DNA from: an uncultured Clostridia bacterium
GTDB lineage: Bacteria; Bacillota; Clostridia; Oscillospirales; CAG-272
Assembly: GCA_945929845.1 (NCBI GenBank)
Contig: CAMEON010000001.1
Coordinates: forward strand, 134,374-198,373
DNA: 64,000 bases
Reading direction: 5' to 3'
Part shown: positions 1-64,000 of the stretch, one piece after another
Layout: the number at the start of each line of letters is the position of its first letter
How positions within the stretch are numbered: position 1 is the stretch's first letter
Notes under the pieces: model-generated
The model's database searches: none
What the model was told of the DNA's origin: nothing
What the model saw: the letters and a program-made list of their open reading frames with translations, nothing else
Translations under genes and position numbers: made by a program

Positions 1-1
1 C

Positions 2-823
2 GTCACGACAGACCGGCAGAAGGGCACCCTGAAACAGTTCTCCGATGAAGCCGGCTACGAGACCTTCGTAGTGCCGGACGATGTGGGTGGACGCTTCTCC
101 GTGCTGACAGCCGTGGGACTGTTGCCCATCGCCGTGGCCGGCATAGATATCGATGAACTGATGGCCGGAGCCGCCGAAGCCATGCACGAATACAGCGACC
201 CCAGCCTGGAAGCCAACCAGGCTTACCGCTACGCCGCCCTGCGGAATATCCTGTACCGGAAGGGAAAGACCACGGAGATCCTGGTGGGCTATGAGCCCTA
301 TGCCGCCATGTTCAATGAGTGGTGGAAACAGCTCTTCGGCGAGAGCGAGGGCAAGGATCAGCGGGGCATTTTCCCGGCCTCCGTCATCTTCTCCACCGAC
401 CTGCATTCCTTGGGTCAGTACATCCAGGACGGTATGCGCAACCTGTTCGAGACGGTGATCTCCGTGGAGAAAGATACCGTGTCCTATACCATCCCCAACG
501 ACCCGGACAACATCGACGGGCTGAACTTCCTTTCCGGCATGGATATGAATCAGGTCAAGAAAACAGCCATGCAGGCGACTCTCCTGGCTCATGTGGACGG
601 CGGTGTGCCCAATCTGCTCATTGAAATGAGCGACCGGAGTGCCAGGACGCTGGGTCACCTGATCTACTTCTTTGAACTGGCATGCGCCATCTCCGGATAC
701 CTCCTGGGCGTCAATCCATTCAACCAGCCCGGTGTGGAGGCGTATAAGAAGAATATGTTCGCCCTGCTGGGTAAGCCCGGCTATGAGGATCAGAAGGCCG
801 CCCTCTGCGCAAGACTGAACTGA
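2..823 (+). CDS. pgi: glucose-6-phosphate isomerase, C-terminal ~273 aa (5' end lies outside the window)
   Basis: The frame is open from the window edge. The translation ([32 protein letters not shown] ... [16 protein letters not shown]) matches the short Firmicute-type PGI. Stop at 821-823. Confidence 0.9.
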
Positions 824-858
824 AAATCAATTACATACAAAAATCCTTCAAGTACGGT

Positions 859-966
859 GTTTTGAAAGTCATTGCAGGGGTCTGGGGGAACTTTCTTCAG
901 ATAGTTTCCCCGGCGTACCTCGGCGTACTGCCCGTTTACCTGGCTGAACTGTAACCGAAGTTCACC
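859..966 (+). repeat. intergenic repeat family B, copy A
   Basis: GTTTTGAAAGTC..GGGGTCTGGG, then an imperfect hairpin (884-911), then CCCCGGCGTACC and CTGAACTGTAAC. The same scaffold recurs at 34535 and 40000. Confidence 0.6.
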
Positions 967-1006
967 GGAAATTTACGAAAATTTCTCGATTTGGCCACCA
1001 AAGCCC

Positions 1007-1035
1007 TTGCATTTTACACATATTTATGATATAAT
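1007..1035 (+). promoter_or_regulatory. sigma-A type promoter (TTGCAT-17-TATAAT)
   Basis: -35 TTGCAT at 1007-1012, a 17-nt spacer, -10 TATAAT at 1030-1035. It lies about 60 nt upstream of the 1098 start. Confidence 0.6.
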
Positions 1036-1097
1036 ACAGGTACAATCAACCTGTCCCCTCCGGGAGGATGAGGCAGAGAGAAAGGAAGAACACACAT

Positions 1098-1505
1098 ATG
1101 ATTAAACTTCTTATCGGCGTCAAAGGTACCGGCAAAACCAAGACCCTGATCGACAAGGCCAATGAGGCTCTGGCCGCTTCCAAGGGGAATGTGGTCTGTC
1201 TGGAAAAGGGAACGAAACTCCGCTATGACATCAATTATCAGGTGCGCTTGATCAATACGGACGAGTATCTGATCAACAACGCCTCCGGACTTGGCGGCTT
1301 CGTCGCAGGTATTCTGGCCAGCAACAGCGATGTGACTGACCTGTTCATTGACTCCGCCCTGAAAATATGCAGGGATGATAAGGAGGCATTTGATGCTTTC
1401 CTGAAGGATCTGGATAAGCTGACCAAGGGTGCCGACCTGAATATCATCATGACTGTCTCTCTGCCCGTTGAGGAGGCAAGCGAGACCATGAAGGCATTCA
1501 TATAA
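1098..1505 (+). CDS. small (135 aa) P-loop NTPase-like protein, function unknown
   Basis: Start chosen at the ATG after RBS GAAAGGAAG. Walker A-like GVKGTGKTK and Walker B-like DLFIDS motifs. Too short for a complete classical NTPase. Confidence 0.7.
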   Translation: MIKLLIGVKGTGKTKTLIDKANEALAASKGNVVCLEKGTKLRYDINYQVRLINTDEYLINNASGLGGFVAGILASNSDVTDLFIDSALKICRDDKEAFDAFLKDLDKLTKGADLNIIMTVSLPVEEASETMKAFI

Positions 1506-1669
1506 TTCACATATTGCATACGCCGTTCCCTATTCGCAGGCTCTTTGTCGGCATGGCTGGGGACGGCATCTGCTGACCTGTTGGAAGCGGCGAACAGTGG
1601 CCGGAGGGGCTTCTGTTCGCCGTTTGCGCTTACCGCTCACAATGATCATTTGAAGATGGGGGTTCTGTT

Positions 1670-2392
1670 ATGTTCACCGTTGGTCTTGCCGGAGTGCCTG
1701 TGGAGATTGACAACAGGTATGGCTTTGTCGAGGACTTTTGCAGTGGATACCAATGGAAAGCAAGCGCAGGGAAAGACCAAGCACCGGCTTTCCGTGTGTC
1801 GGTGACAGAGGAAAAGATCAGGGCCTATACGCAGACATGTGGCCGTCCCATGACACCGCCGGAGGCGGAGTGCGCCCTTTTGTACCGGGAGATCTGCGGC
1901 CGGATGCCGGCTTATGATACACTTCTGCTTCATGCCGCTGTGCTGTCTGTAGACGGCCGGGGATATGCCTTCTCCGCCCGGCGGGGCGTGGGCAAGACCA
2001 CCCACATCTCTCTGTGGCAGGCCGCTTACGGTAGCCGGGTGACGGTGATCAACGGAGATAAGCCCCTGGTTCGCCGAGGAGATGACGGACACTGGCGGGT
2101 GTACGGTACCCCCTGGTGCGGGAAGGAGGGGTTTGAGACCAACACCGACTGCCCCCTGACAGCCCTGTGCTTCTTAGAACAGGGACAGGAGAACCACATG
2201 ACTCCCAACCCGGCCGCAGACACCGCCGCCCGGATCCTGGAGGGCACCATCCTGCCCCCGGAGCCTGCCATGCAGGACAGAATGGCGGCCCTTGTGGGGG
2301 CTTTGACAAGGGATGTCCCGGCCTTCCTGCTGGTATGCCTGCCTCAGAAGTCTGCCGCTGAGTTGGCATATGCCACACTTTCAGGTGTGTGA
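1670..2392 (+). CDS. HPr kinase / PEPCK-superfamily P-loop protein (HprK-related kinase-like), function unknown
   Basis: LLHAAVLSVDGRGYAFSARRGVGKTTHISLW resembles the HprK C-terminal domain pattern (HA.av...g.a.lf.G.sG.GKST). It is followed by INGDKPLV...GTPWCGKEG. Assignment is by motif only. Confidence 0.65.
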   Translation: MFTVGLAGVPVEIDNRYGFVEDFCSGYQWKASAGKDQAPAFRVSVTEEKIRAYTQTCGRPMTPPEAECALLYREICGRMPAYDTLLLHAAVLSVDGRGYAFSARRGVGKTTHISLWQAAYGSRVTVINGDKPLVRRGDDGHWRVYGTPWCGKEGFETNTDCPLTALCFLEQGQENHMTPNPAADTAARILEGTILPPEPAMQDRMAALVGALTRDVPAFLLVCLPQKSAAELAYATLSGV

Positions 2393-2449
2393 ATGGTACG
2401 ATTTCATGATGTATATTATCAGTGGTGCAATGTTCAGGTAAGTGATACC

Positions 2450-2487
2450 GCAACCCAGATCATGAAAGTGAGCGGGGTTGCTTTTTT
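2450..2487 (+). terminator. rho-independent terminator after the HprK-like gene
   Basis: Stem GCAACCC (2450-2456) pairs with GGGTTGC (2475-2481), followed by TTTTTT (2482-2487). The loop is rather long. Confidence 0.6.
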
Positions 2488-2529
2488 GAATCCATAGATC
2501 AGGCAGTTTTTTAGGGAAATCGTCGTTTA

Positions 2530-2697
2530 TTAAGGAAACGCTGATTTAATGAGGTGGTACAGATTCGGTACAGATTTTTTCGTCTGCGATTGCGAAAAAC
2601 TCAAGATGTACTGGATGTACATCGAGTTTTTCGGCAAGAAGCAGGCGGGAAAAGATGTGCCGAAGATGTGCCACCGAATAAATCAGCGGTTCCTTAA
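2530..2697 (+). repeat. 168-bp palindromic (MITE/REP-like) element, copy 1 of 3
   Basis: Terminal inverted repeats TTAAGGAAACGCTGATTTA / TAAATCAGCGGTTCCTTAA. GGTACAGATT x2 and AAGATGTGCC x2, each pair with 11-bp phase. Central hairpin at 2593-2633. Near-identical to 8119-8287 and 59813-59979. Confidence 0.9.
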
Positions 2698-2749
2698 CAT
2701 TGCCTTTATAATTCTGTGGTATGATAACCCGGAAAAGAAAACTGGAGAA

Positions 2750-3535
2750 ATGGATTCAATGGAAATAGTAGTCAAAATCATTGTATGCCTGCTTGCCGGG
2801 GCGGGTGCCGGCTTTGGTACAGGACTGGCCGGGCTTTCGGCGGCGGCTGTGATCGCACCCATGCTGATCACTTTTCTGAATGTGAATGCCTATGAAGCCG
2901 TAGGGATTGCCCTGGCCTCGGATGTGCTGGCCTCGGCCGTGTCCGCCTATACCTACAAGAAGAACAAGAATATGGATGTGAAAAACGGCCTCATCATGCT
3001 GGTGGCGGTGCTGATATTCACCCTCGTGGGCAGTTACCTGGCCTCCCTGCTACCGCAGAGAACCATGGGCGGCTTCTCCATGTTCATGACTCTGTTCGCA
3101 GGACTGAAATTCATCGTCCGGCCTGTCATGTCAGCCAAGGAAAGCAATCAGAACAGGAGCAAACGGAAAGCCGCCGTGCAATCCATCCTGTGCGGCATGG
3201 TCATTGGCCTTGTATGCGGTTTTGTCGGTGCGGGAGGCGGTATGCTCATGCTGTTGGTTCTGGTCAGCGTGCTGGGATATGAATTGAAAACAGCGGTGGG
3301 AACCAGCGTTTTCATCATGACCTTTACCGCACTGACCGGTGCCGTATCCCATATGGCCATCGGCGGAGGCGTGACGGATATCTCTATCCTGATCATGTGT
3401 ATCGTCTTTACCCTGATCGGTGCCTTGTTGACCGCCCGGTTTGCCAATAAGGCATCGCCAAAGGTCATGAACCGCGCCCTGGGCTTTGGCCTTGTCGGTA
3501 TGAGTCTTGTCATGATCATCATAAAATATATTTGA
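2750..3535 (+). CDS. TauE/SafE family sulfite/anion exporter-like membrane protein
   Basis: Polytopic membrane protein with the Gly-rich LAGAGAGFGTGLAGLSAA motif repeated as GFVGAGGGMLM. The upstream part of the tracked ORF (2549-2700) is the repeat element, not coding sequence. Start may be 2750 or 2759. Confidence 0.8.
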   Translation: MDSMEIVVKIIVCLLAGAGAGFGTGLAGLSAAAVIAPMLITFLNVNAYEAVGIALASDVLASAVSAYTYKKNKNMDVKNGLIMLVAVLIFTLVGSYLASLLPQRTMGGFSMFMTLFAGLKFIVRPVMSAKESNQNRSKRKAAVQSILCGMVIGLVCGFVGAGGGMLMLLVLVSVLGYELKTAVGTSVFIMTFTALTGAVSHMAIGGGVTDISILIMCIVFTLIGALLTARFANKASPKVMNRALGFGLVGMSLVMIIIKYI

Positions 3536-3569
3536 TCATCGTGGAAAAGTTGTGATTCTCCTGTAGAAA

Positions 3570-3625
3570 ATGCAAAACCCCCGCAGTAACAGTATCGGTT
3601 GCTCACCGATATCTGTTCTGCGGGG
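3570..3625 (-). terminator. terminator hairpin between convergent genes (better on the minus strand)
   Basis: CCCCGCAG (3579-3586) pairs with CTGCGGGG (3618-3625), with an imperfect inner stem. On the minus strand it is followed by GTTTTGCATTTT. Confidence 0.55.
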
Positions 3626-3661
3626 ATCAATTCTGATTATGAATGAAACTTACAGCGGAAC

Positions 3662-3907
3662 TCACTCAGCCGGGGCTGTTTCTGTAGGTTCTTCTGTGTC
3701 TGCTATTTCAGGTTCGGTTGTCACATCAGGGGTCTTTTCGGATTCTGTGGGTTCGTCAGAAGCAACGGCCGCTACCGACTGGCTTTCTGTAATGGCATCC
3801 GTATCGGTACCATTCTTTTCTGTTTCATGACAAGCGGCAAAAGAGACAACGAGGGACAGGATAAGCAGGGATAGGGCGGTATACAGGATGAGCGTCCTCT
3901 TTTTCAT
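3662..3907 (-). CDS. small acidic lipoprotein (81 aa)
   Basis: MKKRTLILYTALSLLILSLVVSFAAC gives a signal peptide and lipobox. The tail is Thr/Glu/Asp-rich. ATG at 3907 follows RBS AAGAAAGGA. Confidence 0.75.
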   Translation of the reverse strand: MKKRTLILYTALSLLILSLVVSFAACHETEKNGTDTDAITESQSVAAVASDEPTESEKTPDVTTEPEIADTEEPTETAPAE

Positions 3908-3955
3908 GGTTGTATGTCCTTTCTTGTTCCGCATCATTTCAGAGTAACTGTGGCA

Positions 3956-3984
3956 ATTATAACATAATGCGGGCTGTCTGTCAA
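3956..3984 (-). promoter_or_regulatory. sigma-A promoter, exact TTGACA-17-TATAAT
   Basis: The minus strand reads TTGACA (3984-3979), a 17-nt spacer, then TATAAT (3961-3956). It is upstream of the lipoprotein gene. Confidence 0.75.
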
Positions 3985-3997
3985 CAAATTTTTGAAT

Positions 3998-4014
3998 TTT
4001 TGAACGATTCAAAA
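3998..4014. promoter_or_regulatory. perfect 17-bp palindrome TTTTGAA-CGA-TTCAAAA (candidate operator)
   Basis: Read directly. It sits 14 bp upstream of the -35 of the lipoprotein promoter, between two divergent consensus promoters. Confidence 0.35.
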
Positions 4015-4105
4015 TGACTGTCCGGTGTTACCGGCTCTCCGTCAGGTTCCGGGGGAAAACAGCTTTTCCAACCGCAAATTTTCAGTGAATTTTCAGTGAT
4101 TTTGA

Positions 4106-4134
4106 TTGACAAATCAGGAAAGGTGATATATAAT
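4106..4134 (+). promoter_or_regulatory. sigma-A promoter, exact TTGACA-17-TATAAT
   Basis: TTGACA at 4106-4111, a 17-nt spacer, TATAAT at 4129-4134. It lies about 80 nt upstream of the 4217 start. Confidence 0.75.
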
Positions 4135-4216
4135 ACCCTTACAGGATGCATCAGGACTGTGCATAACAAGTGAAGCCAATATGAACAGAGAAAAGAAATA
4201 AGAAAGGGAATAACAT

Positions 4217-5926
4217 ATGGAAAAATGTCAATGCCGCACGGAGCAGACAGGGCGGGGAACCTGCGGCCCACTGATGGCTGTGGATGCGTTGGGTCGTCCC
4301 ACGCCGGATCATGAGGCCGGTGCGCCCCTGCCTCGGGAGAACCGGCTGGTGGGCCTGTTTTACTTCCTCTGGCTGGGTGAATGCGGTCATCATAAACCGT
4401 ACAATGTGTCCGAGATCGTCGCCGCTGACCCCGAAGCCGGGTATAAGCCGGACAGCGATGTGTGGGGCGGGGTAGGCGTTTACCACCACTGGGGCGAGCC
4501 TTTCTACGGCTACTATTACTCCAACGACGAGTGGGTGGTGCGCCACCACATGAAGCTCATCATGCAGGCCGGTATTGATTTCCTGTTCTTCGATACCACA
4601 AATGCCGTGATGTATGAGCACAATGCCAAACTGGTCATGCGGGTGCTCCAGGAATACCACGATGAAGGATGGAAGATCCCGCAGGTCATGTTCTACACCA
4701 ACACCGCCTCCGGACGCACGGTGCAGGAGATTTATGACAAGATATACAAGCCCGGGTATTGCAAGGACACCTGGTTCTGCCTGGACGGCAAGCCGGTGAT
4801 CATTGCGGTGGAAGCCGAATGCTCCGAGGAGTGCCGGGCATTCTTCAACATCAAAATGTCCCAGTGGCCCAATGAGCCGGATAAACTGGGCGGCTGGCCC
4901 TGGATGGACTTTACCCGTCCCCAGCGTGTGTTCGCCAATCTCAAGGGTGAGCCGGAGGTCATCAATGTGTCGGTAGCCCAGCACCCCCAGCTTCGGTTCG
5001 GCGATTCTGTCCTGTACGGGGAGACAGGCAACTGCGGCCGTGCCTTCCACAATGGGGCCAATGACCCGGATCCGGATGCCTGGAAGCGCGGATACAACTT
5101 TGCCGAGCAGTTTGACCGGGCTGTGGAGACTGACCCGCCCATCGTGCTGGTAACAGGCTGGAACGAGTGGATCGCCGGTCGCTGGCAGGGCATTCCCGAG
5201 CGGCCTATCATGTTCGTGGACTGTGCCAACTACGAGTACAGCCGGGACATCGAGATGATGAAGGGTGGCTACTTTGACAACTTCTTCATGCAGCTGGTGG
5301 ACTATGTGCGCCGGTATAAGGGAGTGGAGAGCACCCCGGTCTTCCATAGGATCGATGGGCCGAAGGGTGCAGAGGTCGGTTGCTTCCGGGAAGCAAAGGC
5401 GGTGTATGATTCCTTTGACGATGGGGATTTTGCCCGCCATGCCCAGGGCTCTGGCCAGGTGTACGATAACCACACCCAGCGCAACGCCATCACGAAGATC
5501 AAAGTCAAGCACGATGAAGAGTCCCTCTGCTTCATGCTGAAGACCAAGGATGACATCACGCCCGCTGACGGAGTCGGCACCTGGATGCAGATCTATCTCA
5601 ATACGGAAGGCGGCACCGGGTATCAGTACATTCTGAACACCAATCCCGCCGCCAACGGCACCACCACTCTTTCCCGTGTGACAGGACAGGGGGACGATTT
5701 GTCCGCTGAAATCATCCCTGATGTGACTGCATACTACGATGTGCGAGGCAACCGCCTGCGCATCAAGGTACCCCGCAAGGCGATCGGATTGGATCATGGA
5801 CCCTTTACCGTTTGGTTCAAGGCAGTGGACAGCACCGTACCCGTGAAGAACATCGCCGACTTTTACGACAAGGGCGATGCGGCCCCGCTGGGGAGACTGA
5901 ACTTCGTATATAAAGGCGAAGAATAA
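4217..5926 (+). CDS. putative cytoplasmic glycoside hydrolase-like protein (GH71/GH99-like TIM-barrel motifs plus a C-terminal beta-sandwich); family uncertain
   Basis: 569-aa ORF with RBS AAAGGGA. Motifs FYFLWLGE, HHWGEPFYGYYYSNDEWVVRHH, IDFLFFDTTN and TGWNEWIAGRW resemble glycan-hydrolase barrels. No signal peptide. The family name is a guess. Confidence 0.6.
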   Translation: MEKCQCRTEQTGRGTCGPLMAVDALGRPTPDHEAGAPLPRENRLVGLFYFLWLGECGHHKPYNVSEIVAADPEAGYKPDSDVWGGVGVYHHWGEPFYGYYYSNDEWVVRHHMKLIMQAGIDFLFFDTTNAVMYEHNAKLVMRVLQEYHDEGWKIPQVMFYTNTASGRTVQEIYDKIYKPGYCKDTWFCLDGKPVIIAVEAECSEECRAFFNIKMSQWPNEPDKLGGWPWMDFTRPQRVFANLKGEPEVINVSVAQHPQLRFGDSVLYGETGNCGRAFHNGANDPDPDAWKRGYNFAEQFDRAVETDPPIVLVTGWNEWIAGRWQGIPERPIMFVDCANYEYSRDIEMMKGGYFDNFFMQLVDYVRRYKGVESTPVFHRIDGPKGAEVGCFREAKAVYDSFDDGDFARHAQGSGQVYDNHTQRNAITKIKVKHDEESLCFMLKTKDDITPADGVGTWMQIYLNTEGGTGYQYILNTNPAANGTTTLSRVTGQGDDLSAEIIPDVTAYYDVRGNRLRIKVPRKAIGLDHGPFTVWFKAVDSTVPVKNIADFYDKGDAAPLGRLNFVYKGEE

Positions 5927-5967
5927 TCATTACAACAGGAAATTTAATTAAGAAAGAAGCGATACAC

Positions 5968-7155
5968 ATGACAAAGATAGACATTTTCTCCGGCTTTCTG
6001 GGAGCCGGGAAGACAACCCTCATTAAGAAACTGATCTCCGAGGCTTATGCCGGGGAAAAGCTGGTGCTCATTGAGAATGAGTTCGGAGAGATCGGCATTG
6101 ACGGCGGCTTTCTGGCAGAAGCCGGGATCCAGATCAACGAGATGAACTCCGGGTGCATCTGCTGTTCTCTGGTCGGCGACTTCAGCCGGGCACTGGCCAA
6201 AGTGCTGACAGAATACCAGCCTGACCGGATCCTCATCGAGCCTTCCGGTGTGGGCAAGCTGTCGGATGTCATCCGGGCTGTGAAGAATGCCGCCACCGAC
6301 GGTGCCGTGCTCAACGGCTTCACCACGGTGGTTGATGCCGGGAAGTGCAAAATGTATATGAAGAACTTCGGCGAGTTCTTCAACGACCAGGTGGAAAATG
6401 CCGGCTGCATCATTGTCAGCCACACCGATGTGGCTCCGGCCAAGAAGGTGGAGGAGGCGGTTGCCCTGCTCCGGTCGCATAATGCCACCGCTGTGATCGT
6501 GTCCACCCCCTGGAACCAACTGACCGGTGCCCAACTGCTGGAGGCTATGGAGCGCCGTGACACCCTGGAGGCTGAGCTGGCTCGTCTGTCTGCTGACGCA
6601 GAAGAGGACGAGGATGACGACGAGGAACATGAGCATCACCACCATCACCATGACCATGACGATGAAGACGATGACGATGAACACGGGCATTGCTGTTGCC
6701 ACCATCATGACGGCGATGAAGACGAACATGAGCACCATCATCACCATGACGATGAGAACGATGACGATGAACACGGGCATTGCTGTTGCCACCATCATGA
6801 CGGTGACGAAGACGGGCACGAGCACCATCACCACCATCACCATCATCACGATGCAGACGAGGTGTTTGTCAGTTGCGGGGCTGAGACCACGGTTTCCTTT
6901 GATGCCCATGCGTTGGCAGAAAAGCTGGCGGCTCTCTGCGATGAAGCCAAGTACGGTGTTGTACTCCGTGCCAAGGGCATTGTGGCACCGGCAGACGGCG
7001 GCAAGTGGATACACTTTGACTATGTGCCCGGGGAGCCGGATGTCCGGACAGGGCCGTCGGCTGTCATCGGCCGGCTGTGCGTCATCGGCTCCAAGCTGAA
7101 TGTGGAGGCACTGTCTGAGCTGTTCGGCGTGTCCCTGAAGGTCTCTGAGGACTGA
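5968..7155 (+). CDS. COG0523/CobW-family G3E GTPase metallochaperone with a His/Asp/Cys-rich insert
   Basis: Walker A GFLGAGKTTL, ENEFGEIGID, the CxCC motif GCICCSL and a CobW C-terminal domain. The insert carries HGHCCCHHH twice and poly-His runs. Confidence 0.9.
   Translation: MTKIDIFSGFLGAGKTTLIKKLISEAYAGEKLVLIENEFGEIGIDGGFLAEAGIQINEMNSGCICCSLVGDFSRALAKVLTEYQPDRILIEPSGVGKLSDVIRAVKNAATDGAVLNGFTTVVDAGKCKMYMKNFGEFFNDQVENAGCIIVSHTDVAPAKKVEEAVALLRSHNATAVIVSTPWNQLTGAQLLEAMERRDTLEAELARLSADAEEDEDDDEEHEHHHHHHDHDDEDDDDEHGHCCCHHHDGDEDEHEHHHHHDDENDDDEHGHCCCHHHDGDEDGHEHHHHHHHHHDADEVFVSCGAETTVSFDAHALAEKLAALCDEAKYGVVLRAKGIVAPADGGKWIHFDYVPGEPDVRTGPSAVIGRLCVIGSKLNVEALSELFGVSLKVSED
6661..6840 (+). repeat. 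in-frame 90-nt tandem duplication (2 x 30 aa) inside the COG0523 gene
   Basis: 6661-6750 and 6751-6840 are about 90 percent identical. They encode DEDDDDEHGHCCCHHHDGDEDEHEHHHHHD and DENDDDEHGHCCCHHHDGDEDGHEHHHHHH. Confidence 0.9.
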
Positions 7156-7171
7156 CAGGCGGAGGTTCCCT

Positions 7172-8122
7172 ATGGCATACGATTTACCCGTTTACCTGTT
7201 CACCGGCTTCCTGGAGGGCGGAAAGACCCACATGATCCAGGAATCCATGGAGAGCGAGCAGTTCAACACCGGAGAGAAGACCCTGATCATCCAGTGTGAG
7301 GAAGGCATTGACGAGTTGGATATCTCCACCTTTTCCGGGAAGAATGTGTACCTGGAGACGGTGGAGAACGAGGAGGATCTGACGACAGAAAACCTCACGG
7401 CCATGGCAAAGAAGCACAAGCTGGATCGGGTCATCATTGAGTATAACGGCATGTGGATGCTCCGTACCCTGTATGAGAACCTGCCCCGCAACTGGGCCAT
7501 CTTCCAGCAGATGATGTTCGCCGATGCCAATACCTTCCTCCAGTACAACCAGAATATGCGCTCCCTCATGGTGGATAAGCTGATGAACTGCGAGATGGTG
7601 GTGCTGACCCGCACCCCGGCGGACATTGACAAGAGCGAGATACACAAGATCGTCCGTGGGTGCTCCCGCCGGGCGCAGATATCCTACGACTACCCGGACG
7701 GGCATGTGGAGTACGATGACATCGAAGATCCGTTGCCTTTTGACATGAACGCTCCCATTGTGGAGATCGCCGATGACGATTATGCCGTCTGGTATCGGGA
7801 TCTGTCCGAGGAGATGGACAACTGGGCGGACAAGGTCGTCCGTTTCAAGGGTCTGGTGGCCCGGGATGCCAAGCTGGGCAAGAATTCTATCATTGTGGGA
7901 CGCCATGTCATGACCTGCTGTGCCGCCGATATTGCATATAACGGGCTGGTATGTAACTTCCCGGCACCCTCCCCCCTGAAGACGAGGGACTGGGTGCTGG
8001 TGACAGCCAGGGTCAAGCTGGAGGCGCACAGGCTTTACGGCGGACGCCGTGGCCCGGTTCTGTACGCTTCCGCCTGCGAACCTGCCACAAAGCCCGTGGA
8101 AGAGGTGGCTACATTCTATTAA
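7172..8122 (+). CDS. degenerate COG0523-like N-domain fused to a DUF1980/TIGR03943-like C-terminal CC-motif domain
   Basis: GFLEGGKTHM and LIIQCEEGIDELD parallel the CobW motifs GFLGAGKTT and NEFGE.GID, but the CxCC motif is missing. The C-terminus (GRHVMTCCAADIAYNGL ... WVLVTARV) resembles DUF1980. RBS GGCGGAGG. Confidence 0.75.
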   Translation: MAYDLPVYLFTGFLEGGKTHMIQESMESEQFNTGEKTLIIQCEEGIDELDISTFSGKNVYLETVENEEDLTTENLTAMAKKHKLDRVIIEYNGMWMLRTLYENLPRNWAIFQQMMFADANTFLQYNQNMRSLMVDKLMNCEMVVLTRTPADIDKSEIHKIVRGCSRRAQISYDYPDGHVEYDDIEDPLPFDMNAPIVEIADDDYAVWYRDLSEEMDNWADKVVRFKGLVARDAKLGKNSIIVGRHVMTCCAADIAYNGLVCNFPAPSPLKTRDWVLVTARVKLEAHRLYGGRRGPVLYASACEPATKPVEEVATFY

Positions 8123-8287
8123 GGAAACGCTGATTTAATGAGGTGGTACAGATTCGGTACAGATTTTTTTTGCCTGCGATTGCGAAAAACTCAAGATGTA
8201 CTGGATGTACATCGAGTTTTTCGGCAAGAAGCAGGCGGGAAAAGATGTGCCGAAGATGTGCCGCCGAATAAATCAGCGGTTCCTTAA
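8119..8287 (+). repeat. palindromic element, copy 2 of 3 (169 bp)
   Basis: Identical to copy 1 apart from T-run length (8 vs 6) and about 3 substitutions. Its left TTAAGG tip contains the TAA stop (8120-8122) of the preceding CDS. Confidence 0.9.
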
Positions 8288-8327
8288 GGCCGCCCTTTTG
8301 TGCGTATCAGAGGAAGGAGGGTCTTTC

Positions 8328-8897
8328 ATGTCGCTTTCAGAAGAGTTTCTAAATCAAATAGTTCGGGAGACTGCCACTGCCACCGAGGAATTGATCACAG
8401 CCGCCGGACTGCGTGCCGGTCAGATCCTGGTGGTCGGCTGCTCCTCGTCAGAAATGGTAGGTCAGCGCATCGGGAAAGGTTCCAGTATGGAGGCCGCCGG
8501 GGCTTTGGTGAACACGCTGATGCCCATTCTTTTGAAAAATGGAATCTTCCTGGCCGCCCAGTGCTGTGAGCACCTGAACCGTGCCCTGATCGTGGAGCGG
8601 GCTTGCGCCGAGCAGTACGGCCTTGAGGTGGTATGGGTCAAGCCGCAACCCCATGCGGGTGGCTCCTTTGCCACAACGGTTTGGGAGAGGATGCAGGAGC
8701 CAGTGGCCGTGGAATCCATCCGTGCCCATGCAGGCATGGATATCGGCGGTACGCTGATCGGTATGCACCTGCGCCGGGTAGCCGTGCCGGTTCGCCTGTC
8801 TGTCACCCGCATCGGCGAGGCCCCCGTACTCTTTGCCCGCACCCGCCCCGCCTATGTAGGCGGCCCTCGGGCTATCTATCAGGATGATCAACCGTAA
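8328..8897 (+). CDS. TIGR01440/DUF436 (UPF0340) family protein
   Basis: ATG at 8328 follows RBS AGGAAGGAGG. AGQILVVGCSSSEMVGQRIGKGSS ... FLAAQCCEHLNRALIVER is typical of the YwlG-like family. The upstream part of the tracked ORF is repeat sequence. Confidence 0.8.
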   Translation: MSLSEEFLNQIVRETATATEELITAAGLRAGQILVVGCSSSEMVGQRIGKGSSMEAAGALVNTLMPILLKNGIFLAAQCCEHLNRALIVERACAEQYGLEVVWVKPQPHAGGSFATTVWERMQEPVAVESIRAHAGMDIGGTLIGMHLRRVAVPVRLSVTRIGEAPVLFARTRPAYVGGPRAIYQDDQP

Positions 8898-8918
8898 GGA
8901 GAAGAATAACCGAAAAGA

Positions 8919-8957
8919 CTGCCGCACCATCTACCATCACCGGTGCGGCAGTTTTTT
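8919..8957. terminator. bidirectional rho-independent terminator
   Basis: CTGCCGCACC (8919-8928) pairs with GGTGCGGCAG (8942-8951) and is followed by TTTTTT. It is preceded by AAAAG and lies between convergent genes. Confidence 0.8.
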
Positions 8958-8991
8958 GGCTTTTATGTTTATGACTTCTGTTTGTGAGGAT

Positions 8992-10308
8992 TCAACCCCG
9001 GTCAAACAGGGTGCCTTGATCCAACTGCTGGGATTTCTTCCTCCAGATCCGGCCACCCACAAGACATACCAGGATACCCAGGAAGGAGATGGCAAGCCAG
9101 ATCAGGATCAGGACGCTCCAGCCCGCCCACTCTGCGGCGAGGCCGTACAGGGAGGAGAAGGCGGCAGATGCGAAGTAGGCACAGCAGTTGAGAAATCCGG
9201 TCACAGAGGAGGTAAGGCCCAGCCCCGCAAAGTGATAGGGAAGCATGGTCAGGAACATGGTGTTGGCACCCCACATGGAGGATATGCTGACAGCCAGACA
9301 GAAGGCGCACAGGAGGGCGCTCCGATCCCCGGCTATGCGGATGACCAGAATACACACTGCGGACAGGACGAACATGACCCCGCCGGTGTACAGCTCGTTA
9401 TGGATGAATTTCTTATTGATCCAGGTGGACACATAGGCACCGGAAACCGTGACAATGGGGATGATGACAGACACCAGGGCCGAGGTGGACTCATCCAGGC
9501 CGAACCGTTCGGACAGGAAGGTGGGTATCCAAGCGTTCATGGCATCCTTCAGTGCCCCGTTGCAAAGCAGGCACAGGAGCACCAATAGCAGACCGGAGGC
9601 AAGGATAACGGAGATCAGGGAGGGGCGGGTTCCCGTGGCATGCCTGTTTTCTGTGCTTGCATGGTGATCGGTGACGGCTTGCCGACTGACCCGGCACTGC
9701 GCCTCCATGCTGGCGATGTATGCACGGAGCCGGAGATTCCCGCATGTCCAAACGGCAAACGCAAGCAGGAGAAGTCCGCCGCATACGGCGAATACCGTGT
9801 GCCAGTCAGACACCCGGAGGAATAGGGCGGGGATCAGGTAGGCGCACACCGTGCCCACCGGAATGGAGGCGGCGATGTTGACACCGGCGGCATACCGCTT
9901 ACTTTCCGGTAGATGGTCGGTAAATACCCGCATCATGGGTGCCCACAGCATGGAATGGAACAGGCCGTTCAGGCTCCAGATCACCAGCATGAGCCAGGGC
10001 AGAGAACAGAAGCTCATACAGAGATTCATCAGTCCTGCCCCACACAGGCCACAGCCTATGAGATACTGGGGTCGTATGCGGGAGCCGCCGATGCCATTGA
10101 GCAGCTGACCTGACCCGTACACCACCATGTATGCGGTGGTTATGTAGCCCCCAAAGGCTTTGGTCAGCGTGCCGTCGGAGATCATAGCGGGAAGGCAGGC
10201 AGAGAAGTTCTGCCGCCCGATATAACTGAAGGCGTAAGCCAGAAAACAGAGCAGAAAAAGCTCTCCGGCGCAACGGTTGATTTTTTTCTCTGTCCAGGTG
10301 GTATTCAT
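8992..10308 (-). CDS. MFS transporter (organophosphate/sugar-phosphate antiporter-like)
   Basis: Twelve-TM-like profile with FLAYAFSYIGRQNFS and GSGQLLNGIGG motifs. ATG at 10308 was preferred; an alternative GTG lies at 10347. Confidence 0.8.
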   Translation of the reverse strand: MNTTWTEKKINRCAGELFLLCFLAYAFSYIGRQNFSACLPAMISDGTLTKAFGGYITTAYMVVYGSGQLLNGIGGSRIRPQYLIGCGLCGAGLMNLCMSFCSLPWLMLVIWSLNGLFHSMLWAPMMRVFTDHLPESKRYAAGVNIAASIPVGTVCAYLIPALFLRVSDWHTVFAVCGGLLLLAFAVWTCGNLRLRAYIASMEAQCRVSRQAVTDHHASTENRHATGTRPSLISVILASGLLLVLLCLLCNGALKDAMNAWIPTFLSERFGLDESTSALVSVIIPIVTVSGAYVSTWINKKFIHNELYTGGVMFVLSAVCILVIRIAGDRSALLCAFCLAVSISSMWGANTMFLTMLPYHFAGLGLTSSVTGFLNCCAYFASAAFSSLYGLAAEWAGWSVLILIWLAISFLGILVCLVGGRIWRKKSQQLDQGTLFDRG

Positions 10309-10434
10309 GATTCGTGTGTCCTTTTTCAATAGATTTTCGCTTTCCACTCACCCATGTCCCCGGCAGGTCATATGCTGTCCTGTCCGGCTCCGGTGGGATA
10401 GCTGGCCGGACGGGAAAGGAGTGACTGTTCAGCT

Positions 10435-11055
10435 ATGATCGCAACCAAGCCTTACATCAGGGAGCAGGCGGTGCAGTATGCCGAGGCCTGGGCTCTTGAC
10501 CGGAATCCGCTGTTCTTCAACTTCACGGGACGGGGCGGGAACTGCACCAGCTTTGCCTCTCAGGTGCTTCTTGCCGGATCCTGCACCATGAACTATACGC
10601 CGGACTTCGGATGGTACTACATCTCCCCGGAGGACAGGGCACCGGCCTGGGCCAGTGTGGAATACTTTTATGATTTTATCACCCAGCAACCGGCCTTTTA
10701 TAATGAAAACGGAGGGCTGGGTCCCTTTGGGCGGGAGGTAGATGGCAGTGAGGTATTTGAGGGGGACTTCATTCAACTGGCTGACCGCACCGGGGACTTC
10801 TACCATACCCTGGTCATCACCGGATTTGAACCTGGCGACATCCTGATCTGTGCTAACTCCGACGACGCCCTCAACCGCCGCCTGTCTACCTATAATTACG
10901 CTTCCCTTCGTTTCATCCACATAGACGGTATCGCCGTGGAGATCCCGGATGACAATTGTTTCGATGCCCTGCTGTCCGGGGAAGCCATTCTGGTCAATGA
11001 ACCGTCGTCAAACCGCAACAGCACACGGCTTGATCTGCCGCCGGAGGAACTGTAA
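10435..11055 (+). CDS. putative amidase-domain protein (Amidase_6-like)
   Basis: AVQYAEAWALDRNPLFFNF..GGNCTSFASQVLLAG ... DFIQL...GDFYHTLVIT matches the Clostridial 'putative amidase domain' pattern. RBS GGAAAGGAG. Confidence 0.7.
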   Translation: MIATKPYIREQAVQYAEAWALDRNPLFFNFTGRGGNCTSFASQVLLAGSCTMNYTPDFGWYYISPEDRAPAWASVEYFYDFITQQPAFYNENGGLGPFGREVDGSEVFEGDFIQLADRTGDFYHTLVITGFEPGDILICANSDDALNRRLSTYNYASLRFIHIDGIAVEIPDDNCFDALLSGEAILVNEPSSNRNSTRLDLPPEEL

Positions 11056-12450
11056 CTATGTCTGTGCCTTGAGCGTTTTGAGTATCTCATACACGCTCCT
11101 GACCGGTATGACCTCCACACCTTGGATGTTCATGGGTCGTTTCTCCACATTGCGGAAGGGTACGATGGCCCGGGTAAAGCCAAGGCGTACCGCTTCGTGA
11201 ACCCGCTGTTCCAGATTGGACACACTGCGCACTTCACCTGCCAATCCCAACTCGCCGATGACCATCAGCTCATCCGGCACCACCCGATCTGTCAGGGAGG
11301 AGATCAGGGAGGTGGCCATAGCCAGATCCGCCGCCGGCTCTCCGATGGAAAGACCACCGATAACATTCAGGTACACATCGTTCTGATAGAATTTCAGTCC
11401 CAGCCGTTTTTCCAGCACTGCCAGGATGAGGTAGAGCCGGTTGTAATCCACGCCGTTGGCCGTGCGCCGGGGGGAAGGGAAGACCGTGGGCGTGACCAGT
11501 GCCTGGATCTCGGCAATCAGGGGTCGTGTGCCCTCCATGGTACACAGGGCACAGTTGCCGGATACCTGCTTGGGCCGCCCGGAAAGCAGCATCTCCGACG
11601 GATTGGCCACCTCGTCCAGTCCCTTGTCCGTCATCTCAAATACCCCGATCTCATTGGTAGAGCCATACCGATTCTTGACGGCACGGATGATCCGGTAGGC
11701 CTGCTGTCGCTCCCCTTCAAAGTACAGCACCGCATCCACCATGTGCTCCAGCACCTTGGGGCCGGCAATGCCGCCCTCCTTATTCACATGACCCACCAGC
11801 AACATAGAAATGCCCTCTGCCTTGGCCTTGTTGATGAAGGTCAGGGCACATTCCCGCACCTGGGTGATGGAGCCAGGCGCAGAATTGATCCGGTCGGAGT
11901 ATATGGTCTGAATGGAATCCAGGATCATCACTTCCGGCCGGAGGGCGTCCGCCTCCGCCAGGATATGCTCCAGATTGGTTTCGGTCAGAATGAACAGATG
12001 CTCCCCGGACACGCCCAGGCGGCGGGCACGGAGCTTGAGCTGTCCCCCCGACTCCTCGCCGGACACATACAACACCTTCCGGCTCTGACCCAGACAGTCG
12101 GAGATCTGCATGAGCAGGGTGGACTTTCCGATGCCCGGTTCTCCGGCCAGGAGTACCACAGAACCCAGCACCAGACCGCCGCCAAGCACACGGTCCAGCT
12201 CCCCAAGGCCGGTCTCAGAGCGCATATACGCTGGCTCGTTCAGTCCGGTGAAGGGGACAGCGTGGGATTCCCCGGCGGTTGCAGATGGGGGACGGCGGGA
12301 TGCAGGCGAACGGCCGGTTTCCTCCGGCTCAGGTGAGACTACCTCTTCCGCCAGGGTGTTCCAACGGCCGCAATGGGGGCATTTCCCCAGCCATTTTGGG
12401 GAACGGGCACCGCATTCGGTGCAGACAAATATGGTCTTCGGCGTTTTCAT
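11056..12450 (-). CDS. radA: DNA repair protein RadA/Sms
   Basis: N-terminal zinc ribbon CTECGARSPKWLGKCPHCGRWNT, RecA-like GEPGIGKSTL, the KNRYGSTNE motif and a Lon-like C-terminal domain. Confidence 0.95.
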   Translation of the reverse strand: MKTPKTIFVCTECGARSPKWLGKCPHCGRWNTLAEEVVSPEPEETGRSPASRRPPSATAGESHAVPFTGLNEPAYMRSETGLGELDRVLGGGLVLGSVVLLAGEPGIGKSTLLMQISDCLGQSRKVLYVSGEESGGQLKLRARRLGVSGEHLFILTETNLEHILAEADALRPEVMILDSIQTIYSDRINSAPGSITQVRECALTFINKAKAEGISMLLVGHVNKEGGIAGPKVLEHMVDAVLYFEGERQQAYRIIRAVKNRYGSTNEIGVFEMTDKGLDEVANPSEMLLSGRPKQVSGNCALCTMEGTRPLIAEIQALVTPTVFPSPRRTANGVDYNRLYLILAVLEKRLGLKFYQNDVYLNVIGGLSIGEPAADLAMATSLISSLTDRVVPDELMVIGELGLAGEVRSVSNLEQRVHEAVRLGFTRAIVPFRNVEKRPMNIQGVEVIPVRSVYEILKTLKAQT

Positions 12451-12526
12451 GGTGTATGCGTACCTCTTTCTCTACAGGAACATGTGCCTTCCCGGTATAC
12501 CGCTGGAACGGGGAATCAGTCCCCCT

Positions 12527-12555
12527 ATTATAACATATTCAAACAGGAAAAACAA
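12527..12555 (-). promoter_or_regulatory. candidate radA promoter (TTGTTT-17-TGtTATAAT)
   Basis: The minus strand has -35 TTGTTT at 12555-12550 and an extended -10 TGTTATAAT ending at 12527. Confidence 0.45.
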
Positions 12556-12596
12556 GTAGTGCAGGACGAATTCGGGGCGGAAATGAAAAAAACCTC

Positions 12597-12625
12597 TTTA
12601 CAAAAGCCCGGCTGTATGCTATAAT
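12597..12625 (+). promoter_or_regulatory. sigma-A promoter (TTTACA-17-TATAAT) for hisS
   Basis: TTTACA at 12597-12602, a 17-nt spacer, TATAAT at 12620-12625. The leader to the ATG is only about 35 nt. Confidence 0.7.
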
Positions 12626-12665
12626 ATAATGGTAAAATGATATGGTTATAGGGAAGGGAATTTTT

Positions 12666-13946
12666 ATGTTCATCAAGGAAACAGTCAAGGGTATGCGGGA
12701 CATTCTCCCGGCGGAGATGGAGATCCGGGAGTACCTGTTATCCAAGCTCAAATACATTTACACCTCCTTTGGCTACACGCAGATCGAGACCCCCTGCATG
12801 GAGCGGATCGAAAATCTGACCAACAAGCAGGGCGGAGAGAATGAAAAACTGATCTTCAAGGTTCTGAAGCGTGGCGAAAAGCTCAACGAATCCATGGATC
12901 TGTCAAACCCGGACAGCCTGGCTGACTCCGGGATGAGGTATGACCTGACCGTCCCGCTGTCCCGGTACTACGCCAACAATGCCGGGAGCCTGCCCACGCC
13001 CTTCAAGTCCTTGCAGGTGGGCAGCGTGTGGCGGGCTGACCGTCCGCAGAAGGGACGGTTCCGCCAGTTTACCCAGTGTGATATTGACATTCTCGGCGAT
13101 GCCTCCAATACGGCAGAAAGCGAGCTGATCTATGTCACCTCCCTGTTCCTGGACAGCGTGGGCGTCAAGGGCAATACGGTCATGGTCAATGACCGCCGGA
13201 TCCTCAAGGGCATGGCCAGAAAGGCAGGATTTGCCGAGGAGAATTACAGTAAGGTCTTCATCATTCTGGACAAGTATGACAAGATCGGCGAAGAGGGTGT
13301 CAGGAAGGAACTGCTGGAGTCCGGCTGTGAGGCCGACGCAGTGGAAGCCTACATGGACATTTTCCACGGCTTCCTGGCGGCAGAGGATCGCTTCGCCTAT
13401 GCGGAAACCGCCTTTGGCGACGCTATGGAGCCGGGCGTGGCCGACAATATCCGTCAGATCTTCGACAATGTGGCGCTCATGTCCGGCGGAAAATTCCACC
13501 TTTCCTTCGACCCCACCCTGGTGCGTGGCATGGGTTACTACACCGGAACCATTTTTGAGATCAAGTCCGAAGATTTCAAAGGCTCCTCCATCGCCGGAGG
13601 CGGTCGTTATGACAATATGATCGGTAGCTTCACAGGAACACCCACTTGCGCCTGCGGCTTTTCCATTGGCTTTGAGCGGCTGGTCGGGGCCTTGTTGGAC
13701 AAGAAGTATAAGGTGGCGGGGAGTCGGGAAAAGGTCGCCGTCCTGTACGGAAAGGCCTTTGCCTCCGGAGATGTAGCCCGTCTCCAACAGAAATGTAATG
13801 CTATTCGGGAGAGCGGCAAGGTCGTACTCTGCCAGCGGATGAACAAGAATGTAGGCTTCCAGAAGCAGAAGCTGGAGGCAGAAGGGTACACGGTCTTCGT
13901 GGATGTCCGCAATCCGGAGGAGATCGACAAGGTCGAAGGGGTCTGA
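12666..13946 (+). CDS. hisS: histidine--tRNA ligase
   Basis: GMRDILP, RADRPQKGRFRQFTQCDIDILG and GGGRYDNMIG...GFSIGFERL class II HisRS motifs. ATG at 12666 follows RBS GGGAAGGGAA. Confidence 0.9.
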   Translation: MFIKETVKGMRDILPAEMEIREYLLSKLKYIYTSFGYTQIETPCMERIENLTNKQGGENEKLIFKVLKRGEKLNESMDLSNPDSLADSGMRYDLTVPLSRYYANNAGSLPTPFKSLQVGSVWRADRPQKGRFRQFTQCDIDILGDASNTAESELIYVTSLFLDSVGVKGNTVMVNDRRILKGMARKAGFAEENYSKVFIILDKYDKIGEEGVRKELLESGCEADAVEAYMDIFHGFLAAEDRFAYAETAFGDAMEPGVADNIRQIFDNVALMSGGKFHLSFDPTLVRGMGYYTGTIFEIKSEDFKGSSIAGGGRYDNMIGSFTGTPTCACGFSIGFERLVGALLDKKYKVAGSREKVAVLYGKAFASGDVARLQQKCNAIRESGKVVLCQRMNKNVGFQKQKLEAEGYTVFVDVRNPEEIDKVEGV

Positions 13947-13957
13947 CGCAGGAAAGG

Positions 13958-13991
13958 AAAGAGAGAGTACGAAAACATACTCTCTCTTTTT
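13958..13991. terminator. bidirectional terminator between hisS and rpe
   Basis: GAGAGAGTA (13961-13969) pairs with TACTCTCTC (13978-13986), flanked by an A-run and TTTTT. Confidence 0.8.
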
Positions 13992-14006
13992 ATGTACTCT
14001 TAGGAT

Positions 14007-14678
14007 TCATTTCAGGAACGGGTGATCCCGGTAAGCCTCCCGCATTTTCTGGATCACACCCCGGGGGTGCCGGGTCTTGAACAGGGCGGATCCGGCCACA
14101 AGAACATTGGCTCCCGCTTCGGTGCAGTACCAGGCATTATCCGCCGTCACGCCTCCGTCCACCTCCAGCTTCAGGTCAACGCCCTTCCGGACAGCATACC
14201 GGCGCAGGGTACGCACCTTGTCCAGCGTTTCCGGAATCAAGGTTTGTCCCCCGAACCCAGGCTCCACCGTCATCACCAGGATCATGTCAGCCAGCCCTAC
14301 AAAGGGGAAAAGTACCTCCGCCGGGGTACGGGGAGATATGGCGACCCCGCAGGGCATCTCCCTGGCCTTGATGGTCTTCAGCACCGACAGGGGATCCTCC
14401 ACCGACTCATAATGGAAGGTGATAATGTCAGCCCCGGCCTTGATAAAGGCATCCGCATACCGGAGCGGATCGCTGATCATCAGGTGCACATCAAAGAACA
14501 GGTTGGTACTGCGCCGTATGGAGGACACAAGCCCGGGGCCAAAGCTGATGTTAGGGACGAAATGGCCGTCCATGATGTCCAGATGGAGATAGTTTGCACC
14601 GGCATCTTCCATGCGACCGATCTCATTCCGCAGATCGGAAAAGTCGGCAGACAGGAGGGAGGGAGCCACATAAAACAT
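14007..14678 (-). CDS. rpe: ribulose-phosphate 3-epimerase
   Basis: PSLLSADFSDL...HLDIMDGHFVPNISFGP and MTVEPGFGGQ motifs. Confidence 0.95.
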   Translation of the reverse strand: MFYVAPSLLSADFSDLRNEIGRMEDAGANYLHLDIMDGHFVPNISFGPGLVSSIRRSTNLFFDVHLMISDPLRYADAFIKAGADIITFHYESVEDPLSVLKTIKAREMPCGVAISPRTPAEVLFPFVGLADMILVMTVEPGFGGQTLIPETLDKVRTLRRYAVRKGVDLKLEVDGGVTADNAWYCTEAGANVLVAGSALFKTRHPRGVIQKMREAYRDHPFLK

Positions 14679-14974
14679 GAGTTGATCTCCTTTCGTTTTT
14701 GCTTTTCATGCTGAGAAGAAAGGGCTTGCTGGAGCTGGTGGGACACGGGTGCAAGCAGGAACCATTGCCGTATTTTTGCATAAAATGGAGGTGTGGGAAA
14801 AACCGTGTCGCTTTCTGTCGCTGGGAAATGCAAAGAGGAAGCCGTCATCCGGAGAAATACCGGATGGCTGTATTTGTCGTGTGTCAAATGTCGTATGATA
14901 TAAGGATCTGCGGCAAGCGGGCGGCACTTGATATACCCGGCCTGTCCCCCCAGGACGGATGGGCCGGGGGAGGA

Positions 14975-15448
14975 TCAGGCCTCCTCCAGCAGGCAGACCG
15001 CATGGGCGGCGATCCCCTCACCGGCTCCGGTGAAGCCAAGCCGCTCCTCGGTGGTTGCCTTGATGCTGATTCGGTCCGGAGCGGTATCAAGAACAGATGC
15101 CACATTAGCCCGCATGGCCGGGATGAAGGGAGCCAGCTTGGGAGCCTGGGCGATCACGGTGACATCCACATTCCCGATCCTGTACCCCGCCTGCACCATC
15201 CTGTGAGCTACCTGGATAGCAAGGCACATACTGTCCGCACCTTCATAGGCCGGATCACTGTCCGGAAACAGGTGCCCGATGTCTCCAAGACAAAGAGCAC
15301 CGAGGATAGCGTCCATGACCGCATGGAGCAGGACATCCGCATCACTGTGTCCCAGAAGACCCTTCTCATAAGGCACCGTAACGCCGCCCAGGATCAGGGG
15401 TCTGCCTTCGGTCAGGCGGTGTACATCGTACCCGTGCCCGATCCTCAT
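14975..15448 (-). CDS. ispF: 2-C-methyl-D-erythritol 2,4-cyclodiphosphate synthase
   Basis: [12 protein letters not shown]...LGGV...[11 protein letters not shown] motif. Overlaps ispD by 4 nt. Confidence 0.95.
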
Positions 15449-16287
15449 GAATCTGTCTCCTCATCCTCCGGGGCGGGCTCCTCCGGCAGGGGGATATTCA
15501 GCTCGTCACCGGCCGCCTTCCTGGCCTCCAGGATGGCATGGGCATAGATCAGGTCTCCCGGCTCGGTGATCTTGATGTTTTCCCGTCTGGTGGCCACCAT
15601 TTTGACCGGGATATGCAGATGCTCCACCATGGAATTGTCGTCCGTGGCCTTGAAGCCTTCGTCCCGGCAGGCATATGCGGCGGCACGGTACACGGGAACA
15701 CGGAATACCTGGGGCGTTTGAGCCAGCCAGACATAGGGCCGATCCGGCGTGGACTCCACGAATGCGGATTTATCTACGATCTTCACGGTGTCGTTGACCT
15801 TCACACCGGCAGAGGCGGCTTCCCACTGGTAGGCCGCATGGCACACCTTGTCGATCTCCGCCGGGGTGGTCAGGCACCGGGCGCCATCGGCAATGGCGAT
15901 GTACTTGGCCTTGCTGTCCACCACATCCGAACCAAACCGTGCAGATTCCTGGCGGGTCTCTCCGCCCTTGACCACCTGGGTCAGCTTGGTGATCAGGTAC
16001 TTTTCCTTCAAGTCCTGATACAGAGGGATCTCCTCCTCCCTGGCCACCACGATGATCTCGTGGATGCAGTCGGCGGCCTCATAAGCCAGCAGGGTGCGCA
16101 CCACGATCGGAACGCCGTCCAGTTCCATAAACTGCTTGGTCTGCCCCTCTCCCATGCGGGTGGAGGAACCGGCTGCACAAATGACAGCCGAGGTAAAATT
16201 CTTGGGATGGGGCTTTCCGCTTACGGCCCGCAGGACACCGGCCATCTTCGTGGTAAAGGGAACCTTTTTCTCCTTGGATTCACTCAT
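15445..16287 (-). CDS. ispD: 2-C-methyl-D-erythritol 4-phosphate cytidylyltransferase
   Basis: [12 protein letters not shown]...KQFMELDG IspD motif. Start chosen at MSESKEKK (16287) by RBS GAAAGGAA; the tracked ORF extends to 16314. Acidic C-terminal tail. Confidence 0.85.
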
Positions 16288-16375
16288 GTGTGTGACCATT
16301 CCTTTCTCATACATATATTTTGCGTCCGATACCGGGTCGGAACAGGGCAGGTATACATCCTTTCAATATGGCGAC

Positions 16376-16831
16376 TCACTGATTATCCAGACTGTTGACC
16401 ATGTCCACCCGCGCCTGATGTCTCCCCCCCTGGAAGTCAGTGGACAGGAACAGATCCACCATGTCGCAGGCAAGGCCGGGGCCGATGACACGCTCCCCCA
16501 GGCAGAGGACATTGGCATCATTGTGCATCCGGGTCATGCGGGCGGAGAAGGTGTTCTCACAGGCGGCGGCCCGGATGCCCTTGTGCTTGTTTGCGGCCAT
16601 GGACATGCCAATGCCGGTGCCGCATATCAGGATGCCCAGGGGATAGGTACCGTCCTGTACCTTCTGACAAACCTTGTGGGCATACTCCGGATAGTCGCAG
16701 GAGGCGGTGGAATAGGTGCCCACATCCTCCACCTGAATATCGTTCTCCTTCAGATGGGCGATCACGGCCTGCTTCAGTGCAAATCCCCCATGGTCGCTGC
16801 CGATAATGACTTTTTCTACTTGAAATTTCAT
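16376..16831 (-). CDS. rpiB: ribose-5-phosphate isomerase B
   Basis: IGSDHGGFALK...CGTGIGMSMAANK RpiB/LacAB motifs. Confidence 0.95.
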   Translation of the reverse strand: MKFQVEKVIIGSDHGGFALKQAVIAHLKENDIQVEDVGTYSTASCDYPEYAHKVCQKVQDGTYPLGILICGTGIGMSMAANKHKGIRAAACENTFSARMTRMHNDANVLCLGERVIGPGLACDMVDLFLSTDFQGGRHQARVDMVNSLDNQ

Positions 16832-16874
16832 CAGATCCTATTTTTCCTTTTGAAATAAAGATTCGCTGAACCGT

Positions 16875-17633
16875 TCATTCAGCGGTGGCCTGTGACCCGG
16901 ACAGCTTTTCCTGCCTTGTCCGCTCTGCCTGGGACATGCGCAGGTAGACCGGAGTCAGGGCGGCATCCGTGGTGTAGTCCCCGGAAAGGTACTTTTCAAG
17001 GGCAACCTGCGCCGTACTGTACCCACTTTGCCACAGGAGCCGCTCCGGGAGACATCTGACCCGAGCCGGGGAGAGAGACACGCCGCCTTTCTCTTGGATG
17101 GCAGTCAGGGCGTCACAGGCCATGACTGCACCGTCTCCCATCAGCCACACCGGTCGGTCGGAAAGGGCAGGGGATTCTGACAGCTCCCGTTTGAGATCCG
17201 TCAGAGGCAGTGCCCTGTCCGGACACAGCCGTATCAGCCTTCCGTCCCGGACAGTAAACAGCCCGTTGTAGACCTGCCCTCGCCGGGCGTTCATGCAGGG
17301 GCAGAGAAGTCCACCCAGCATCATCCCATTGCAGGCCAAAGACTCTAAGGTGGACACGCCCACGCAGGGCCTGTCCTTACCGAAAGCCAAGCCCTTGATG
17401 GTTGCCACGCCAATGCGTACACCTGTGAAGGAGCCGGGGCCAACGGTGCAGGCAAACAGGTCAATGTCCCCCACAGACCAGCCAGCCAATGCCAGCACGG
17501 ATTCCACCATGGGCAGAAGCGTTTGGGAATGGGTATTGCCTGTGTTAACGGTATACTCGGCCACAAGGCTTCGGTCATTGCAGAGGGCAACGGAACCCGA
17601 CAGAGCCGTGGAATCCAGCGCCAGTATGCGCAT
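16875..17633 (-). CDS. tsaB: tRNA t6A biosynthesis protein TsaB
   Basis: MRILALDST...GPGSFTGVRIGVATIKGLAF. Confidence 0.9.
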   Translation of the reverse strand: MRILALDSTALSGSVALCNDRSLVAEYTVNTGNTHSQTLLPMVESVLALAGWSVGDIDLFACTVGPGSFTGVRIGVATIKGLAFGKDRPCVGVSTLESLACNGMMLGGLLCPCMNARRGQVYNGLFTVRDGRLIRLCPDRALPLTDLKRELSESPALSDRPVWLMGDGAVMACDALTAIQEKGGVSLSPARVRCLPERLLWQSGYSTAQVALEKYLSGDYTTDAALTPVYLRMSQAERTRQEKLSGSQATAE

Positions 17634-17634
17634 A

Positions 17635-18129
17635 TCAGTCCTCCTGTATCTCCAGACGGATCAATCGCTCCTCAGGGGAAGTGTTGTCCGTTTTTTGAAT
17701 TGTCACCGCCAGACGCCGGGGGGGGAGAGCAAAGGGAATGTGTTCGCACCATTCCACAAGGCAGATGCCCTGATCCAGATAGTCGTCATAGCCAATGGAA
17801 TACAGATCATCCTCAGATGTGATCCGATACATATCAAAGTGGAACAGGGGGCGCTTTCCCGGCACACGGTACTCGTTGACCAGCGCAAAGGTGGGGGAGC
17901 GAACCGTGCGGCCGGGCGCATACACAGAGGCGAACCCACGGACGAAGGCTGTCTTTCCCACGCCAAGATCACCGTACAGGGCGATGTAGGGAGGCAGTGT
18001 CCTGTCAGATTCAAAAGCCTCCGCAAGTCTTGCTCCCAGTTTTTCTGTTTCTGCCGGGCTGACTGTCCGCACAGTCAGGGGCAGGGAATGGCTGAAACAG
18101 TCCCCACAGACATTCATACAGTCACTCAT
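17635..18129 (-). CDS. tsaE: tRNA t6A biosynthesis ATPase TsaE
   Basis: LYGDLGVGKTAFVRGFA and SPTFALVNEY motifs. Confidence 0.9.
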   Translation of the reverse strand: MSDCMNVCGDCFSHSLPLTVRTVSPAETEKLGARLAEAFESDRTLPPYIALYGDLGVGKTAFVRGFASVYAPGRTVRSPTFALVNEYRVPGKRPLFHFDMYRITSEDDLYSIGYDDYLDQGICLVEWCEHIPFALPPRRLAVTIQKTDNTSPEERLIRLEIQED

Positions 18130-18359
18130 TTCCCCTCGCCCGGCTTCCCCTCCGCCCGCTTGGGCTGGAGGCGTTCCCTCGTGCCATCCGGGCGGACAAT
18201 GACGGTGTGATCCAGAATCCCGGTCAGAGAGGCCCGGTATGCTTCCAGGTATTCGTTGCGCAACAGTGCCCTTTCCGTCAGCTCTTCCTCTGTCAACGGA
18301 ACGCCGGACTTTGCCTTGCGGGCCAGCTCATTGATCCGGTCAATCTTCTTCTGATCCAT
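18126..18359 (-). CDS. DUF896 (UPF0291, YnzC-like) protein
   Basis: KIDRINELARKAKSG.LTEEELTERALLRNEYL is typical of DUF896. There is a 4-nt overlap with tsaE. Confidence 0.85.
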   Translation of the reverse strand: MDQKKIDRINELARKAKSGVPLTEEELTERALLRNEYLEAYRASLTGILDHTVIVRPDGTRERLQPKRAEGKPGEGK

Positions 18360-18367
18360 GGTCAGCT

Positions 18368-20776
18368 TTATGAACGCAGGGTAAGACCCAGCTTGTATTC
18401 CAGATCCTTGACCAGCTTCTTGGAGAGCTTGTCGGCCTCCTCCACGGTCAGGGTGCGGTCAGCCGCCCGGAGCGTGACACGGAAGGCCACGGACTTTTTC
18501 CCCTCTCCAACCCGGTCGCCCCGGTACACATCAAAGAGGGCAATGCTCTCCACCAGCTTGCCGCAGGACTTCCGCATAGCGGCCTCAACCGTACCGATCT
18601 CCATATCCTCCGGGCAGACAAAGGCGAAGTCACGGGTGGTAGCCGGGAATTTCGGCAGGGGCTGATAGCTGATGGTCAGGTCTGCGGCCTCCCACAGGGC
18701 ATCCAACTGGATAGCACCGGCATAGACAGGCGTATTGAAGCCATATACAGCCGCAACAGTAGGATGAATCTGCCCGAATATACCCAGTTCACGGCCTGTG
18801 CTGGTCAGCACCTTGGCACACCGTCCGGGATGGTAGGAGAAGCTGCCCTGGTCGTCCCCGGTGCAGGCGGTAAACACCGGCTCCTTGATCCCTGCAAGGG
18901 TCAGGAGGTTCTCCACAATACCCTTGAGTGCGTAGAAGTCCGTATTGCCGTACATACCCAGCGTCAGCACCCTTTTCTCGGTGGGCAACTGCTCCACATC
19001 TTCACTGGGCAGATACACCGTGGCGTTCTCGAACAGGGCCACATTCTCATTGGAGAAGTTGTTGTTCCGTGCCAGCACCTCCAGCATGGAGGGCAGGGCC
19101 GTGGTGCGCATGACACTGGTGTCCTCTCCCAGCGGGTTGGAAATGACCACCGACTTCCGCAGGGGGGAATCAGCAGGCATACCGATACGGTCGTAATACT
19201 TGGGACTGACGAAGGAGAAGGTCTGGATCTGATCCAATCCCATGCCATACAGCGCACGCTCCACCGACACCTCAAAGGCCTGCTTGGGTGTGCGTCCGCC
19301 CTGGGTGGTCTCGGCGTTCATATGGGTGGCGGGAATATTGTTATACCCGTACATCCGGATGATCTCTTCCGCAATGTCGTTCATGCAGAGCAGGTCGCCC
19401 CGGAAGGAGGGCGGAATAATGATGCCATCCTCTACCCGGCAATCCAGCTTCCGGAGGACATCCGTCATATAAGCCTCGGTCAGATTCACGCCAAGGAAGC
19501 GGTTGATCCGCTCCACCTCCAGGGGGATCTGCACCTGGGGTTTGTGGGTGGGCCAGCAGTCGATCACGCCATCCACCACATCTCCGGCACCCAGCAACTC
19601 GACCAGTTCACAGGCACGCTGGAGGGCGGGCATACAGTTCTCCGGATCCAGCTCTTTTTCAAAACGGGCGGAGGACTCGGTACGCATCTTGTTCTTCTTG
19701 GCCGTTACCCGGACAGAGGTTCCCTTGAAGCAGGCGGACTCAAAGACCACCGTTGCTGTGTTTTCCGTGATCTCGGAGTTGGCACCGCCCATCACGCCGG
19801 CCAGAGCACAGGCTTTCCTCTCGTCTGCGATGACAAGCATACTGCTGTCCAGTACATGATCCACATCATCCAGGGACTTGAACACCTCACCGTCAGTGGC
19901 CCGGCGCACCCGGATGGACGCACCGTCCAGCATGGTGTAGTCAAAGGCATGCATGGGCTGGCCGTACTCCAGCATGACATAGTTGGTGATGTCCACGATG
20001 TTGTTGATGGGACGGACACCTGCGGCACGAAGCCTGCGGCGGAGCCACTGGGGGGAGGGCTGTATCTTCACATTCTTCACCACCCGGGCGGCGTACCGAT
20101 AGCAAAGATCCGGTGCTTCGATACCCACGGTCAGGTAGTTGTTCACACTGTCCCCGTCACCGGCCCCCTTGACGGCAGGGGCGTGCAGGGTCAGCGGACG
20201 GTCAAAGGTGATGGCTGCCTCACGAGCCAGGCCAATGACGGACAGGCAGTCGGGACGGTTGGAGGTGATCTCAAACTCCACCACAGTATCCGACAGATCC
20301 ATGGCCTCCCGGATGTCCTGGCCGATCTTATCGGCAAAGGATTCATCCAGGATCAGGATGCCGTTGGCCTCCTTACCGGGACAGTCATGGGCGGTCAGAT
20401 TCAGCTCACCGAAGGAGCACAGCATCCCGTTGGACTCCACCCCACGGAGCTTGCCCGCCTTGATGGTCACATCACCGGGCAGATGGGCCACCGGGAGGGC
20501 GGCGGGGACAATCGCCCCCTCAAACAGATTCTGGGCACCGGTAACGATCTGCGTCACACCGGCTCCGGTGTCCACCTGACAGATGAACAGGTGATCCGAA
20601 TCCGGGTGTCTTTCCATTTTCACCACCCGTGCCACTACGACATGCTGGATGTCGTCTCCCAGAACTTCGTACCCCTCCACCTTGGAGCCGGTATAGGTCA
20701 TGCGCTCGCAGAAGTCACGGATGGCAATATCCTTTACGCTGACGAAATCCGCCAGCCAGTTCATTGATAAATTCAT
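18368..20776 (-). CDS. pheT: phenylalanine--tRNA ligase beta subunit
   Basis: 802 aa. N-terminal MNWLADFV, then tRNA-binding, B3/4, B5 and FDX-ACB regions recognisable. Confidence 0.95.
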   Translation of the reverse strand: MNLSMNWLADFVSVKDIAIRDFCERMTYTGSKVEGYEVLGDDIQHVVVARVVKMERHPDSDHLFICQVDTGAGVTQIVTGAQNLFEGAIVPAALPVAHLPGDVTIKAGKLRGVESNGMLCSFGELNLTAHDCPGKEANGILILDESFADKIGQDIREAMDLSDTVVEFEITSNRPDCLSVIGLAREAAITFDRPLTLHAPAVKGAGDGDSVNNYLTVGIEAPDLCYRYAARVVKNVKIQPSPQWLRRRLRAAGVRPINNIVDITNYVMLEYGQPMHAFDYTMLDGASIRVRRATDGEVFKSLDDVDHVLDSSMLVIADERKACALAGVMGGANSEITENTATVVFESACFKGTSVRVTAKKNKMRTESSARFEKELDPENCMPALQRACELVELLGAGDVVDGVIDCWPTHKPQVQIPLEVERINRFLGVNLTEAYMTDVLRKLDCRVEDGIIIPPSFRGDLLCMNDIAEEIIRMYGYNNIPATHMNAETTQGGRTPKQAFEVSVERALYGMGLDQIQTFSFVSPKYYDRIGMPADSPLRKSVVISNPLGEDTSVMRTTALPSMLEVLARNNNFSNENVALFENATVYLPSEDVEQLPTEKRVLTLGMYGNTDFYALKGIVENLLTLAGIKEPVFTACTGDDQGSFSYHPGRCAKVLTSTGRELGIFGQIHPTVAAVYGFNTPVYAGAIQLDALWEAADLTISYQPLPKFPATTRDFAFVCPEDMEIGTVEAAMRKSCGKLVESIALFDVYRGDRVGEGKKSVAFRVTLRAADRTLTVEEADKLSKKLVKDLEYKLGLTLRS

Positions 20777-20818
20777 GGCTTTATCTGTATCCTTTCTCTT
20801 ACGATCCGATTCTTTGAC

Positions 20819-21838
20819 TCAGAACTGCTTCAGGAAGCGCACATCGTTCTCATACAGAAGACGCATATCATCGATGTGATACTTCAACATAGCGATCCGC
20901 TCGATGCCAAAGCCGAAAGCAAAGCCGCTGTACTCATTGGGGTCGATATTTCCCATCTCCAGCACATGAGGGTGCACCATACCGGCACCGAGGATCTCGA
21001 TCCAACCCTCTCCCTTGCACAGCTTACAGCCCTTGCCGCCGCAGGAGAAGCAGGAAATGTCCACCTCAGCAGACGGCTCCGTGAAAGGGAAGTGGTGCGG
21101 GCGGAAGCGGACACGGGTATCCTCGCCGAATTCCTTCTTGGCGAAGACATCCAGGGTTCCTCTCAGGTCGCCCATGGTGATCCCCTTGTCCACCACCAGT
21201 CCCTCCAGCTGATGGAACAGGGGGGAGTGGGTGGCATCCACCGGGTCGGAACGGTATACACGGCCGGGGGAAATGATGCGGATGGGCGGCTTCTGCTTTT
21301 CCATGGTTCTGGCCTGCACGGGCGATGTCTGGGAACGGAGCAGGATCTTGTCCGTGATATAGAAGGTGTCCTGGGTGTCCCGGGCCGGGTGCTCCGGCGG
21401 GATATTCAAAGCCTGGAAGTTATAGTAATCGTACTCCACCTCCGGGCCTTCCACAATGGAGAAGCCCATGCCCATGAAAATATCCTCCAGATCCCGCTGA
21501 ACCAGGGTCAACGGATGGATATGCCCCATGGCAGGTGCCTTTCCGGGCATGGTCACATCCAGCTTCTCCGCTTTGAGCTTCATTTCCAGAGCCTTGGCCT
21601 TCATCTCCTCCGCACGCCGGGTCAGTGCCTCCTCAATGTTGGCACGCACCTCGTTGGCTATCTGGCCGACCACAGGCCGCTCCTCGGCAGAAAGCTGTCC
21701 CATACCCCGCAGGACGGCGGTCAGCTCGCCCTTTTTGCCAAGATACCTGACCCGGATCTGCTCAAGGTCGGCACCGACCTCGTTGATCTTTTCCAGCGCC
21801 TCTTCCTTCATCTGGCGCAGTGTATCCTTCATGTTCAT
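20819..21838 (-). CDS. pheS: phenylalanine--tRNA ligase alpha subunit
   Basis: HPLT...FYI...LRSQTSPVQ...[16 protein letters not shown] motifs. ATG at 21838 follows RBS GAGGAAAGGA. The tracked ORF start (21907) would run through the T-box terminator. Confidence 0.9.
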
Positions 21839-21871
21839 CACAGTATATTTCCTTTCCTCACATAGGTTTTC

Positions 21872-22205
21872 TTTCAACAAAATATCCCGTCTCTGCCGCT
21901 GTATCACTCATGCAAACAGGGACGGGAATGACTGACATCCAGCCATACACCGCGGTACCACCCGGTTTCCGGTTCAGGTTTCCCCTCCATCCTCACGGCG
22001 AAAAACACTATGCAGACGAAAGGGAACCCCCACCGACACCTTTTCTGATGGTAACGGTATCATACCGGGTCTGGCTAACCGCATCCCACTTGGGGCGGTT
22101 CACCAGGCCGGCTCCGGAGCGAAATGCCCGGCGGCGTTCCCACACCGCTTCCAGCCACCCGAAAAGCGGGGGCGGTGTTTCTCTGTCCGGGAACGGGATC
22201 GCAGG
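21872..22205 (-). promoter_or_regulatory. T-box riboswitch leader (candidate Phe specifier) controlling pheST
   Basis: The minus strand carries the T-box core GGGTGGTACCGCG (plus-strand 21951-21963), AGAGA (22180-22184) and GGTGAA. A terminator TCCCGTCCCTG/CAGAGACGGGA plus TATTTT spans 21875-21927. Candidate UUC specifier at 22121-22123. Boundaries are approximate. Confidence 0.8.
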
Positions 22206-22258
22206 GCTGTCTCCATCACAGCCATATGAAGTATGAATGCACGCAGGGAGCGCAAATA

Positions 22259-23479
22259 TCACCCGTGCAGGATGCGGATGAAGGACTTCTTTCCCTTCCT
22301 CAGCAGCTTACCCTCACGGAAATCGTCAGGGGTAAATTGCGCCCGCACATCCGTGATCTTCTCCCCATCCAGGGTCACGCCGCCCTGCTGGACAGCCTGC
22401 CGGGCTTCGGAGGTGGACTTGGCCAGTCCTGCTTTGACCATCAGAGCCGGGATCTGTATGCTGCCATCCCGATAGTCCGTATCCGTTAGTGTACAGGTGG
22501 GCACATCCGCTTCGGCACCGCCGGCGAACAGGGCACGGGCACTGGCCTGAGCCGCCTCTGCCTCCTGCTCCCCATGAACCATTTTGGTCAACTCATAGGC
22601 CAGGATCTCCTTGGCCTCGTTGAGGCGGGAGCCCTCCCAGTGAGCCATCTCGTCGATCTGCTCCAAGGGCAGGAAGGTCAGCATACGGATGCACTTGAGC
22701 ACATCGGCATCGCCCACATTGCGCCAGTACTGATAGAAGTCATAGGGCGAAGTCTTGTTGGGATCCAGCCATACGGCATTGCCTGCGGTCTTGCCCATCT
22801 TCTTTCCCTGAGAGTCGGTCAGCAGGGTAATGGTCATGGCATAGGCATCCTTGCCCAGCTTGCGGCGGATCAACTCCGTGCCACCCAGCATATTGGACCA
22901 CTGGTCGTCTCCACCGAACTGCATATTACAGCCGTAATGCCGGTACAGGTGGTAGAAGTCGTAGGACTGCATGATCATGTAGTTGAACTCCAGGAAGGAC
23001 AGGCCCTTCTCCATGCGTTGCTTGTAGCACTCGGCACGGAGCATATTGTTCACAGAGAAGCAGGCACCCACATCCCGGAGAAGCTCCACATAGTTGAGAT
23101 CCAGCAGCCAGTCTGCGTTGTTGATCATCATGGCCTTCCCATCGGAGAAATCAATGAACCGCTCCATCTGTTGCTTGAAGCACCGGGCGTTGTGGTCAAT
23201 GTCCTCTTTAGTCAGCATCTTGCGCATGTCCGTGCGCCCGGAGGGATCACCGATCATGGTGGTGCCGCCCCCGATCAGGGCGATCGGCTTATTCCCTGCC
23301 ATCTGAAGCCGCTTCATCAGCGTGAGAGCCATGAAATGGCCGGCGGTCAGGGAGTCAGCCGTACAGTCAAAGCCTATATAGAAGGTAGCCTTCCCCTCGT
23401 TGATCAGCTTTTTAATTTCTTCCTCGTTTGTCACCTGGGCGATGAGACCCCGGGCGACCAACTCGTCATACATCGTCAT
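22259..23479 (-). CDS. tyrS: tyrosine--tRNA ligase
   Basis: Class I HIGH-like (TAGHF) and KMGKT (KMSKS) motifs, plus a C-terminal S4-like domain. Confidence 0.95.
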   Translation of the reverse strand: MTMYDELVARGLIAQVTNEEEIKKLINEGKATFYIGFDCTADSLTAGHFMALTLMKRLQMAGNKPIALIGGGTTMIGDPSGRTDMRKMLTKEDIDHNARCFKQQMERFIDFSDGKAMMINNADWLLDLNYVELLRDVGACFSVNNMLRAECYKQRMEKGLSFLEFNYMIMQSYDFYHLYRHYGCNMQFGGDDQWSNMLGGTELIRRKLGKDAYAMTITLLTDSQGKKMGKTAGNAVWLDPNKTSPYDFYQYWRNVGDADVLKCIRMLTFLPLEQIDEMAHWEGSRLNEAKEILAYELTKMVHGEQEAEAAQASARALFAGGAEADVPTCTLTDTDYRDGSIQIPALMVKAGLAKSTSEARQAVQQGGVTLDGEKITDVRAQFTPDDFREGKLLRKGKKSFIRILHG

Positions 23480-23511
23480 GAGTATAACATCCTTTGTGAT
23501 AGATTTCCTAC

Positions 23512-23540
23512 ATTATACTATCTTTTCCCTGAAATGTCAA
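23512..23540 (-). promoter_or_regulatory. sigma-A promoter, exact TTGACA-17-TATAAT, for tyrS
   Basis: The minus strand reads TTGACA (23540-23535), a 17-nt spacer, then TATAAT (23517-23512). The leader is only about 26 nt. Confidence 0.75.
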
Positions 23541-23548
23541 GGGCTTTT

Positions 23549-23965
23549 TCAACTCTTTTTATGCTTGCAGGGTTCTGTGAAAAAATCATTCAGATTCATA
23601 TACCACTGCCCGTCCGGACGCCTGGTAAAGCCGATGGATCGCACGATCCCCTCGTTATCGGACAGGAAGTCCGCATCCTCGAAGTAGGCCTCATGAACGC
23701 CGCACAGGTCAATGAAATTCAGGGTGCCTCGCCCCATGACAAAGAGGGACTCCACCCGATCCCGCTCGGAGAGTTTGTTGTCCTTGACCAGAGCCAGGTT
23801 GCGTATGAAGCCGCCGACACTGTTCATGGTGAATTGGCAGACGCCGGTCAGCTCTCCGTCAATGAGGGATTGGTACGCCATGCAATCCGCATCGTAGGGA
23901 ACCACACAGCGACCGCATACAGCTTCCTGCTGGATCTTGGATTGTATCGGAAGAACTTCTAACAT
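23549..23965 (-). CDS. hypothetical protein (138 aa), function unknown
   Basis: Compact ORF filling the gap between the rluB-like gene and the tyrS promoter, with normal composition. No motif I can name. Confidence 0.55.
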   Translation of the reverse strand: MLEVLPIQSKIQQEAVCGRCVVPYDADCMAYQSLIDGELTGVCQFTMNSVGGFIRNLALVKDNKLSERDRVESLFVMGRGTLNFIDLCGVHEAYFEDADFLSDNEGIVRSIGFTRRPDGQWYMNLNDFFTEPCKHKKS

Positions 23966-24019
23966 GGTACATCCTTTCTGCCTTTATATAACTTCTATCT
24001 TCCTTTGTCTGTTTCTGCT

Positions 24020-24736
24020 TCAGTCTTGCAGCAGGCGGATCTCCTTCGGGGTCAGCCGCCGCCATTTGCCTACCGGCAGGTCACCCAGGGAAAGGGAACC
24101 TTCGCTCACCCGGGTCAGGCGGCGCAGGGTCAGATCAGCCCGCTCGCAAAGGCGGCGCACCTGTCGGTTCCGGCCATCGTGAATGGTGATCTGAAGCACC
24201 GTCTGCCGACCGTCAGAGTCCACTTTCCTGACCAGAGCCGGTGCGGTGGTTCGTCCGTCAATGGTGATGGGCTGGGTGAGGCCGGACATCTGTTCGGTGG
24301 ACACCGTGCCATCCACCAGGGCAAGGTAGACCTTCTGCACCTGGTGACTGGGATGGGCCAGGCGGTTGGCCAGTTCCCCATCATTGGTCAGGATCAGCAA
24401 GCCGTCGGAATCCATGTCCAGCCGTCCCACCGGGTACAGGCGAACCCCTGCATCCGCTACCAGCTCGGCCACCGTCCGACGCCCCTTTTCGTCAGACAGC
24501 GTGGTCACATATCCCCGGGGCTTGTTGAGCATGATGCACAGCTTTTCCCCGCTCTTGGGAGGCTCTACCGGCTTCCCCTGCCAGGTGACTGTGTCCACAC
24601 CCGGCGTGACCTTCTGACCCAGGGAACAGACCAGGCCATTGACTCTGACCTCTCCCCGCTCCACAGCTTTGTCTGCGGCCCGTCGGGACATGATGCCGCA
24701 GTCGGTGAAATATTTTGAAATTCTTACGGGTTCCAT
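24020..24736 (-). CDS. RsuA/RluB-family pseudouridine synthase
   Basis: N-terminal S4 domain (ISKYFTDCGIMSRRAADKAVERGEVRVNG) and the catalytic GRLDMDSDGLLILTNDG motif. Confidence 0.9.
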   Translation of the reverse strand: MEPVRISKYFTDCGIMSRRAADKAVERGEVRVNGLVCSLGQKVTPGVDTVTWQGKPVEPPKSGEKLCIMLNKPRGYVTTLSDEKGRRTVAELVADAGVRLYPVGRLDMDSDGLLILTNDGELANRLAHPSHQVQKVYLALVDGTVSTEQMSGLTQPITIDGRTTAPALVRKVDSDGRQTVLQITIHDGRNRQVRRLCERADLTLRRLTRVSEGSLSLGDLPVGKWRRLTPKEIRLLQD

Positions 24737-24794
24737 GCGGTACCCCTTTCTTTTTTCTTGTCCTGTTGTTTTGAAATGTTCATAGCGGAAACTG

Positions 24795-26093
24795 TCAGTG
24801 ATCGAACAGTCCCTGGATCTTTTCCCACAGGGACTCTTTGTATGTCACCTCCGTCACGCCGTACCTGGCGACGAGGGGGACGGAGCCAAGCTCCACCGTG
24901 TGACCGTCGGACTGGATGAGCCACACGAGCCGTCCCACGGTCTGCCCCTGCTTCAGCGGCGCATAAGCGAAGCGTGGCAATTCCACCACGCAACGGATCT
25001 CCCCCCGCTCACGGGGCAGAGTCAAAGTAAGCCCGGCATCATTGCCTACCATGACATATTCCTTCTCTCCGGATATGACCCACAAAGGAGCCAGGTAATC
25101 CTCCGGTGCGGCCAGTGTGACGGATTCGCACAAGGAGAAGCCGTAATCCAACAGCTTCTCGTGGTCATTCCAATCATCCGGGCATCCCAGCGTGACAGCA
25201 ATCAGGGTCACGCCATCCCGCTCGGCGGCACTGACAAGACAACGGCCAGTCTTCTTGGTGAATCCGGTCTTGACACCAATGCACCCCTCGTACATCCGCA
25301 ACAGCTTATTGTGGTTGATGAGCAAGCGCACCCCCTCGTTTCCGTGAAGGGGAATGGTTGTCTTCTGGGTAGAGACGATCTCACGGAAGGTGGGATTCTC
25401 CAGTGCCGTCCGTGCAATCACAGCCAGGTCATACGCTGTGGTGTAATGCTCCTCGCTGTCAAGGCCATGGGGATTGACAAAGTGAGTGTCGGTCAAGCCC
25501 AGCGAGGTCGCCCGCCGGTTCATCATGTCCGCAAATCCGGAGATATCGCCGCCCACCGCAATGGCGATGGCAGAGGCGGCATCGTTGGCGGATTCCAACA
25601 ACAGGGCATACAACAGATCAGAGAGGGTGAGTACCTCTCCTTCAGCCAGATAGACCGAAGAGCCTTCCACCCCTACAGCCAGTGAGGACACGGTGATCTC
25701 ACTGTCCAGTGGCATGGATTCAATGGCCACCAGGGCGGTCATGATCTTGGTCGTGGAAGCCATGGGCAGGCGCAATTCGGCATTTTTCTGTGCCAGTACC
25801 GTTCCCGTCGATGCCTCCATGAGCAGGTGCGCATGGGCGGATGTGGACACACCCTCACCCGCCGTTGGATACAGCCCTGAAAGAGCCGTCGTGGGACTGA
25901 CTTCGACCCGGTCTGACTGAATCGGCTTTGTCCATCCCTGACTGTGACTGTCTGCCGCAGGAGAAAGGCAGAGCGACACACACAGGACAGCACAGAGAAA
26001 CAGACATCCGGCCATCCTGATTCTTTTCCTGTACAGCGCAGATCGCCCAGACAGAGCACACTGCCTGTACATTTTTTTTGCATACATGAACAT
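24795..26093 (-). CDS. D-alanyl-D-alanine carboxypeptidase (PBP5/DacB-like serine peptidase S11)
   Basis: SxxK motif (ASTTKIMT), SAND (SGN-equivalent) and KTGFT motifs. ATG at 26093 follows RBS GGAGGG. N-terminal hydrophobic signal or anchor. Confidence 0.85.
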   Translation of the reverse strand: MFMYAKKMYRQCALSGRSALYRKRIRMAGCLFLCAVLCVSLCLSPAADSHSQGWTKPIQSDRVEVSPTTALSGLYPTAGEGVSTSAHAHLLMEASTGTVLAQKNAELRLPMASTTKIMTALVAIESMPLDSEITVSSLAVGVEGSSVYLAEGEVLTLSDLLYALLLESANDAASAIAIAVGGDISGFADMMNRRATSLGLTDTHFVNPHGLDSEEHYTTAYDLAVIARTALENPTFREIVSTQKTTIPLHGNEGVRLLINHNKLLRMYEGCIGVKTGFTKKTGRCLVSAAERDGVTLIAVTLGCPDDWNDHEKLLDYGFSLCESVTLAAPEDYLAPLWVISGEKEYVMVGNDAGLTLTLPRERGEIRCVVELPRFAYAPLKQGQTVGRLVWLIQSDGHTVELGSVPLVARYGVTEVTYKESLWEKIQGLFDH

Positions 26094-26160
26094 TCCCGTC
26101 CCTCCACATCGTGATTTCAATCACATCATACGGGGGGACGGGAAGAATTATACCGGAAAA

Positions 26161-26589
26161 TTACTCGTCTTTGTCCTTACCCTTGTCCGTGGGCTTATCC
26201 TTGCCCAGCAGGGCCTTGACCTTAGCGATGATCTCAGGGGAGCGCTCCAGCAGGTCAGAAATCTGCTCGATGGGATCGGAGGGATTCTTGACGCCCACAT
26301 TGATCATGTCCACATTGCCATCCTTGTCCACGATCAGGAAGCCAAGGGGTTGCATGGTCAGGCCGGTACCGCCGCCCGCGCCAAAGTTCTTGGGATCCTT
26401 GTTGGGATCGGACTTCCCTGCATAATCCAGTCCGCCGGTGGCGTAAGCCATGGAGACCTTGGAAATGGGGATGATGGTGGTGCCTGCGGCAACGATGGGA
26501 GTTCCGATGACGGTGTTGGTGTCGATCAGATTCTTGATGTTCTGGAGGGAGGACGCAATGACATCCTGCAATTTGTTCTCGTTTGCCAT
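26161..26589 (-). CDS. ytfJ: sporulation protein YtfJ (GerW family)
   Basis: NTVIGTPIVAAGTTIIPISKVSMAYATGG ... GGGTGLTMQPLGFLIV is typical of YtfJ/GerW. Confidence 0.85.
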   Translation of the reverse strand: MANENKLQDVIASSLQNIKNLIDTNTVIGTPIVAAGTTIIPISKVSMAYATGGLDYAGKSDPNKDPKNFGAGGGTGLTMQPLGFLIVDKDGNVDMINVGVKNPSDPIEQISDLLERSPEIIAKVKALLGKDKPTDKGKDKDE

Positions 26590-26677
26590 GATAATGTTTC
26601 CTTTCTTGTTAAGTGATGATTGGATGGAATATGAATGGTTTCATACCTACGAGTTGGGGGAGACGGCCGAACCTGTT

Positions 26678-27508
26678 TCAAAGGGGGCTGTCCGGAAGGT
26701 CGGACAATTCCGGAAGATCAGGAAGATCAGGGAAGTCCGGCAGGTCGGGAAGATCCGGCCAGATACTTGGTGCGGGATGATCCGGATCCGGCTTGATGCG
26801 GATATAGCCACGCAGGAAAGCGAACCCAGCCTTGAGAAGAGCACCCAGCACATTGCCGATGCTGACCCGGAAGGTCAGATTGCAGTCAAAGGCCAACCCC
26901 GAGGACAGGAAGTCCGGCTGTATGGAGATGTCCGCTTTCTTCAGGCCGTCCACATGGGATATTTTCCCGAGAATAGCCAGAAGGTACTGTACCGACTGGT
27001 TTACGACGGCAAACATAACCGCCGCCGAGGCGGCATCCCCTGCCCCCACCTTGACATGGATGCGGGCTACCTTGATGCGCAGTTTTCCGAAGAAGCGGGA
27101 GAAGAACAAGCCGGCCACCCTGGCGATCAGAGGGATCATATCCGTGAGCTTGGGTTGCTTGGCCTTTTGGGCTTTCTTACGGGCTTTCAGCTCAGCCTTG
27201 GTCAGCTTGGCATCAGCCTCCCGTTGCTCTGCCTTCTTTTTCTCCTTTTCAGCCTTCTTCTTTTCCTTTTTCGCCGCTTTTTTCGCCGCCGCCTTGGCGG
27301 CCTTGGCATCCCGTTTCCGGATCTTTTTGAGTGTGTACTTGCTGAGCTTATACTTCTTTTGCTTCTTGGGGAGTATGTGGATCGGGATGCCCAGGACCCG
27401 TATCGTCAGTGCCATTTCGTCACGCAGATCAATGGTGATGAATGCGTGGACGGTGAACAGGAAGACGAAGAACAGGACGATACATCCGATCACGATCCAT
27501 GGTGTCAT
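26678..27508 (-). CDS. DUF2953 (YtfI-like) sporulation-associated membrane protein
   Basis: N-terminal TM segment, a Lys/Ala-rich linker and a DUF2953-like core. Its position next to ytfJ matches Bacilli and Clostridia. Confidence 0.75.
   Translation of the reverse strand: MTPWIVIGCIVLFFVFLFTVHAFITIDLRDEMALTIRVLGIPIHILPKKQKKYKLSKYTLKKIRKRDAKAAKAAAKKAAKKEKKKAEKEKKKAEQREADAKLTKAELKARKKAQKAKQPKLTDMIPLIARVAGLFFSRFFGKLRIKVARIHVKVGAGDAASAAVMFAVVNQSVQYLLAILGKISHVDGLKKADISIQPDFLSSGLAFDCNLTFRVSIGNVLGALLKAGFAFLRGYIRIKPDPDHPAPSIWPDLPDLPDFPDLPDLPELSDLPDSPL
26681..26758 (-). repeat. degenerate 9-nt coding repeat giving a PDLPDLPDFPDLPDLPELSDLPDSPL tail
   Basis: Read directly from the translation and the GGAAGATCn periodicity. 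Confidence 0.7.
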
Positions 27509-27537
27509 GTGTCAGCCTCCTTTCAAAAAACTGTAGA

Positions 27538-28290
27538 TCATACGGTACGGGAAGATCCACCTCCTCCCTCCGGAACAGGGTCTTGCGTATCCGGAATCGT
27601 CTTTGGCGATAGGCCATCGGCGTTTTCCGGCGGTGTGCCATCCGTTTGGCTGTCCCCGCCTCGACCGCTGTCGCCGGATCCGGCAACACCCACACGGAGG
27701 GATTCGGTCTTTGGCAGGTCAGACAGGGAAGCCAGTCCGAAGACCCGAAGGAACTTTTCCGTAGTCCCAAGAAGGGCGGGGCGACCGGGTGCTTCCAGAT
27801 GTCCTGTGACTTCAATAAGACCTTTATCCAAGAGGGATGAGACGGCATAGGAGCTGTCCACACCCCGGATGGTATCAATGTATGCCCGTGTGACCGGCTG
27901 GTTGTACGCCACCACGGCCAGCACCTCCATGGAGGAAGCGGACAGATTGCCGCCACGGCGTATGCCCAAGGCTTCCCGGATGTAGGGAGCGAACTCCTCC
28001 CGGGTGCATAGCTGGCAGGCATCCGGAAACTGGAGGAGCTGAATGCCCCGTTCCTCAAAGGCATCGGACATATGGGCGACCAGACTCCGCACCTCATAGA
28101 CAGACAAGCCAATGACGGAGGATAGCTTATCATAAGTTACCGGGTACCCGGCGGCAAACAGGATGGCTTCGATGGCCTGCTCCATGCGCCGGATGCTGGC
28201 GGTCAACTGGTCGGCACTGTCCGCTTGGGGAACGCCAGTTTGCGGGCTGTCCGTGCTTTGTATGTTCAAACTGTCATCAGTCATAGGCAA
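27538..28290 (-). CDS. scpB: SMC-Scp complex subunit ScpB
   Basis: IEAILFAAG.PVTYDKL... and EVLAVVAYNQPVTRAYIDTIRGVDS motifs. Confidence 0.9.
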   Translation of the reverse strand: MPMTDDSLNIQSTDSPQTGVPQADSADQLTASIRRMEQAIEAILFAAGYPVTYDKLSSVIGLSVYEVRSLVAHMSDAFEERGIQLLQFPDACQLCTREEFAPYIREALGIRRGGNLSASSMEVLAVVAYNQPVTRAYIDTIRGVDSSYAVSSLLDKGLIEVTGHLEAPGRPALLGTTEKFLRVFGLASLSDLPKTESLRVGVAGSGDSGRGGDSQTDGTPPENADGLSPKTIPDTQDPVPEGGGGSSRTV

Positions 28291-29086
28291 AGTCTCCTTT
28301 CATAGGATGATCCATCGTGCCATCGTCCTCTGCATCAGAAGCCTCTCCGGCAACGAAGCAGGCCTCCTGCCCCAGTACCGATTGGGGCTCTCCGTCTTCC
28401 ACCAGGCGGAGCCGACGCATCCTGACAAGCTCCAGCACGCCGAGGAAGATGGCGATCATATCCGGAAGGGACACCGCATCCTCCAAAAGGGTGTGCAGGC
28501 TGACCGGATGAGCGGTCTTCCCGGGGGTTGACTCCTTGAAATGATCCAGGATCCCGATGATCTTGGCCTCCACCGGGACGATGGGGGAGGCGATCATGGG
28601 CGTAAAGGACACCTTTTCCGCTTGAGGGTGTTCCTCCCGGTAGGCGATGATCCGGCGTACCGCCTGGCACAGGGACATCACCGACTGGTCTGCCACATAG
28701 GTCTTATCCACCGATATTTCATCGGTGTCCTTGACCATGCGGCCGGAGTAGGTGGGGTAGCGTCCGGACAGCCAGGCGGCCCCCTCCTTGGCCTGCTGGT
28801 AGCGGAGCAGGGCTTCCGCCAGGGAGGCCCGGGGATCCTCCGCCTCCGGCTCTACCCGAGGCAACAGCATCTTGCTCTTGATCAGCATAAGCTCGCTGGC
28901 CATGACCAGAAACTCGGAGGCCATGTCCATGTCCAGCGACTCCGCCGCCTGGATATAGGCCATATACTGGTCGCAGATCAGGAAGATAGGAATATCGGAG
29001 ATGTCCACTTTATTCTTCTGAACAAGCGAGAGAAGAAGATCCAGCGGGCCGTCAAAGGTTTCCAGATGGTAGGTCAGTGGTTCCAC
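28277..29086 (-). CDS. scpA: segregation and condensation protein A
   Basis: FDGPLDLLLSLVQKNKVDISDIPI motif. GTG start follows RBS AAAGGAG. Overlaps scpB. Confidence 0.9.
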   Translation of the reverse strand: MEPLTYHLETFDGPLDLLLSLVQKNKVDISDIPIFLICDQYMAYIQAAESLDMDMASEFLVMASELMLIKSKMLLPRVEPEAEDPRASLAEALLRYQQAKEGAAWLSGRYPTYSGRMVKDTDEISVDKTYVADQSVMSLCQAVRRIIAYREEHPQAEKVSFTPMIASPIVPVEAKIIGILDHFKESTPGKTAHPVSLHTLLEDAVSLPDMIAIFLGVLELVRMRRLRLVEDGEPQSVLGQEACFVAGEASDAEDDGTMDHPMKGDFAYD

Positions 29087-29113
29087 GCCGGGACTCCTTT
29101 CTGTCTGGTATGG

Positions 29114-29917
29114 TCAAAGCAGTGCATCCACATAATTCAGCATATTTACCAAGGTCGTCCCCACTTCTCCTTTGGCATAGCCATCCATGTTCCAAAGTCC
29201 TGCCAGGGAAAACAGACCGTTGGAGAGGAAGACCAACACGGTTTCCAGCGGCCCGGTCAAGGCACCCAGCGCAAAGAGCAACAGGAATACCAGCATGATG
29301 ATCCGCTCATACTTCATCACGCCGAAGTACAGCTTTGTAGGCAGGAATGCGTAGAAGATCCGGGAACCATCAAAGGGAGGAACAGGTATCAGATTGAACA
29401 CAGCCAGACTGATGTTCAGCCTCACGCCCAGACACAACAGGCAAACCACAAGGGACAGAATGGTGAAGCTCAACGAGCCGGTGAAGGCGTCTCCCGTTTT
29501 CCCCGCCCAGTAGAATTCCATGGATTCTTCAAAACATATATTCGAGATGAAGATCATGGCGATCCGCAGGATGATCAGGTGTATCAGGGAGAGGCACAGG
29601 TTTGAAAGCGGCCCGGCGGCGCCGGTGATAGCCATATCCCGCTTGGGCTTCTTGAAGTACCGTGCGTTGATGGGCACAGGCTTAGCCCACCCCACTTGGA
29701 AGAACACCATACACAGCGTCCCCATAAGATCCAGATGCTTGACAGGATTCAGAGTGATGCGCCCCAGGTTGCGGGCGGTGGGATCTCCCAATTTCAGTGC
29801 CGCATAGCCGTGGGCCGACTCATGGACGGAAAAGGCCATGAGAAGCACCGGAAGGCTGAGAATATACATGGGCAGTTGACTGAGAAAAGACGAAAAGACA
29901 TTCAAACCCGGAAGCAC
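29114..29917 (-). CDS. site-2 protease (peptidase M50) family membrane protein
   Basis: HESAHG zinc motif and a polytopic membrane profile. The start codon is uncertain (GTG 29917 is too close to the RBS). Confidence 0.8.
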   Translation of the reverse strand: MLPGLNVFSSFLSQLPMYILSLPVLLMAFSVHESAHGYAALKLGDPTARNLGRITLNPVKHLDLMGTLCMVFFQVGWAKPVPINARYFKKPKRDMAITGAAGPLSNLCLSLIHLIILRIAMIFISNICFEESMEFYWAGKTGDAFTGSLSFTILSLVVCLLCLGVRLNISLAVFNLIPVPPFDGSRIFYAFLPTKLYFGVMKYERIIMLVFLLLFALGALTGPLETVLVFLSNGLFSLAGLWNMDGYAKGEVGTTLVNMLNYVDALL

Positions 29918-29942
29918 GCTCCTTTCAGAATGGAATCAGGAA

Positions 29943-31247
29943 TCACAGATCGTTTCTGACAAGATCCTCGTAGCTCTCCCGCCTGACCGCTAACCGGGGC
30001 GTACCGTCCTTCACCAGAACCACCGCCGGGCGGGGAATCCTGTTGTAGTTGGAGGCCATGGAATAGTTGTAGGCACCTGTGGTCAGTACCGCCAGGATGT
30101 CTCCCCGGCTGGCTTGTTGCAGGGGCATATCCTCACCCACAAGGTCACCGGACTCACAGCACCGACCGGCCAGGGTGACACGCTCGGTGCGGGGGGCATC
30201 CGGACGGTTGGCGATCAGAGCGGTGTACTGGGACTGATACAGGGCGTACCGGGGGTTATCCGGCATACCGCCATCCACGGAGACATAGGTGCGGAAGCCG
30301 GGAATGGTCTTGACAGAACCCACCGTGTACAGGGTAATGCCGGCGGCGGCTACCAACGAGCGTCCCGGCTCCAGAATGATCCGGGGCATCCCGACCTTCC
30401 GTTCCTCACAGATGGTGCGGATGGCGGTGGCCATATCCCGGATGGCGGCGGCATAATCCACCTTGCGGTCAAACTCGGTGTACGGCACACCCAGGCCACC
30501 GCCCAGATTCAGCTCGGACGCTGTAAAGCCAGTCTCGTCCCGCACGGTGGCGATGAAGTCCACCATGATGCGGGCCGCATCCACAAAGGGGTCAATGTCA
30601 AATATCTGGGAACCAATGTGGCAGTGGAAGCCATGCAAATTGATGTGGGGCAGGGAAAGGGCCAACCGTACGATGTCCAACGCCTGCCCTGTGGCGATGG
30701 GAGAGCCGAACTTGGAATCCACCCGTCCCGTGGAGATCGCCTTGTGGGTGTGGGGGTCGATACCGGGGGTAATGCGAAGCAGGATCCGCTGACGGATGTT
30801 CCGCTCCCCGGCCAATCTGTCCAGGGCATACAGCTCATCGGTATTATCTACAACAAAGGTGCCCACACCCATGTCTAGGGCATCCACAATATCCCGGTCG
30901 GTCTTATTGTTCCCATGGAAGTAAATGCGCTCCGCCGGGAATCCGGCATGGCGGGCGGTGTACAGCTCCCCGCCGGACACACAGTCCACGCCCATGCCTT
31001 CCTCCGCCGCAATGCGGTACATTTCGGTAAAGCAAAGCGCTTTGGAGGCGTACAGGGGAAGGGCATCCGGCCCGAAATTGGCCAGCGCCGCCTGCCGGTA
31101 GGTGCGGCACATGGTACGCACAGCCGCTTCATCCATGACATAGAGAGGGGTGCCGAAGGTTCCGGCAAGGTCTACGGTGTCTGCGCCTCCGATGGTCAGG
31201 TGGCCTTTCTGGTTCACGGCGAGATGGTCATACAGCAAGTTCATCAT
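29943..31247 (-). CDS. lysA: diaminopimelate decarboxylase
   Basis: PLP-dependent decarboxylase motifs (YASKA, GGGLGV, CESGD). Confidence 0.95.
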   Translation of the reverse strand: MMNLLYDHLAVNQKGHLTIGGADTVDLAGTFGTPLYVMDEAAVRTMCRTYRQAALANFGPDALPLYASKALCFTEMYRIAAEEGMGVDCVSGGELYTARHAGFPAERIYFHGNNKTDRDIVDALDMGVGTFVVDNTDELYALDRLAGERNIRQRILLRITPGIDPHTHKAISTGRVDSKFGSPIATGQALDIVRLALSLPHINLHGFHCHIGSQIFDIDPFVDAARIMVDFIATVRDETGFTASELNLGGGLGVPYTEFDRKVDYAAAIRDMATAIRTICEERKVGMPRIILEPGRSLVAAAGITLYTVGSVKTIPGFRTYVSVDGGMPDNPRYALYQSQYTALIANRPDAPRTERVTLAGRCCESGDLVGEDMPLQQASRGDILAVLTTGAYNYSMASNYNRIPRPAVVLVKDGTPRLAVRRESYEDLVRNDL

Positions 31248-31293
31248 GCAAGGGTTCCGTTCTTTCTTTCAGTTTCTTTTCTTTTATCACTTA

Positions 31294-31914
31294 TCACTTT
31301 CCGAACCGCACACCGCACAGCCCGCCGATGGTGCGCAGTACCTCCTCCCGCCCCTCGCCTGTCAGCGCAGAGAAGGGAAGGATGCGTGTACCCTCAGACA
31401 GCAAGGGATGCGCAGACAGGGAGGCCAGATTCTCCGCCCGCTCGGTGGCGTTGAGCTTATCCACCTTTGTAGCGACAAGGAAGTAGGGGATCCCTGCGTG
31501 GTTCAGATAATCGATCATGACTTGATCATCGTTTGTCAGCCCGATGCGGCTGTCCACCAACTGGGCGACGGCGCACAGCCGGTCAATGTGAGGGTTCTTT
31601 GTGAAGAATCCGTCTGTCAGGGAGGACCATTTCATCTGCTCCTCCCGGCTCCGTCTGGCATAGCCGTAGCCCGGCAGGTCAACCAGGAACAGCTTACCAT
31701 CCAGCTCGTAGAAGTTTACCGTGATGGTCTTTCCCGGTGCCGACGACACCCGGGCCAGGCTCTTCCGATTGAGAAGAGTATTGATCAGCGAGCTTTTTCC
31801 CACATTGGAACGCCCGGACAGAGCCACCTGCGGGAGCGGATAGGCAGGGAACTGCCGTATCTCCCCTGCCACTGTACGGAGCGTGACATTCTGGAGATTG
31901 ATGGGTGAGGGCAT
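31294..31914 (-). CDS. engB: ribosome biogenesis GTP-binding protein YsxC/EngB
   Basis: GRSNVGKSSLIN and DLPGYGYA G-motifs. ATG at 31914 follows RBS AAAGGAGG. Confidence 0.9.
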   Translation of the reverse strand: MPSPINLQNVTLRTVAGEIRQFPAYPLPQVALSGRSNVGKSSLINTLLNRKSLARVSSAPGKTITVNFYELDGKLFLVDLPGYGYARRSREEQMKWSSLTDGFFTKNPHIDRLCAVAQLVDSRIGLTNDDQVMIDYLNHAGIPYFLVATKVDKLNATERAENLASLSAHPLLSEGTRILPFSALTGEGREEVLRTIGGLCGVRFGK

Positions 31915-31943
31915 ACGGCCTCCTTTCTGCGGCAGGCGCAAAG

Positions 31944-34286
31944 TCAGCGGCGCACCAGTGCCGCCTTCAGTACATCGTCTGCCCGACGGCAGGGGACGAA
32001 GGTCAGATTCTCCCGGGCGGCCGGGTCGATCTCCTCCAGGTCGCCCACATTATCCGTAGGGATCAGGACGGTCTTCACCCCGGCGGCATAGGCGGCCATG
32101 GTCTTCTCCTTGAGACCGCCAATGGGCAGCACATTCCCACGCAGGGTGATCTCCCCGGTCATGGCAATATCCCGCCGGACGGGGATGCCGGACAGTGCAC
32201 TGACCAGCGCTGTCATCATGGTCACGCCGGCAGAGGGACCGTCCTTGGGCACAGCGCCCTCCGGCACATGGATATGTATGTCCTTCTTCTGGTAGAAGTC
32301 GGTCGGGATACCGTACTGATTTGCCACACTGCGGGTATAGGTCAGGGCGGCATGAGCGGATTCCTTCATCACATCGCCAAGGGAGCCGGTCAGCTCTAAC
32401 TTTCCGGTACCGTCCAGCACGGCGCACTCCACCCGAAGCATATCGCCGCCTACCTCGGTGTAGGCAAGACCGTTGACCACACCGGTCTCATCCTCATCGC
32501 TGATGTGCTCCGGCATCATCTTCCTGGGGCCCAGGTATGTCTTTACATCCGTGGCGTCTATGGTCAGATGTTTGAGATCCGAATCTTCCAGAAGCCGCTT
32601 GGCGGCCTTCCGGCACAGGGACGCAATGGTACGCTCCAGATTCCGCACACCGGCTTCCCTCGTGTAGTAATCAATGATCTCGGACACCGCCTCATCCGTG
32701 ATGCGTAATACCCGTTTATTCAGGCCGTGCTTCTTCAACTGCTTGGGGATCAGATGGTTGACAGCGATGGAAGTCTTCTCCCGCTTGGTGTAGGAGGGCA
32801 GCTCGATGATCTCCATACGGTCGATCAGCGGCTTGGGGATGGTGTCCAGCGTATTGGCCGTGGCAATGAACAGGCAATCCGACAGGTCGTAGGGAAGCTC
32901 TACAAAGTGATCCCGGAAATACTTGTTCTGTTCCGGATCAAGAACCTCCAGAAGGGCGGATGACGGGTCTCCGTGGGCATCCCTTGTCAGCTTATCCACC
33001 TCATCAAGGAGGATCAGCGGATTTCTGACCTTGACCTGGGACAGTGCCGTGATGATACGGCCGGGCATGGCACCTATATAGGTCTTCCTGTGTCCGCGGA
33101 TATCCGACTCGTCCCGCACGCCGCCCAGGGAAACACGGACATACTTCCGCTTCATGGCACGGGCGATGGAGGCAGCCACGGAGGTCTTGCCGACACCGGG
33201 AGGGCCGACCAGACAGATGATCTGATTCTTCAGCTCCGGGGACATCTGCTTGACGGCCATGAATTCCAGGATCCGTTCCTTGACCTTTTCCAGCCCGTCG
33301 TGGTCGGCGTCCAGGATCTTCCGGGCTGCTTCAATATTCACCCGGTCACGGGTCGTCTGCTTCCAGGGAATATCCAGGCATACATCCAGATAATTGGACA
33401 GCACCGAGGCCTCCGCTGACCCGAAGGGCAACTTGGCCAGCCGATCGTTCTCCTTGAGGAGCTTCTTCTCTACCTCGTCAGGCAGACCGGCGGCGAGGAT
33501 GCGTGCCTCATACTCCTCGGAATCGGCACCCTCTCCCAGTTCATCCTGTATGACCTTCATTTCTTCACGCAGGTAATATTCACGCTGATTCTTGTTCATG
33601 CGTGCCTGTACCTGGCGGCGTATGTCGTGCTCCCAGGACAGAACATCCGCCTCATGCTTCAGAATTAAAGTCAGTGTATCAATCCGCGTCATAGGTTCAA
33701 AGCATTCCAGAATGGCTTGCTTGTCCTCGTACTTGACCAGGATATTGGCGGCGACGAAATCCGCAAACAGGCCGGGGTTGCGGATGGCAGACACATGGGT
33801 CATGATGTCGTCGGCCACCGCCGGAATATAGCGAACCACCTTCCGCAGAGCCAGATTGGCTTCCCGCAGGTAAGCCTCTCCAGCAAGGCCGCCATCGTCA
33901 TCAGCCAGTACCGTCTTGGCGATCACGGAAGCAATGGTATAATTTCTCAGCGGAGTGACGGAGGAAAGGGTCGCACGGCAAAGTCCCTCGGCGATCAGGC
34001 GGGTGTCCCCATCCGGGGTGCGGATCAGTTGTTTGATGCGGGCGACCGTCCCCACCGGGCAGAGCTTATCCAAGGAAGGCTCCCCGCCGTCCGGCTCAGA
34101 AATATCCAGCAGGGAGGCAAGGAGAATTGTCTCTCCATCCGTTGCCGCAGATTGGGCGGCACTGGGGGAATGAAAGCTGTCCTCGACCACATCGCAATTC
34201 ACTGTCATACCCGGGAATGCGACCACACCTCGCAGGACGACCAGCGGCAGTGTCTGTGGTTCAGCTTTTTCAATATATTTAGACAT
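31944..34286 (-). CDS. lon: endopeptidase La (Lon protease)
   Basis: LON N-domain, AAA+ GPPGVGKTS and catalytic PKDGPSAG motifs. Confidence 0.95.
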
Positions 34287-34534
34287 GATTCTGTATGGTT
34301 CCTTTCAGGGTCTTGGGTAGCCACGGCATTTCCCTCTGAAAAAGGGGGGCGAAACCAGCTGGAAGCCGTCCGTGCATACCTCGGAGCATATACACCTATA
34401 ACTTTTCCCCTTATTATAACACACAATTATGAAAATTTCCATAGGAAAAGAAGAATATTTACAAATTTATTATTGGCTTTATATTTGACCGGCTGAAGCC
34501 CGAACAACATACAACGCTCTGTACAATACATCAT

Positions 34535-34649
34535 GTTTTGAAAGTCTTTGAAAGGGGTCCGGGGAAACTTTCTTCAGAAAGTTTCCCCGGCGTTCCTCCC
34601 GTCCTTCAAAAAAAGGGGGAGAACTGCCCCCTTGGGTGGTCTTTCAAAA
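34535..34649 (+). repeat. intergenic repeat family B, copy B
   Basis: GTTTTGAAAGTC..GGGGTCCGGGG, with a perfect hairpin GGGGAAACTTTC-ttca-GAAAGTTTCCCC (34561-34588), then GGCGTTCC. TTTTGAAAG (34536-34544) is complementary to CTTTCAAAA (34641-34649). Confidence 0.65.
34606..34633 (-). terminator. rho-independent terminator of the Coat_F gene
   Basis: The minus strand reads AAGGGGG-cagttct-CCCCCTT followed by TTTTTTT. Confidence 0.8.
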
Positions 34650-35117
34650 TCAGGCGTACATCTCGTTGACCTTCATATACTGCCAGAGCTGTTCGCCATG
34701 GTGCTGCTCGTCCGTCTGTATCTGATTCAATGTCTTTCTCAAGGCCGGCTGTCCGAACTCGAATACGCAGGTGTTGTACAGGGCCGAAGCGTGCTTCTCT
34801 GTGGCGAGCAGGTCGGCGCACAGGTAGGCATCCTGCTGTTTTTCCGGGGTGTCCGTGGCGGGGTAGAAGGCCTGAAAGGTCGTGGTCCCCTTCGGTTCCT
34901 CCGCTCCGGCACCGGAGGCCGGTGACTGACCTGTCTCCATCTGGGTCAAAAGCTCCAGATGGTGCTTTTCAATGGCCGCAATGCTGTTGAAAAGCGACTG
35001 GAGCTGTGGGTCATGAGCGGCCTTGGCGTGCTTGGTGTACTTTTCAACGCACAGCTTCTCCTGCTCCTTCATGTCCTTTAGCAAACTGGTTTCCTTCTGG
35101 GTGAGTGTCAGAGACAT
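34650..35117 (-). CDS. Coat_F domain (CotF-like) spore protein
   Basis: LTQKETSLLKDMKEQEKLCVEKY ... and ATEKHASALYNTCVFE ... DEQHHGEQLWQYM form the two-repeat Coat_F pattern. ATG at 35117 follows RBS GGAGGA. Confidence 0.8.
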   Translation of the reverse strand: MSLTLTQKETSLLKDMKEQEKLCVEKYTKHAKAAHDPQLQSLFNSIAAIEKHHLELLTQMETGQSPASGAGAEEPKGTTTFQAFYPATDTPEKQQDAYLCADLLATEKHASALYNTCVFEFGQPALRKTLNQIQTDEQHHGEQLWQYMKVNEMYA

Positions 35118-35163
35118 ACACATTCCTCCGTATTCATGATGTACGGGTATTTCCCGTCCTGCG

Positions 35164-35194
35164 TAGTATGGGAAGGGGTGGAATGCTTTATTCA
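35164..35194 (-). promoter_or_regulatory. forespore-type (sigma-G/sigma-F-like) promoter TGAATA-18-CATACTA
   Basis: The minus strand has TGAATA (35194-35189), an 18-nt spacer, then CATACTA (35170-35164). This matches the B. subtilis sigma-G consensus as I recall it. Confidence 0.55.
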
Positions 35195-35285
35195 GTTACG
35201 ACCCCGAAATTCATGTAGGGCTGACATGATTCAGAGAGCCGACGCATAATGTATACCAAATCAATCAAGGGAGGTATATCCTACA

Positions 35286-36710
35286 ATGAAACACTTCAAA
35301 ACCGCCGCCGTCCTTGTGGCATCGGTTTTCCTTATGTCGGTTCTGTGCCTTGGTGTTGCCGCCGCCGGGGCGGACGCCCCTGCCATGGTTTCCGAGGGTG
35401 AGGAGGATGGAGGCTCACCCTCTGCGATCAATTCATCCAGCCTCTACACCCTGTCGGCAGGCTCATCCTCCGGGGCCTCACAAACGGATCCCCTGGGCAC
35501 GCCGGTCTCCTATGGTCTGCGGGTGTTGGCCGCCCGGGATGAGATGGTCTTTTCCGGATTGTGCGGCAATGAGATCTCTTTCAATAAAGAAGACATATGC
35601 CGGGCCATGAATCTTTCCTCCATTGCTTACATCACGCTGACTGCCCTGCCTGCGCCTGGGGATGGCACTCTGTTCGTAGGTGCCGCCGGTGCCGCCGTGG
35701 GGCAGACCATCCCGGCGGAGGGGCTGTCCCTGCTTTCCTTTGCCGCCGCACGCCCGGATGCCCCCTGCGAGGCGGAAATGCGTTTCACTGTCAATGGCAG
35801 TGGGTATGAAGTCAATTGCCGTCTGTGCCTGCTGGAGAGCATCAACTACACGCCCACCGTGGCATTGGCACCCGAACTGTCCCTGGAGGTGTTGACCTTT
35901 TGTGACATCCCCGTCATGGGCTCTCTGTCCTCCTATGACCCGGAGGGCGACGAGCTCACCTATGAGATCACTTCCTACGCCTCCCATGGCCGGGTGGTAC
36001 TGAACGACAACCACACCGGATGCTACACCTACACCCCTGCCCAGGGCTATGTGGGCAAGGATGCGTTCACCTATGTGGTGCGTGACCAGTATGGGAACTA
36101 CAGTACCTCCGCCACCGTCAGCGTACAGGTCAGTGCCATGCCGTCCTCCCTCACATTTGCAGACCTTAGCGGGAAGGACTGTGCCGCCGCCGCCATCTCC
36201 ATTTCCGCCTCCGGATACATGAACGGCACCCGGGTCGGCAACGAGGATTACTTCCGTCCGGACAGTGGTATGACCCGCATCGAGTTTCTGGTCACGGCCA
36301 TGAATGTGGCCGGTATCCTGCCCAGCCCCTCGGAGAATACGGATATTTCCTGCTATTCCGATGCGGATGCCATCCCGGAGGCCATGCGGCCTTATGTGGC
36401 ACTGGCTCTGAAGAACGGGTATCTCGCAGGTCGGACAGAGGGTGTCTTCTCGCCTTATGGGGAGATCACACGGGCAGAGGCGGCTGTGATCCTGTCCAAT
36501 ATCATCGGGTACGCCACCAATACCACCGTCAGTGCCTTTGCCGACAGTGACAGTTTGCCAGCATGGGCCGTGCCTGCGCTGACTTCCCTCCGGGCTCTGG
36601 GCCTTCTGACCAGTCCGGACGACACCGCCAGGGCAGGGAAGATCATGACACGGGGGGAAACCGCCGTATGGTTGTCCCGCACCCTCAGGCTCCTGGGCAG
36701 ATCAGCTTGA
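35286..36710 (+). CDS. secreted cadherin/Ig-like repeat protein with three C-terminal SLH domains
   Basis: Signal peptide MKHFKTAAVLVASVFLMSVLCLGVAAAGA. DPEGDELTYEI...GYVGKDAFTYVVRD Ig/cadherin-like repeat. Three SLH-like segments (FADLSGKD..., YSDADAIPE..., FADSDSLPAWA...). Confidence 0.85.
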   Translation: MKHFKTAAVLVASVFLMSVLCLGVAAAGADAPAMVSEGEEDGGSPSAINSSSLYTLSAGSSSGASQTDPLGTPVSYGLRVLAARDEMVFSGLCGNEISFNKEDICRAMNLSSIAYITLTALPAPGDGTLFVGAAGAAVGQTIPAEGLSLLSFAAARPDAPCEAEMRFTVNGSGYEVNCRLCLLESINYTPTVALAPELSLEVLTFCDIPVMGSLSSYDPEGDELTYEITSYASHGRVVLNDNHTGCYTYTPAQGYVGKDAFTYVVRDQYGNYSTSATVSVQVSAMPSSLTFADLSGKDCAAAAISISASGYMNGTRVGNEDYFRPDSGMTRIEFLVTAMNVAGILPSPSENTDISCYSDADAIPEAMRPYVALALKNGYLAGRTEGVFSPYGEITRAEAAVILSNIIGYATNTTVSAFADSDSLPAWAVPALTSLRALGLLTSPDDTARAGKIMTRGETAVWLSRTLRLLGRSA

Positions 36711-36731
36711 TGGAAAAAACACTATACAAAC

Positions 36732-36766
36732 GGGAACCGGCTCCTTTGCGGAACCGGTCCCTTTTT
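36732..36766 (+). terminator. rho-independent terminator of the SLH gene
   Basis: GGGAACCGG (36732-36740) pairs with CCGGTCCC (36754-36761) with one bulged base, followed by TTTTT. Confidence 0.7.
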
Positions 36767-36809
36767 CTAATCTTGTGTATCTTGCTTGATGCCTGTCATT
36801 TGTCACCCG

Positions 36810-38129
36810 TTACTTGTCTTCCTCGTCCTTCTTTTCTTCCGGGCTGACAAGGACGGTGAGCTTTGTGACACGCATATCGTCCATTTCCGTGACGATGATG
36901 CAAAGATTCTCATAGGTAAAGCTGTCGCCCACCTTGGGGGCATCGTTCAGCATTTCCACAGACCAGCCACCCACCGTAGAGTACTCGCAGGTGAAGTCAT
37001 GGGCTTCGGCGTCGAAGTCTATCTCCGAGAAGAAGTCGTCAATGTTCATGTCCCCGTTGACCTCATAAATGTTGTCTCCGGTCTTGCTGATCATCTGGAC
37101 GATCTCATCCTCCTCGTCCCATATATCCCCCACCAGCTCCTCCAGAATGTCCTCCATGGTCACAATACCCAGGGTGCCGCCGTACTCATCCGTGACAATG
37201 ACCATATGCACCTTGCTTTCCCGCATGAGATTCAGGATAGCCGGAAGCTTCATGGACTTGTACACGAAGGGGGGAGGAAGAAGCAGGGAGCGAAGGTCGG
37301 GCTGGGCTTGCTCATTGCCTGACTCCCGGCAGTCTGCCAGTGCCTTATAGTACTTATTCAGAACCAGAATACCGATGATGTTGTCAATACTGTCTTCATA
37401 CACCGGGATACGGGTGTACCGGGAGGTCAGAATGGTGTCGGAGATGGCAGCCGGGTCGTCGTCGATGTCAATGGTCACAAGGTCTATGCGGGGGGTCAGG
37501 ATCTCCTCCGCTGTGGTATCGGGGAACTCAAGGGTGGACTGGAGAAGCTCGCTCTTGTCCTCATCGATCACGCCCTCCTCCTCGACCGTGTCAATGATGG
37601 TGGACAGGGCTTCCGCATCCACCAGGGAGTCCTTGTCCTTGCCCCATATGAGCTGGAACAGCTTGACAATGAGCATGACGATGGCCACCAGCGGGTAAAG
37701 CAGGATGGTCAGGATGCGCACCGGAACAGCCACCATCCGGACAAGCCGGTCTGCATGCTGACGGCCCAGGGTCTTGGGCACGATCTCACCGAAGATCAGG
37801 ATGATCAGTGTCATACCGGCCGTGGCAATAATGGCTGTCAGTGAGTCCAGCGTTTCCCCTGTGAAGTGCTTGCTCAGAAGGGATGCCACAAGAAGCGTAG
37901 CCGCAGAGGAAGCCGCAATGTTGACCAGGTTGTTACCGATCAGGATGGCGGACAGAGCCGTGGTGAAGTGCTCGCTGACATACCAGGCCAGCTTCGCTGT
38001 CCCGGCACCGGATTCGGCGGCTTTCTTCAGCCGCATTTTGTTGGAGGCGTTGAAGATGATCTCACTGCCGGAGAAAAAGGCTGAAAGGATCACACAGACA
38101 ACGATCAGCACCCAGTAAAGAGGATTCAT
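36810..38129 (-). CDS. CNNM/HlyC-CorC family transporter (DUF21-CBS-CorC_HlyC)
   Basis: N-terminal DUF21 (FFSGSEIIF), a CBS pair and a CorC C-terminal domain. There is a 4-nt overlap with the upstream paralog. Confidence 0.9.
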   Translation of the reverse strand: MNPLYWVLIVVCVILSAFFSGSEIIFNASNKMRLKKAAESGAGTAKLAWYVSEHFTTALSAILIGNNLVNIAASSAATLLVASLLSKHFTGETLDSLTAIIATAGMTLIILIFGEIVPKTLGRQHADRLVRMVAVPVRILTILLYPLVAIVMLIVKLFQLIWGKDKDSLVDAEALSTIIDTVEEEGVIDEDKSELLQSTLEFPDTTAEEILTPRIDLVTIDIDDDPAAISDTILTSRYTRIPVYEDSIDNIIGILVLNKYYKALADCRESGNEQAQPDLRSLLLPPPFVYKSMKLPAILNLMRESKVHMVIVTDEYGGTLGIVTMEDILEELVGDIWDEEDEIVQMISKTGDNIYEVNGDMNIDDFFSEIDFDAEAHDFTCEYSTVGGWSVEMLNDAPKVGDSFTYENLCIIVTEMDDMRVTKLTVLVSPEEKKDEEDK

Positions 38130-39655
38130 ACTCTGCTCACCTCCTTGCCGGTTTTGCTGTTTTTATCGCTCTTTTCGCTCTTTTCGCTCTTTTCGCTCTT
38201 TTCGCTCTTGTCGTTCTTGTCGTTCTTGTCCTTGTCGTTCATGTCTTTCTCGTCACTTCTGTCGCTCCGTCCATTGCGGTTCTTACCGGTCTTATCCTCC
38301 GCAGACTCTGTCTCTGGAGCCTCCGATGGATCGGAATCCTTGTCAGAAACCGCCTTGGCGTCATCCGCTTGCTTTGACAGTCCGGTATCCAACTGGATGA
38401 CCACATAGGACACCCGGTGTCCTTCCACGCTGTCCACAGTTACCTCCATATTCCGGTATGTAAAGGATTCTCCTTCCTCCGGGATATGGCGGAAGCTCTC
38501 AATGACCCAGGCAAGCACCGGCATCTTGGCCACACGGGGCTCAGGCGGCGGGCAGTTCATGCGGGCAAAAGCCTCGCCCACGGGCATATGGGTGTCCAAC
38601 CGGTAGCGGCTGCCGCCCAACTTGGTAAAGTTCTGGTCGATCTCATCCGACTCGTCCCAGATGTCGCCCACCAGTTCCTCCAGGAAGTCCTCGATGGTCA
38701 CGATGCCCAGCGTCTTGGACGGGCTGTCCTCCGTCTCATCCTCACGGACGACGGCCATGTAGAATTTATGCTGACGCATGGTGGTGAGCAGATCGTCGAT
38801 AAGAGCTGTCGGTTTGACAAAGAAGGCGGGGATCATCAGGGAGCGCACATCTACCGTTTGCTGTTTCAGGTACTCACGAAGAAAGGCACGGGTCTGAAGA
38901 TACCCGATGATGTGATCCATATCCCCCTCGTATACAGGCAAGCGGGAATGGTTGGAGCGGCGTACCAGCTCCAGAGTCTCGGAGACAGGAGCCGTGATGC
39001 TGACCGCCTGGATCTGATCCCGGGGCGTCATGACATTGGCCACAGTGGTGCCAGAGAATTGCATAGCAGACTTGAGCAGATCGCTCTGCTCCTCATCCAC
39101 GACACCCTCCTCCTCGGCGGTGTCAATGATGTCGATCAATTCGTCCTCCGTGATGGAGGGAGTCTCCTCGGCCTTGAAAAGGCGGGAGGTCAGGTTGGCA
39201 ATCCGGGTAAAGAGGGCTGAAAATGGAGTCAGAATCTTCATCAAAAAGCGAAGAATGGGGGACAGAGCCAGGGACATGGTCTCGCTCCGGTCATTGGCCA
39301 GAGCCTTGGGAATCATCTCGCCGAACAGGAATACCACAGCCGTCGCGCCAAGGGTGGAGATCAAATTCCGTGTTCCTTCTCCCAGATCCACAAAGAGTCG
39401 GGAAACCAAAAGGGTGGCTACAGCGGCGGCCGCAATGTTGGTGATATTGTTGCAGATCAGCAATGTGGTCAGTGCCTTTTCAAAGTGGTTGACCACATAC
39501 AGGGCGTGACGGGCTCGTTTGTTGCCTTCATCTGCCTTCTGCTTGACCCGTATTTTGTTCACGAGAGAGATGGCACTCTCTGTACACGAAAAAACTGCGC
39601 TCAGAAAAACCAGAATGATAAAAATGAGGATCAGCCGTTTACTGCCTCCGTCCAT
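38126..39655 (-). CDS. CNNM/HlyC-CorC family transporter paralog with a Lys/Asp/Ser/Glu-rich tail
   Basis: Same domain order as the downstream paralog. ATG at 39655 chosen, because the tracked TTG at 39667 abuts the RBS. About 90-aa low-complexity C-terminal tail. Confidence 0.85.
   Translation of the reverse strand: MDGGSKRLILIFIILVFLSAVFSCTESAISLVNKIRVKQKADEGNKRARHALYVVNHFEKALTTLLICNNITNIAAAAVATLLVSRLFVDLGEGTRNLISTLGATAVVFLFGEMIPKALANDRSETMSLALSPILRFLMKILTPFSALFTRIANLTSRLFKAEETPSITEDELIDIIDTAEEEGVVDEEQSDLLKSAMQFSGTTVANVMTPRDQIQAVSITAPVSETLELVRRSNHSRLPVYEGDMDHIIGYLQTRAFLREYLKQQTVDVRSLMIPAFFVKPTALIDDLLTTMRQHKFYMAVVREDETEDSPSKTLGIVTIEDFLEELVGDIWDESDEIDQNFTKLGGSRYRLDTHMPVGEAFARMNCPPPEPRVAKMPVLAWVIESFRHIPEEGESFTYRNMEVTVDSVEGHRVSYVVIQLDTGLSKQADDAKAVSDKDSDPSEAPETESAEDKTGKNRNGRSDRSDEKDMNDKDKNDKNDKSEKSEKSEKSEKSDKNSKTGKEVSRV
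38166..38240 (-). repeat. in-frame 9-nt tandem repeat (about 8 units) encoding (EKS)n/(DKN)n
   Basis: Plus strand TCGCTCTTT x4, then TCGCTCTTG and TCGTTCTTG x2, followed by degenerate units. Confidence 0.9.
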
Positions 39656-39750
39656 AAGGACTCTCAACTCCTTTTGTCAGGATAAATTGGGTATATGACC
39701 CTTCCTGCATGATCGTAAGCTCTTCCAGCATACGACAATAAACAGAATCT

Positions 39751-39779
39751 ATTATACCTGACAGCACTCCGTTTGTCAA
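39751..39779 (-). promoter_or_regulatory. sigma-A promoter, exact TTGACA-17-TATAAT, for the CNNM pair
   Basis: The minus strand reads TTGACA (39779-39774), a 17-nt spacer, then TATAAT (39756-39751). Confidence 0.75.
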
Positions 39780-39869
39780 GAACTTTTTGAACTTTCCTGA
39801 AAAAGGTTTGGGATCTGGTGGCTCAGTTCGTTACAGTTCACCTACTCCCCCACAGTGCACTCCCTTTTC

Positions 39870-39910
39870 CGCCGTAGAGCGGGGCGAGGGACCCCCGCGA
39901 AGGCGTTTTT
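39870..39910 (+). terminator. orphan terminator-like hairpin in a non-coding region
   Basis: CGCC-gtaga-GCGGGG-loop-CCCCGC-gaa-GGCG followed by TTTTT. There is no plus-strand CDS upstream. Confidence 0.45.
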
Positions 39911-39999
39911 GCTATTTCGGACAACAGTCACGCTGGTTCCTCTGGGAAAACGATAGCAAATATATGACAGAATAACGCTTCGAATCATACACAATACCT

Positions 40000-40148
40000 G
40001 TTTTGAAAGTTCTTGGGGGTCTGGGTTCAGAAGTTTGCCGTATGGCAAACTTCATGCAATTGCACTGCGTACAGTGCAATTGCTGTTCTTATCAAGAAGC
40101 CCCCAGGCGTTCTGCCGCACCCCATCTGAACTGTAACGTTCAGTTCAG
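40000..40148 (+). repeat. intergenic repeat family B, copy C (variant hairpins)
   Basis: GTTTTGAAAGT..GGGGGTCTGGG scaffold. The internal hairpin is replaced by two others: GAAGTTTGCC/GGCAAACTTC (40030-40053) and GCAATTGCACTG/CAGTGCAATTGC (40056-40083). These are followed by CCCCCAGGCGTTC and CTGAACTGTAAC. Confidence 0.6.
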
Positions 40149-40221
40149 TTACTCCTCACAAGAGAACACCGGGTACATACACACCCGGTGCCAGTCTATA
40201 AGCAATGGTTGTGTTGCTGAT

Positions 40222-40827
40222 TCAATGCCCCGATGCGGCGGCGAGCAGAATCAGTTCCACGCACCGATCAAAGCCCAAAAGGCCACTGTCCAGTGCCAGA
40301 TGGTAATTGGTACAGATGCCCCACTCCCTATCTGTATAGAAACGGTAGTAGTTCCGACGGCGGTTGTCCTTATCCCGCAGTCGCTGTTCGACAGGCTTGT
40401 CGGTGGCACCATACCGCTCCAGAACATGGGCTGCCCGGTGAGCCATATCCGCATGAATAAACACATGCAGACAGTCCCGGTGCTCCCGGAGGATGAAATC
40501 GGCACACCGTCCCACAATGACGCATGGCCCCTTGTCAGCCAGCTCCTGGATGACATGCGCCTGGGCATCATACAGCTTTTGATATATCGAAGGATAGCCA
40601 TAGGTTCCGGCGGCGCTCATAGCCAACTGATACAGGAAGCTGTTGGAGTGGGAGGCATACTCCTCATTCTCCCGAATGAATTCCTCCGACAGTCCGCTGT
40701 GACGGGCTACCTCTGTGATCAGTTGGTTGTCATAAAAGGGGACACCCATCCGCTGGGCAACGGCTTCTCCAATGCTGTGCCCCCCGCTTCCGAATTCACG
40801 ACTGACAGTAATGATCTTCTTCTCCAT
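40222..40827 (-). CDS. cytidylate kinase-like family protein
   Basis: IITVSREFGSGGHSIGEAVAQRMGVPFYD P-loop variant, typical of the cytidylate-kinase-like (Cytidylate_kin2) family. RBS GGAGG. Confidence 0.8.
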   Translation of the reverse strand: MEKKIITVSREFGSGGHSIGEAVAQRMGVPFYDNQLITEVARHSGLSEEFIRENEEYASHSNSFLYQLAMSAAGTYGYPSIYQKLYDAQAHVIQELADKGPCVIVGRCADFILREHRDCLHVFIHADMAHRAAHVLERYGATDKPVEQRLRDKDNRRRNYYRFYTDREWGICTNYHLALDSGLLGFDRCVELILLAAASGH

Positions 40828-40970
40828 TCGCTTGTCCTCCTTCCTTCCGATACAGATAGTATATCACAAAAATAAGGAAAATGCAAGAGTATTTTGTAAA
40901 CTTTGCCGAGAATCAGACAGAGGAGGGTTTCCCCCGTGTGCAGAGCGGCAACAGTCGCAAGTGGGAATTT

Positions 40971-41537
40971 TCATTGTACGGCCTCGCCCGGAGTCTGCGG
41001 TGTCATCCCGTCAGGAAAGGTAGCGGACAGCAGAGCAGCGTAGGCGGCAAAAGTGACAAATGGAGCATCCTCCGGATAGGTTAGTAGTTCCATATCCGTT
41101 CCGTAGATCCTTGCATGAACGCCCGTTTCACAAAGCCCCGCCGACAGGTAAAAAGCCTTGCGGCGTAGGCGTTGGGCATTGTTTTCACAGTCCGGCATGG
41201 GTGTTTCGATCTCAAGAAGCAGGTGCGCTCCGGGATGGGTGGCAATGCAGAAAGCACGAATCTGCGGCAGGACAGCATGACCGATCCCCTGACCCCGGAG
41301 GGAAGGGGAAACGGCCAGATAATCCAAAAGGGTGAATTGGGCATGGCTGACCAGGATGACAAGGCCCGCGACACTCTCTGTGTCGGTCTCAATGACCAAC
41401 AGGTCATAGGACGGGGACAGAGGTCCTTCAGTCATGAAGGAAAATTCTTTCCGCTCGCTGGCTGGGAAGGCGGCTTCGTAAAGGGCGAGGTATGGCTCAC
41501 TGTCAGCAGGGGTGTAAGGGCGTAGGCGGACGGACAT
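40971..41537 (-). CDS. GNAT family N-acetyltransferase
   Basis: LAVSPSLRGQGIGHAVL acetyl-CoA binding motif. RBS AAGGAG. Confidence 0.85.
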   Translation of the reverse strand: MSVRLRPYTPADSEPYLALYEAAFPASERKEFSFMTEGPLSPSYDLLVIETDTESVAGLVILVSHAQFTLLDYLAVSPSLRGQGIGHAVLPQIRAFCIATHPGAHLLLEIETPMPDCENNAQRLRRKAFYLSAGLCETGVHARIYGTDMELLTYPEDAPFVTFAAYAALLSATFPDGMTPQTPGEAVQ

Positions 41538-41597
41538 GGAAAACTCCTTTTCGTTGTATGCGTTTATTATTCAATGAATGACGGGGGGAGGTCGGTG

Positions 41598-42518
41598 TTA
41601 CCTCTTCCCGGGAAAGCGGGCGAACCACCGGAAGGTCAGCGGCCAGACCCCTCCGGCAAACAGCACCGTCAGGAAGTAGCGGAAGGTATGCGCCATCGGA
41701 TGTCCGGAAAATATCAGGTGAAAGAGCGGCTTTGTGCCCTCCATAATAAATAGCAGAAGGACGAACCCAGCCAGTAGCTTGACCGCCTGCCCCAAAAGCG
41801 GGGCCTTTGTGTCAAAGTGGATCAGGCGTTCATCCAGCACCCATATGACCCACAAGCCAAGCAGGGCACCCAAAAGGGAGTAGGCATTCTTCACCGCCTC
41901 CGCCAGATTGACAGGGTCAGTGTCGGCCGGAAAGGGGTAAAGGGTGCAAAAGAGCAGGAAGGAAAGACCCAGCACCGTGATGACCCCGCACACAGGAAGC
42001 ATCAGCCGGGGGGCGGTACCGTGCTTCTGGAACAGCGGCCAGAGAAGAAGGATCAGACAGAGCGCACACAGGGCCGCCGCCCCCACATCTGCCGGGGTAT
42101 GCACACCCAGGTACATCCGGGAGAAGGGAACCAGTACAGCCAGTACCAGGCACACAACCCGCAACCATGTCTCCCTGCGGCAGAGAGCCAGCCCGCCAAA
42201 GGTGCCCACGGCGATCTGGGTGTGCCCGCTGGGAAAGGAGTAGCCGGTAGCCCCCGCCCGGGCGGATTCCACAATGGTGAAGGACGGGTCACGAATCCAA
42301 GGGCGGGGAATGCGGCAGGCTATTTTCAGAAACTGGTTGATATAGGTTCCGGCAAAGCCGGTCAGCAGGATGAAGTAGCCCTGCCGTTTGTCTACGCACC
42401 AGAACATCAGCATCCCCAGAACCAGAAATATGATTTCACTGCCAAGGTTGGTGATGGCCTGCATGATGACATCCAGGACGGGGTTGCGGATGGACTCCAA
42501 AAAATATAATAGCTCCAT
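41598..42518 (-). CDS. PAP2 superfamily phosphatase (membrane)
   Basis: KIACRIPRP, PSGHT and SRMYLGVHTPADV signature motifs, plus additional C-terminal TM segments. Confidence 0.85.
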   Translation of the reverse strand: MELLYFLESIRNPVLDVIMQAITNLGSEIIFLVLGMLMFWCVDKRQGYFILLTGFAGTYINQFLKIACRIPRPWIRDPSFTIVESARAGATGYSFPSGHTQIAVGTFGGLALCRRETWLRVVCLVLAVLVPFSRMYLGVHTPADVGAAALCALCLILLLWPLFQKHGTAPRLMLPVCGVITVLGLSFLLFCTLYPFPADTDPVNLAEAVKNAYSLLGALLGLWVIWVLDERLIHFDTKAPLLGQAVKLLAGFVLLLFIMEGTKPLFHLIFSGHPMAHTFRYFLTVLFAGGVWPLTFRWFARFPGKR

Positions 42519-42556
42519 GGCGGCTCCTTATGTCAGGAAATATGCACTTGTCAGCT

Positions 42557-44023
42557 TCAGATGGAACCCCGCAACCTTTGATACAGCGCAGACACACGGG
42601 TACAGCGGGCAGAGAACTCCGCATAGTCCGACACCTTCTCCCGGTTCCAGGTGTTCTCCGACAGGGCAGGTACCCGCTCCTCGATGAGGCGCTGTTCCTC
42701 CCGGACACCCTCGGATACCACCGGGTAGGATGACATGATCTTATCACCCCAGGCCAGCAACTGTCCACCCTCTACCTGGTCGGTAGGCGGAATGACCAGA
42801 CCGGTCTTGATGTAGGGCGAACCGCCGTGCACCGGGTGCCAGGTGTACACATTCCAGTTGTATACCTCCTCAGGCGACCAGTGGACATCCGGCGTGACCA
42901 CATACATGGGCGACCAGGAGCAGTTCAACAGCCGGAAGCCGGCCTTCTGTAGAGACGGCGTGACCTGATAGAAGTTTTCCCAGCTCATGACCACTGTCTC
43001 GGCGGGGATCATATGGTTGACCGCCTCGCCGAACCCTTCCCATACCACGGGCGTCCTGCCGCAGGATAGCACCGCACCGGCCATCCGGGCGATGAAGGTG
43101 GCGTACATGATCTGGGCCAGGGTACTCTTCCCGTCTTGCTCTTTCAAAAGCCCGTCCACATCCACGCCCCGCTCACGGAAGGCAGACAGACACTTGGGGC
43201 AGGTCGTCCATTTCTCAATGGCGGCCTCGTCGCCGCCGATGTGTATGTAGGGAGATGCCGGGAACATACCGCATAGCTCCCGGAACAGGGCTTCCATGGC
43301 GGTCATGGAGGCTTCGTTTTGACAGATGATCCCGTCCGTCCCGAAAATATCCCCATAGCCCTCTGCAAAGGAGGTACAGTGCCCGGGCACATCGATCTCC
43401 GGCAGGAGAAGCACCTCCCGCTTGGCGGCATAAGCGACCAGCTGAGCGATCTGCTCCTCCGTGTAGCTTCGACCGGGGGTGGACAGCCTGGGAAAGGCCC
43501 GGGAGGGCAGGGTATAACTCTGGTCATCGGTGAAGTGCAGGTGCAGGGTTCGGATCTTGAAGAAACGGCACATATCCACATATTCCAGAAGGACAGGGAA
43601 TTCATGCCAATCTCTGGCCAGGTCGATCATGATTCCTCGCCAGCTACAGCCGGGCGCATCTTCTATTCGTCCGGCGGGGACAGTGAAGCAGGCTCCGCCC
43701 TCTGCCGGCTCCATGAGCTGGATCAGCGTGGCCACACCGTTCTGCAACCCCGTACCGTCGGAGGCTGTTACGGTGATGCCATCCGGCGTAACGGTTAAAC
43801 TGTAAGCCTCTTTCTCCAGCGTTGGGTCAAGGAAGAAAGAAACAGCCCCGGCCTCAGCAGTGGCAAAGTGGACTCCGTGGGTGCGGTACGCAAAGGCAGA
43901 CAGGGTATCGGCGGCATTGGCGCAGGCGGCAGAATGGCCGGATGGCAACGCACAGGTTGCGGGAAAAGTCAGTGTTTCATCGCAGAGGGAGACCAAGTGG
44001 GGATAAGGAATCAGGGGGAACAT
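42557..44023 (-). CDS. GH20 beta-N-acetylhexosaminidase-like, no signal peptide
   Basis: RGIMIDLARDW...LHLHFTDDQS...HIGGDEA GH20 catalytic-domain motifs. RBS AGGAGG. Confidence 0.8.
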   Translation of the reverse strand: MFPLIPYPHLVSLCDETLTFPATCALPSGHSAACANAADTLSAFAYRTHGVHFATAEAGAVSFFLDPTLEKEAYSLTVTPDGITVTASDGTGLQNGVATLIQLMEPAEGGACFTVPAGRIEDAPGCSWRGIMIDLARDWHEFPVLLEYVDMCRFFKIRTLHLHFTDDQSYTLPSRAFPRLSTPGRSYTEEQIAQLVAYAAKREVLLLPEIDVPGHCTSFAEGYGDIFGTDGIICQNEASMTAMEALFRELCGMFPASPYIHIGGDEAAIEKWTTCPKCLSAFRERGVDVDGLLKEQDGKSTLAQIMYATFIARMAGAVLSCGRTPVVWEGFGEAVNHMIPAETVVMSWENFYQVTPSLQKAGFRLLNCSWSPMYVVTPDVHWSPEEVYNWNVYTWHPVHGGSPYIKTGLVIPPTDQVEGGQLLAWGDKIMSSYPVVSEGVREEQRLIEERVPALSENTWNREKVSDYAEFSARCTRVSALYQRLRGSI

Positions 44024-44152
44024 GGGAAAGCCTCCTTTTTTTTATCTTATGTCAATCATTTGTGTGCGGCATGCATGCACGACAGCACATTGCCATTTTA
44101 CCACAGGGCACAGCTTATTTCATGGATTTTCTGTAAACATTCCGTGACCTCG

Positions 44153-44190
44153 CAAAAAGTCAAGGGGCCGCTACATGAAGCAACGGCCCC
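44153..44190 (-). terminator. candidate terminator after the SASP gene
   Basis: GGGGCCG (44164-44170) pairs with CGGCCCC (44184-44190). On the minus strand it is followed by TTGACTTTTT, so the T-run is offset. Confidence 0.4.
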
Positions 44191-44245
44191 CATCCGGTCA
44201 GCGATTCAATTGTCTGACGGTATAACGGTTTGCAGGTCAGCCGAA

Positions 44246-44443
44246 TTACTTACCCTGCAGGCTGGTCTCGTAAGACTGGATCATCTTCTTGACCATCTGT
44301 CCGCCAATAGAGCCGGCCTGACGGGAAGTCAGGTCGCCGTTGTAGCCCTGGTTCAGAGTGACGCCCACCTCGTTGGCGGCCTCCATCTTGAACTGCTCCA
44401 GTGCCTTCTTTGCTTCGGGAACAAGTGCCTTGTTGCTTGCCAT
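44246..44443 (-). CDS. alpha/beta-type small acid-soluble spore protein
   Basis: ALEQFKMEAANEVGV...GDLTSRQAGSIGGQMVKKMI is the canonical SASP signature. ATG at 44443 follows RBS AGAGGAG. Confidence 0.9.
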   Translation of the reverse strand: MASNKALVPEAKKALEQFKMEAANEVGVTLNQGYNGDLTSRQAGSIGGQMVKKMIQSYETSLQGK

Positions 44444-44716
44444 ATTCGTGACTCCTCTTTTGTTTTCCATCTATATCAACAATCCGACTCGGTGATCTGG
44501 CCGGAGAACGGACACAGCACGCCTCCGGTCATTCACCGATATATCATCGAGCCTGCGCCGCCAATGCCCAAAGCCTCCGGTACGCCGGCGGCACAGGACT
44601 TCGTCTGCGCTTGCTCTGGTATTATTGTGAACGCTTTTCTCTTTGTTATGAATGGGAAATTGTTCAAACAAACTAATGATTTTTCAGTGATGTCGGGAAT
44701 TGTCACGGCAAGAGCC

Positions 44717-47700
44717 TTACACCTGCACAGGAATCGATTCGCCGAGTGCGACCGAGTAAATACAGGTTCTTATCCTGTCTGCCTCCAGCCCGTAGATCTC
44801 ACGCACCGCCGACACATACTGAGCAAGCTGGGCACCGTGGCGCTGGGACATATGCAGCCGGCACAGGGACGGGTCGGCACGCTCCTCGGCTGTCAGTCGG
44901 TCGGTCTTGTAATCGCAAAGCATCAGACTGCCGTCCGCATACTCACAGATCAGATCCACTGAGCCTTGTACATACAGCGTCCGTTCACCCAGTGCCGCTT
45001 TCAGTTCCGGGTTTTCGGTAAGAGTTGACAAAGGAAGGAAACGGTTGAACCGGAACTCCCGCCGAATGCGTGTCGCCCGCCTCACTTCCTCAAAGAAATG
45101 GCTCTTGAAAAAGGCGGCGATCTGCGTGCGATTGATCATATCGGCGGTGCGCCGGTTGATAAAGCCTTTCTCCTGCAAGCGGGAGATTTCTTGATCCACA
45201 CCATCCCTGAGAGCGGCATCCGTATCTTCATGAGACAGGCAGGCAGAAACCCGGTCAAAGTCGCAGAATTGCAGGAACAAATGGGTGGCAGTGCCCCGCT
45301 CGGCGGCAGTGGGTTTGCGTCCCTCGGCCATCAGTAGCTCCAGCTCATCCTGCCCTGCCGTTTCCATCAGGCGCAGGGATTCCCGGATGGCTGCGAGGGT
45401 CTGGGGGTCACACCCTGCGGCTCCCCGCTCGGATTCCGGTAGCTTGTCCTCATCCCCCACCGGCAGGTCAGAGGAAAAGAACACGCACCGATCCAGCATA
45501 TGATCCACCATACGGGAGGCCGGCACCTTGGTGGGGACGGAGCGGAGCAACGCTTCTATAGCTGTAGGAACCGGTGCCGTGGCCGCCAGGCGGCGGTAGT
45601 AGGCGGCTGTCTTGTCTGTGGTGTCCGCCCGGGTCAACGCCTGCTTGGGTAAAGGCTCTGCCGGAGTCACAGAGGACAAGGGAATCATATTCAGATTGGA
45701 GAAGGATGCCAAATGGGGATGAGCCTGCCAGGCGGCCGTGACCCACTGCATATACCGCCTACAGGAAAGGGTGGCGAACCTGTCCCCGGCGGAAAAGGCG
45801 GGAGGAAGTGTCTCACTTCCGGTACCGCACAGGTACAGCCGCTCCCTGGCCCGTGTCATAGCCACATACAGGATGCGCATCTCATCCTCCCTGTCATGGA
45901 GCCGGGAGGCCAGTGCCGAGACCCGCACAAGGGCTGTGGCATACTTGCGTCCCTCCTTACGGTCGAACAGCTTCATACCGATGCCGGTCTGCTTTTCAAA
46001 GAGCAGGTCTCCGCTCCCCTGGTTGCCGCCGAAGGGAGCACCGCATCGGATGACGAAACAGACCGGGAACTCCAACCCCTTGGCATGGTGGATGGTCATG
46101 ATGGAGATGTGTCCGCCACCCCCGGCGTCCCCCTCGGTAGGGCCGTCCTTGGCGGTCTCCAGCTTTTTCTCAAAGAACCGCAGGAACGCGTAAACCCCCA
46201 CGAAGGATCCGACCTTGCATGTGCGGGCCGAGTCATACAGGTAGAGGAAGGCTTTGGAGCGCCGGGCGGCTACACGCTTGTCCTGCCGGAGCAGGCGGAG
46301 GATGTGGTCGGCGGACAGCGTGGTACACAGCTCCCGGTAGGATTCCAGCCAGGTGACAAATGCCGTCACCCGCTCTGACAGTGCCGGGTCAGCCATCTCC
46401 GACCTGGGATAGGCCAGAAGTCCCTCATACAGGGAACCGGCTCCGGCACGCCGGAAGTCCACCAGCTCCTCCAGGGAGAATCCGGGGAAGGGCGCACGCA
46501 GAACCTCGGACAAGGGGCTGTCGCTGTCCGGATCGTCCAGCACCCGGAGCAGATTGACCAGATACTTCATGTCCGGCCCCCGTAGGATATTCTGCCCGGC
46601 CCGGTTGGCATCCAACTCCTCACAGCCGATGGGAAGTCCTTCCGCCGTCAGTGCCGCCGCCAGAGAAGCAAATCCGGTCTTGGAACGAACCAAAATAGCA
46701 ATATCCCCTGGGGTAATTGGGTCTCCGTTGGCTAGCGTGGAACCGGAGCGCAGAAGGTCGGCGATCCGGTTGGCTACATGTATGTACTCCGACCCGGCAT
46801 CCGCTTTTTCAACTTCATCCTCACCGCGGTTGCTGTCACTGCTCTCATAGGTGCTGTCGTCCTTCTCCTTGTACAGAATATCTATCTCCACCTGGGGAGA
46901 CTGATACCCCTCCTTTGGCGGCTTCTTGGCAAAGACCAGGTCATCCTCCGGCTGGTAGTTGACAGAGTCCGGACAGGCAGAGAAAATGTGCCCGCAGATG
47001 CCGTTGGTCACTTCTATCACCGACTGGTCACAGCGGAAATTCTCCGACATGAACAGGCTCCTGCCCCCGTCTTGAGCGTCGGCTTCGGTTTTCTCCTGTC
47101 CGGCATCAGCGACATGGGTTGCCTCCTCCCCCAATGGAGGAAAGAGTTGGCGATAACGGGCAAATACCGAGGGGTCTGCCCCCCTGAAGGTGTAGATGCT
47201 CTGCTTGATGTCTCCCACCATGAAGCGGTGGTCGCCGCCGGCCAGCCGGAAGATGGTGTCCTGTACCTCGTCCACATCCTGATACTCGTCTATGTAGACC
47301 TCGTCAAAATTGGCTCTGTACTCCTCAGCCAGTGCGCTGGGGCCACCGTCCGGCCCGGTCAACAGCTTGAGCAAATTCCGGCGGTTGTCTGTGAAATCGC
47401 AGATACCCCGCTGTCGCTTCTCGGCGGTCATGCGGGCATCGTAGGCGGTGAGAAAATCGTACAGCACCCGGCACATCAGGGCGGTTTGCTTCATGTCTGC
47501 GCTGATCTTCCCAGGGTCATCCGTGAAGTACACATCCCGGAACTTCTTCTTTATCTCGTCCGTGTACATCGCCCGGCGGGCTTTGAGGACTGCCATCTCC
47601 TCCCCAGCCCCCCGTAGAGGCTTGAGCGGCGGAGGCGCATAGGAGAGAAGCAGTTTCCGCACCCCATTGTATGTGTCAGTTTGGGAAAGCTGGCGGACAA

Positions 47701-48523
47701 ATTCCAGATCGTAGGCGAAAGATGAAGCATACGCCTTCACAGCCTTCAGATCAGAGCCGAGGGCGTGCAATGCTTTATCGAAAAAATCTTCCGCCGACAG
47801 CGTAAAATCCTGAAGCCAAGCACGCAATACCCGCCCGTGGTCAGAAGCGAAAAAGTCACCGTCTGCTTGGACTTCCAGTGTTTCGGCCTGCTTTTTCAGT
47901 CGTTCCAGCCCCTCCGGGTAAGTAAGCAATTTATCGTACAGCGCACGCAAAAGCTTTGGCAATCCTTCATCATTCCGGGCAGGGGTCAGAGCATCACACA
48001 GATCGGCGAAGGGATTGTCGGACAGCATAGAGAAAAGATCTCTCTCCCCTCCCGCTTCGGTGCTGGGGGCATACTTTTTGTAAAAGGCATCGATCAGCTC
48101 ATCCATGACCCGCTCGGAGAGGGGAGCCAGCTCCGCCTCATCGGCAATGCGGAAGGAGGCAGGCAGACCCGCTTCCGCAAAGTGCGCCCGCATCGGTTCC
48201 ATACAGAAGGCGTCAATGGTACTGATATGGGCGCTTCCCAGATCCAGAAGCTGTTTCTGCAAATGACGGTTGCGGGGCTCTTTGGACATGGCCTCGGTGA
48301 GAGCCTCGGAGATCCGCTGTTTTAGCTCGGCGGCGGCGGCCCGGGTGAAGGTGACGATCAACATCCGGGACAGCTCCGCCGGATGCTCCGGGTCGGTCAG
48401 CCTCCGGATGATCCGCTCGGTTAGCGTGGCGGTCTTACCTGACCCGGCGGCGGCGGAGACAAGCAGGGTATGTCCCCGGGCGTTCATAGCGGACAATTGG
48501 GCAGGCGTCCATTCCCGTGTCAT
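44717..48523 (-). CDS. addA: ATP-dependent helicase/nuclease subunit A
   Basis: UvrD-like motifs (AAAGSGKT, DEYQD) and a C-terminal RecB-type nuclease domain. ATG at 48523 follows RBS AAAGGAG. Confidence 0.9.
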   Translation of the reverse strand: MTREWTPAQLSAMNARGHTLLVSAAAGSGKTATLTERIIRRLTDPEHPAELSRMLIVTFTRAAAAELKQRISEALTEAMSKEPRNRHLQKQLLDLGSAHISTIDAFCMEPMRAHFAEAGLPASFRIADEAELAPLSERVMDELIDAFYKKYAPSTEAGGERDLFSMLSDNPFADLCDALTPARNDEGLPKLLRALYDKLLTYPEGLERLKKQAETLEVQADGDFFASDHGRVLRAWLQDFTLSAEDFFDKALHALGSDLKAVKAYASSFAYDLEFVRQLSQTDTYNGVRKLLLSYAPPPLKPLRGAGEEMAVLKARRAMYTDEIKKKFRDVYFTDDPGKISADMKQTALMCRVLYDFLTAYDARMTAEKRQRGICDFTDNRRNLLKLLTGPDGGPSALAEEYRANFDEVYIDEYQDVDEVQDTIFRLAGGDHRFMVGDIKQSIYTFRGADPSVFARYRQLFPPLGEEATHVADAGQEKTEADAQDGGRSLFMSENFRCDQSVIEVTNGICGHIFSACPDSVNYQPEDDLVFAKKPPKEGYQSPQVEIDILYKEKDDSTYESSDSNRGEDEVEKADAGSEYIHVANRIADLLRSGSTLANGDPITPGDIAILVRSKTGFASLAAALTAEGLPIGCEELDANRAGQNILRGPDMKYLVNLLRVLDDPDSDSPLSEVLRAPFPGFSLEELVDFRRAGAGSLYEGLLAYPRSEMADPALSERVTAFVTWLESYRELCTTLSADHILRLLRQDKRVAARRSKAFLYLYDSARTCKVGSFVGVYAFLRFFEKKLETAKDGPTEGDAGGGGHISIMTIHHAKGLEFPVCFVIRCGAPFGGNQGSGDLLFEKQTGIGMKLFDRKEGRKYATALVRVSALASRLHDREDEMRILYVAMTRARERLYLCGTGSETLPPAFSAGDRFATLSCRRYMQWVTAAWQAHPHLASFSNLNMIPLSSVTPAEPLPKQALTRADTTDKTAAYYRRLAATAPVPTAIEALLRSVPTKVPASRMVDHMLDRCVFFSSDLPVGDEDKLPESERGAAGCDPQTLAAIRESLRLMETAGQDELELLMAEGRKPTAAERGTATHLFLQFCDFDRVSACLSHEDTDAALRDGVDQEISRLQEKGFINRRTADMINRTQIAAFFKSHFFEEVRRATRIRREFRFNRFLPLSTLTENPELKAALGERTLYVQGSVDLICEYADGSLMLCDYKTDRLTAEERADPSLCRLHMSQRHGAQLAQYVSAVREIYGLEADRIRTCIYSVALGESIPVQV

Positions 48524-48541
48524 GATGATCACTCCTTTCCT

Positions 48542-51500
48542 TTACCTGTCGGTGTATTCAGCCAGAGGACAGCTTGTCCGCACGGCGCAGAAACGACATG
48601 CTTCCTGCCCCGGCGTCCTTGCGGCGCTTCCTTGGTACATGGCGCTTGCTACTTCCCGGATGGCGGATTGGATCTCCTGATCCAGGAGGGCCATATGCTC
48701 TGTGGAACAAAGAGCCGCCCCCTTCAGCTCCCCGGTTCTGGTATCCCGCTTGACCCCAGGCAAATAATCCGTGTCAAGGTCGGCACTGGCCGCCCGGAGA
48801 ACCTCCTGCTCGTTGATGATCAGCCCACTGCGGACGGGGGAAACGCTTCCATCCGCAGGTGACTCCGTGGGGCTGAGGTACAGAACCTCCGCCGGGAGCA
48901 CCGCCTTGGGCAACCTTCCCTCCCTGTCGGCAAACAATCCCCGGTTGCGGGGGGCGCACAGAGTGAACAGGTAGAGCAGGAGCTGGACATTCATATCCTC
49001 AAACATCTTCTTTTCGGAGAAGATATGGCAGGAGGACTTGTAGTCTATGACCCGGATGTAGGCAATATCCCCCTCCCGGAAAACATCCACCCGGTCGATC
49101 TTGCCGCCCATCAGGATGTTGACGGTCTGATGCTCCTCCTGCGGCAGAGGAAGCGGGCCATCCGGCAGATCCAGCGGGATCACCATGGGCTGTGGGTCTC
49201 CGGGTCTTCGCCCTCGGGTGTCCCACTCCGAGGCGATGGGCAGGAAGGAACCCTGCTCCAATTCCCTCTGTACCGACCGGACAAGGACAAGGGTGATGCT
49301 TCGCAGGCGGGCGAACAGATGCAGCAATCTGCCGTTCCCCTCAATATCCCCGCACAGGCTGTATATATAGTCTGTCATGATACGGTCGGCGATGCGGTCT
49401 ATCTCCTCCTCTGTCATGTGGCGTATCTGCCCTTCCTCGTCCACCGTCTCCCCGAGGAATACCTCCATCACATGGTGCAGGAAGTTGCCGGAGGAAAGGC
49501 TGTCCATGCGTGCCACGGTCTTCTCCCGCAGGCGCAGGACATGCTCGGTGTAGAACCGATAGGGACAACGGGCAAAGGCTTGCAGACTGGTGTGGGAGAG
49601 CCAGACATTCTCCCCCAGTACCCTGCGGGCGGCATCCGGCGTGATGCTGTCATTATCCGGCGGCGTGTATGGCTGGGCGTCCTGCGCATCTTCAAGGTAA
49701 GCGGCGGAGAAACGGATGGGTTCCAGGTAAGGGAACAGGTACAGCACCCGGGTATAGGCCGCCGAGGGAGCTTTGGCACTGCCATCCGGCGAGGATGTGT
49801 GGGTGAAGAGCAACAGTTCCTTGGCTGGCTTGGTCATGGCACGGTACACATAGAGCAGTTCTTCCGAGGCAAGCCGTGAGACCCGGGTGTCAAACTGGAT
49901 GCCCAGGGAGGAGAGCGTCTCCTTATCCTGTTCTGTCAGAAGACCGGCATCGGACACCGCGCGAGGAAATTCGCCCTCGCACAGCCCCAACATCAGCATG
50001 GCCTGCACATTCTCCAGCCGCACGGTGTCGGCAGATCCTACCGTCACGCAGTCATGCCGGGCGGGAACCGCCCCGATGTCGGTCTCTTCAAAGACCAGCG
50101 ACAGAGCCGCCGACAGGTCATCACAGGTCAGGGGGCCACCCTCCTCTCCGGCAGGCAGTAGCGTGGCAATGTCAGAAAGAGTGGATGTCAGGAAGCTCCA
50201 AAGCCGGACAGTCTCTCCGGCTTCCCGATGCTTGCCGAGGCCAAGCAGTGTCCTTGCCTTGTCGGACAGTTGTTCCTTAACCGACAGGTCACAAAGGTAA
50301 GCGAACAGTGCCCGGCACTGGTCGGCAGTATCGCTGGCCAGGGCAAGGCGGTTTTCCAGCGTCACAAGGGGAGGGATGACTGCCTCTCTGACCCGGTTGG
50401 CCGCCTCCAGGATCTGCTTCCCCCGGGGGGACAACTGGGTGGTGTAGCCATCCGGATTCCTGTTGAAGGGACCATACTTCATCTGCTCGCCCCGGATGCG
50501 CCAGGTTTCGGTATAGTCTGCAAAGCAATCCAGATCCGCAAGGGACACCCGGCAAAGGCCGGTCTTGCAGAGAGAGATCACATCATCGGTCTGATACCCC
50601 CTGCGGATACAACGCAGGGCGGTCAGGAGCAGTCTTGCCGCCGGTCTGTCGCACAACCCACGCCGTTCGGAAAGGAAGTAGGGAATGTGAGCCTGCTCCA
50701 GGGCGGCATCCACCACGCCCCGCCACTGCTCCGTGTCCCGCACCACCAGTGCGATCTGCCCATAGGGTATACCGCTGTTGTGCAGCTCCCCGATGTGAAG
50801 GGCTACCGCCTGAGCTTCTTCATACAGATTGGGCGCAGTGATGAGCCGGACGGCCCCCCGGCCCTCCTCCGGGGGGATCCACCGTTCCTCCGGCGTCAGC
50901 CCGAACTGCCAAAGCTCCTGCTCCAGTGCCAACAGCTCCGGAGCCTGGGTGCGCCAGGGTTTGGAAAGGATCTCATCATCCCAAGTCTGATCCATGTCCT
51001 CGCACAGGCGGGTCAGCCGGAGAAGCGTGTCCCGTATACTCTCAAAGGGCAGATCCTGCTCCCTGCGCCCCGCCGCACTCACGGTGATGGTCACTTCCTC
51101 TGCTTGCGCCAGCAACGGGCGGAGCAGGGCATACTCCTGAGCCGTAAAGCTGGTAAAGCCGTCCAAATATACCGAAGCACCCTCAAAAAAGCCATGTTTG
51201 GCCGCCATGGAAGCCGTGCGGATCAGACGGTCGGAGGGGTTGTCGCCGCAGATCTCCTGAACCAGCCCGTCATAGGCAGAGCAGACCAGGGCAATATCCC
51301 TCAATTTGGCCCGCAGGGGACTGCTTTTTCCCAGCCGGGCGGCCGCCGCCTCCAGCTGGGTGGGGGTGATCACATTGCAGGACAGCTCCACGGTCATAGC
51401 CAGCATCAGCCGGCAGAGGGAGGTGTCGTCCCCTTGGGCGGTATTGTATGTCTCCAGAACCCCCCGTAGCTCCCGCAGATTGCGCCACATCAGGAGCAGG

Positions 51501-51772
51501 GAGGATGCCCGGGACAGCGACCCAAAGGTACGGCCGCCGTACCTGTCAGCCATCATGTCGCAAAGGCGGGAAAAGCTGACCACGGCGGCCGGATGCACCC
51601 GCCCGACTCCGGGAGGCAGGGTGGGGAGTACACTGCGTTCGGCGGTGTAGACAGACTGTTCAGGCACAATGAGGTACACAGGCCGCTCTCCGGCGGCGGC
51701 CTCATCCCGGAAACGGCAGGCCACGGTGTGTGTTTTCCCGGTGCCGGGCTTACCAAAGAGAAAATGAACCAT
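48542..51772 (-). CDS. addB: ATP-dependent helicase/nuclease subunit B
   Basis: N-terminal GKPGTGKTH and a C-terminal nuclease domain with a Cys cluster (...CRFCAVRTSC). It lies directly upstream of addA. Confidence 0.9.
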   Translation of the reverse strand: MVHFLFGKPGTGKTHTVACRFRDEAAAGERPVYLIVPEQSVYTAERSVLPTLPPGVGRVHPAAVVSFSRLCDMMADRYGGRTFGSLSRASSLLLMWRNLRELRGVLETYNTAQGDDTSLCRLMLAMTVELSCNVITPTQLEAAAARLGKSSPLRAKLRDIALVCSAYDGLVQEICGDNPSDRLIRTASMAAKHGFFEGASVYLDGFTSFTAQEYALLRPLLAQAEEVTITVSAAGRREQDLPFESIRDTLLRLTRLCEDMDQTWDDEILSKPWRTQAPELLALEQELWQFGLTPEERWIPPEEGRGAVRLITAPNLYEEAQAVALHIGELHNSGIPYGQIALVVRDTEQWRGVVDAALEQAHIPYFLSERRGLCDRPAARLLLTALRCIRRGYQTDDVISLCKTGLCRVSLADLDCFADYTETWRIRGEQMKYGPFNRNPDGYTTQLSPRGKQILEAANRVREAVIPPLVTLENRLALASDTADQCRALFAYLCDLSVKEQLSDKARTLLGLGKHREAGETVRLWSFLTSTLSDIATLLPAGEEGGPLTCDDLSAALSLVFEETDIGAVPARHDCVTVGSADTVRLENVQAMLMLGLCEGEFPRAVSDAGLLTEQDKETLSSLGIQFDTRVSRLASEELLYVYRAMTKPAKELLLFTHTSSPDGSAKAPSAAYTRVLYLFPYLEPIRFSAAYLEDAQDAQPYTPPDNDSITPDAARRVLGENVWLSHTSLQAFARCPYRFYTEHVLRLREKTVARMDSLSSGNFLHHVMEVFLGETVDEEGQIRHMTEEEIDRIADRIMTDYIYSLCGDIEGNGRLLHLFARLRSITLVLVRSVQRELEQGSFLPIASEWDTRGRRPGDPQPMVIPLDLPDGPLPLPQEEHQTVNILMGGKIDRVDVFREGDIAYIRVIDYKSSCHIFSEKKMFEDMNVQLLLYLFTLCAPRNRGLFADREGRLPKAVLPAEVLYLSPTESPADGSVSPVRSGLIINEQEVLRAASADLDTDYLPGVKRDTRTGELKGAALCSTEHMALLDQEIQSAIREVASAMYQGSAARTPGQEACRFCAVRTSCPLAEYTDR

Positions 51773-51799
51773 GGGGTACTCCTTCCTGCGACATAAGAA

Positions 51800-52690
51800 T
51801 CAGTCTTCAGGGTGCGATTCCTGCCCGTATTTTAACATGAGATTCCTCCTGACGACAGCCCGTCCCCGCCAGGCAAAGGCACGGTCGGAAAAGTCTCTGT
51901 CCGACATCTGATCCAGTTCGTCCAGTGTCAGCGCAGGCAACCGCTTCTCTCTGAAAAAGGGAATGGGTGTGTCGTGTGTCCCGGTCAACACCGCCTTGTT
52001 GAGAGGACAGACCATCTGGCAGGTATCACAGCCCCAGACCAGCGGGTGATTCCGGAGGGTTACTTCCTCGTCCGGGGTCAGTTCCCCCTTTTTCTGCGTC
52101 AGAGCGGAAAGACACCCGTCCATGTGTCCCTTCGTGCAGTGCCCCGGGCATAGAGCCGTACAGGCACCGCATCCCATACAGTGTCTTACCTCCCCGGAGG
52201 GCTTGTCACCCTCCGCCCGCCCGGTGGTTTCCGTCCAACCGGCGCTGGTGACGATCTCTGCCACGAAAATGAAACTGCCATACATCGGCGTGATGAGCAG
52301 ACCGTTCTCCCCGATGACCCCCAGCCCAGCCCGGGCGGCTCCCTCCACCTCAGCCAATGGGGAATGGTCGGAGAAAAGGGCAAAGCGATATTGGGGGAAT
52401 GCCTGTTCCAGAGCGGGCAGTACCGTATCAGAGAGTTGGCGGATGTACAGGTGGTAATCCCGGGGGACAGCATACAGGGACAGGTTCCGGGACGGGAGGC
52501 CGGCATCCGATGCGACAAGATACGGCACCGCAAAGAAGAGAGCGGTGCCGCTTGTAGGAATAGCGTGTTTTTCAAGCAGGTACGGGCGAACCAGACGGCA
52601 GGAGGACAGGGGCAGGGCGGCGCAGTCACAGTGAAGCAGGGCGGACACCCTTTCCAGAAGAGTCATTTCGGGCAATGCCTCCTTACTCAT
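51800..52690 (-). CDS. QueG-like epoxyqueuosine reductase family 4Fe-4S protein (short form)
   Basis: CMGCGACTALCP and WGCDTCQMVCPLN ferredoxin motifs after a DUF1730-like N-terminal region. Confidence 0.65.
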   Translation of the reverse strand: MSKEALPEMTLLERVSALLHCDCAALPLSSCRLVRPYLLEKHAIPTSGTALFFAVPYLVASDAGLPSRNLSLYAVPRDYHLYIRQLSDTVLPALEQAFPQYRFALFSDHSPLAEVEGAARAGLGVIGENGLLITPMYGSFIFVAEIVTSAGWTETTGRAEGDKPSGEVRHCMGCGACTALCPGHCTKGHMDGCLSALTQKKGELTPDEEVTLRNHPLVWGCDTCQMVCPLNKAVLTGTHDTPIPFFREKRLPALTLDELDQMSDRDFSDRAFAWRGRAVVRRNLMLKYGQESHPED

Positions 52691-52706
52691 ACCGTGCTTT
52701 GCCTCC

Positions 52707-53498
52707 TTAATACTTCTCCACCGGGTAGAGGATCTTCAACTGATTGAGCTTGCTCTGGTAGGCGGCCTGCTGTTTCTCCTGGGTCAGCTGACGGTACAGC
52801 TCACCCCGCACCTCCCGGTAGCTCATGGGAGCGGCAGGATTCTTCTTGTTCAGACGGATCAGGTGGTAACCGAACTGGGTCTTGACAGGGTCAGACAACT
52901 GACCCTCCTCCATGGAAAACACAGCCTGGTCAAACTCCGGCACCATCTGTCCCCTGGAGAAGTCACCAAGACTGCCACCCTCGGCGGAAGACGGGCAGGT
53001 GGAGTGCTTGCGGGCGGCATCCTCGAAGCTGATCTCTCCGGATTGGATGGCGGCCTTGATCTCCTTCGCCTTTTCCTCGGAATCCACCAGGATGTGGCTG
53101 GCGTTGACGGTCTCCCCGGCATCCAGCTCCTCCTTGTGGGTGTCGTAGTAAGCCCGCACCTCCTCCTCGCTCACACGGACGCTCTCCACACACTTGGAGA
53201 TGGCATACTCCATGAGAAGCTGTTCCTTGATGGAGGCAAGTTGTTCCTTGAAGGCCGGCTCACGCTCGTACAGATTGCGCTGAGCATCCATGAGGAAGAG
53301 CCGCTGGGCGATCAGCTGTTCCAGGACGGCGGCCCGACCCTGGGGGTTGTTGTATGCCTGACCCTGTTGACCCATAGCCTGAATGAAGCGGGTCACGTCC
53401 TGATCAGTGATGGGTTTGCCGCCCACCTGGGCCAGCACCCGGCCGCCTGCCGGATTGCTCATACTGTTCCCGAAGCTGCCGGGAGTTAAGATAGCCAT
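52707..53498 (-). CDS. parvulin-type peptidyl-prolyl isomerase (PrsA/SurA-like), no obvious signal peptide
   Basis: ASHILV...GGSLGDFSRGQMVPEFD...GYHLIRL PpiC domain. The N-terminus MAILTPGSFGNSMSNPAGG is not hydrophobic. Confidence 0.85.
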   Translation of the reverse strand: MAILTPGSFGNSMSNPAGGRVLAQVGGKPITDQDVTRFIQAMGQQGQAYNNPQGRAAVLEQLIAQRLFLMDAQRNLYEREPAFKEQLASIKEQLLMEYAISKCVESVRVSEEEVRAYYDTHKEELDAGETVNASHILVDSEEKAKEIKAAIQSGEISFEDAARKHSTCPSSAEGGSLGDFSRGQMVPEFDQAVFSMEEGQLSDPVKTQFGYHLIRLNKKNPAAPMSYREVRGELYRQLTQEKQQAAYQSKLNQLKILYPVEKY

Positions 53499-53577
53499 AT
53501 GTTTTCTCTCCTTGATTGCGTATTCATTTTCTTTTATTCAGTATATCACATTTTCTTGCAAAAAGCAAGAGGTATCG

Positions 53578-55563
53578 TCATTTCTGTTTGCGCTTCCCCG
53601 GCACATTCATGCGGAAGTCGAACTGCCTCGGCACCTCAACCGCATCCGGATCAAAGGGAGTACCGGAGGACTCGGCCCGATACCGGGCGATCTCGATGTA
53701 CAGATTGGTCAGGGAAATCTCTCCTTCCCGGATGTCCGTGATAGAAAGACCGCCGTCCCGGAAGAGCACCGCCTCGGCCTGGTCAACCTGACCGGAACGG
53801 AGCAGGGCAAAGGCGTAATACAGGGACACCCGTCCGTCCCTGCGCACCGGCTCCGGGGCGGATGCATAGGCGTCCAGAATGTCCTGGTACAGCCCGGCAC
53901 CAATGGCCATGGAGAAGGTCTGCCTTGTCAGGGACACATCCTCCGGCAACAACCGGGTGGCAGAAAGGGCTGTCAGGGCGGCTGTCCGTCCATCTCCCCG
54001 CAGTCGTTCTACCTGAGAACGGATGAAAAGTGCGGTAGGGGTCGTACGGAAGGAAAGTGCCTTTTCAATGGCTTCTGCTCCCTCACGCACACGGCGGGAG
54101 GCAAGGTATATGGCGGACAGGTGCAGGTACTTTTCATGGCTGTCGGGAGAAGCTTCCAGGAGAGCCGTCCATTCATCCTGAAGCATCCAGGAAACAGGCG
54201 GCTTGTCTGAAGGATCCCCCGGCAGGGCACCGTCCTCCAACAAACGAAGCCAGGGGATCTGCTCGTCACCGGTGCTTCCGAAATCCAGATGCGGGCACAG
54301 GAGCGGTTCACCGGCCTTCTCCCGGCGCAGGTTTTCCAGTCGACCCCAACCGGAGCCGCAACATACCGTGCGGTCTGCCGGACGGAGAGCCATGGGCTTG
54401 GTCTCTGCAAGCAGGGACTCCATTTTCTCCGCCGTAATCAGCTGATCCAGCCGAGCCTGTACTTCCCGCCGGGCTTCCGCCCAGTCTCCGTGTACCCTGT
54501 CCGGGTCAGCGGTCATAGCGCCGTACCCCTCCAGCCACTCCCAGGCGGTCAGCGGCGGCATGGGGAGACATTCATACTGGGTGTGAGCCAGCCCGGCCTG
54601 TATTTCCACATACCGGCCATTTTCCCCATCGGCGGTAAGGAACTCCTGCCAGCGGGAGCCGCCCTCCCCCTGACCCCAGACGAACAGCTTCCGCCCCTGT
54701 AGGCGACTGGTGGAGGTCTGGAAAAATCCGTACCCGTCCGCTCCCAAATGGGCGGTGTACTTCCGGGAGGCATCGGGAATCTTCCAGAAGTAGTCAATGG
54801 CTACCGGGTTGTTGGTCGGATAGGTGATGTCGATCCCCTCAAAGACAGGCACCGGGTTCTTGCCCACCATACCGCCCCGGTTGTTGTAGGTCACGGTGGC
54901 ATCAATGACATTCCGGGCGGCCTTATCCTCACGGACGGCCATGTTGGTCCACCAGTACATGGGCACGGTGACACGGTTAGGATTGACGATCCGCATCCGT
55001 CCGAACAGCAGTCTGGAATCCTCGGGAAGGAAGAAATCCATCTGGTACACGCACCGCCGGATCCGCTCGAATTCATACATCCGGAGCACTGGTGTACCGT
55101 CATTCAGGTGAGTCTCCTGGGCGAATAGCTGGGAGCAGGTAAAGGGGTGGTGTCCTACCATGCCGCAATTGAATTCGATCCCTCCGGCCAGCCAGGCGTT
55201 GCGGACAGCTAAATTGCAGGGGCGCACAATGGGGTTGGTGTACAGCAGATCCCGCCCGGCTTCCTTATCGTAGAGAGACCACAGACGGCCTCCCAGGGCC
55301 GGGATGAACACCGCCTTCAGATACTTGTTCTCCAGAATCACGCCAAGGTAAGGGGTGAGCGCATCGGCACGGTCATACAGATCCTGCATCCGGTAGGGAA
55401 ACAGGGAAGGGAGGAAGCCATATCCGACGAACAGCCCATCGTCCTCATCCAACGACGATCGGGTCAGGCCCTGTACATTGGACATTTCATAGATGGAGGG
55501 CAGCGTGGACTCACCATTCAAATGGGCGGAAGGGAGAAGAATCTCTTGAAGTTTGAGGCTCAT
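53578..55563 (-). CDS. DUF5107-like protein with a C-terminal TPR-like region
   Basis: 661 aa from the ATG at 55563 (RBS AAAGGAA). The family call rests on my recollection of the DUF5107 layout. The C-terminus is helical-repeat-like. Confidence 0.55.
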   Translation of the reverse strand: MSLKLQEILLPSAHLNGESTLPSIYEMSNVQGLTRSSLDEDDGLFVGYGFLPSLFPYRMQDLYDRADALTPYLGVILENKYLKAVFIPALGGRLWSLYDKEAGRDLLYTNPIVRPCNLAVRNAWLAGGIEFNCGMVGHHPFTCSQLFAQETHLNDGTPVLRMYEFERIRRCVYQMDFFLPEDSRLLFGRMRIVNPNRVTVPMYWWTNMAVREDKAARNVIDATVTYNNRGGMVGKNPVPVFEGIDITYPTNNPVAIDYFWKIPDASRKYTAHLGADGYGFFQTSTSRLQGRKLFVWGQGEGGSRWQEFLTADGENGRYVEIQAGLAHTQYECLPMPPLTAWEWLEGYGAMTADPDRVHGDWAEARREVQARLDQLITAEKMESLLAETKPMALRPADRTVCCGSGWGRLENLRREKAGEPLLCPHLDFGSTGDEQIPWLRLLEDGALPGDPSDKPPVSWMLQDEWTALLEASPDSHEKYLHLSAIYLASRRVREGAEAIEKALSFRTTPTALFIRSQVERLRGDGRTAALTALSATRLLPEDVSLTRQTFSMAIGAGLYQDILDAYASAPEPVRRDGRVSLYYAFALLRSGQVDQAEAVLFRDGGLSITDIREGEISLTNLYIEIARYRAESSGTPFDPDAVEVPRQFDFRMNVPGKRKQK

Positions 55564-55618
55564 GGCATAAATTCCTTTCTCTTTTGCGTTATTTGACTTT
55601 GTGTTGGTTGCGACCTGC

Positions 55619-56497
55619 TCAGTCATTGACGAACAGTTTATATATTTCATTCTTTGGTACGCCCCGGTCATGAGCGGCGGCCTTGATGGCATCACCCTTG
55701 GACAGTCCCTGCTCCATGTAGTGGGTCACATGATCTTCCACGGTCATCCCCTCCCAAAAGGCAGATGCCCCGGCAGGCTTCACCGTTCCATCAACCACCA
55801 GCACATACTCTCCCCGTGGCTCGTTGTCCCGGTAGTAGGCAATCGCATCGGAAATGGTGGTGCGCATGACCTCCTCGTTCAGCTTGGTCAGCTCACGGCA
55901 CAGGGCGATGCGCCGCTCCCCACCAAAGGTGTCGGACAGATCATCCAGGGTGGTCTTCAGCTTGTGAGGGGCTTCGTGAAAGATCATGGTGCGCCGCTCC
56001 CCCCGCAGGGATTCCAGGTGTTCCCGGCGCTCCTGCCTGTTGACTGACAGGAAGCCTTCGAAGGTGAACCGCCCGGTGGGAAGGCCGGAGAGGGTCAGGG
56101 CGGTGATCCCGGCACAGCAACCCGGTACCGAAGTAACAGGGATCCCCTGCTCGGCGCACAGGCGCACCAGATCCTCTCCCGGATCGGAAATGGCCGGGGT
56201 ACCGGCGTCAGTAACCAGGGCACAGGATTCCCCGGCGGCGAGACGGTCGCAGATGACCGGGCCACGCTCCCGCTTGTTGTGCTCAAAGTAGGAGACCATC
56301 GGCTTCCGGATGTCCAGGAAGGAAAGCAGGCGGCCGGAATTCCGGGTGTCCTCAGCAGCGATGAAGTCCACCCCGGACAGTACCTTCACGGCTCTCTCCG
56401 ACAGATCGGACAGGTTGCCGATGGGGGTGGCCACCAGGTACAGCGTACCGGGCAGTACCCTGTTTTTCTCTTCACTGTTGTTACTGTTGATTGGCAT
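55619..56497 (-). CDS. rsmI: 16S rRNA (cytidine1402-2'-O)-methyltransferase
   Basis: GTLYLVATPIGNLSDLSERA...IAAEDTR motif. ATG at 56497; the tracked ORF extends upstream without support. Confidence 0.9.
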   Translation of the reverse strand: MPINSNNSEEKNRVLPGTLYLVATPIGNLSDLSERAVKVLSGVDFIAAEDTRNSGRLLSFLDIRKPMVSYFEHNKRERGPVICDRLAAGESCALVTDAGTPAISDPGEDLVRLCAEQGIPVTSVPGCCAGITALTLSGLPTGRFTFEGFLSVNRQERREHLESLRGERRTMIFHEAPHKLKTTLDDLSDTFGGERRIALCRELTKLNEEVMRTTISDAIAYYRDNEPRGEYVLVVDGTVKPAGASAFWEGMTVEDHVTHYMEQGLSKGDAIKAAAHDRGVPKNEIYKLFVND

Positions 56498-56614
56498 GGA
56501 AAAGTACCTTTCATAACAAAGAATAGGGAAGACAGGACAGGACAGGACAAGAACAGTCAGGAAGTTCCCTGCATATACTTGGGGTGAAAAATGCACAGGA
56601 GGAACAGAACATAT

Positions 56615-57178
56615 ATGGCGATCAAAGTGTACATCGACCAGGGGCATAACCCGGTCAATCCCAATGCGGGAGCGGAGGGGAACGGCCTCCGAGAGCAGGA
56701 TGTGGTATACACCATCGGACAACTGCTGGCAGACCGCCTGTTGGCGAACGGAAACTTCGCCGTGCGGCTGTCCCGTCCCACGCCGCAGACACAGCTGGGC
56801 ACATCCACAGCCACCAGCCTGGCGGCAAGAGTCAACGATGCCAACAGCTGGGGGGCGGATTACTTCATCAGCCTACATACCAACGCCTCGGATGTGACCA
56901 CCGCCAGCGGTAGTGAGTCGCTGGTATACGCAACCGGCACCCGGGCGGCGGCACTGGCCCAGGATATTCAGAGCAATCTGGCAGCTGTCACAGGACTTCC
57001 GAACCGGGGCGTCAAGGCGAGGCCGGGGCTGTATGTCCTGCGGAAAACGGCCATGCCGTCGGTGCTGGTGGAGCTGGGATTCATCTCTAATCCGGGTGAT
57101 GCGGCACTGATGTCGCAAAGCCCGGGGCTTTTCGCCGAGGGCGTATACCGTGGGATCGTACAGTATACCGGAGTATAA
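56615..57178 (+). CDS. N-acetylmuramoyl-L-alanine amidase (Amidase_3, CwlD-like)
   Basis: IDQGHN...GADYFISLHTNA...PSVLVELGFISN motifs. Start may be 56615 or 56591. Confidence 0.85.
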   Translation: MAIKVYIDQGHNPVNPNAGAEGNGLREQDVVYTIGQLLADRLLANGNFAVRLSRPTPQTQLGTSTATSLAARVNDANSWGADYFISLHTNASDVTTASGSESLVYATGTRAAALAQDIQSNLAAVTGLPNRGVKARPGLYVLRKTAMPSVLVELGFISNPGDAALMSQSPGLFAEGVYRGIVQYTGV

Positions 57179-57186
57179 TCCGTGAA

Positions 57187-59281
<2,095 letters not shown>

Positions 59282-59291
59282 GAGTCAAGAG

Positions 59292-59327
59292 AAAAAAGAA
59301 CCGCTGTCACATGATGTACAGCGGTTC
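59292..59327 (-). terminator. rho-independent terminator of the small membrane protein gene
   Basis: GAACCGCTGT (59298-59307) pairs with ACAGCGGTTC (59318-59327). On the minus strand it is followed by TTTTTT. Confidence 0.8.
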
Positions 59328-59345
59328 TTCCCGGACAGGCTGTCT

Positions 59346-59603
59346 TTATTCAGCATCAGCCTCTGCCGGCTCCGGAGACACCTCGGCCTCGGTCACCTCG
59401 GCCACGGTATCATCAGCGGCATCCTCTTCAATTGCCTCAGCCTCACAGCCCTTCTTCTTTGCCAGCAGCTTCAGGACTTTGTCCTTGAAGAACTTTTCAA
59501 AGATCACATAAGCAGCAGCAAGAGCGGCCAGGGAAGTGAGCACAATGGCAACAACCTTGAGCGCAGTGTTGTTCTTCTTCTTTTTCTTGCAGAAAAGGCA
59601 CAT
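59346..59603 (-). CDS. small membrane protein (85 aa) with an acidic tail
   Basis: Strong RBS AAGGAGG. MCLFCKKKKKNN, then TM segment ALKVVAIVLTSLAALAAAYVIF, then a Glu/Ala/Asp-rich tail. Confidence 0.7.
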   Translation of the reverse strand: MCLFCKKKKKNNTALKVVAIVLTSLAALAAAYVIFEKFFKDKVLKLLAKKKGCEAEAIEEDAADDTVAEVTEAEVSPEPAEADAE

Positions 59604-59743
59604 GGTTACATCCTCCTTGTTGGTTACATACAGACACAGATAGACTGAGCCCTATATTTAACCTCATTATATACTTTCTCTGTGAACTCAATATGAATTA
59701 TCTTTCAAAATGTGTGAATTTATCCGGTTTTTGATAAGCAAAG

Positions 59744-59778
59744 AAAAAAAGAGCCGAACCGTTTGGATACGGTCTGGC
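59744..59778 (-). terminator. rho-independent terminator downstream of the SBP gene and palindromic element
   Basis: The minus strand reads GCCAGACCGT-atccaa-ACGGTTCGGC (8 of 10 bp paired), followed by TCTTTTTTT. Confidence 0.65.
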
Positions 59779-59812
59779 CGGAAAAATGTGTGTCGAAACG
59801 GATTCAGAAATC

Positions 59813-59979
59813 TTAGGAAACGCTGATTTAATGAGGTGGTACAGATTCGGTACAGATTTTTTTGCCTGCGATTGCGAAAAACTCAAGATGTACTGGATGT
59901 ACATCGAGTTTTTCGGCAAGAAGCAGGCGGGAAAAGATGTGCCGAAGATGTGCCGCCGAATAAATCAGCGGTTCCCTTA
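59813..59979 (+). repeat. palindromic element, copy 3 of 3 (167 bp, degraded tips)
   Basis: The interior matches copies 1 and 2 (7-T run). The left tip is TTAGGAAACG (one A lost) and the right tip is GGTTCCCTTAC. The terminal TTA (59977-59979) is the TAA stop of the minus-strand SBP gene. Confidence 0.9.
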
Positions 59980-61470
59980 CTTAAAGCCCTTCAGAATGTT
60001 GTTCATTCTCTTGTCGAAGTTCTTGCTGATGCTGGTGTATTTGGAGGTGAACTGATTGGCTCCCGTTATGCTATCGCTGAAAATGCCGCTGAAGCCAAGG
60101 GTTTCAAAGTACATAGCCATATCATAGATACGGTGTCGGAAAATAATATCCAGCATTTCGGAGGACTCCGCATCCCGTACATTCCGGGTTGTCAACATGA
60201 TCTCATAGTAGGCCGGTCTGACCAACTTTTGGGACAGCACAGCGTACAACTCCAGAACATCCGCAAAGGCATCCATGTCTGCATCCTTGCTCGCCACCGA
60301 GGCGGGGATGGACAGGGTGGACCCTATGCTGTGGCTCCATGTGGTGTAGTGTTCCTGGGAGACACTATACTTGGGGATGGGGATAACGCCGTACTCGCTG
60401 TCCATGTTCTTATTCAAGCTGCGTAGGTAACTGGCGGCCTCCACATAATACAGGGAACGACCTTCCACAAAAATTCCACAGGATTTGGACTCTGAGCCTG
60501 GGGCGGCGATGTACGAGGAATTGTTTTCATGAACAATCTGGCGGGCAAGGTTCAGCACATTCAGCGCAATATCCATATCGGAAGCGGTCAGTGCCAATTC
60601 GGGAGCCTCCATACTGCGGCTGTTGCGGACATACTGCAACCCGGCGCCGTAAAAGAAAGTATTTCCAATGGAGCTGGGTGTGGAGAAGCCGTATGTGTCG
60701 TGCTCGTCCCATACACCGTCACCGTTGTCATTAGACAGGCCACTGATGATGGAGTTGAACTTATCCAGCGTCCATTCGTTGTTTTTCACGGTTTCGTAGG
60801 GGTTTTCCACCCGGTACTCTGACTGGAGCTTCTTATTGAACATCATGACAAAGGTCACATCATCGTCCACGATGTTAAAAGAACCGTTCATAAAGAACAC
60901 ACGACCGTACAGCGCAAAGTCCAGCGTGCCCTCGTCCCACCATTCCTGATCGTAGTCGATATCCAGGTCAAGGTAGTTGTACAGATAGTTGGATGTGGCG
61001 GCATTCGCAGTGCCGGAGGTGGTCTGGGTGACCAGTTGGAAGTCACCGGTCGTTGCCTGAACCTCGCTCAGGAGCTTATTCGCTATACTTGCATTGCTCA
61101 CGGGGATGAGGACAAAATGAAGTTTTCCGTACTCCTCAAAGAGGGCGTTCCGCTCATACACTGCATCGTTGATGACGCCACTGCTGGTGTTGTCACCGGC
61201 GGCGGCTTGGGCTTCCACCTCCTCGGTGTAACCGGAGATGTCGTTGATGTACAGAATACCGAAATCCCGGCCACCCCAGTCCACGGTGGCACGCACGGCA
61301 TCCAAAGCGTTCTGCACGGGGTCGGTCTCAGCCTGGTTCCCGGCGGCGGTCTGACGGGCACTCTCATCGCCCGAGGCATTCCCTTCCTGATTGCCGCAGG
61401 CAACAAAGGAAGTCAGAATCATCAGTGCAGTCAGGAGCAGGCATATCCGCTGAGCAGTTTTGTTTTTCAT
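59977..61470 (-). CDS. ABC transporter extracellular solute-binding lipoprotein (sugar-type)
   Basis: MKNKTAQRICLLLTALMILTSFVACG lipobox. About 500-aa SBP-like sequence. ATG at 61470 follows RBS GGAGG. Confidence 0.8.
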   Translation of the reverse strand: MKNKTAQRICLLLTALMILTSFVACGNQEGNASGDESARQTAAGNQAETDPVQNALDAVRATVDWGGRDFGILYINDISGYTEEVEAQAAAGDNTSSGVINDAVYERNALFEEYGKLHFVLIPVSNASIANKLLSEVQATTGDFQLVTQTTSGTANAATSNYLYNYLDLDIDYDQEWWDEGTLDFALYGRVFFMNGSFNIVDDDVTFVMMFNKKLQSEYRVENPYETVKNNEWTLDKFNSIISGLSNDNGDGVWDEHDTYGFSTPSSIGNTFFYGAGLQYVRNSRSMEAPELALTASDMDIALNVLNLARQIVHENNSSYIAAPGSESKSCGIFVEGRSLYYVEAASYLRSLNKNMDSEYGVIPIPKYSVSQEHYTTWSHSIGSTLSIPASVASKDADMDAFADVLELYAVLSQKLVRPAYYEIMLTTRNVRDAESSEMLDIIFRHRIYDMAMYFETLGFSGIFSDSITGANQFTSKYTSISKNFDKRMNNILKGFK

Positions 61471-61603
61471 GTGATTTACCTCCATGTGAAAATACTATTT
61501 CAAGAAACAGGAAACGCCCCTTCCGATACATGAAAAAGGTTGAATTCACCATTCAGAAAGGTCGAATATGGGCACAATGCACAAAATTTTTGAGATTTTC
61601 TTT

Positions 61604-61632
61604 ATTATATCACAAAAAGTGCGGTGTGTCAA
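61604..61632 (-). promoter_or_regulatory. sigma-A promoter, exact TTGACA-17-TATAAT, for the SBP gene
   Basis: The minus strand reads TTGACA (61632-61627), a 17-nt spacer, then TATAAT (61609-61604). This implies a leader of about 125 nt. Confidence 0.75.
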
Positions 61633-61737
61633 CCGGTATTTGAAAATTTCTCCCTGCTTCTCTGCTTCTCTGTTTCTCTATTATCACATCACCTCAATCG
61701 GAACTGAAAATATGCCTGGTAAAATTCAAAAAGCCTA

Positions 61738-61766
61738 TTGCAATTTCCGAAAAGGTAGAGTATAAT
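61738..61766 (+). promoter_or_regulatory. sigma-A promoter (TTGCAA-17-TATAAT) for the kinase/SIS genes
   Basis: TTGCAA at 61738-61743, a 17-nt spacer, TATAAT at 61761-61766. Confidence 0.7.
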
Positions 61767-61803
61767 AAACCATGCATAAACCATGTCATGGGAGGGCTAC
61801 GCC

Positions 61804-62775
61804 GTGACCTATTACATAGCCGCCGAGGGAGGCGGTACAAAACTGCTGACCGTTCTGTACGATGAGCAGTTCCGCATCATACGCACAGCCCGCACCACAG
61901 GAACCAATGCCGTCTACCGACGACCGGGAGACATAGAAGCTTCCATGGAAAAAATGACGGATGAGCTGCTTGGCAACACTCCGGACATCCGGGAGATACA
62001 GCGGCTGGATATGAGCCTGGTCGGAAACGGGGGGTTGTTGGCTGATGTGCTACGCCGTCATATCACGCTCAAAGAGTCCCGGCAGTACGGGGAAGGGGCG
62101 GTTGCCTTGGCCGCCGCCGGGTTCACAAGCGGGATCGTTGCCCAGTCCGGCACCGGCTCTGATGCCTTTCTGATTCAACCGGGCACCGACGAAAGGATCG
62201 GCGGCTGGGGGCCGCTCCTTGGCGATGAGGGGAGCGGCTATGACATTGGACTTATGGGTCTGAAGGCCGCCATTTATGCAGAAGAAGGCAGGGGGCCGGA
62301 CACGGTTCTGCTTCCTATGGTCATGGAGAACTTCAAGTTATCGCAATTGTGGGATCTGGTTCATACGGTTTCCGATACATCGGATGTCCGCCGTACCGTC
62401 GGATCAGCCGCCCTGCTTGTAGCCAGGGCCGCCGGACAGGGGGATGCGGTGGCATTGGACATATACGACAGGGCAGCCAGGGCCATGGCTCATCAGGTGC
62501 TGACCGCTCTTGGCAGGGTACAGGGAGATCTGAAAGGCCCCATTGTCACCTCCGGTGGCGCATGGAAAGGGCATCGGCGTATGTTTGACACCTTCACAGC
62601 CGCTGTACATGAAGTGTATCCGAAGGTTACGGTGATCTTCCCGGACTTGGAACCGGTTGCGGGGTGCATATTCCTTCGTCTTATGAACGAGGGACGGACA
62701 GCGGAGGAGGCCATGTCGGTTCTTCGTACCTGCTTCCCGTGTCTGGCCACAGGCGGATTACCGGTTTCCCAATGA
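61804..62775 (+). CDS. BadF/BadG/BcrA/BcrD-type ATPase (N-acetylglucosamine/MurNAc kinase-like)
   Basis: YYIAAEGGGTK, GTGSDAFL and GGWGPLLGDEGSGYDIG motifs. GTG at 61804 preferred (RBS GGGAGG 8 nt upstream, with the promoter -10 only about 17 nt before the tracked ATG at 61783). Confidence 0.8.
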   Translation: MTYYIAAEGGGTKLLTVLYDEQFRIIRTARTTGTNAVYRRPGDIEASMEKMTDELLGNTPDIREIQRLDMSLVGNGGLLADVLRRHITLKESRQYGEGAVALAAAGFTSGIVAQSGTGSDAFLIQPGTDERIGGWGPLLGDEGSGYDIGLMGLKAAIYAEEGRGPDTVLLPMVMENFKLSQLWDLVHTVSDTSDVRRTVGSAALLVARAAGQGDAVALDIYDRAARAMAHQVLTALGRVQGDLKGPIVTSGGAWKGHRRMFDTFTAAVHEVYPKVTVIFPDLEPVAGCIFLRLMNEGRTAEEAMSVLRTCFPCLATGGLPVSQ

Positions 62776-62797
62776 AAAATAAGCAGGAGAAGAAAGC

Positions 62798-63538
62798 ATG
62801 AGTATCATTGACCGCTACTACAGCCGCGTGACTGACATTCTGGACGAGGCCTTCCGGCAGGAGGCAGAACATATGGAGGCGGCGGCACAAGCCATTGCAC
62901 AGGCCAACAGGACAGGCCATTCTGTCTTTGCCTTCGGCTGTAACCACGCCGGGTTGATCACCCTGGAGCTGTTCTACCGCACCGGGGGTATGGTCACCAT
63001 CAATCCCGTCCGGGCACCCGGCATGATGCTGGAGGTGTCCCCCATCACCATGAGCAGTGAGATCGAACGGATCCCGGGATATGGGCGCACCATCTTTCAG
63101 GGACTTCCGGCCAAGGAGGGGGATGTCATCCTCATCCATTCGGTATCCGGCCGGAATGCCGTGACCATAGACATGGCTGAAGCCGCAAAGGAGAAGGGCC
63201 TTTGTGTGATCGTCATCACCAATATGAACACCTCGACCAAGGTCACATCCCGCCACCCAGAGGGTAAGAAACTGTATGATTTTGCCGACATTCTGCTTGA
63301 CAACCACGGGGACTTCGGAGATGCCACCGTGGCGTTGGACGGCTTTGAGCAGAAGTTGGCTTCCTCCTCCACCGTGGTCGGTGCGGCTATGCTCAATGCA
63401 GTGACCGCTCGGGCCTCCGAGATACTCTGGGAGGCCGGCATTCAGCCGCCGGTGTTCATGAGCGGCAATGTGGACGGCGGAGATGCCTACAATAAGGCGG
63501 TCATCGCCGCCCATAAAGAGAACATATTTTATATGTAA
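62798..63538 (+). CDS. SIS domain protein (UPF0309-like sugar isomerase/binding)
   Basis: HSVFAFGCNHAGL...ILIHSVSGRNAVTIDMAEAAKEKGLCVIVITN SIS pattern. RBS AGGAGAAG. Confidence 0.8.
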   Translation: MSIIDRYYSRVTDILDEAFRQEAEHMEAAAQAIAQANRTGHSVFAFGCNHAGLITLELFYRTGGMVTINPVRAPGMMLEVSPITMSSEIERIPGYGRTIFQGLPAKEGDVILIHSVSGRNAVTIDMAEAAKEKGLCVIVITNMNTSTKVTSRHPEGKKLYDFADILLDNHGDFGDATVALDGFEQKLASSSTVVGAAMLNAVTARASEILWEAGIQPPVFMSGNVDGGDAYNKAVIAAHKENIFYM

Positions 63539-63570
63539 AAAAGGAACAGAAAAGGAAAGGTACATTCAAA

Positions 63571-64000
63571 ATGGAACTGATGGACAGATACCAGCAGGCA
63601 GTCTTTGACCTGCTTTTCAAGGCACGCACGACCCAACGGGAGAACATTGTCAAAGCCGGCGAGCTGGTGGCTCATGCCGTAGAAGGTGGCGGCAAGGTCT
63701 ACCTCAGTGGCATATGTCACTCCATAGAAAACGATCTGATCTACCGTGGCGGCGGGCCGATCTTCTATAAGCACTATGAAGAGGAGCAGACCCAACTGAA
63801 GGCCGGGGATGTGTTGTTCGTCAGTTCGGTGTCCGGTCGTACACTGAAGGTGGTCAACCTGGCTTACGACAGCGTAGCCGCCGGTGTCCATGTCATCGCC
63901 TTTACCAGCATGGAGTATGCCCGGGCGGTGGAGCCGGTGCATCCCTCCGGGAAGAAGCTGTATGAGATCGCCACCCTGACCCTGGACAACTGTGCACCCG
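63571..64000 (+). CDS. second SIS domain (UPF0309-like) paralog, 3' end outside the window
   Basis: My own translation from the ATG at 63571 (RBS AAAGGAAAGG) is MELMDRYQQAVFDLLFKARTTQRENIVKAGELVAHAVEGGGKVYLSGICHS...VLFVSSVSGRTLKVVNLAYDSVAAGVHVIAFTS. The frame is open to the window end. Confidence 0.8.
   Translation, partial: MELMDRYQQAVFDLLFKARTTQRENIVKAGELVAHAVEGGGKVYLSGICHSIENDLIYRGGGPIFYKHYEEEQTQLKAGDVLFVSSVSGRTLKVVNLAYDSVAAGVHVIAFTSMEYARAVEPVHPSGKKLYEIATLTLDNCAP

Follow-up and report, generated by a model that had tools for sequence, protein, structure and literature searches.

The IS5 group, whose type element is IS5 of E. coli, shares several properties with the repeat described here, namely a 4-bp duplication, a (C/T)TA(A/G) target, a start in GGAA and a bias towards non-coding DNA, and the duplications of IS5 were reported to carry a strong 5'-YTAR-3' target motif (PMC5009759). 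Unlike the IS5 group, the repeat is 160 bp long, has no transposase gene, is a palindrome over its whole length and carries phased subterminal 10-mers; its host is a gut Clostridia bacterium rather than E. coli. In size class, whole-length imperfect palindrome and RNA stem-loop, it resembles YPAL/RU-2 of Yersinia (168 bp) and ERIC/IRU/RU-1 of enterobacteria (127 bp) (PMC2229807, PMC2759123). YPAL and ERIC are also intergenic and multi-copy, with empty and filled sites in close relatives and fortuitous ORFs fused to the flanks, as found here (PMC2229807, PMC2759123). However, the repeat is unrelated to both in sequence (no BLAST, Rfam or profile match) and occurs in another host phylum. ERIC has TA termini and YPAL has variable duplications of 3-26 bp beside dyad symmetries, whereas the duplication of the repeat is fixed at 4 bp and lies at YTAR.

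Correia/NEMIS repeats of Neisseria (~105-155 bp) are likewise MITEs with terminal inverted repeats (TIRs) and a target duplication (PMC2229807). Once transcribed, the hairpins of these repeats can undergo processing by RNase III and influence adjacent genes (PMC2229807), and they offer a model for what might be a secondary RNA role of the present element. Correia repeats differ in their TA duplication, in TIRs of 24-26 bp and in the IHF site and promoters that some of them possess, whereas the element has no promoter-like site and an unrelated sequence. RUP of Streptococcus pneumoniae (~107 bp), a MITE of a Firmicute, is comparable in that its mobiliser was deduced from the likeness of TIR and target to those of an IS (PMC2229807); RUP uses a TA target of IS630 type and its partner IS630-Spn1 is known, whereas the element has a 4-bp target of YTAR type. 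Elements derived from IS200/IS605 and the REP/BIME (RAYT) elements are similar in being hairpin-forming, strand-asymmetric and intergenic. However, REP sequences are 20-40 bp long, bear a GTAG or CGTC tag (PMC3733652) and lack TIRs and duplication, while the element, at 160 bp, possesses both TIRs and a duplication but bears no such tag.

The DNA analysed (the window) is a stretch of 64,000 nt with the gene content of an ordinary chromosome (pgi, cobW, pheST, tyrS, lon, addAB, ligA and similar), in which ARAGORN found no tRNA. The host LigA is 99% identical to one cluster and about 80% identical to proteins of "Clostridia bacterium" and "Ruminococcaceae bacterium" MAGs. Three copies of the element were found in the window, all in + orientation and about 98-99% identical. 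In an alignment of the copies with 30-bp flanks, identity starts and stops sharply at TTAAGG...CCTTAA and the flanking DNA is dissimilar; the copies are separated by 5.6 kb and 51.7 kb and lie in dissimilar contexts. The 44-nt core occurs exactly three times in the window against zero expected (100 shuffles), the terminal 17-mer GGAAMCGCTGATTTAWT six times, i.e., twice per copy, and the double 10-mer GGTACAGATTCGGTACAGATT three times, while a family profile run against the window with nhmmer returned no fourth copy, degenerate ones included. The element has a G+C content of 46%, compared with 57% in the host. The features are as follows:

Paired end sequences of the candidate MITE: GGAAMCGCTGATTTA ... 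TAAATCAGCGKTTCC
2530-2533, no strand: left target-site duplication TTAA of copy 1 (single TTAA at the L154 empty site; flank table)
2534-2693, + strand: copy 1 of the candidate MITE, 160 bp (TIRs 2534-2548 and 2679-2693; double 10-mer 2556-2576; core hairpin 2592-2635)
2694-2697, no strand: right target-site duplication TTAA of copy 1 (empty site; flank table)
8119-8122, no strand: left target-site duplication TTAA of copy 2 (empty sites L002 and L007 read TATTAAGGCC, with one TTAA)
8123-8283, + strand: copy 2 of the candidate MITE, 161 bp, with an 8-T run (alignment; empty sites)
8123-8137, + strand: left TIR GGAAACGCTGATTTA of copy 2 (17-mer search; arm alignment)
8145-8165, + strand: left-arm subterminal direct repeat of copy 2, GGTACAGATT twice with an 11-bp period (double 10-mer search)
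8183-8223, no strand: central hairpin of copy 2, CGAAAAACTC-aa-GATGTAC-tggat-GTACATC-GAGTTTTTCG (core search; folding)
8242-8262, + strand: right-arm subterminal direct repeat of copy 2, AAGATGTGCC twice with an 11-bp period (sequence; folding)
8269-8283, + strand: right TIR TAAATCAGCGGTTCC of copy 2 (17-mer search; arm alignment)
8284-8287, no strand: right target-site duplication TTAA of copy 2 (empty sites; flank table)
59812-59815, no strand: left target-site duplication CTTA of copy 3 (flank table)
59816-59975, + strand: copy 3 of the candidate MITE, 160 bp (TIRs 59816-59830 and 59961-59975)
59976-59979, no strand: right target-site duplication CTTA of copy 3 (flank table)

Copy 1 is located between the terminator of an ScmC-like gene (1670-2392) and a TauE gene (2750-3535). 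Copy 2 is inserted in the 40-bp spacer between a CobW-like gene and a DUF436 gene (8328-8897), and the CobW/DUF1980 gene (7172-8122) uses the TAA within the left duplication of copy 2 as its stop codon. In the right duplication of copy 3, positions 59977-59979 on the - strand form the TAA stop codon of a lipoprotein gene (59977-61485).

The element proper extends from GGAAACGCTGATTTA to TAAATCAGCGGTTCC and measures 160 bp, or 161 bp in copy 2; T-run lengths are 6, 8 and 7 in copies 1, 2 and 3, respectively. These two 15-bp sequences are the true TIRs, 14/15 complementary and present at both ends of all three window copies. The outer TTAA lies outside the element as a 4-bp target-site duplication, because the empty sites have a single TTAA. 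A sequence-only reading of the same DNA had described three near-identical copies with 19-bp TIRs and eroded tips in copy 3. Its coordinates, common orientation, near-identity and T-run lengths of 6/8/7 hold, but the outer 4 bp that it counted at each end belong to the target, so that the TIR shortens to 15 bp, and the ends of copy 3 are intact and merely flanked by a different duplication (CTTA/CTTA). The pairs of GGTACAGATT on the left and AAGATGTGCC on the right with an 11-bp period, the central hairpin (CGAAAAACTC..GATGTAC-tggat-GTACATC..GAGTTTTTCG) and the folding of the whole unit, all proposed in that reading, were recovered in our analysis.

The two arms are complementary from end to end, with 64 Watson-Crick positions, nine transversion mismatches and eight differences of G:U type on the + strand (none on the - strand). 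A single long hairpin with 68 pairs is predicted for the + strand (-99.7 kcal/mol, z = -15); in copy 2, G:U pairs link the right-arm repeat with its left-arm counterpart. The - strand reaches -73.7 kcal/mol, so the + strand folds better by 26 kcal/mol, because the G:U-compatible differences between the arms number eight on + and none on -. Four of these eight fall in the duplicated 10-mers, and the number of independent G:U differences is therefore smaller than eight. An A5 tract precedes the central stem and a T5 tract follows it, giving a terminator-like score on both strands, whereas no sigma-70-like promoter was found in the element.

The first left 10-mer unit differs among relatives, being GGTGCATATT or GGTACATATT in subfamilies, and L153 and at least seven protein clusters have lost one right-arm unit. 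The view of the 10-mers as putative protein-binding sites is weakened accordingly, since many members lack one right unit or have the first left unit substituted. In several copies, a recurrent paired change from TTTAAT/ATAAAT to TTGAAT/ATCAAT keeps both TIRs symmetrical, a pattern that a hairpin and a single protein recognising both ends would explain equally well.

Sites with and without the element were found in conspecific metagenome contigs for copies 1 and 2, as the sequence-only reading had suggested looking for, and the duplication that they define is 4 bp. Among contigs encoding an identical 316-aa CobW/DUF1980 protein, the element is present in L001, L003, L004 and L005, whereas L002 and L007 carry the empty site ACATTCTATTAAGGCCGCCC (in short form TATTAAGGCCGCC), in which TTAA occurs once and the spacer before the DUF436 gene measures 40 bp. 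Similarly, L154, which encodes a protein identical to the 240-aa product of window positions 1670-2392, has the empty site CGTTTTTTAACATTGCC (in short form TTTTTTAACATTGCC), compared with TTAA-element-TTAA in the window. Across independent loci, 8 of 11 complete copies have matching 4-bp flanks (TTAA in five, CTTA, TTAG and CTAA in one each), and the flanks do not match in the remaining three (L132, L148:807 and L131). The flanking tetranucleotides thus represent a duplication rather than part of the element, because left and right flanks co-vary (CTAA/CTAA, TTAG/TTAG, CTTA/CTTA).

At the DNA level, the duplications TTAA, TTAG and CTAA and the left flank CTAG fit YTAR, and CTTA and TTTA are the exceptions. 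The first two codons after the element at 89 sites were read as TnAA in 46 cases, CnAA in 13, TnAG in nine and CnAG in four, i.e., 72/89 inferred sites are YnAR and compatible with YTAR, while about 19% of inferred targets, including the CTTA of copy 3, are not YTAR. Several insertions are located exactly at stop codons: copy 2 (CobW-like gene), copy 3 (lipoprotein gene), L130 (a 661-aa gene) and L148:807 (a DUF2752 gene). TAA and TAG form part of YTAR and are restored by the duplication, so that the element is able to settle on a stop codon and leave the gene undamaged. This regeneration may aid its build-up in short intergenic spacers.

Outside the window, the family was searched for with an exact 26-mer in GTDB genomes and an exact 24-mer in metagenomes. 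The former scan returned at least one MAG contig ("uncultured Clostridium sp.") with a 91% copy flanked by TTAG/TTAG, and the latter at least seven human-gut contigs; these counts underestimate the family, because the GGTGCATATT subfamily escapes exact matching. The translation of the frame running through the element was also used as bait in a collection of 5.8 billion proteins. It retrieved 119 clusters, all of 94 aa or less, the C-terminal tails of which are the translated right flank of each insertion. Because the 119 clusters end in 89 different downstream tails, the public data must contain at least 89 independent insertions.

The DNA behind several of these clusters added complete copies from other genomes (GCA_003555845.1, GCA_964463245.1 and ENA assemblies), which are 86-96% identical and have the duplications CTAA/CTAA, TTAA/TTAA, TTAA/TTAA and TTAA/TTAA. 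Independent assemblies in ENA, NCBI and Logan carry the element too. A contig of the window's organism (L148) holds three copies in 10.7 kb. Short-read contigs repeatedly end inside the element, as expected of a multi-copy repeat. BLAST searches of PLSDB plasmids and INPHARED phages with the element, and with its left 51 bp alone, returned nothing or only chance 19-mers; in viral contigs, a 15-mer gave only chance matches among the matches listed and two specific patterns gave zero matches. No description of this element was found in the searchable literature.

The element is mobile and strain-polymorphic within one species; it duplicates 4 bp, prefers YTAR-like targets and has no gene of its own. 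We consider it very probable that it is a MITE, i.e., a 160-bp non-coding, non-autonomous transposon moved in trans by a DDE transposase with a YTAR-like duplication of 4 bp, because it is smaller than about 300 bp, lacks a constrained gene, has TIRs and a duplication of fixed length, and occurs as many near-identical dispersed copies with empty and filled alleles. The MITE nature and recent mobility, among the options raised in the sequence-only reading, are thus borne out by the empty/filled sites, the target-site duplications and the at least 89 sites elsewhere. In the proposed mechanism, a transposase encoded elsewhere in the genome would bind both ends of the MITE, and integration would take place at a (C/T)TA(A/G)-like tetranucleotide, mostly TTAA, whose 4 bp would be duplicated. 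The family is apparently uncatalogued and recently active in uncultured human-gut Clostridia (Ruminococcaceae-like MAGs). Bacterial MITEs as a kind are well known; the present one is set apart from Correia/NEMIS, ERIC/RU-1, YPAL/RU-2 and RUP by its sequence, its uncultured gut Clostridia host and its 4-bp YTAR duplication.

As to the mobiliser, we lean towards an IS5-group (IS5-family) or closely allied transposase, because of the 4-bp duplication, the YTAR target and the GG termini. Elements of the IS5 group make 4-bp duplications at YTAR targets and have G(G/A) termini. The ends of E. coli IS5 (GGAAGGTGCGAATAAG) and of the element (GGAAACGCTGATTTAA) match at 8/16 positions (GGAAGG... vs GGAAAC...) in a comparison that included no IS5-group element of Clostridia. 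The IS5 group is not the sole candidate, since IS701, ISH3 and some elements of IS1182 or the IS427 group also produce duplications of about 4 bp. Phased subterminal repeats are, to our knowledge, not known at IS5-type ends.

No transposase domain was detected in any window ORF scanned, in agreement with the sequence-only reading. Following its proposal, we looked for a transposase gene flanked by the same TIR; neither the window, nor the gene tables of related loci (about 290 kb), nor the collections of viruses, plasmids and phages contained an autonomous element whose ends match, and it is therefore the signature of target and duplication that points to the mobiliser family. A scan of all fetched loci for the TIR with up to three mismatches gave one lone chance match (L138:15571). 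Several candidates were inspected and rejected: the truncated copy P0114/L148:4637 as an IS end, as ordinary DNA lies beyond it; the L134 spacer as an IS, being AT-rich and non-coding; IS66-family fragments in L137, 2.2 kb away, as a partner, since IS66 duplications are 8 bp; an extra 298-aa ORF in L142 as a transposase, because no TIRs surround it; and the 502-aa gene beside copy 3, which encodes a lipoprotein.

Among other explanations, it is unlikely that the sequence is kept mainly for an RNA role (as a terminator, an RNase III or mRNA-stability hairpin, or a small structured RNA) and has spread by selection. The very stable predicted structure (z = -15), the G:U pairs favouring one strand, the terminator-like central stem with A5 and T5, and the intergenic position of every copy speak for such a role, and comparable functions have been documented for Correia/NEMIS, ERIC and YPAL (PMC2229807). 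However, Rfam 15 gave no hit at the gathering threshold over the whole window, and at E-values up to 10 only the chance-level models mir-785 (15 bits) and sR4 (12 bits), so the Rfam check put forward in the sequence-only reading was negative. Double changes occur in two of the 68 pairs, a level reached by 156 of 500 shuffles, the copies being highly similar; the covariation term of alifold is unfavourable (+0.85), and one-sided changes keep pairing in about 12 columns and break it in eight. Gene orientation is also mixed, with copies 1, 2 and L152 sense and copy 3, L130, L138, L148 and L153 antisense, and copies are absent from conspecific strains. With no Rfam match, covariation no higher than in controls and mixed orientation, the REP-like mRNA element or structured RNA that had been considered earlier finds no positive support. 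An RNA role is nevertheless compatible with the MITE interpretation and could only be secondary and exapted; speculatively, a transcribed long hairpin with the central A5-stem-T5 might serve in termination or in RNA stability.

There is likewise only a small chance that the element is moved by a still-undescribed TTAA-preferring bacterial transposase which would read the phased subterminal repeats, instead of a classical IS5-group enzyme. The same small chance applies to exaptation of the element as a portable terminator (bidirectional) or RNA-stability cassette that lands precisely on stop codons, a role to which the strand bias of the whole-length hairpin (eight G:U-type arm differences against none) and the resemblance of A5-stem-T5 to a bidirectional terminator could point.

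Less probable still, by a wide measure, is a single-strand palindrome of IS200/IS605 type (Y1 transposase), which would be inserted 3' of a fixed TTAA and recognised as a hairpin on one strand. The differences between the arms are indeed strand-asymmetric (the + strand has eight that are G:T/G:U-compatible, the - strand has none), the hairpin is long and TTAA almost always stands in front. However, four of the eight lie in duplicated 10-mers and are not independent; the flanks co-vary on both sides and represent a real target duplication, a feature absent from IS200/IS605 insertions, and the element has genuine TIRs. The IS200/IS605 family is without terminal inverted repeats. In addition, a TnpA/TnpB gene was seen in no locus.

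That the repeats are paralogous small genes for a protein of about 50 aa (MRWYRFGTDFF...INQRFL) is scarcely credible: one frame is open across the entire element in copies 1 and 3 and was annotated by gene callers in 119 clusters, but variable sites number 11, 12 and 10 at codon positions 1, 2 and 3 with 27 non-synonymous vs seven synonymous changes, variants in the T-run and 11-bp indels often shift the frame, the ORF lacks an internal stop and continues into whichever flank comes next, and the ATG is not preceded by a convincing ribosome-binding site. An inert local duplication or assembly artefact that does not move has an equally negligible probability, for although the window shows only three copies, they lie 5.6 kb and 51.7 kb apart in unrelated surroundings with sharp identity limits, at least 89 other sites occur in independent assemblies, and empty alleles exist.

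For MITEs, none of these features is conceptually new. In practice, the family fragments short-read assemblies and has added at least 119 clusters of spurious "hypothetical proteins" to public protein sets; masking it during annotation is advisable, and its strain-level insertion polymorphisms inside operons can serve as a strain marker. The regenerated TAA/TAG stops show a route by which a YTAR-targeting element enters the tight intergenic spacers of bacteria.

One tail cluster with many members (P0119/L157) represents a copy nested in another palindromic repeat. Copy 3 itself is part of a 2007-bp strain-variable segment (59722-61728), which also holds the 502-aa lipoprotein gene; a composite bounded by MITEs was rejected for this segment, the boundaries being without TIR. 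In strain L150, whose LigA is 99% identical, 109 unrelated bp are found in place of the 2007-bp segment.

The MITE decays by deletion between its internal direct repeats, as shown by shortened copies at loci from other assemblies. Back-to-back copies with one TTAA in common are found at L136 (921-1038) and L134 (1-70), where a full copy comes immediately after one that an internal deletion has shortened to 67 bp, and internally deleted derivatives of 89-148 bp occur at L131, L138, and L153.

The surroundings of copy 3 vary among strains, and the variable stretch in the window is as follows.

59722-61728: strain-variable segment of 2007 bp, which contains MITE copy 3 and a gene encoding a 502-aa lipoprotein (59977-61485)

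At the corresponding locus of another strain (L150, LigA 99% identical), 109 unrelated bp are present in place of this segment, and no TIRs were found at the boundaries of the segment. The 502-aa lipoprotein has no Pfam or NCBIfam family. In another genome (L152), a MITE copy lies between two tandem lipoprotein paralogues (8428-9975 and 10268-11815), which belong to the same uncharacterised family as the copy-3 lipoprotein (28% identity, E = 2e-34); this recurrence may be a coincidence or may point to a favoured neighbourhood.

MITE copies were also observed in two other settings. At L157 (1940-2240), a copy flanked by CTAG/CTAT is nested inside another palindromic repeat, of which the arms GTAGGGCGGGGGCTTGCTCCCGCC and GGCGGGAGCAAGCCCCCGCCCTAC lie on either side of the MITE, followed by a related GTAGGGGCGGATTCCATATCCGCCC hairpin; these host palindromes look like GTAG-tagged REP-like elements. 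L005 (1615-3503) carries the copy-2 site with the MITE in place and a wholly different right flank, in which a translation-GTPase-like ORF of 608 aa is encoded on the minus strand. This switch of flank suggests either that MITE copies have recombined with each other or that the contig was assembled as a chimera at the repeat.

Fragments of IS66-family TnpC and TnpB are located at 1-800 of a gut metagenome contig (L137), 2.2 kb from a MITE copy; they were rejected as the autonomous partner that moves the MITE in trans, because IS66 generates 8-bp duplications. Relative to the loci L139-L141, L142 bears an insertion of about 1.6 kb (320-1970) between the asparaginase and ArsB genes, encoding a 298-aa protein with no Pfam match on record, and no MITE TIRs flank this insertion.

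In the window, the CobW gene at 5968-7155 contains a low-complexity insert rich in His/Asp/Glu/Cys (6595-6866), which is encoded by imperfect 90-bp tandem repeats with HHHHDHDDEDDDDEHGHCCCHHHDGDED present twice, and through which the length of the protein differs by strain (392 vs 395 aa). The insert looks like a metal-binding tract of a CobW-type GTPase.

An intergenic repeat of about 65 bp, distinct from the MITE, is present in two window copies at 876-921, directly downstream of pgi, and 34553-34598 (91% identity across 46 nt; full extent about 858-925 and 34540-34600). It contains the palindrome GGGGAAACTTTCTTCAGAAAGTTTCCCC and may represent another small repeat or terminator family.
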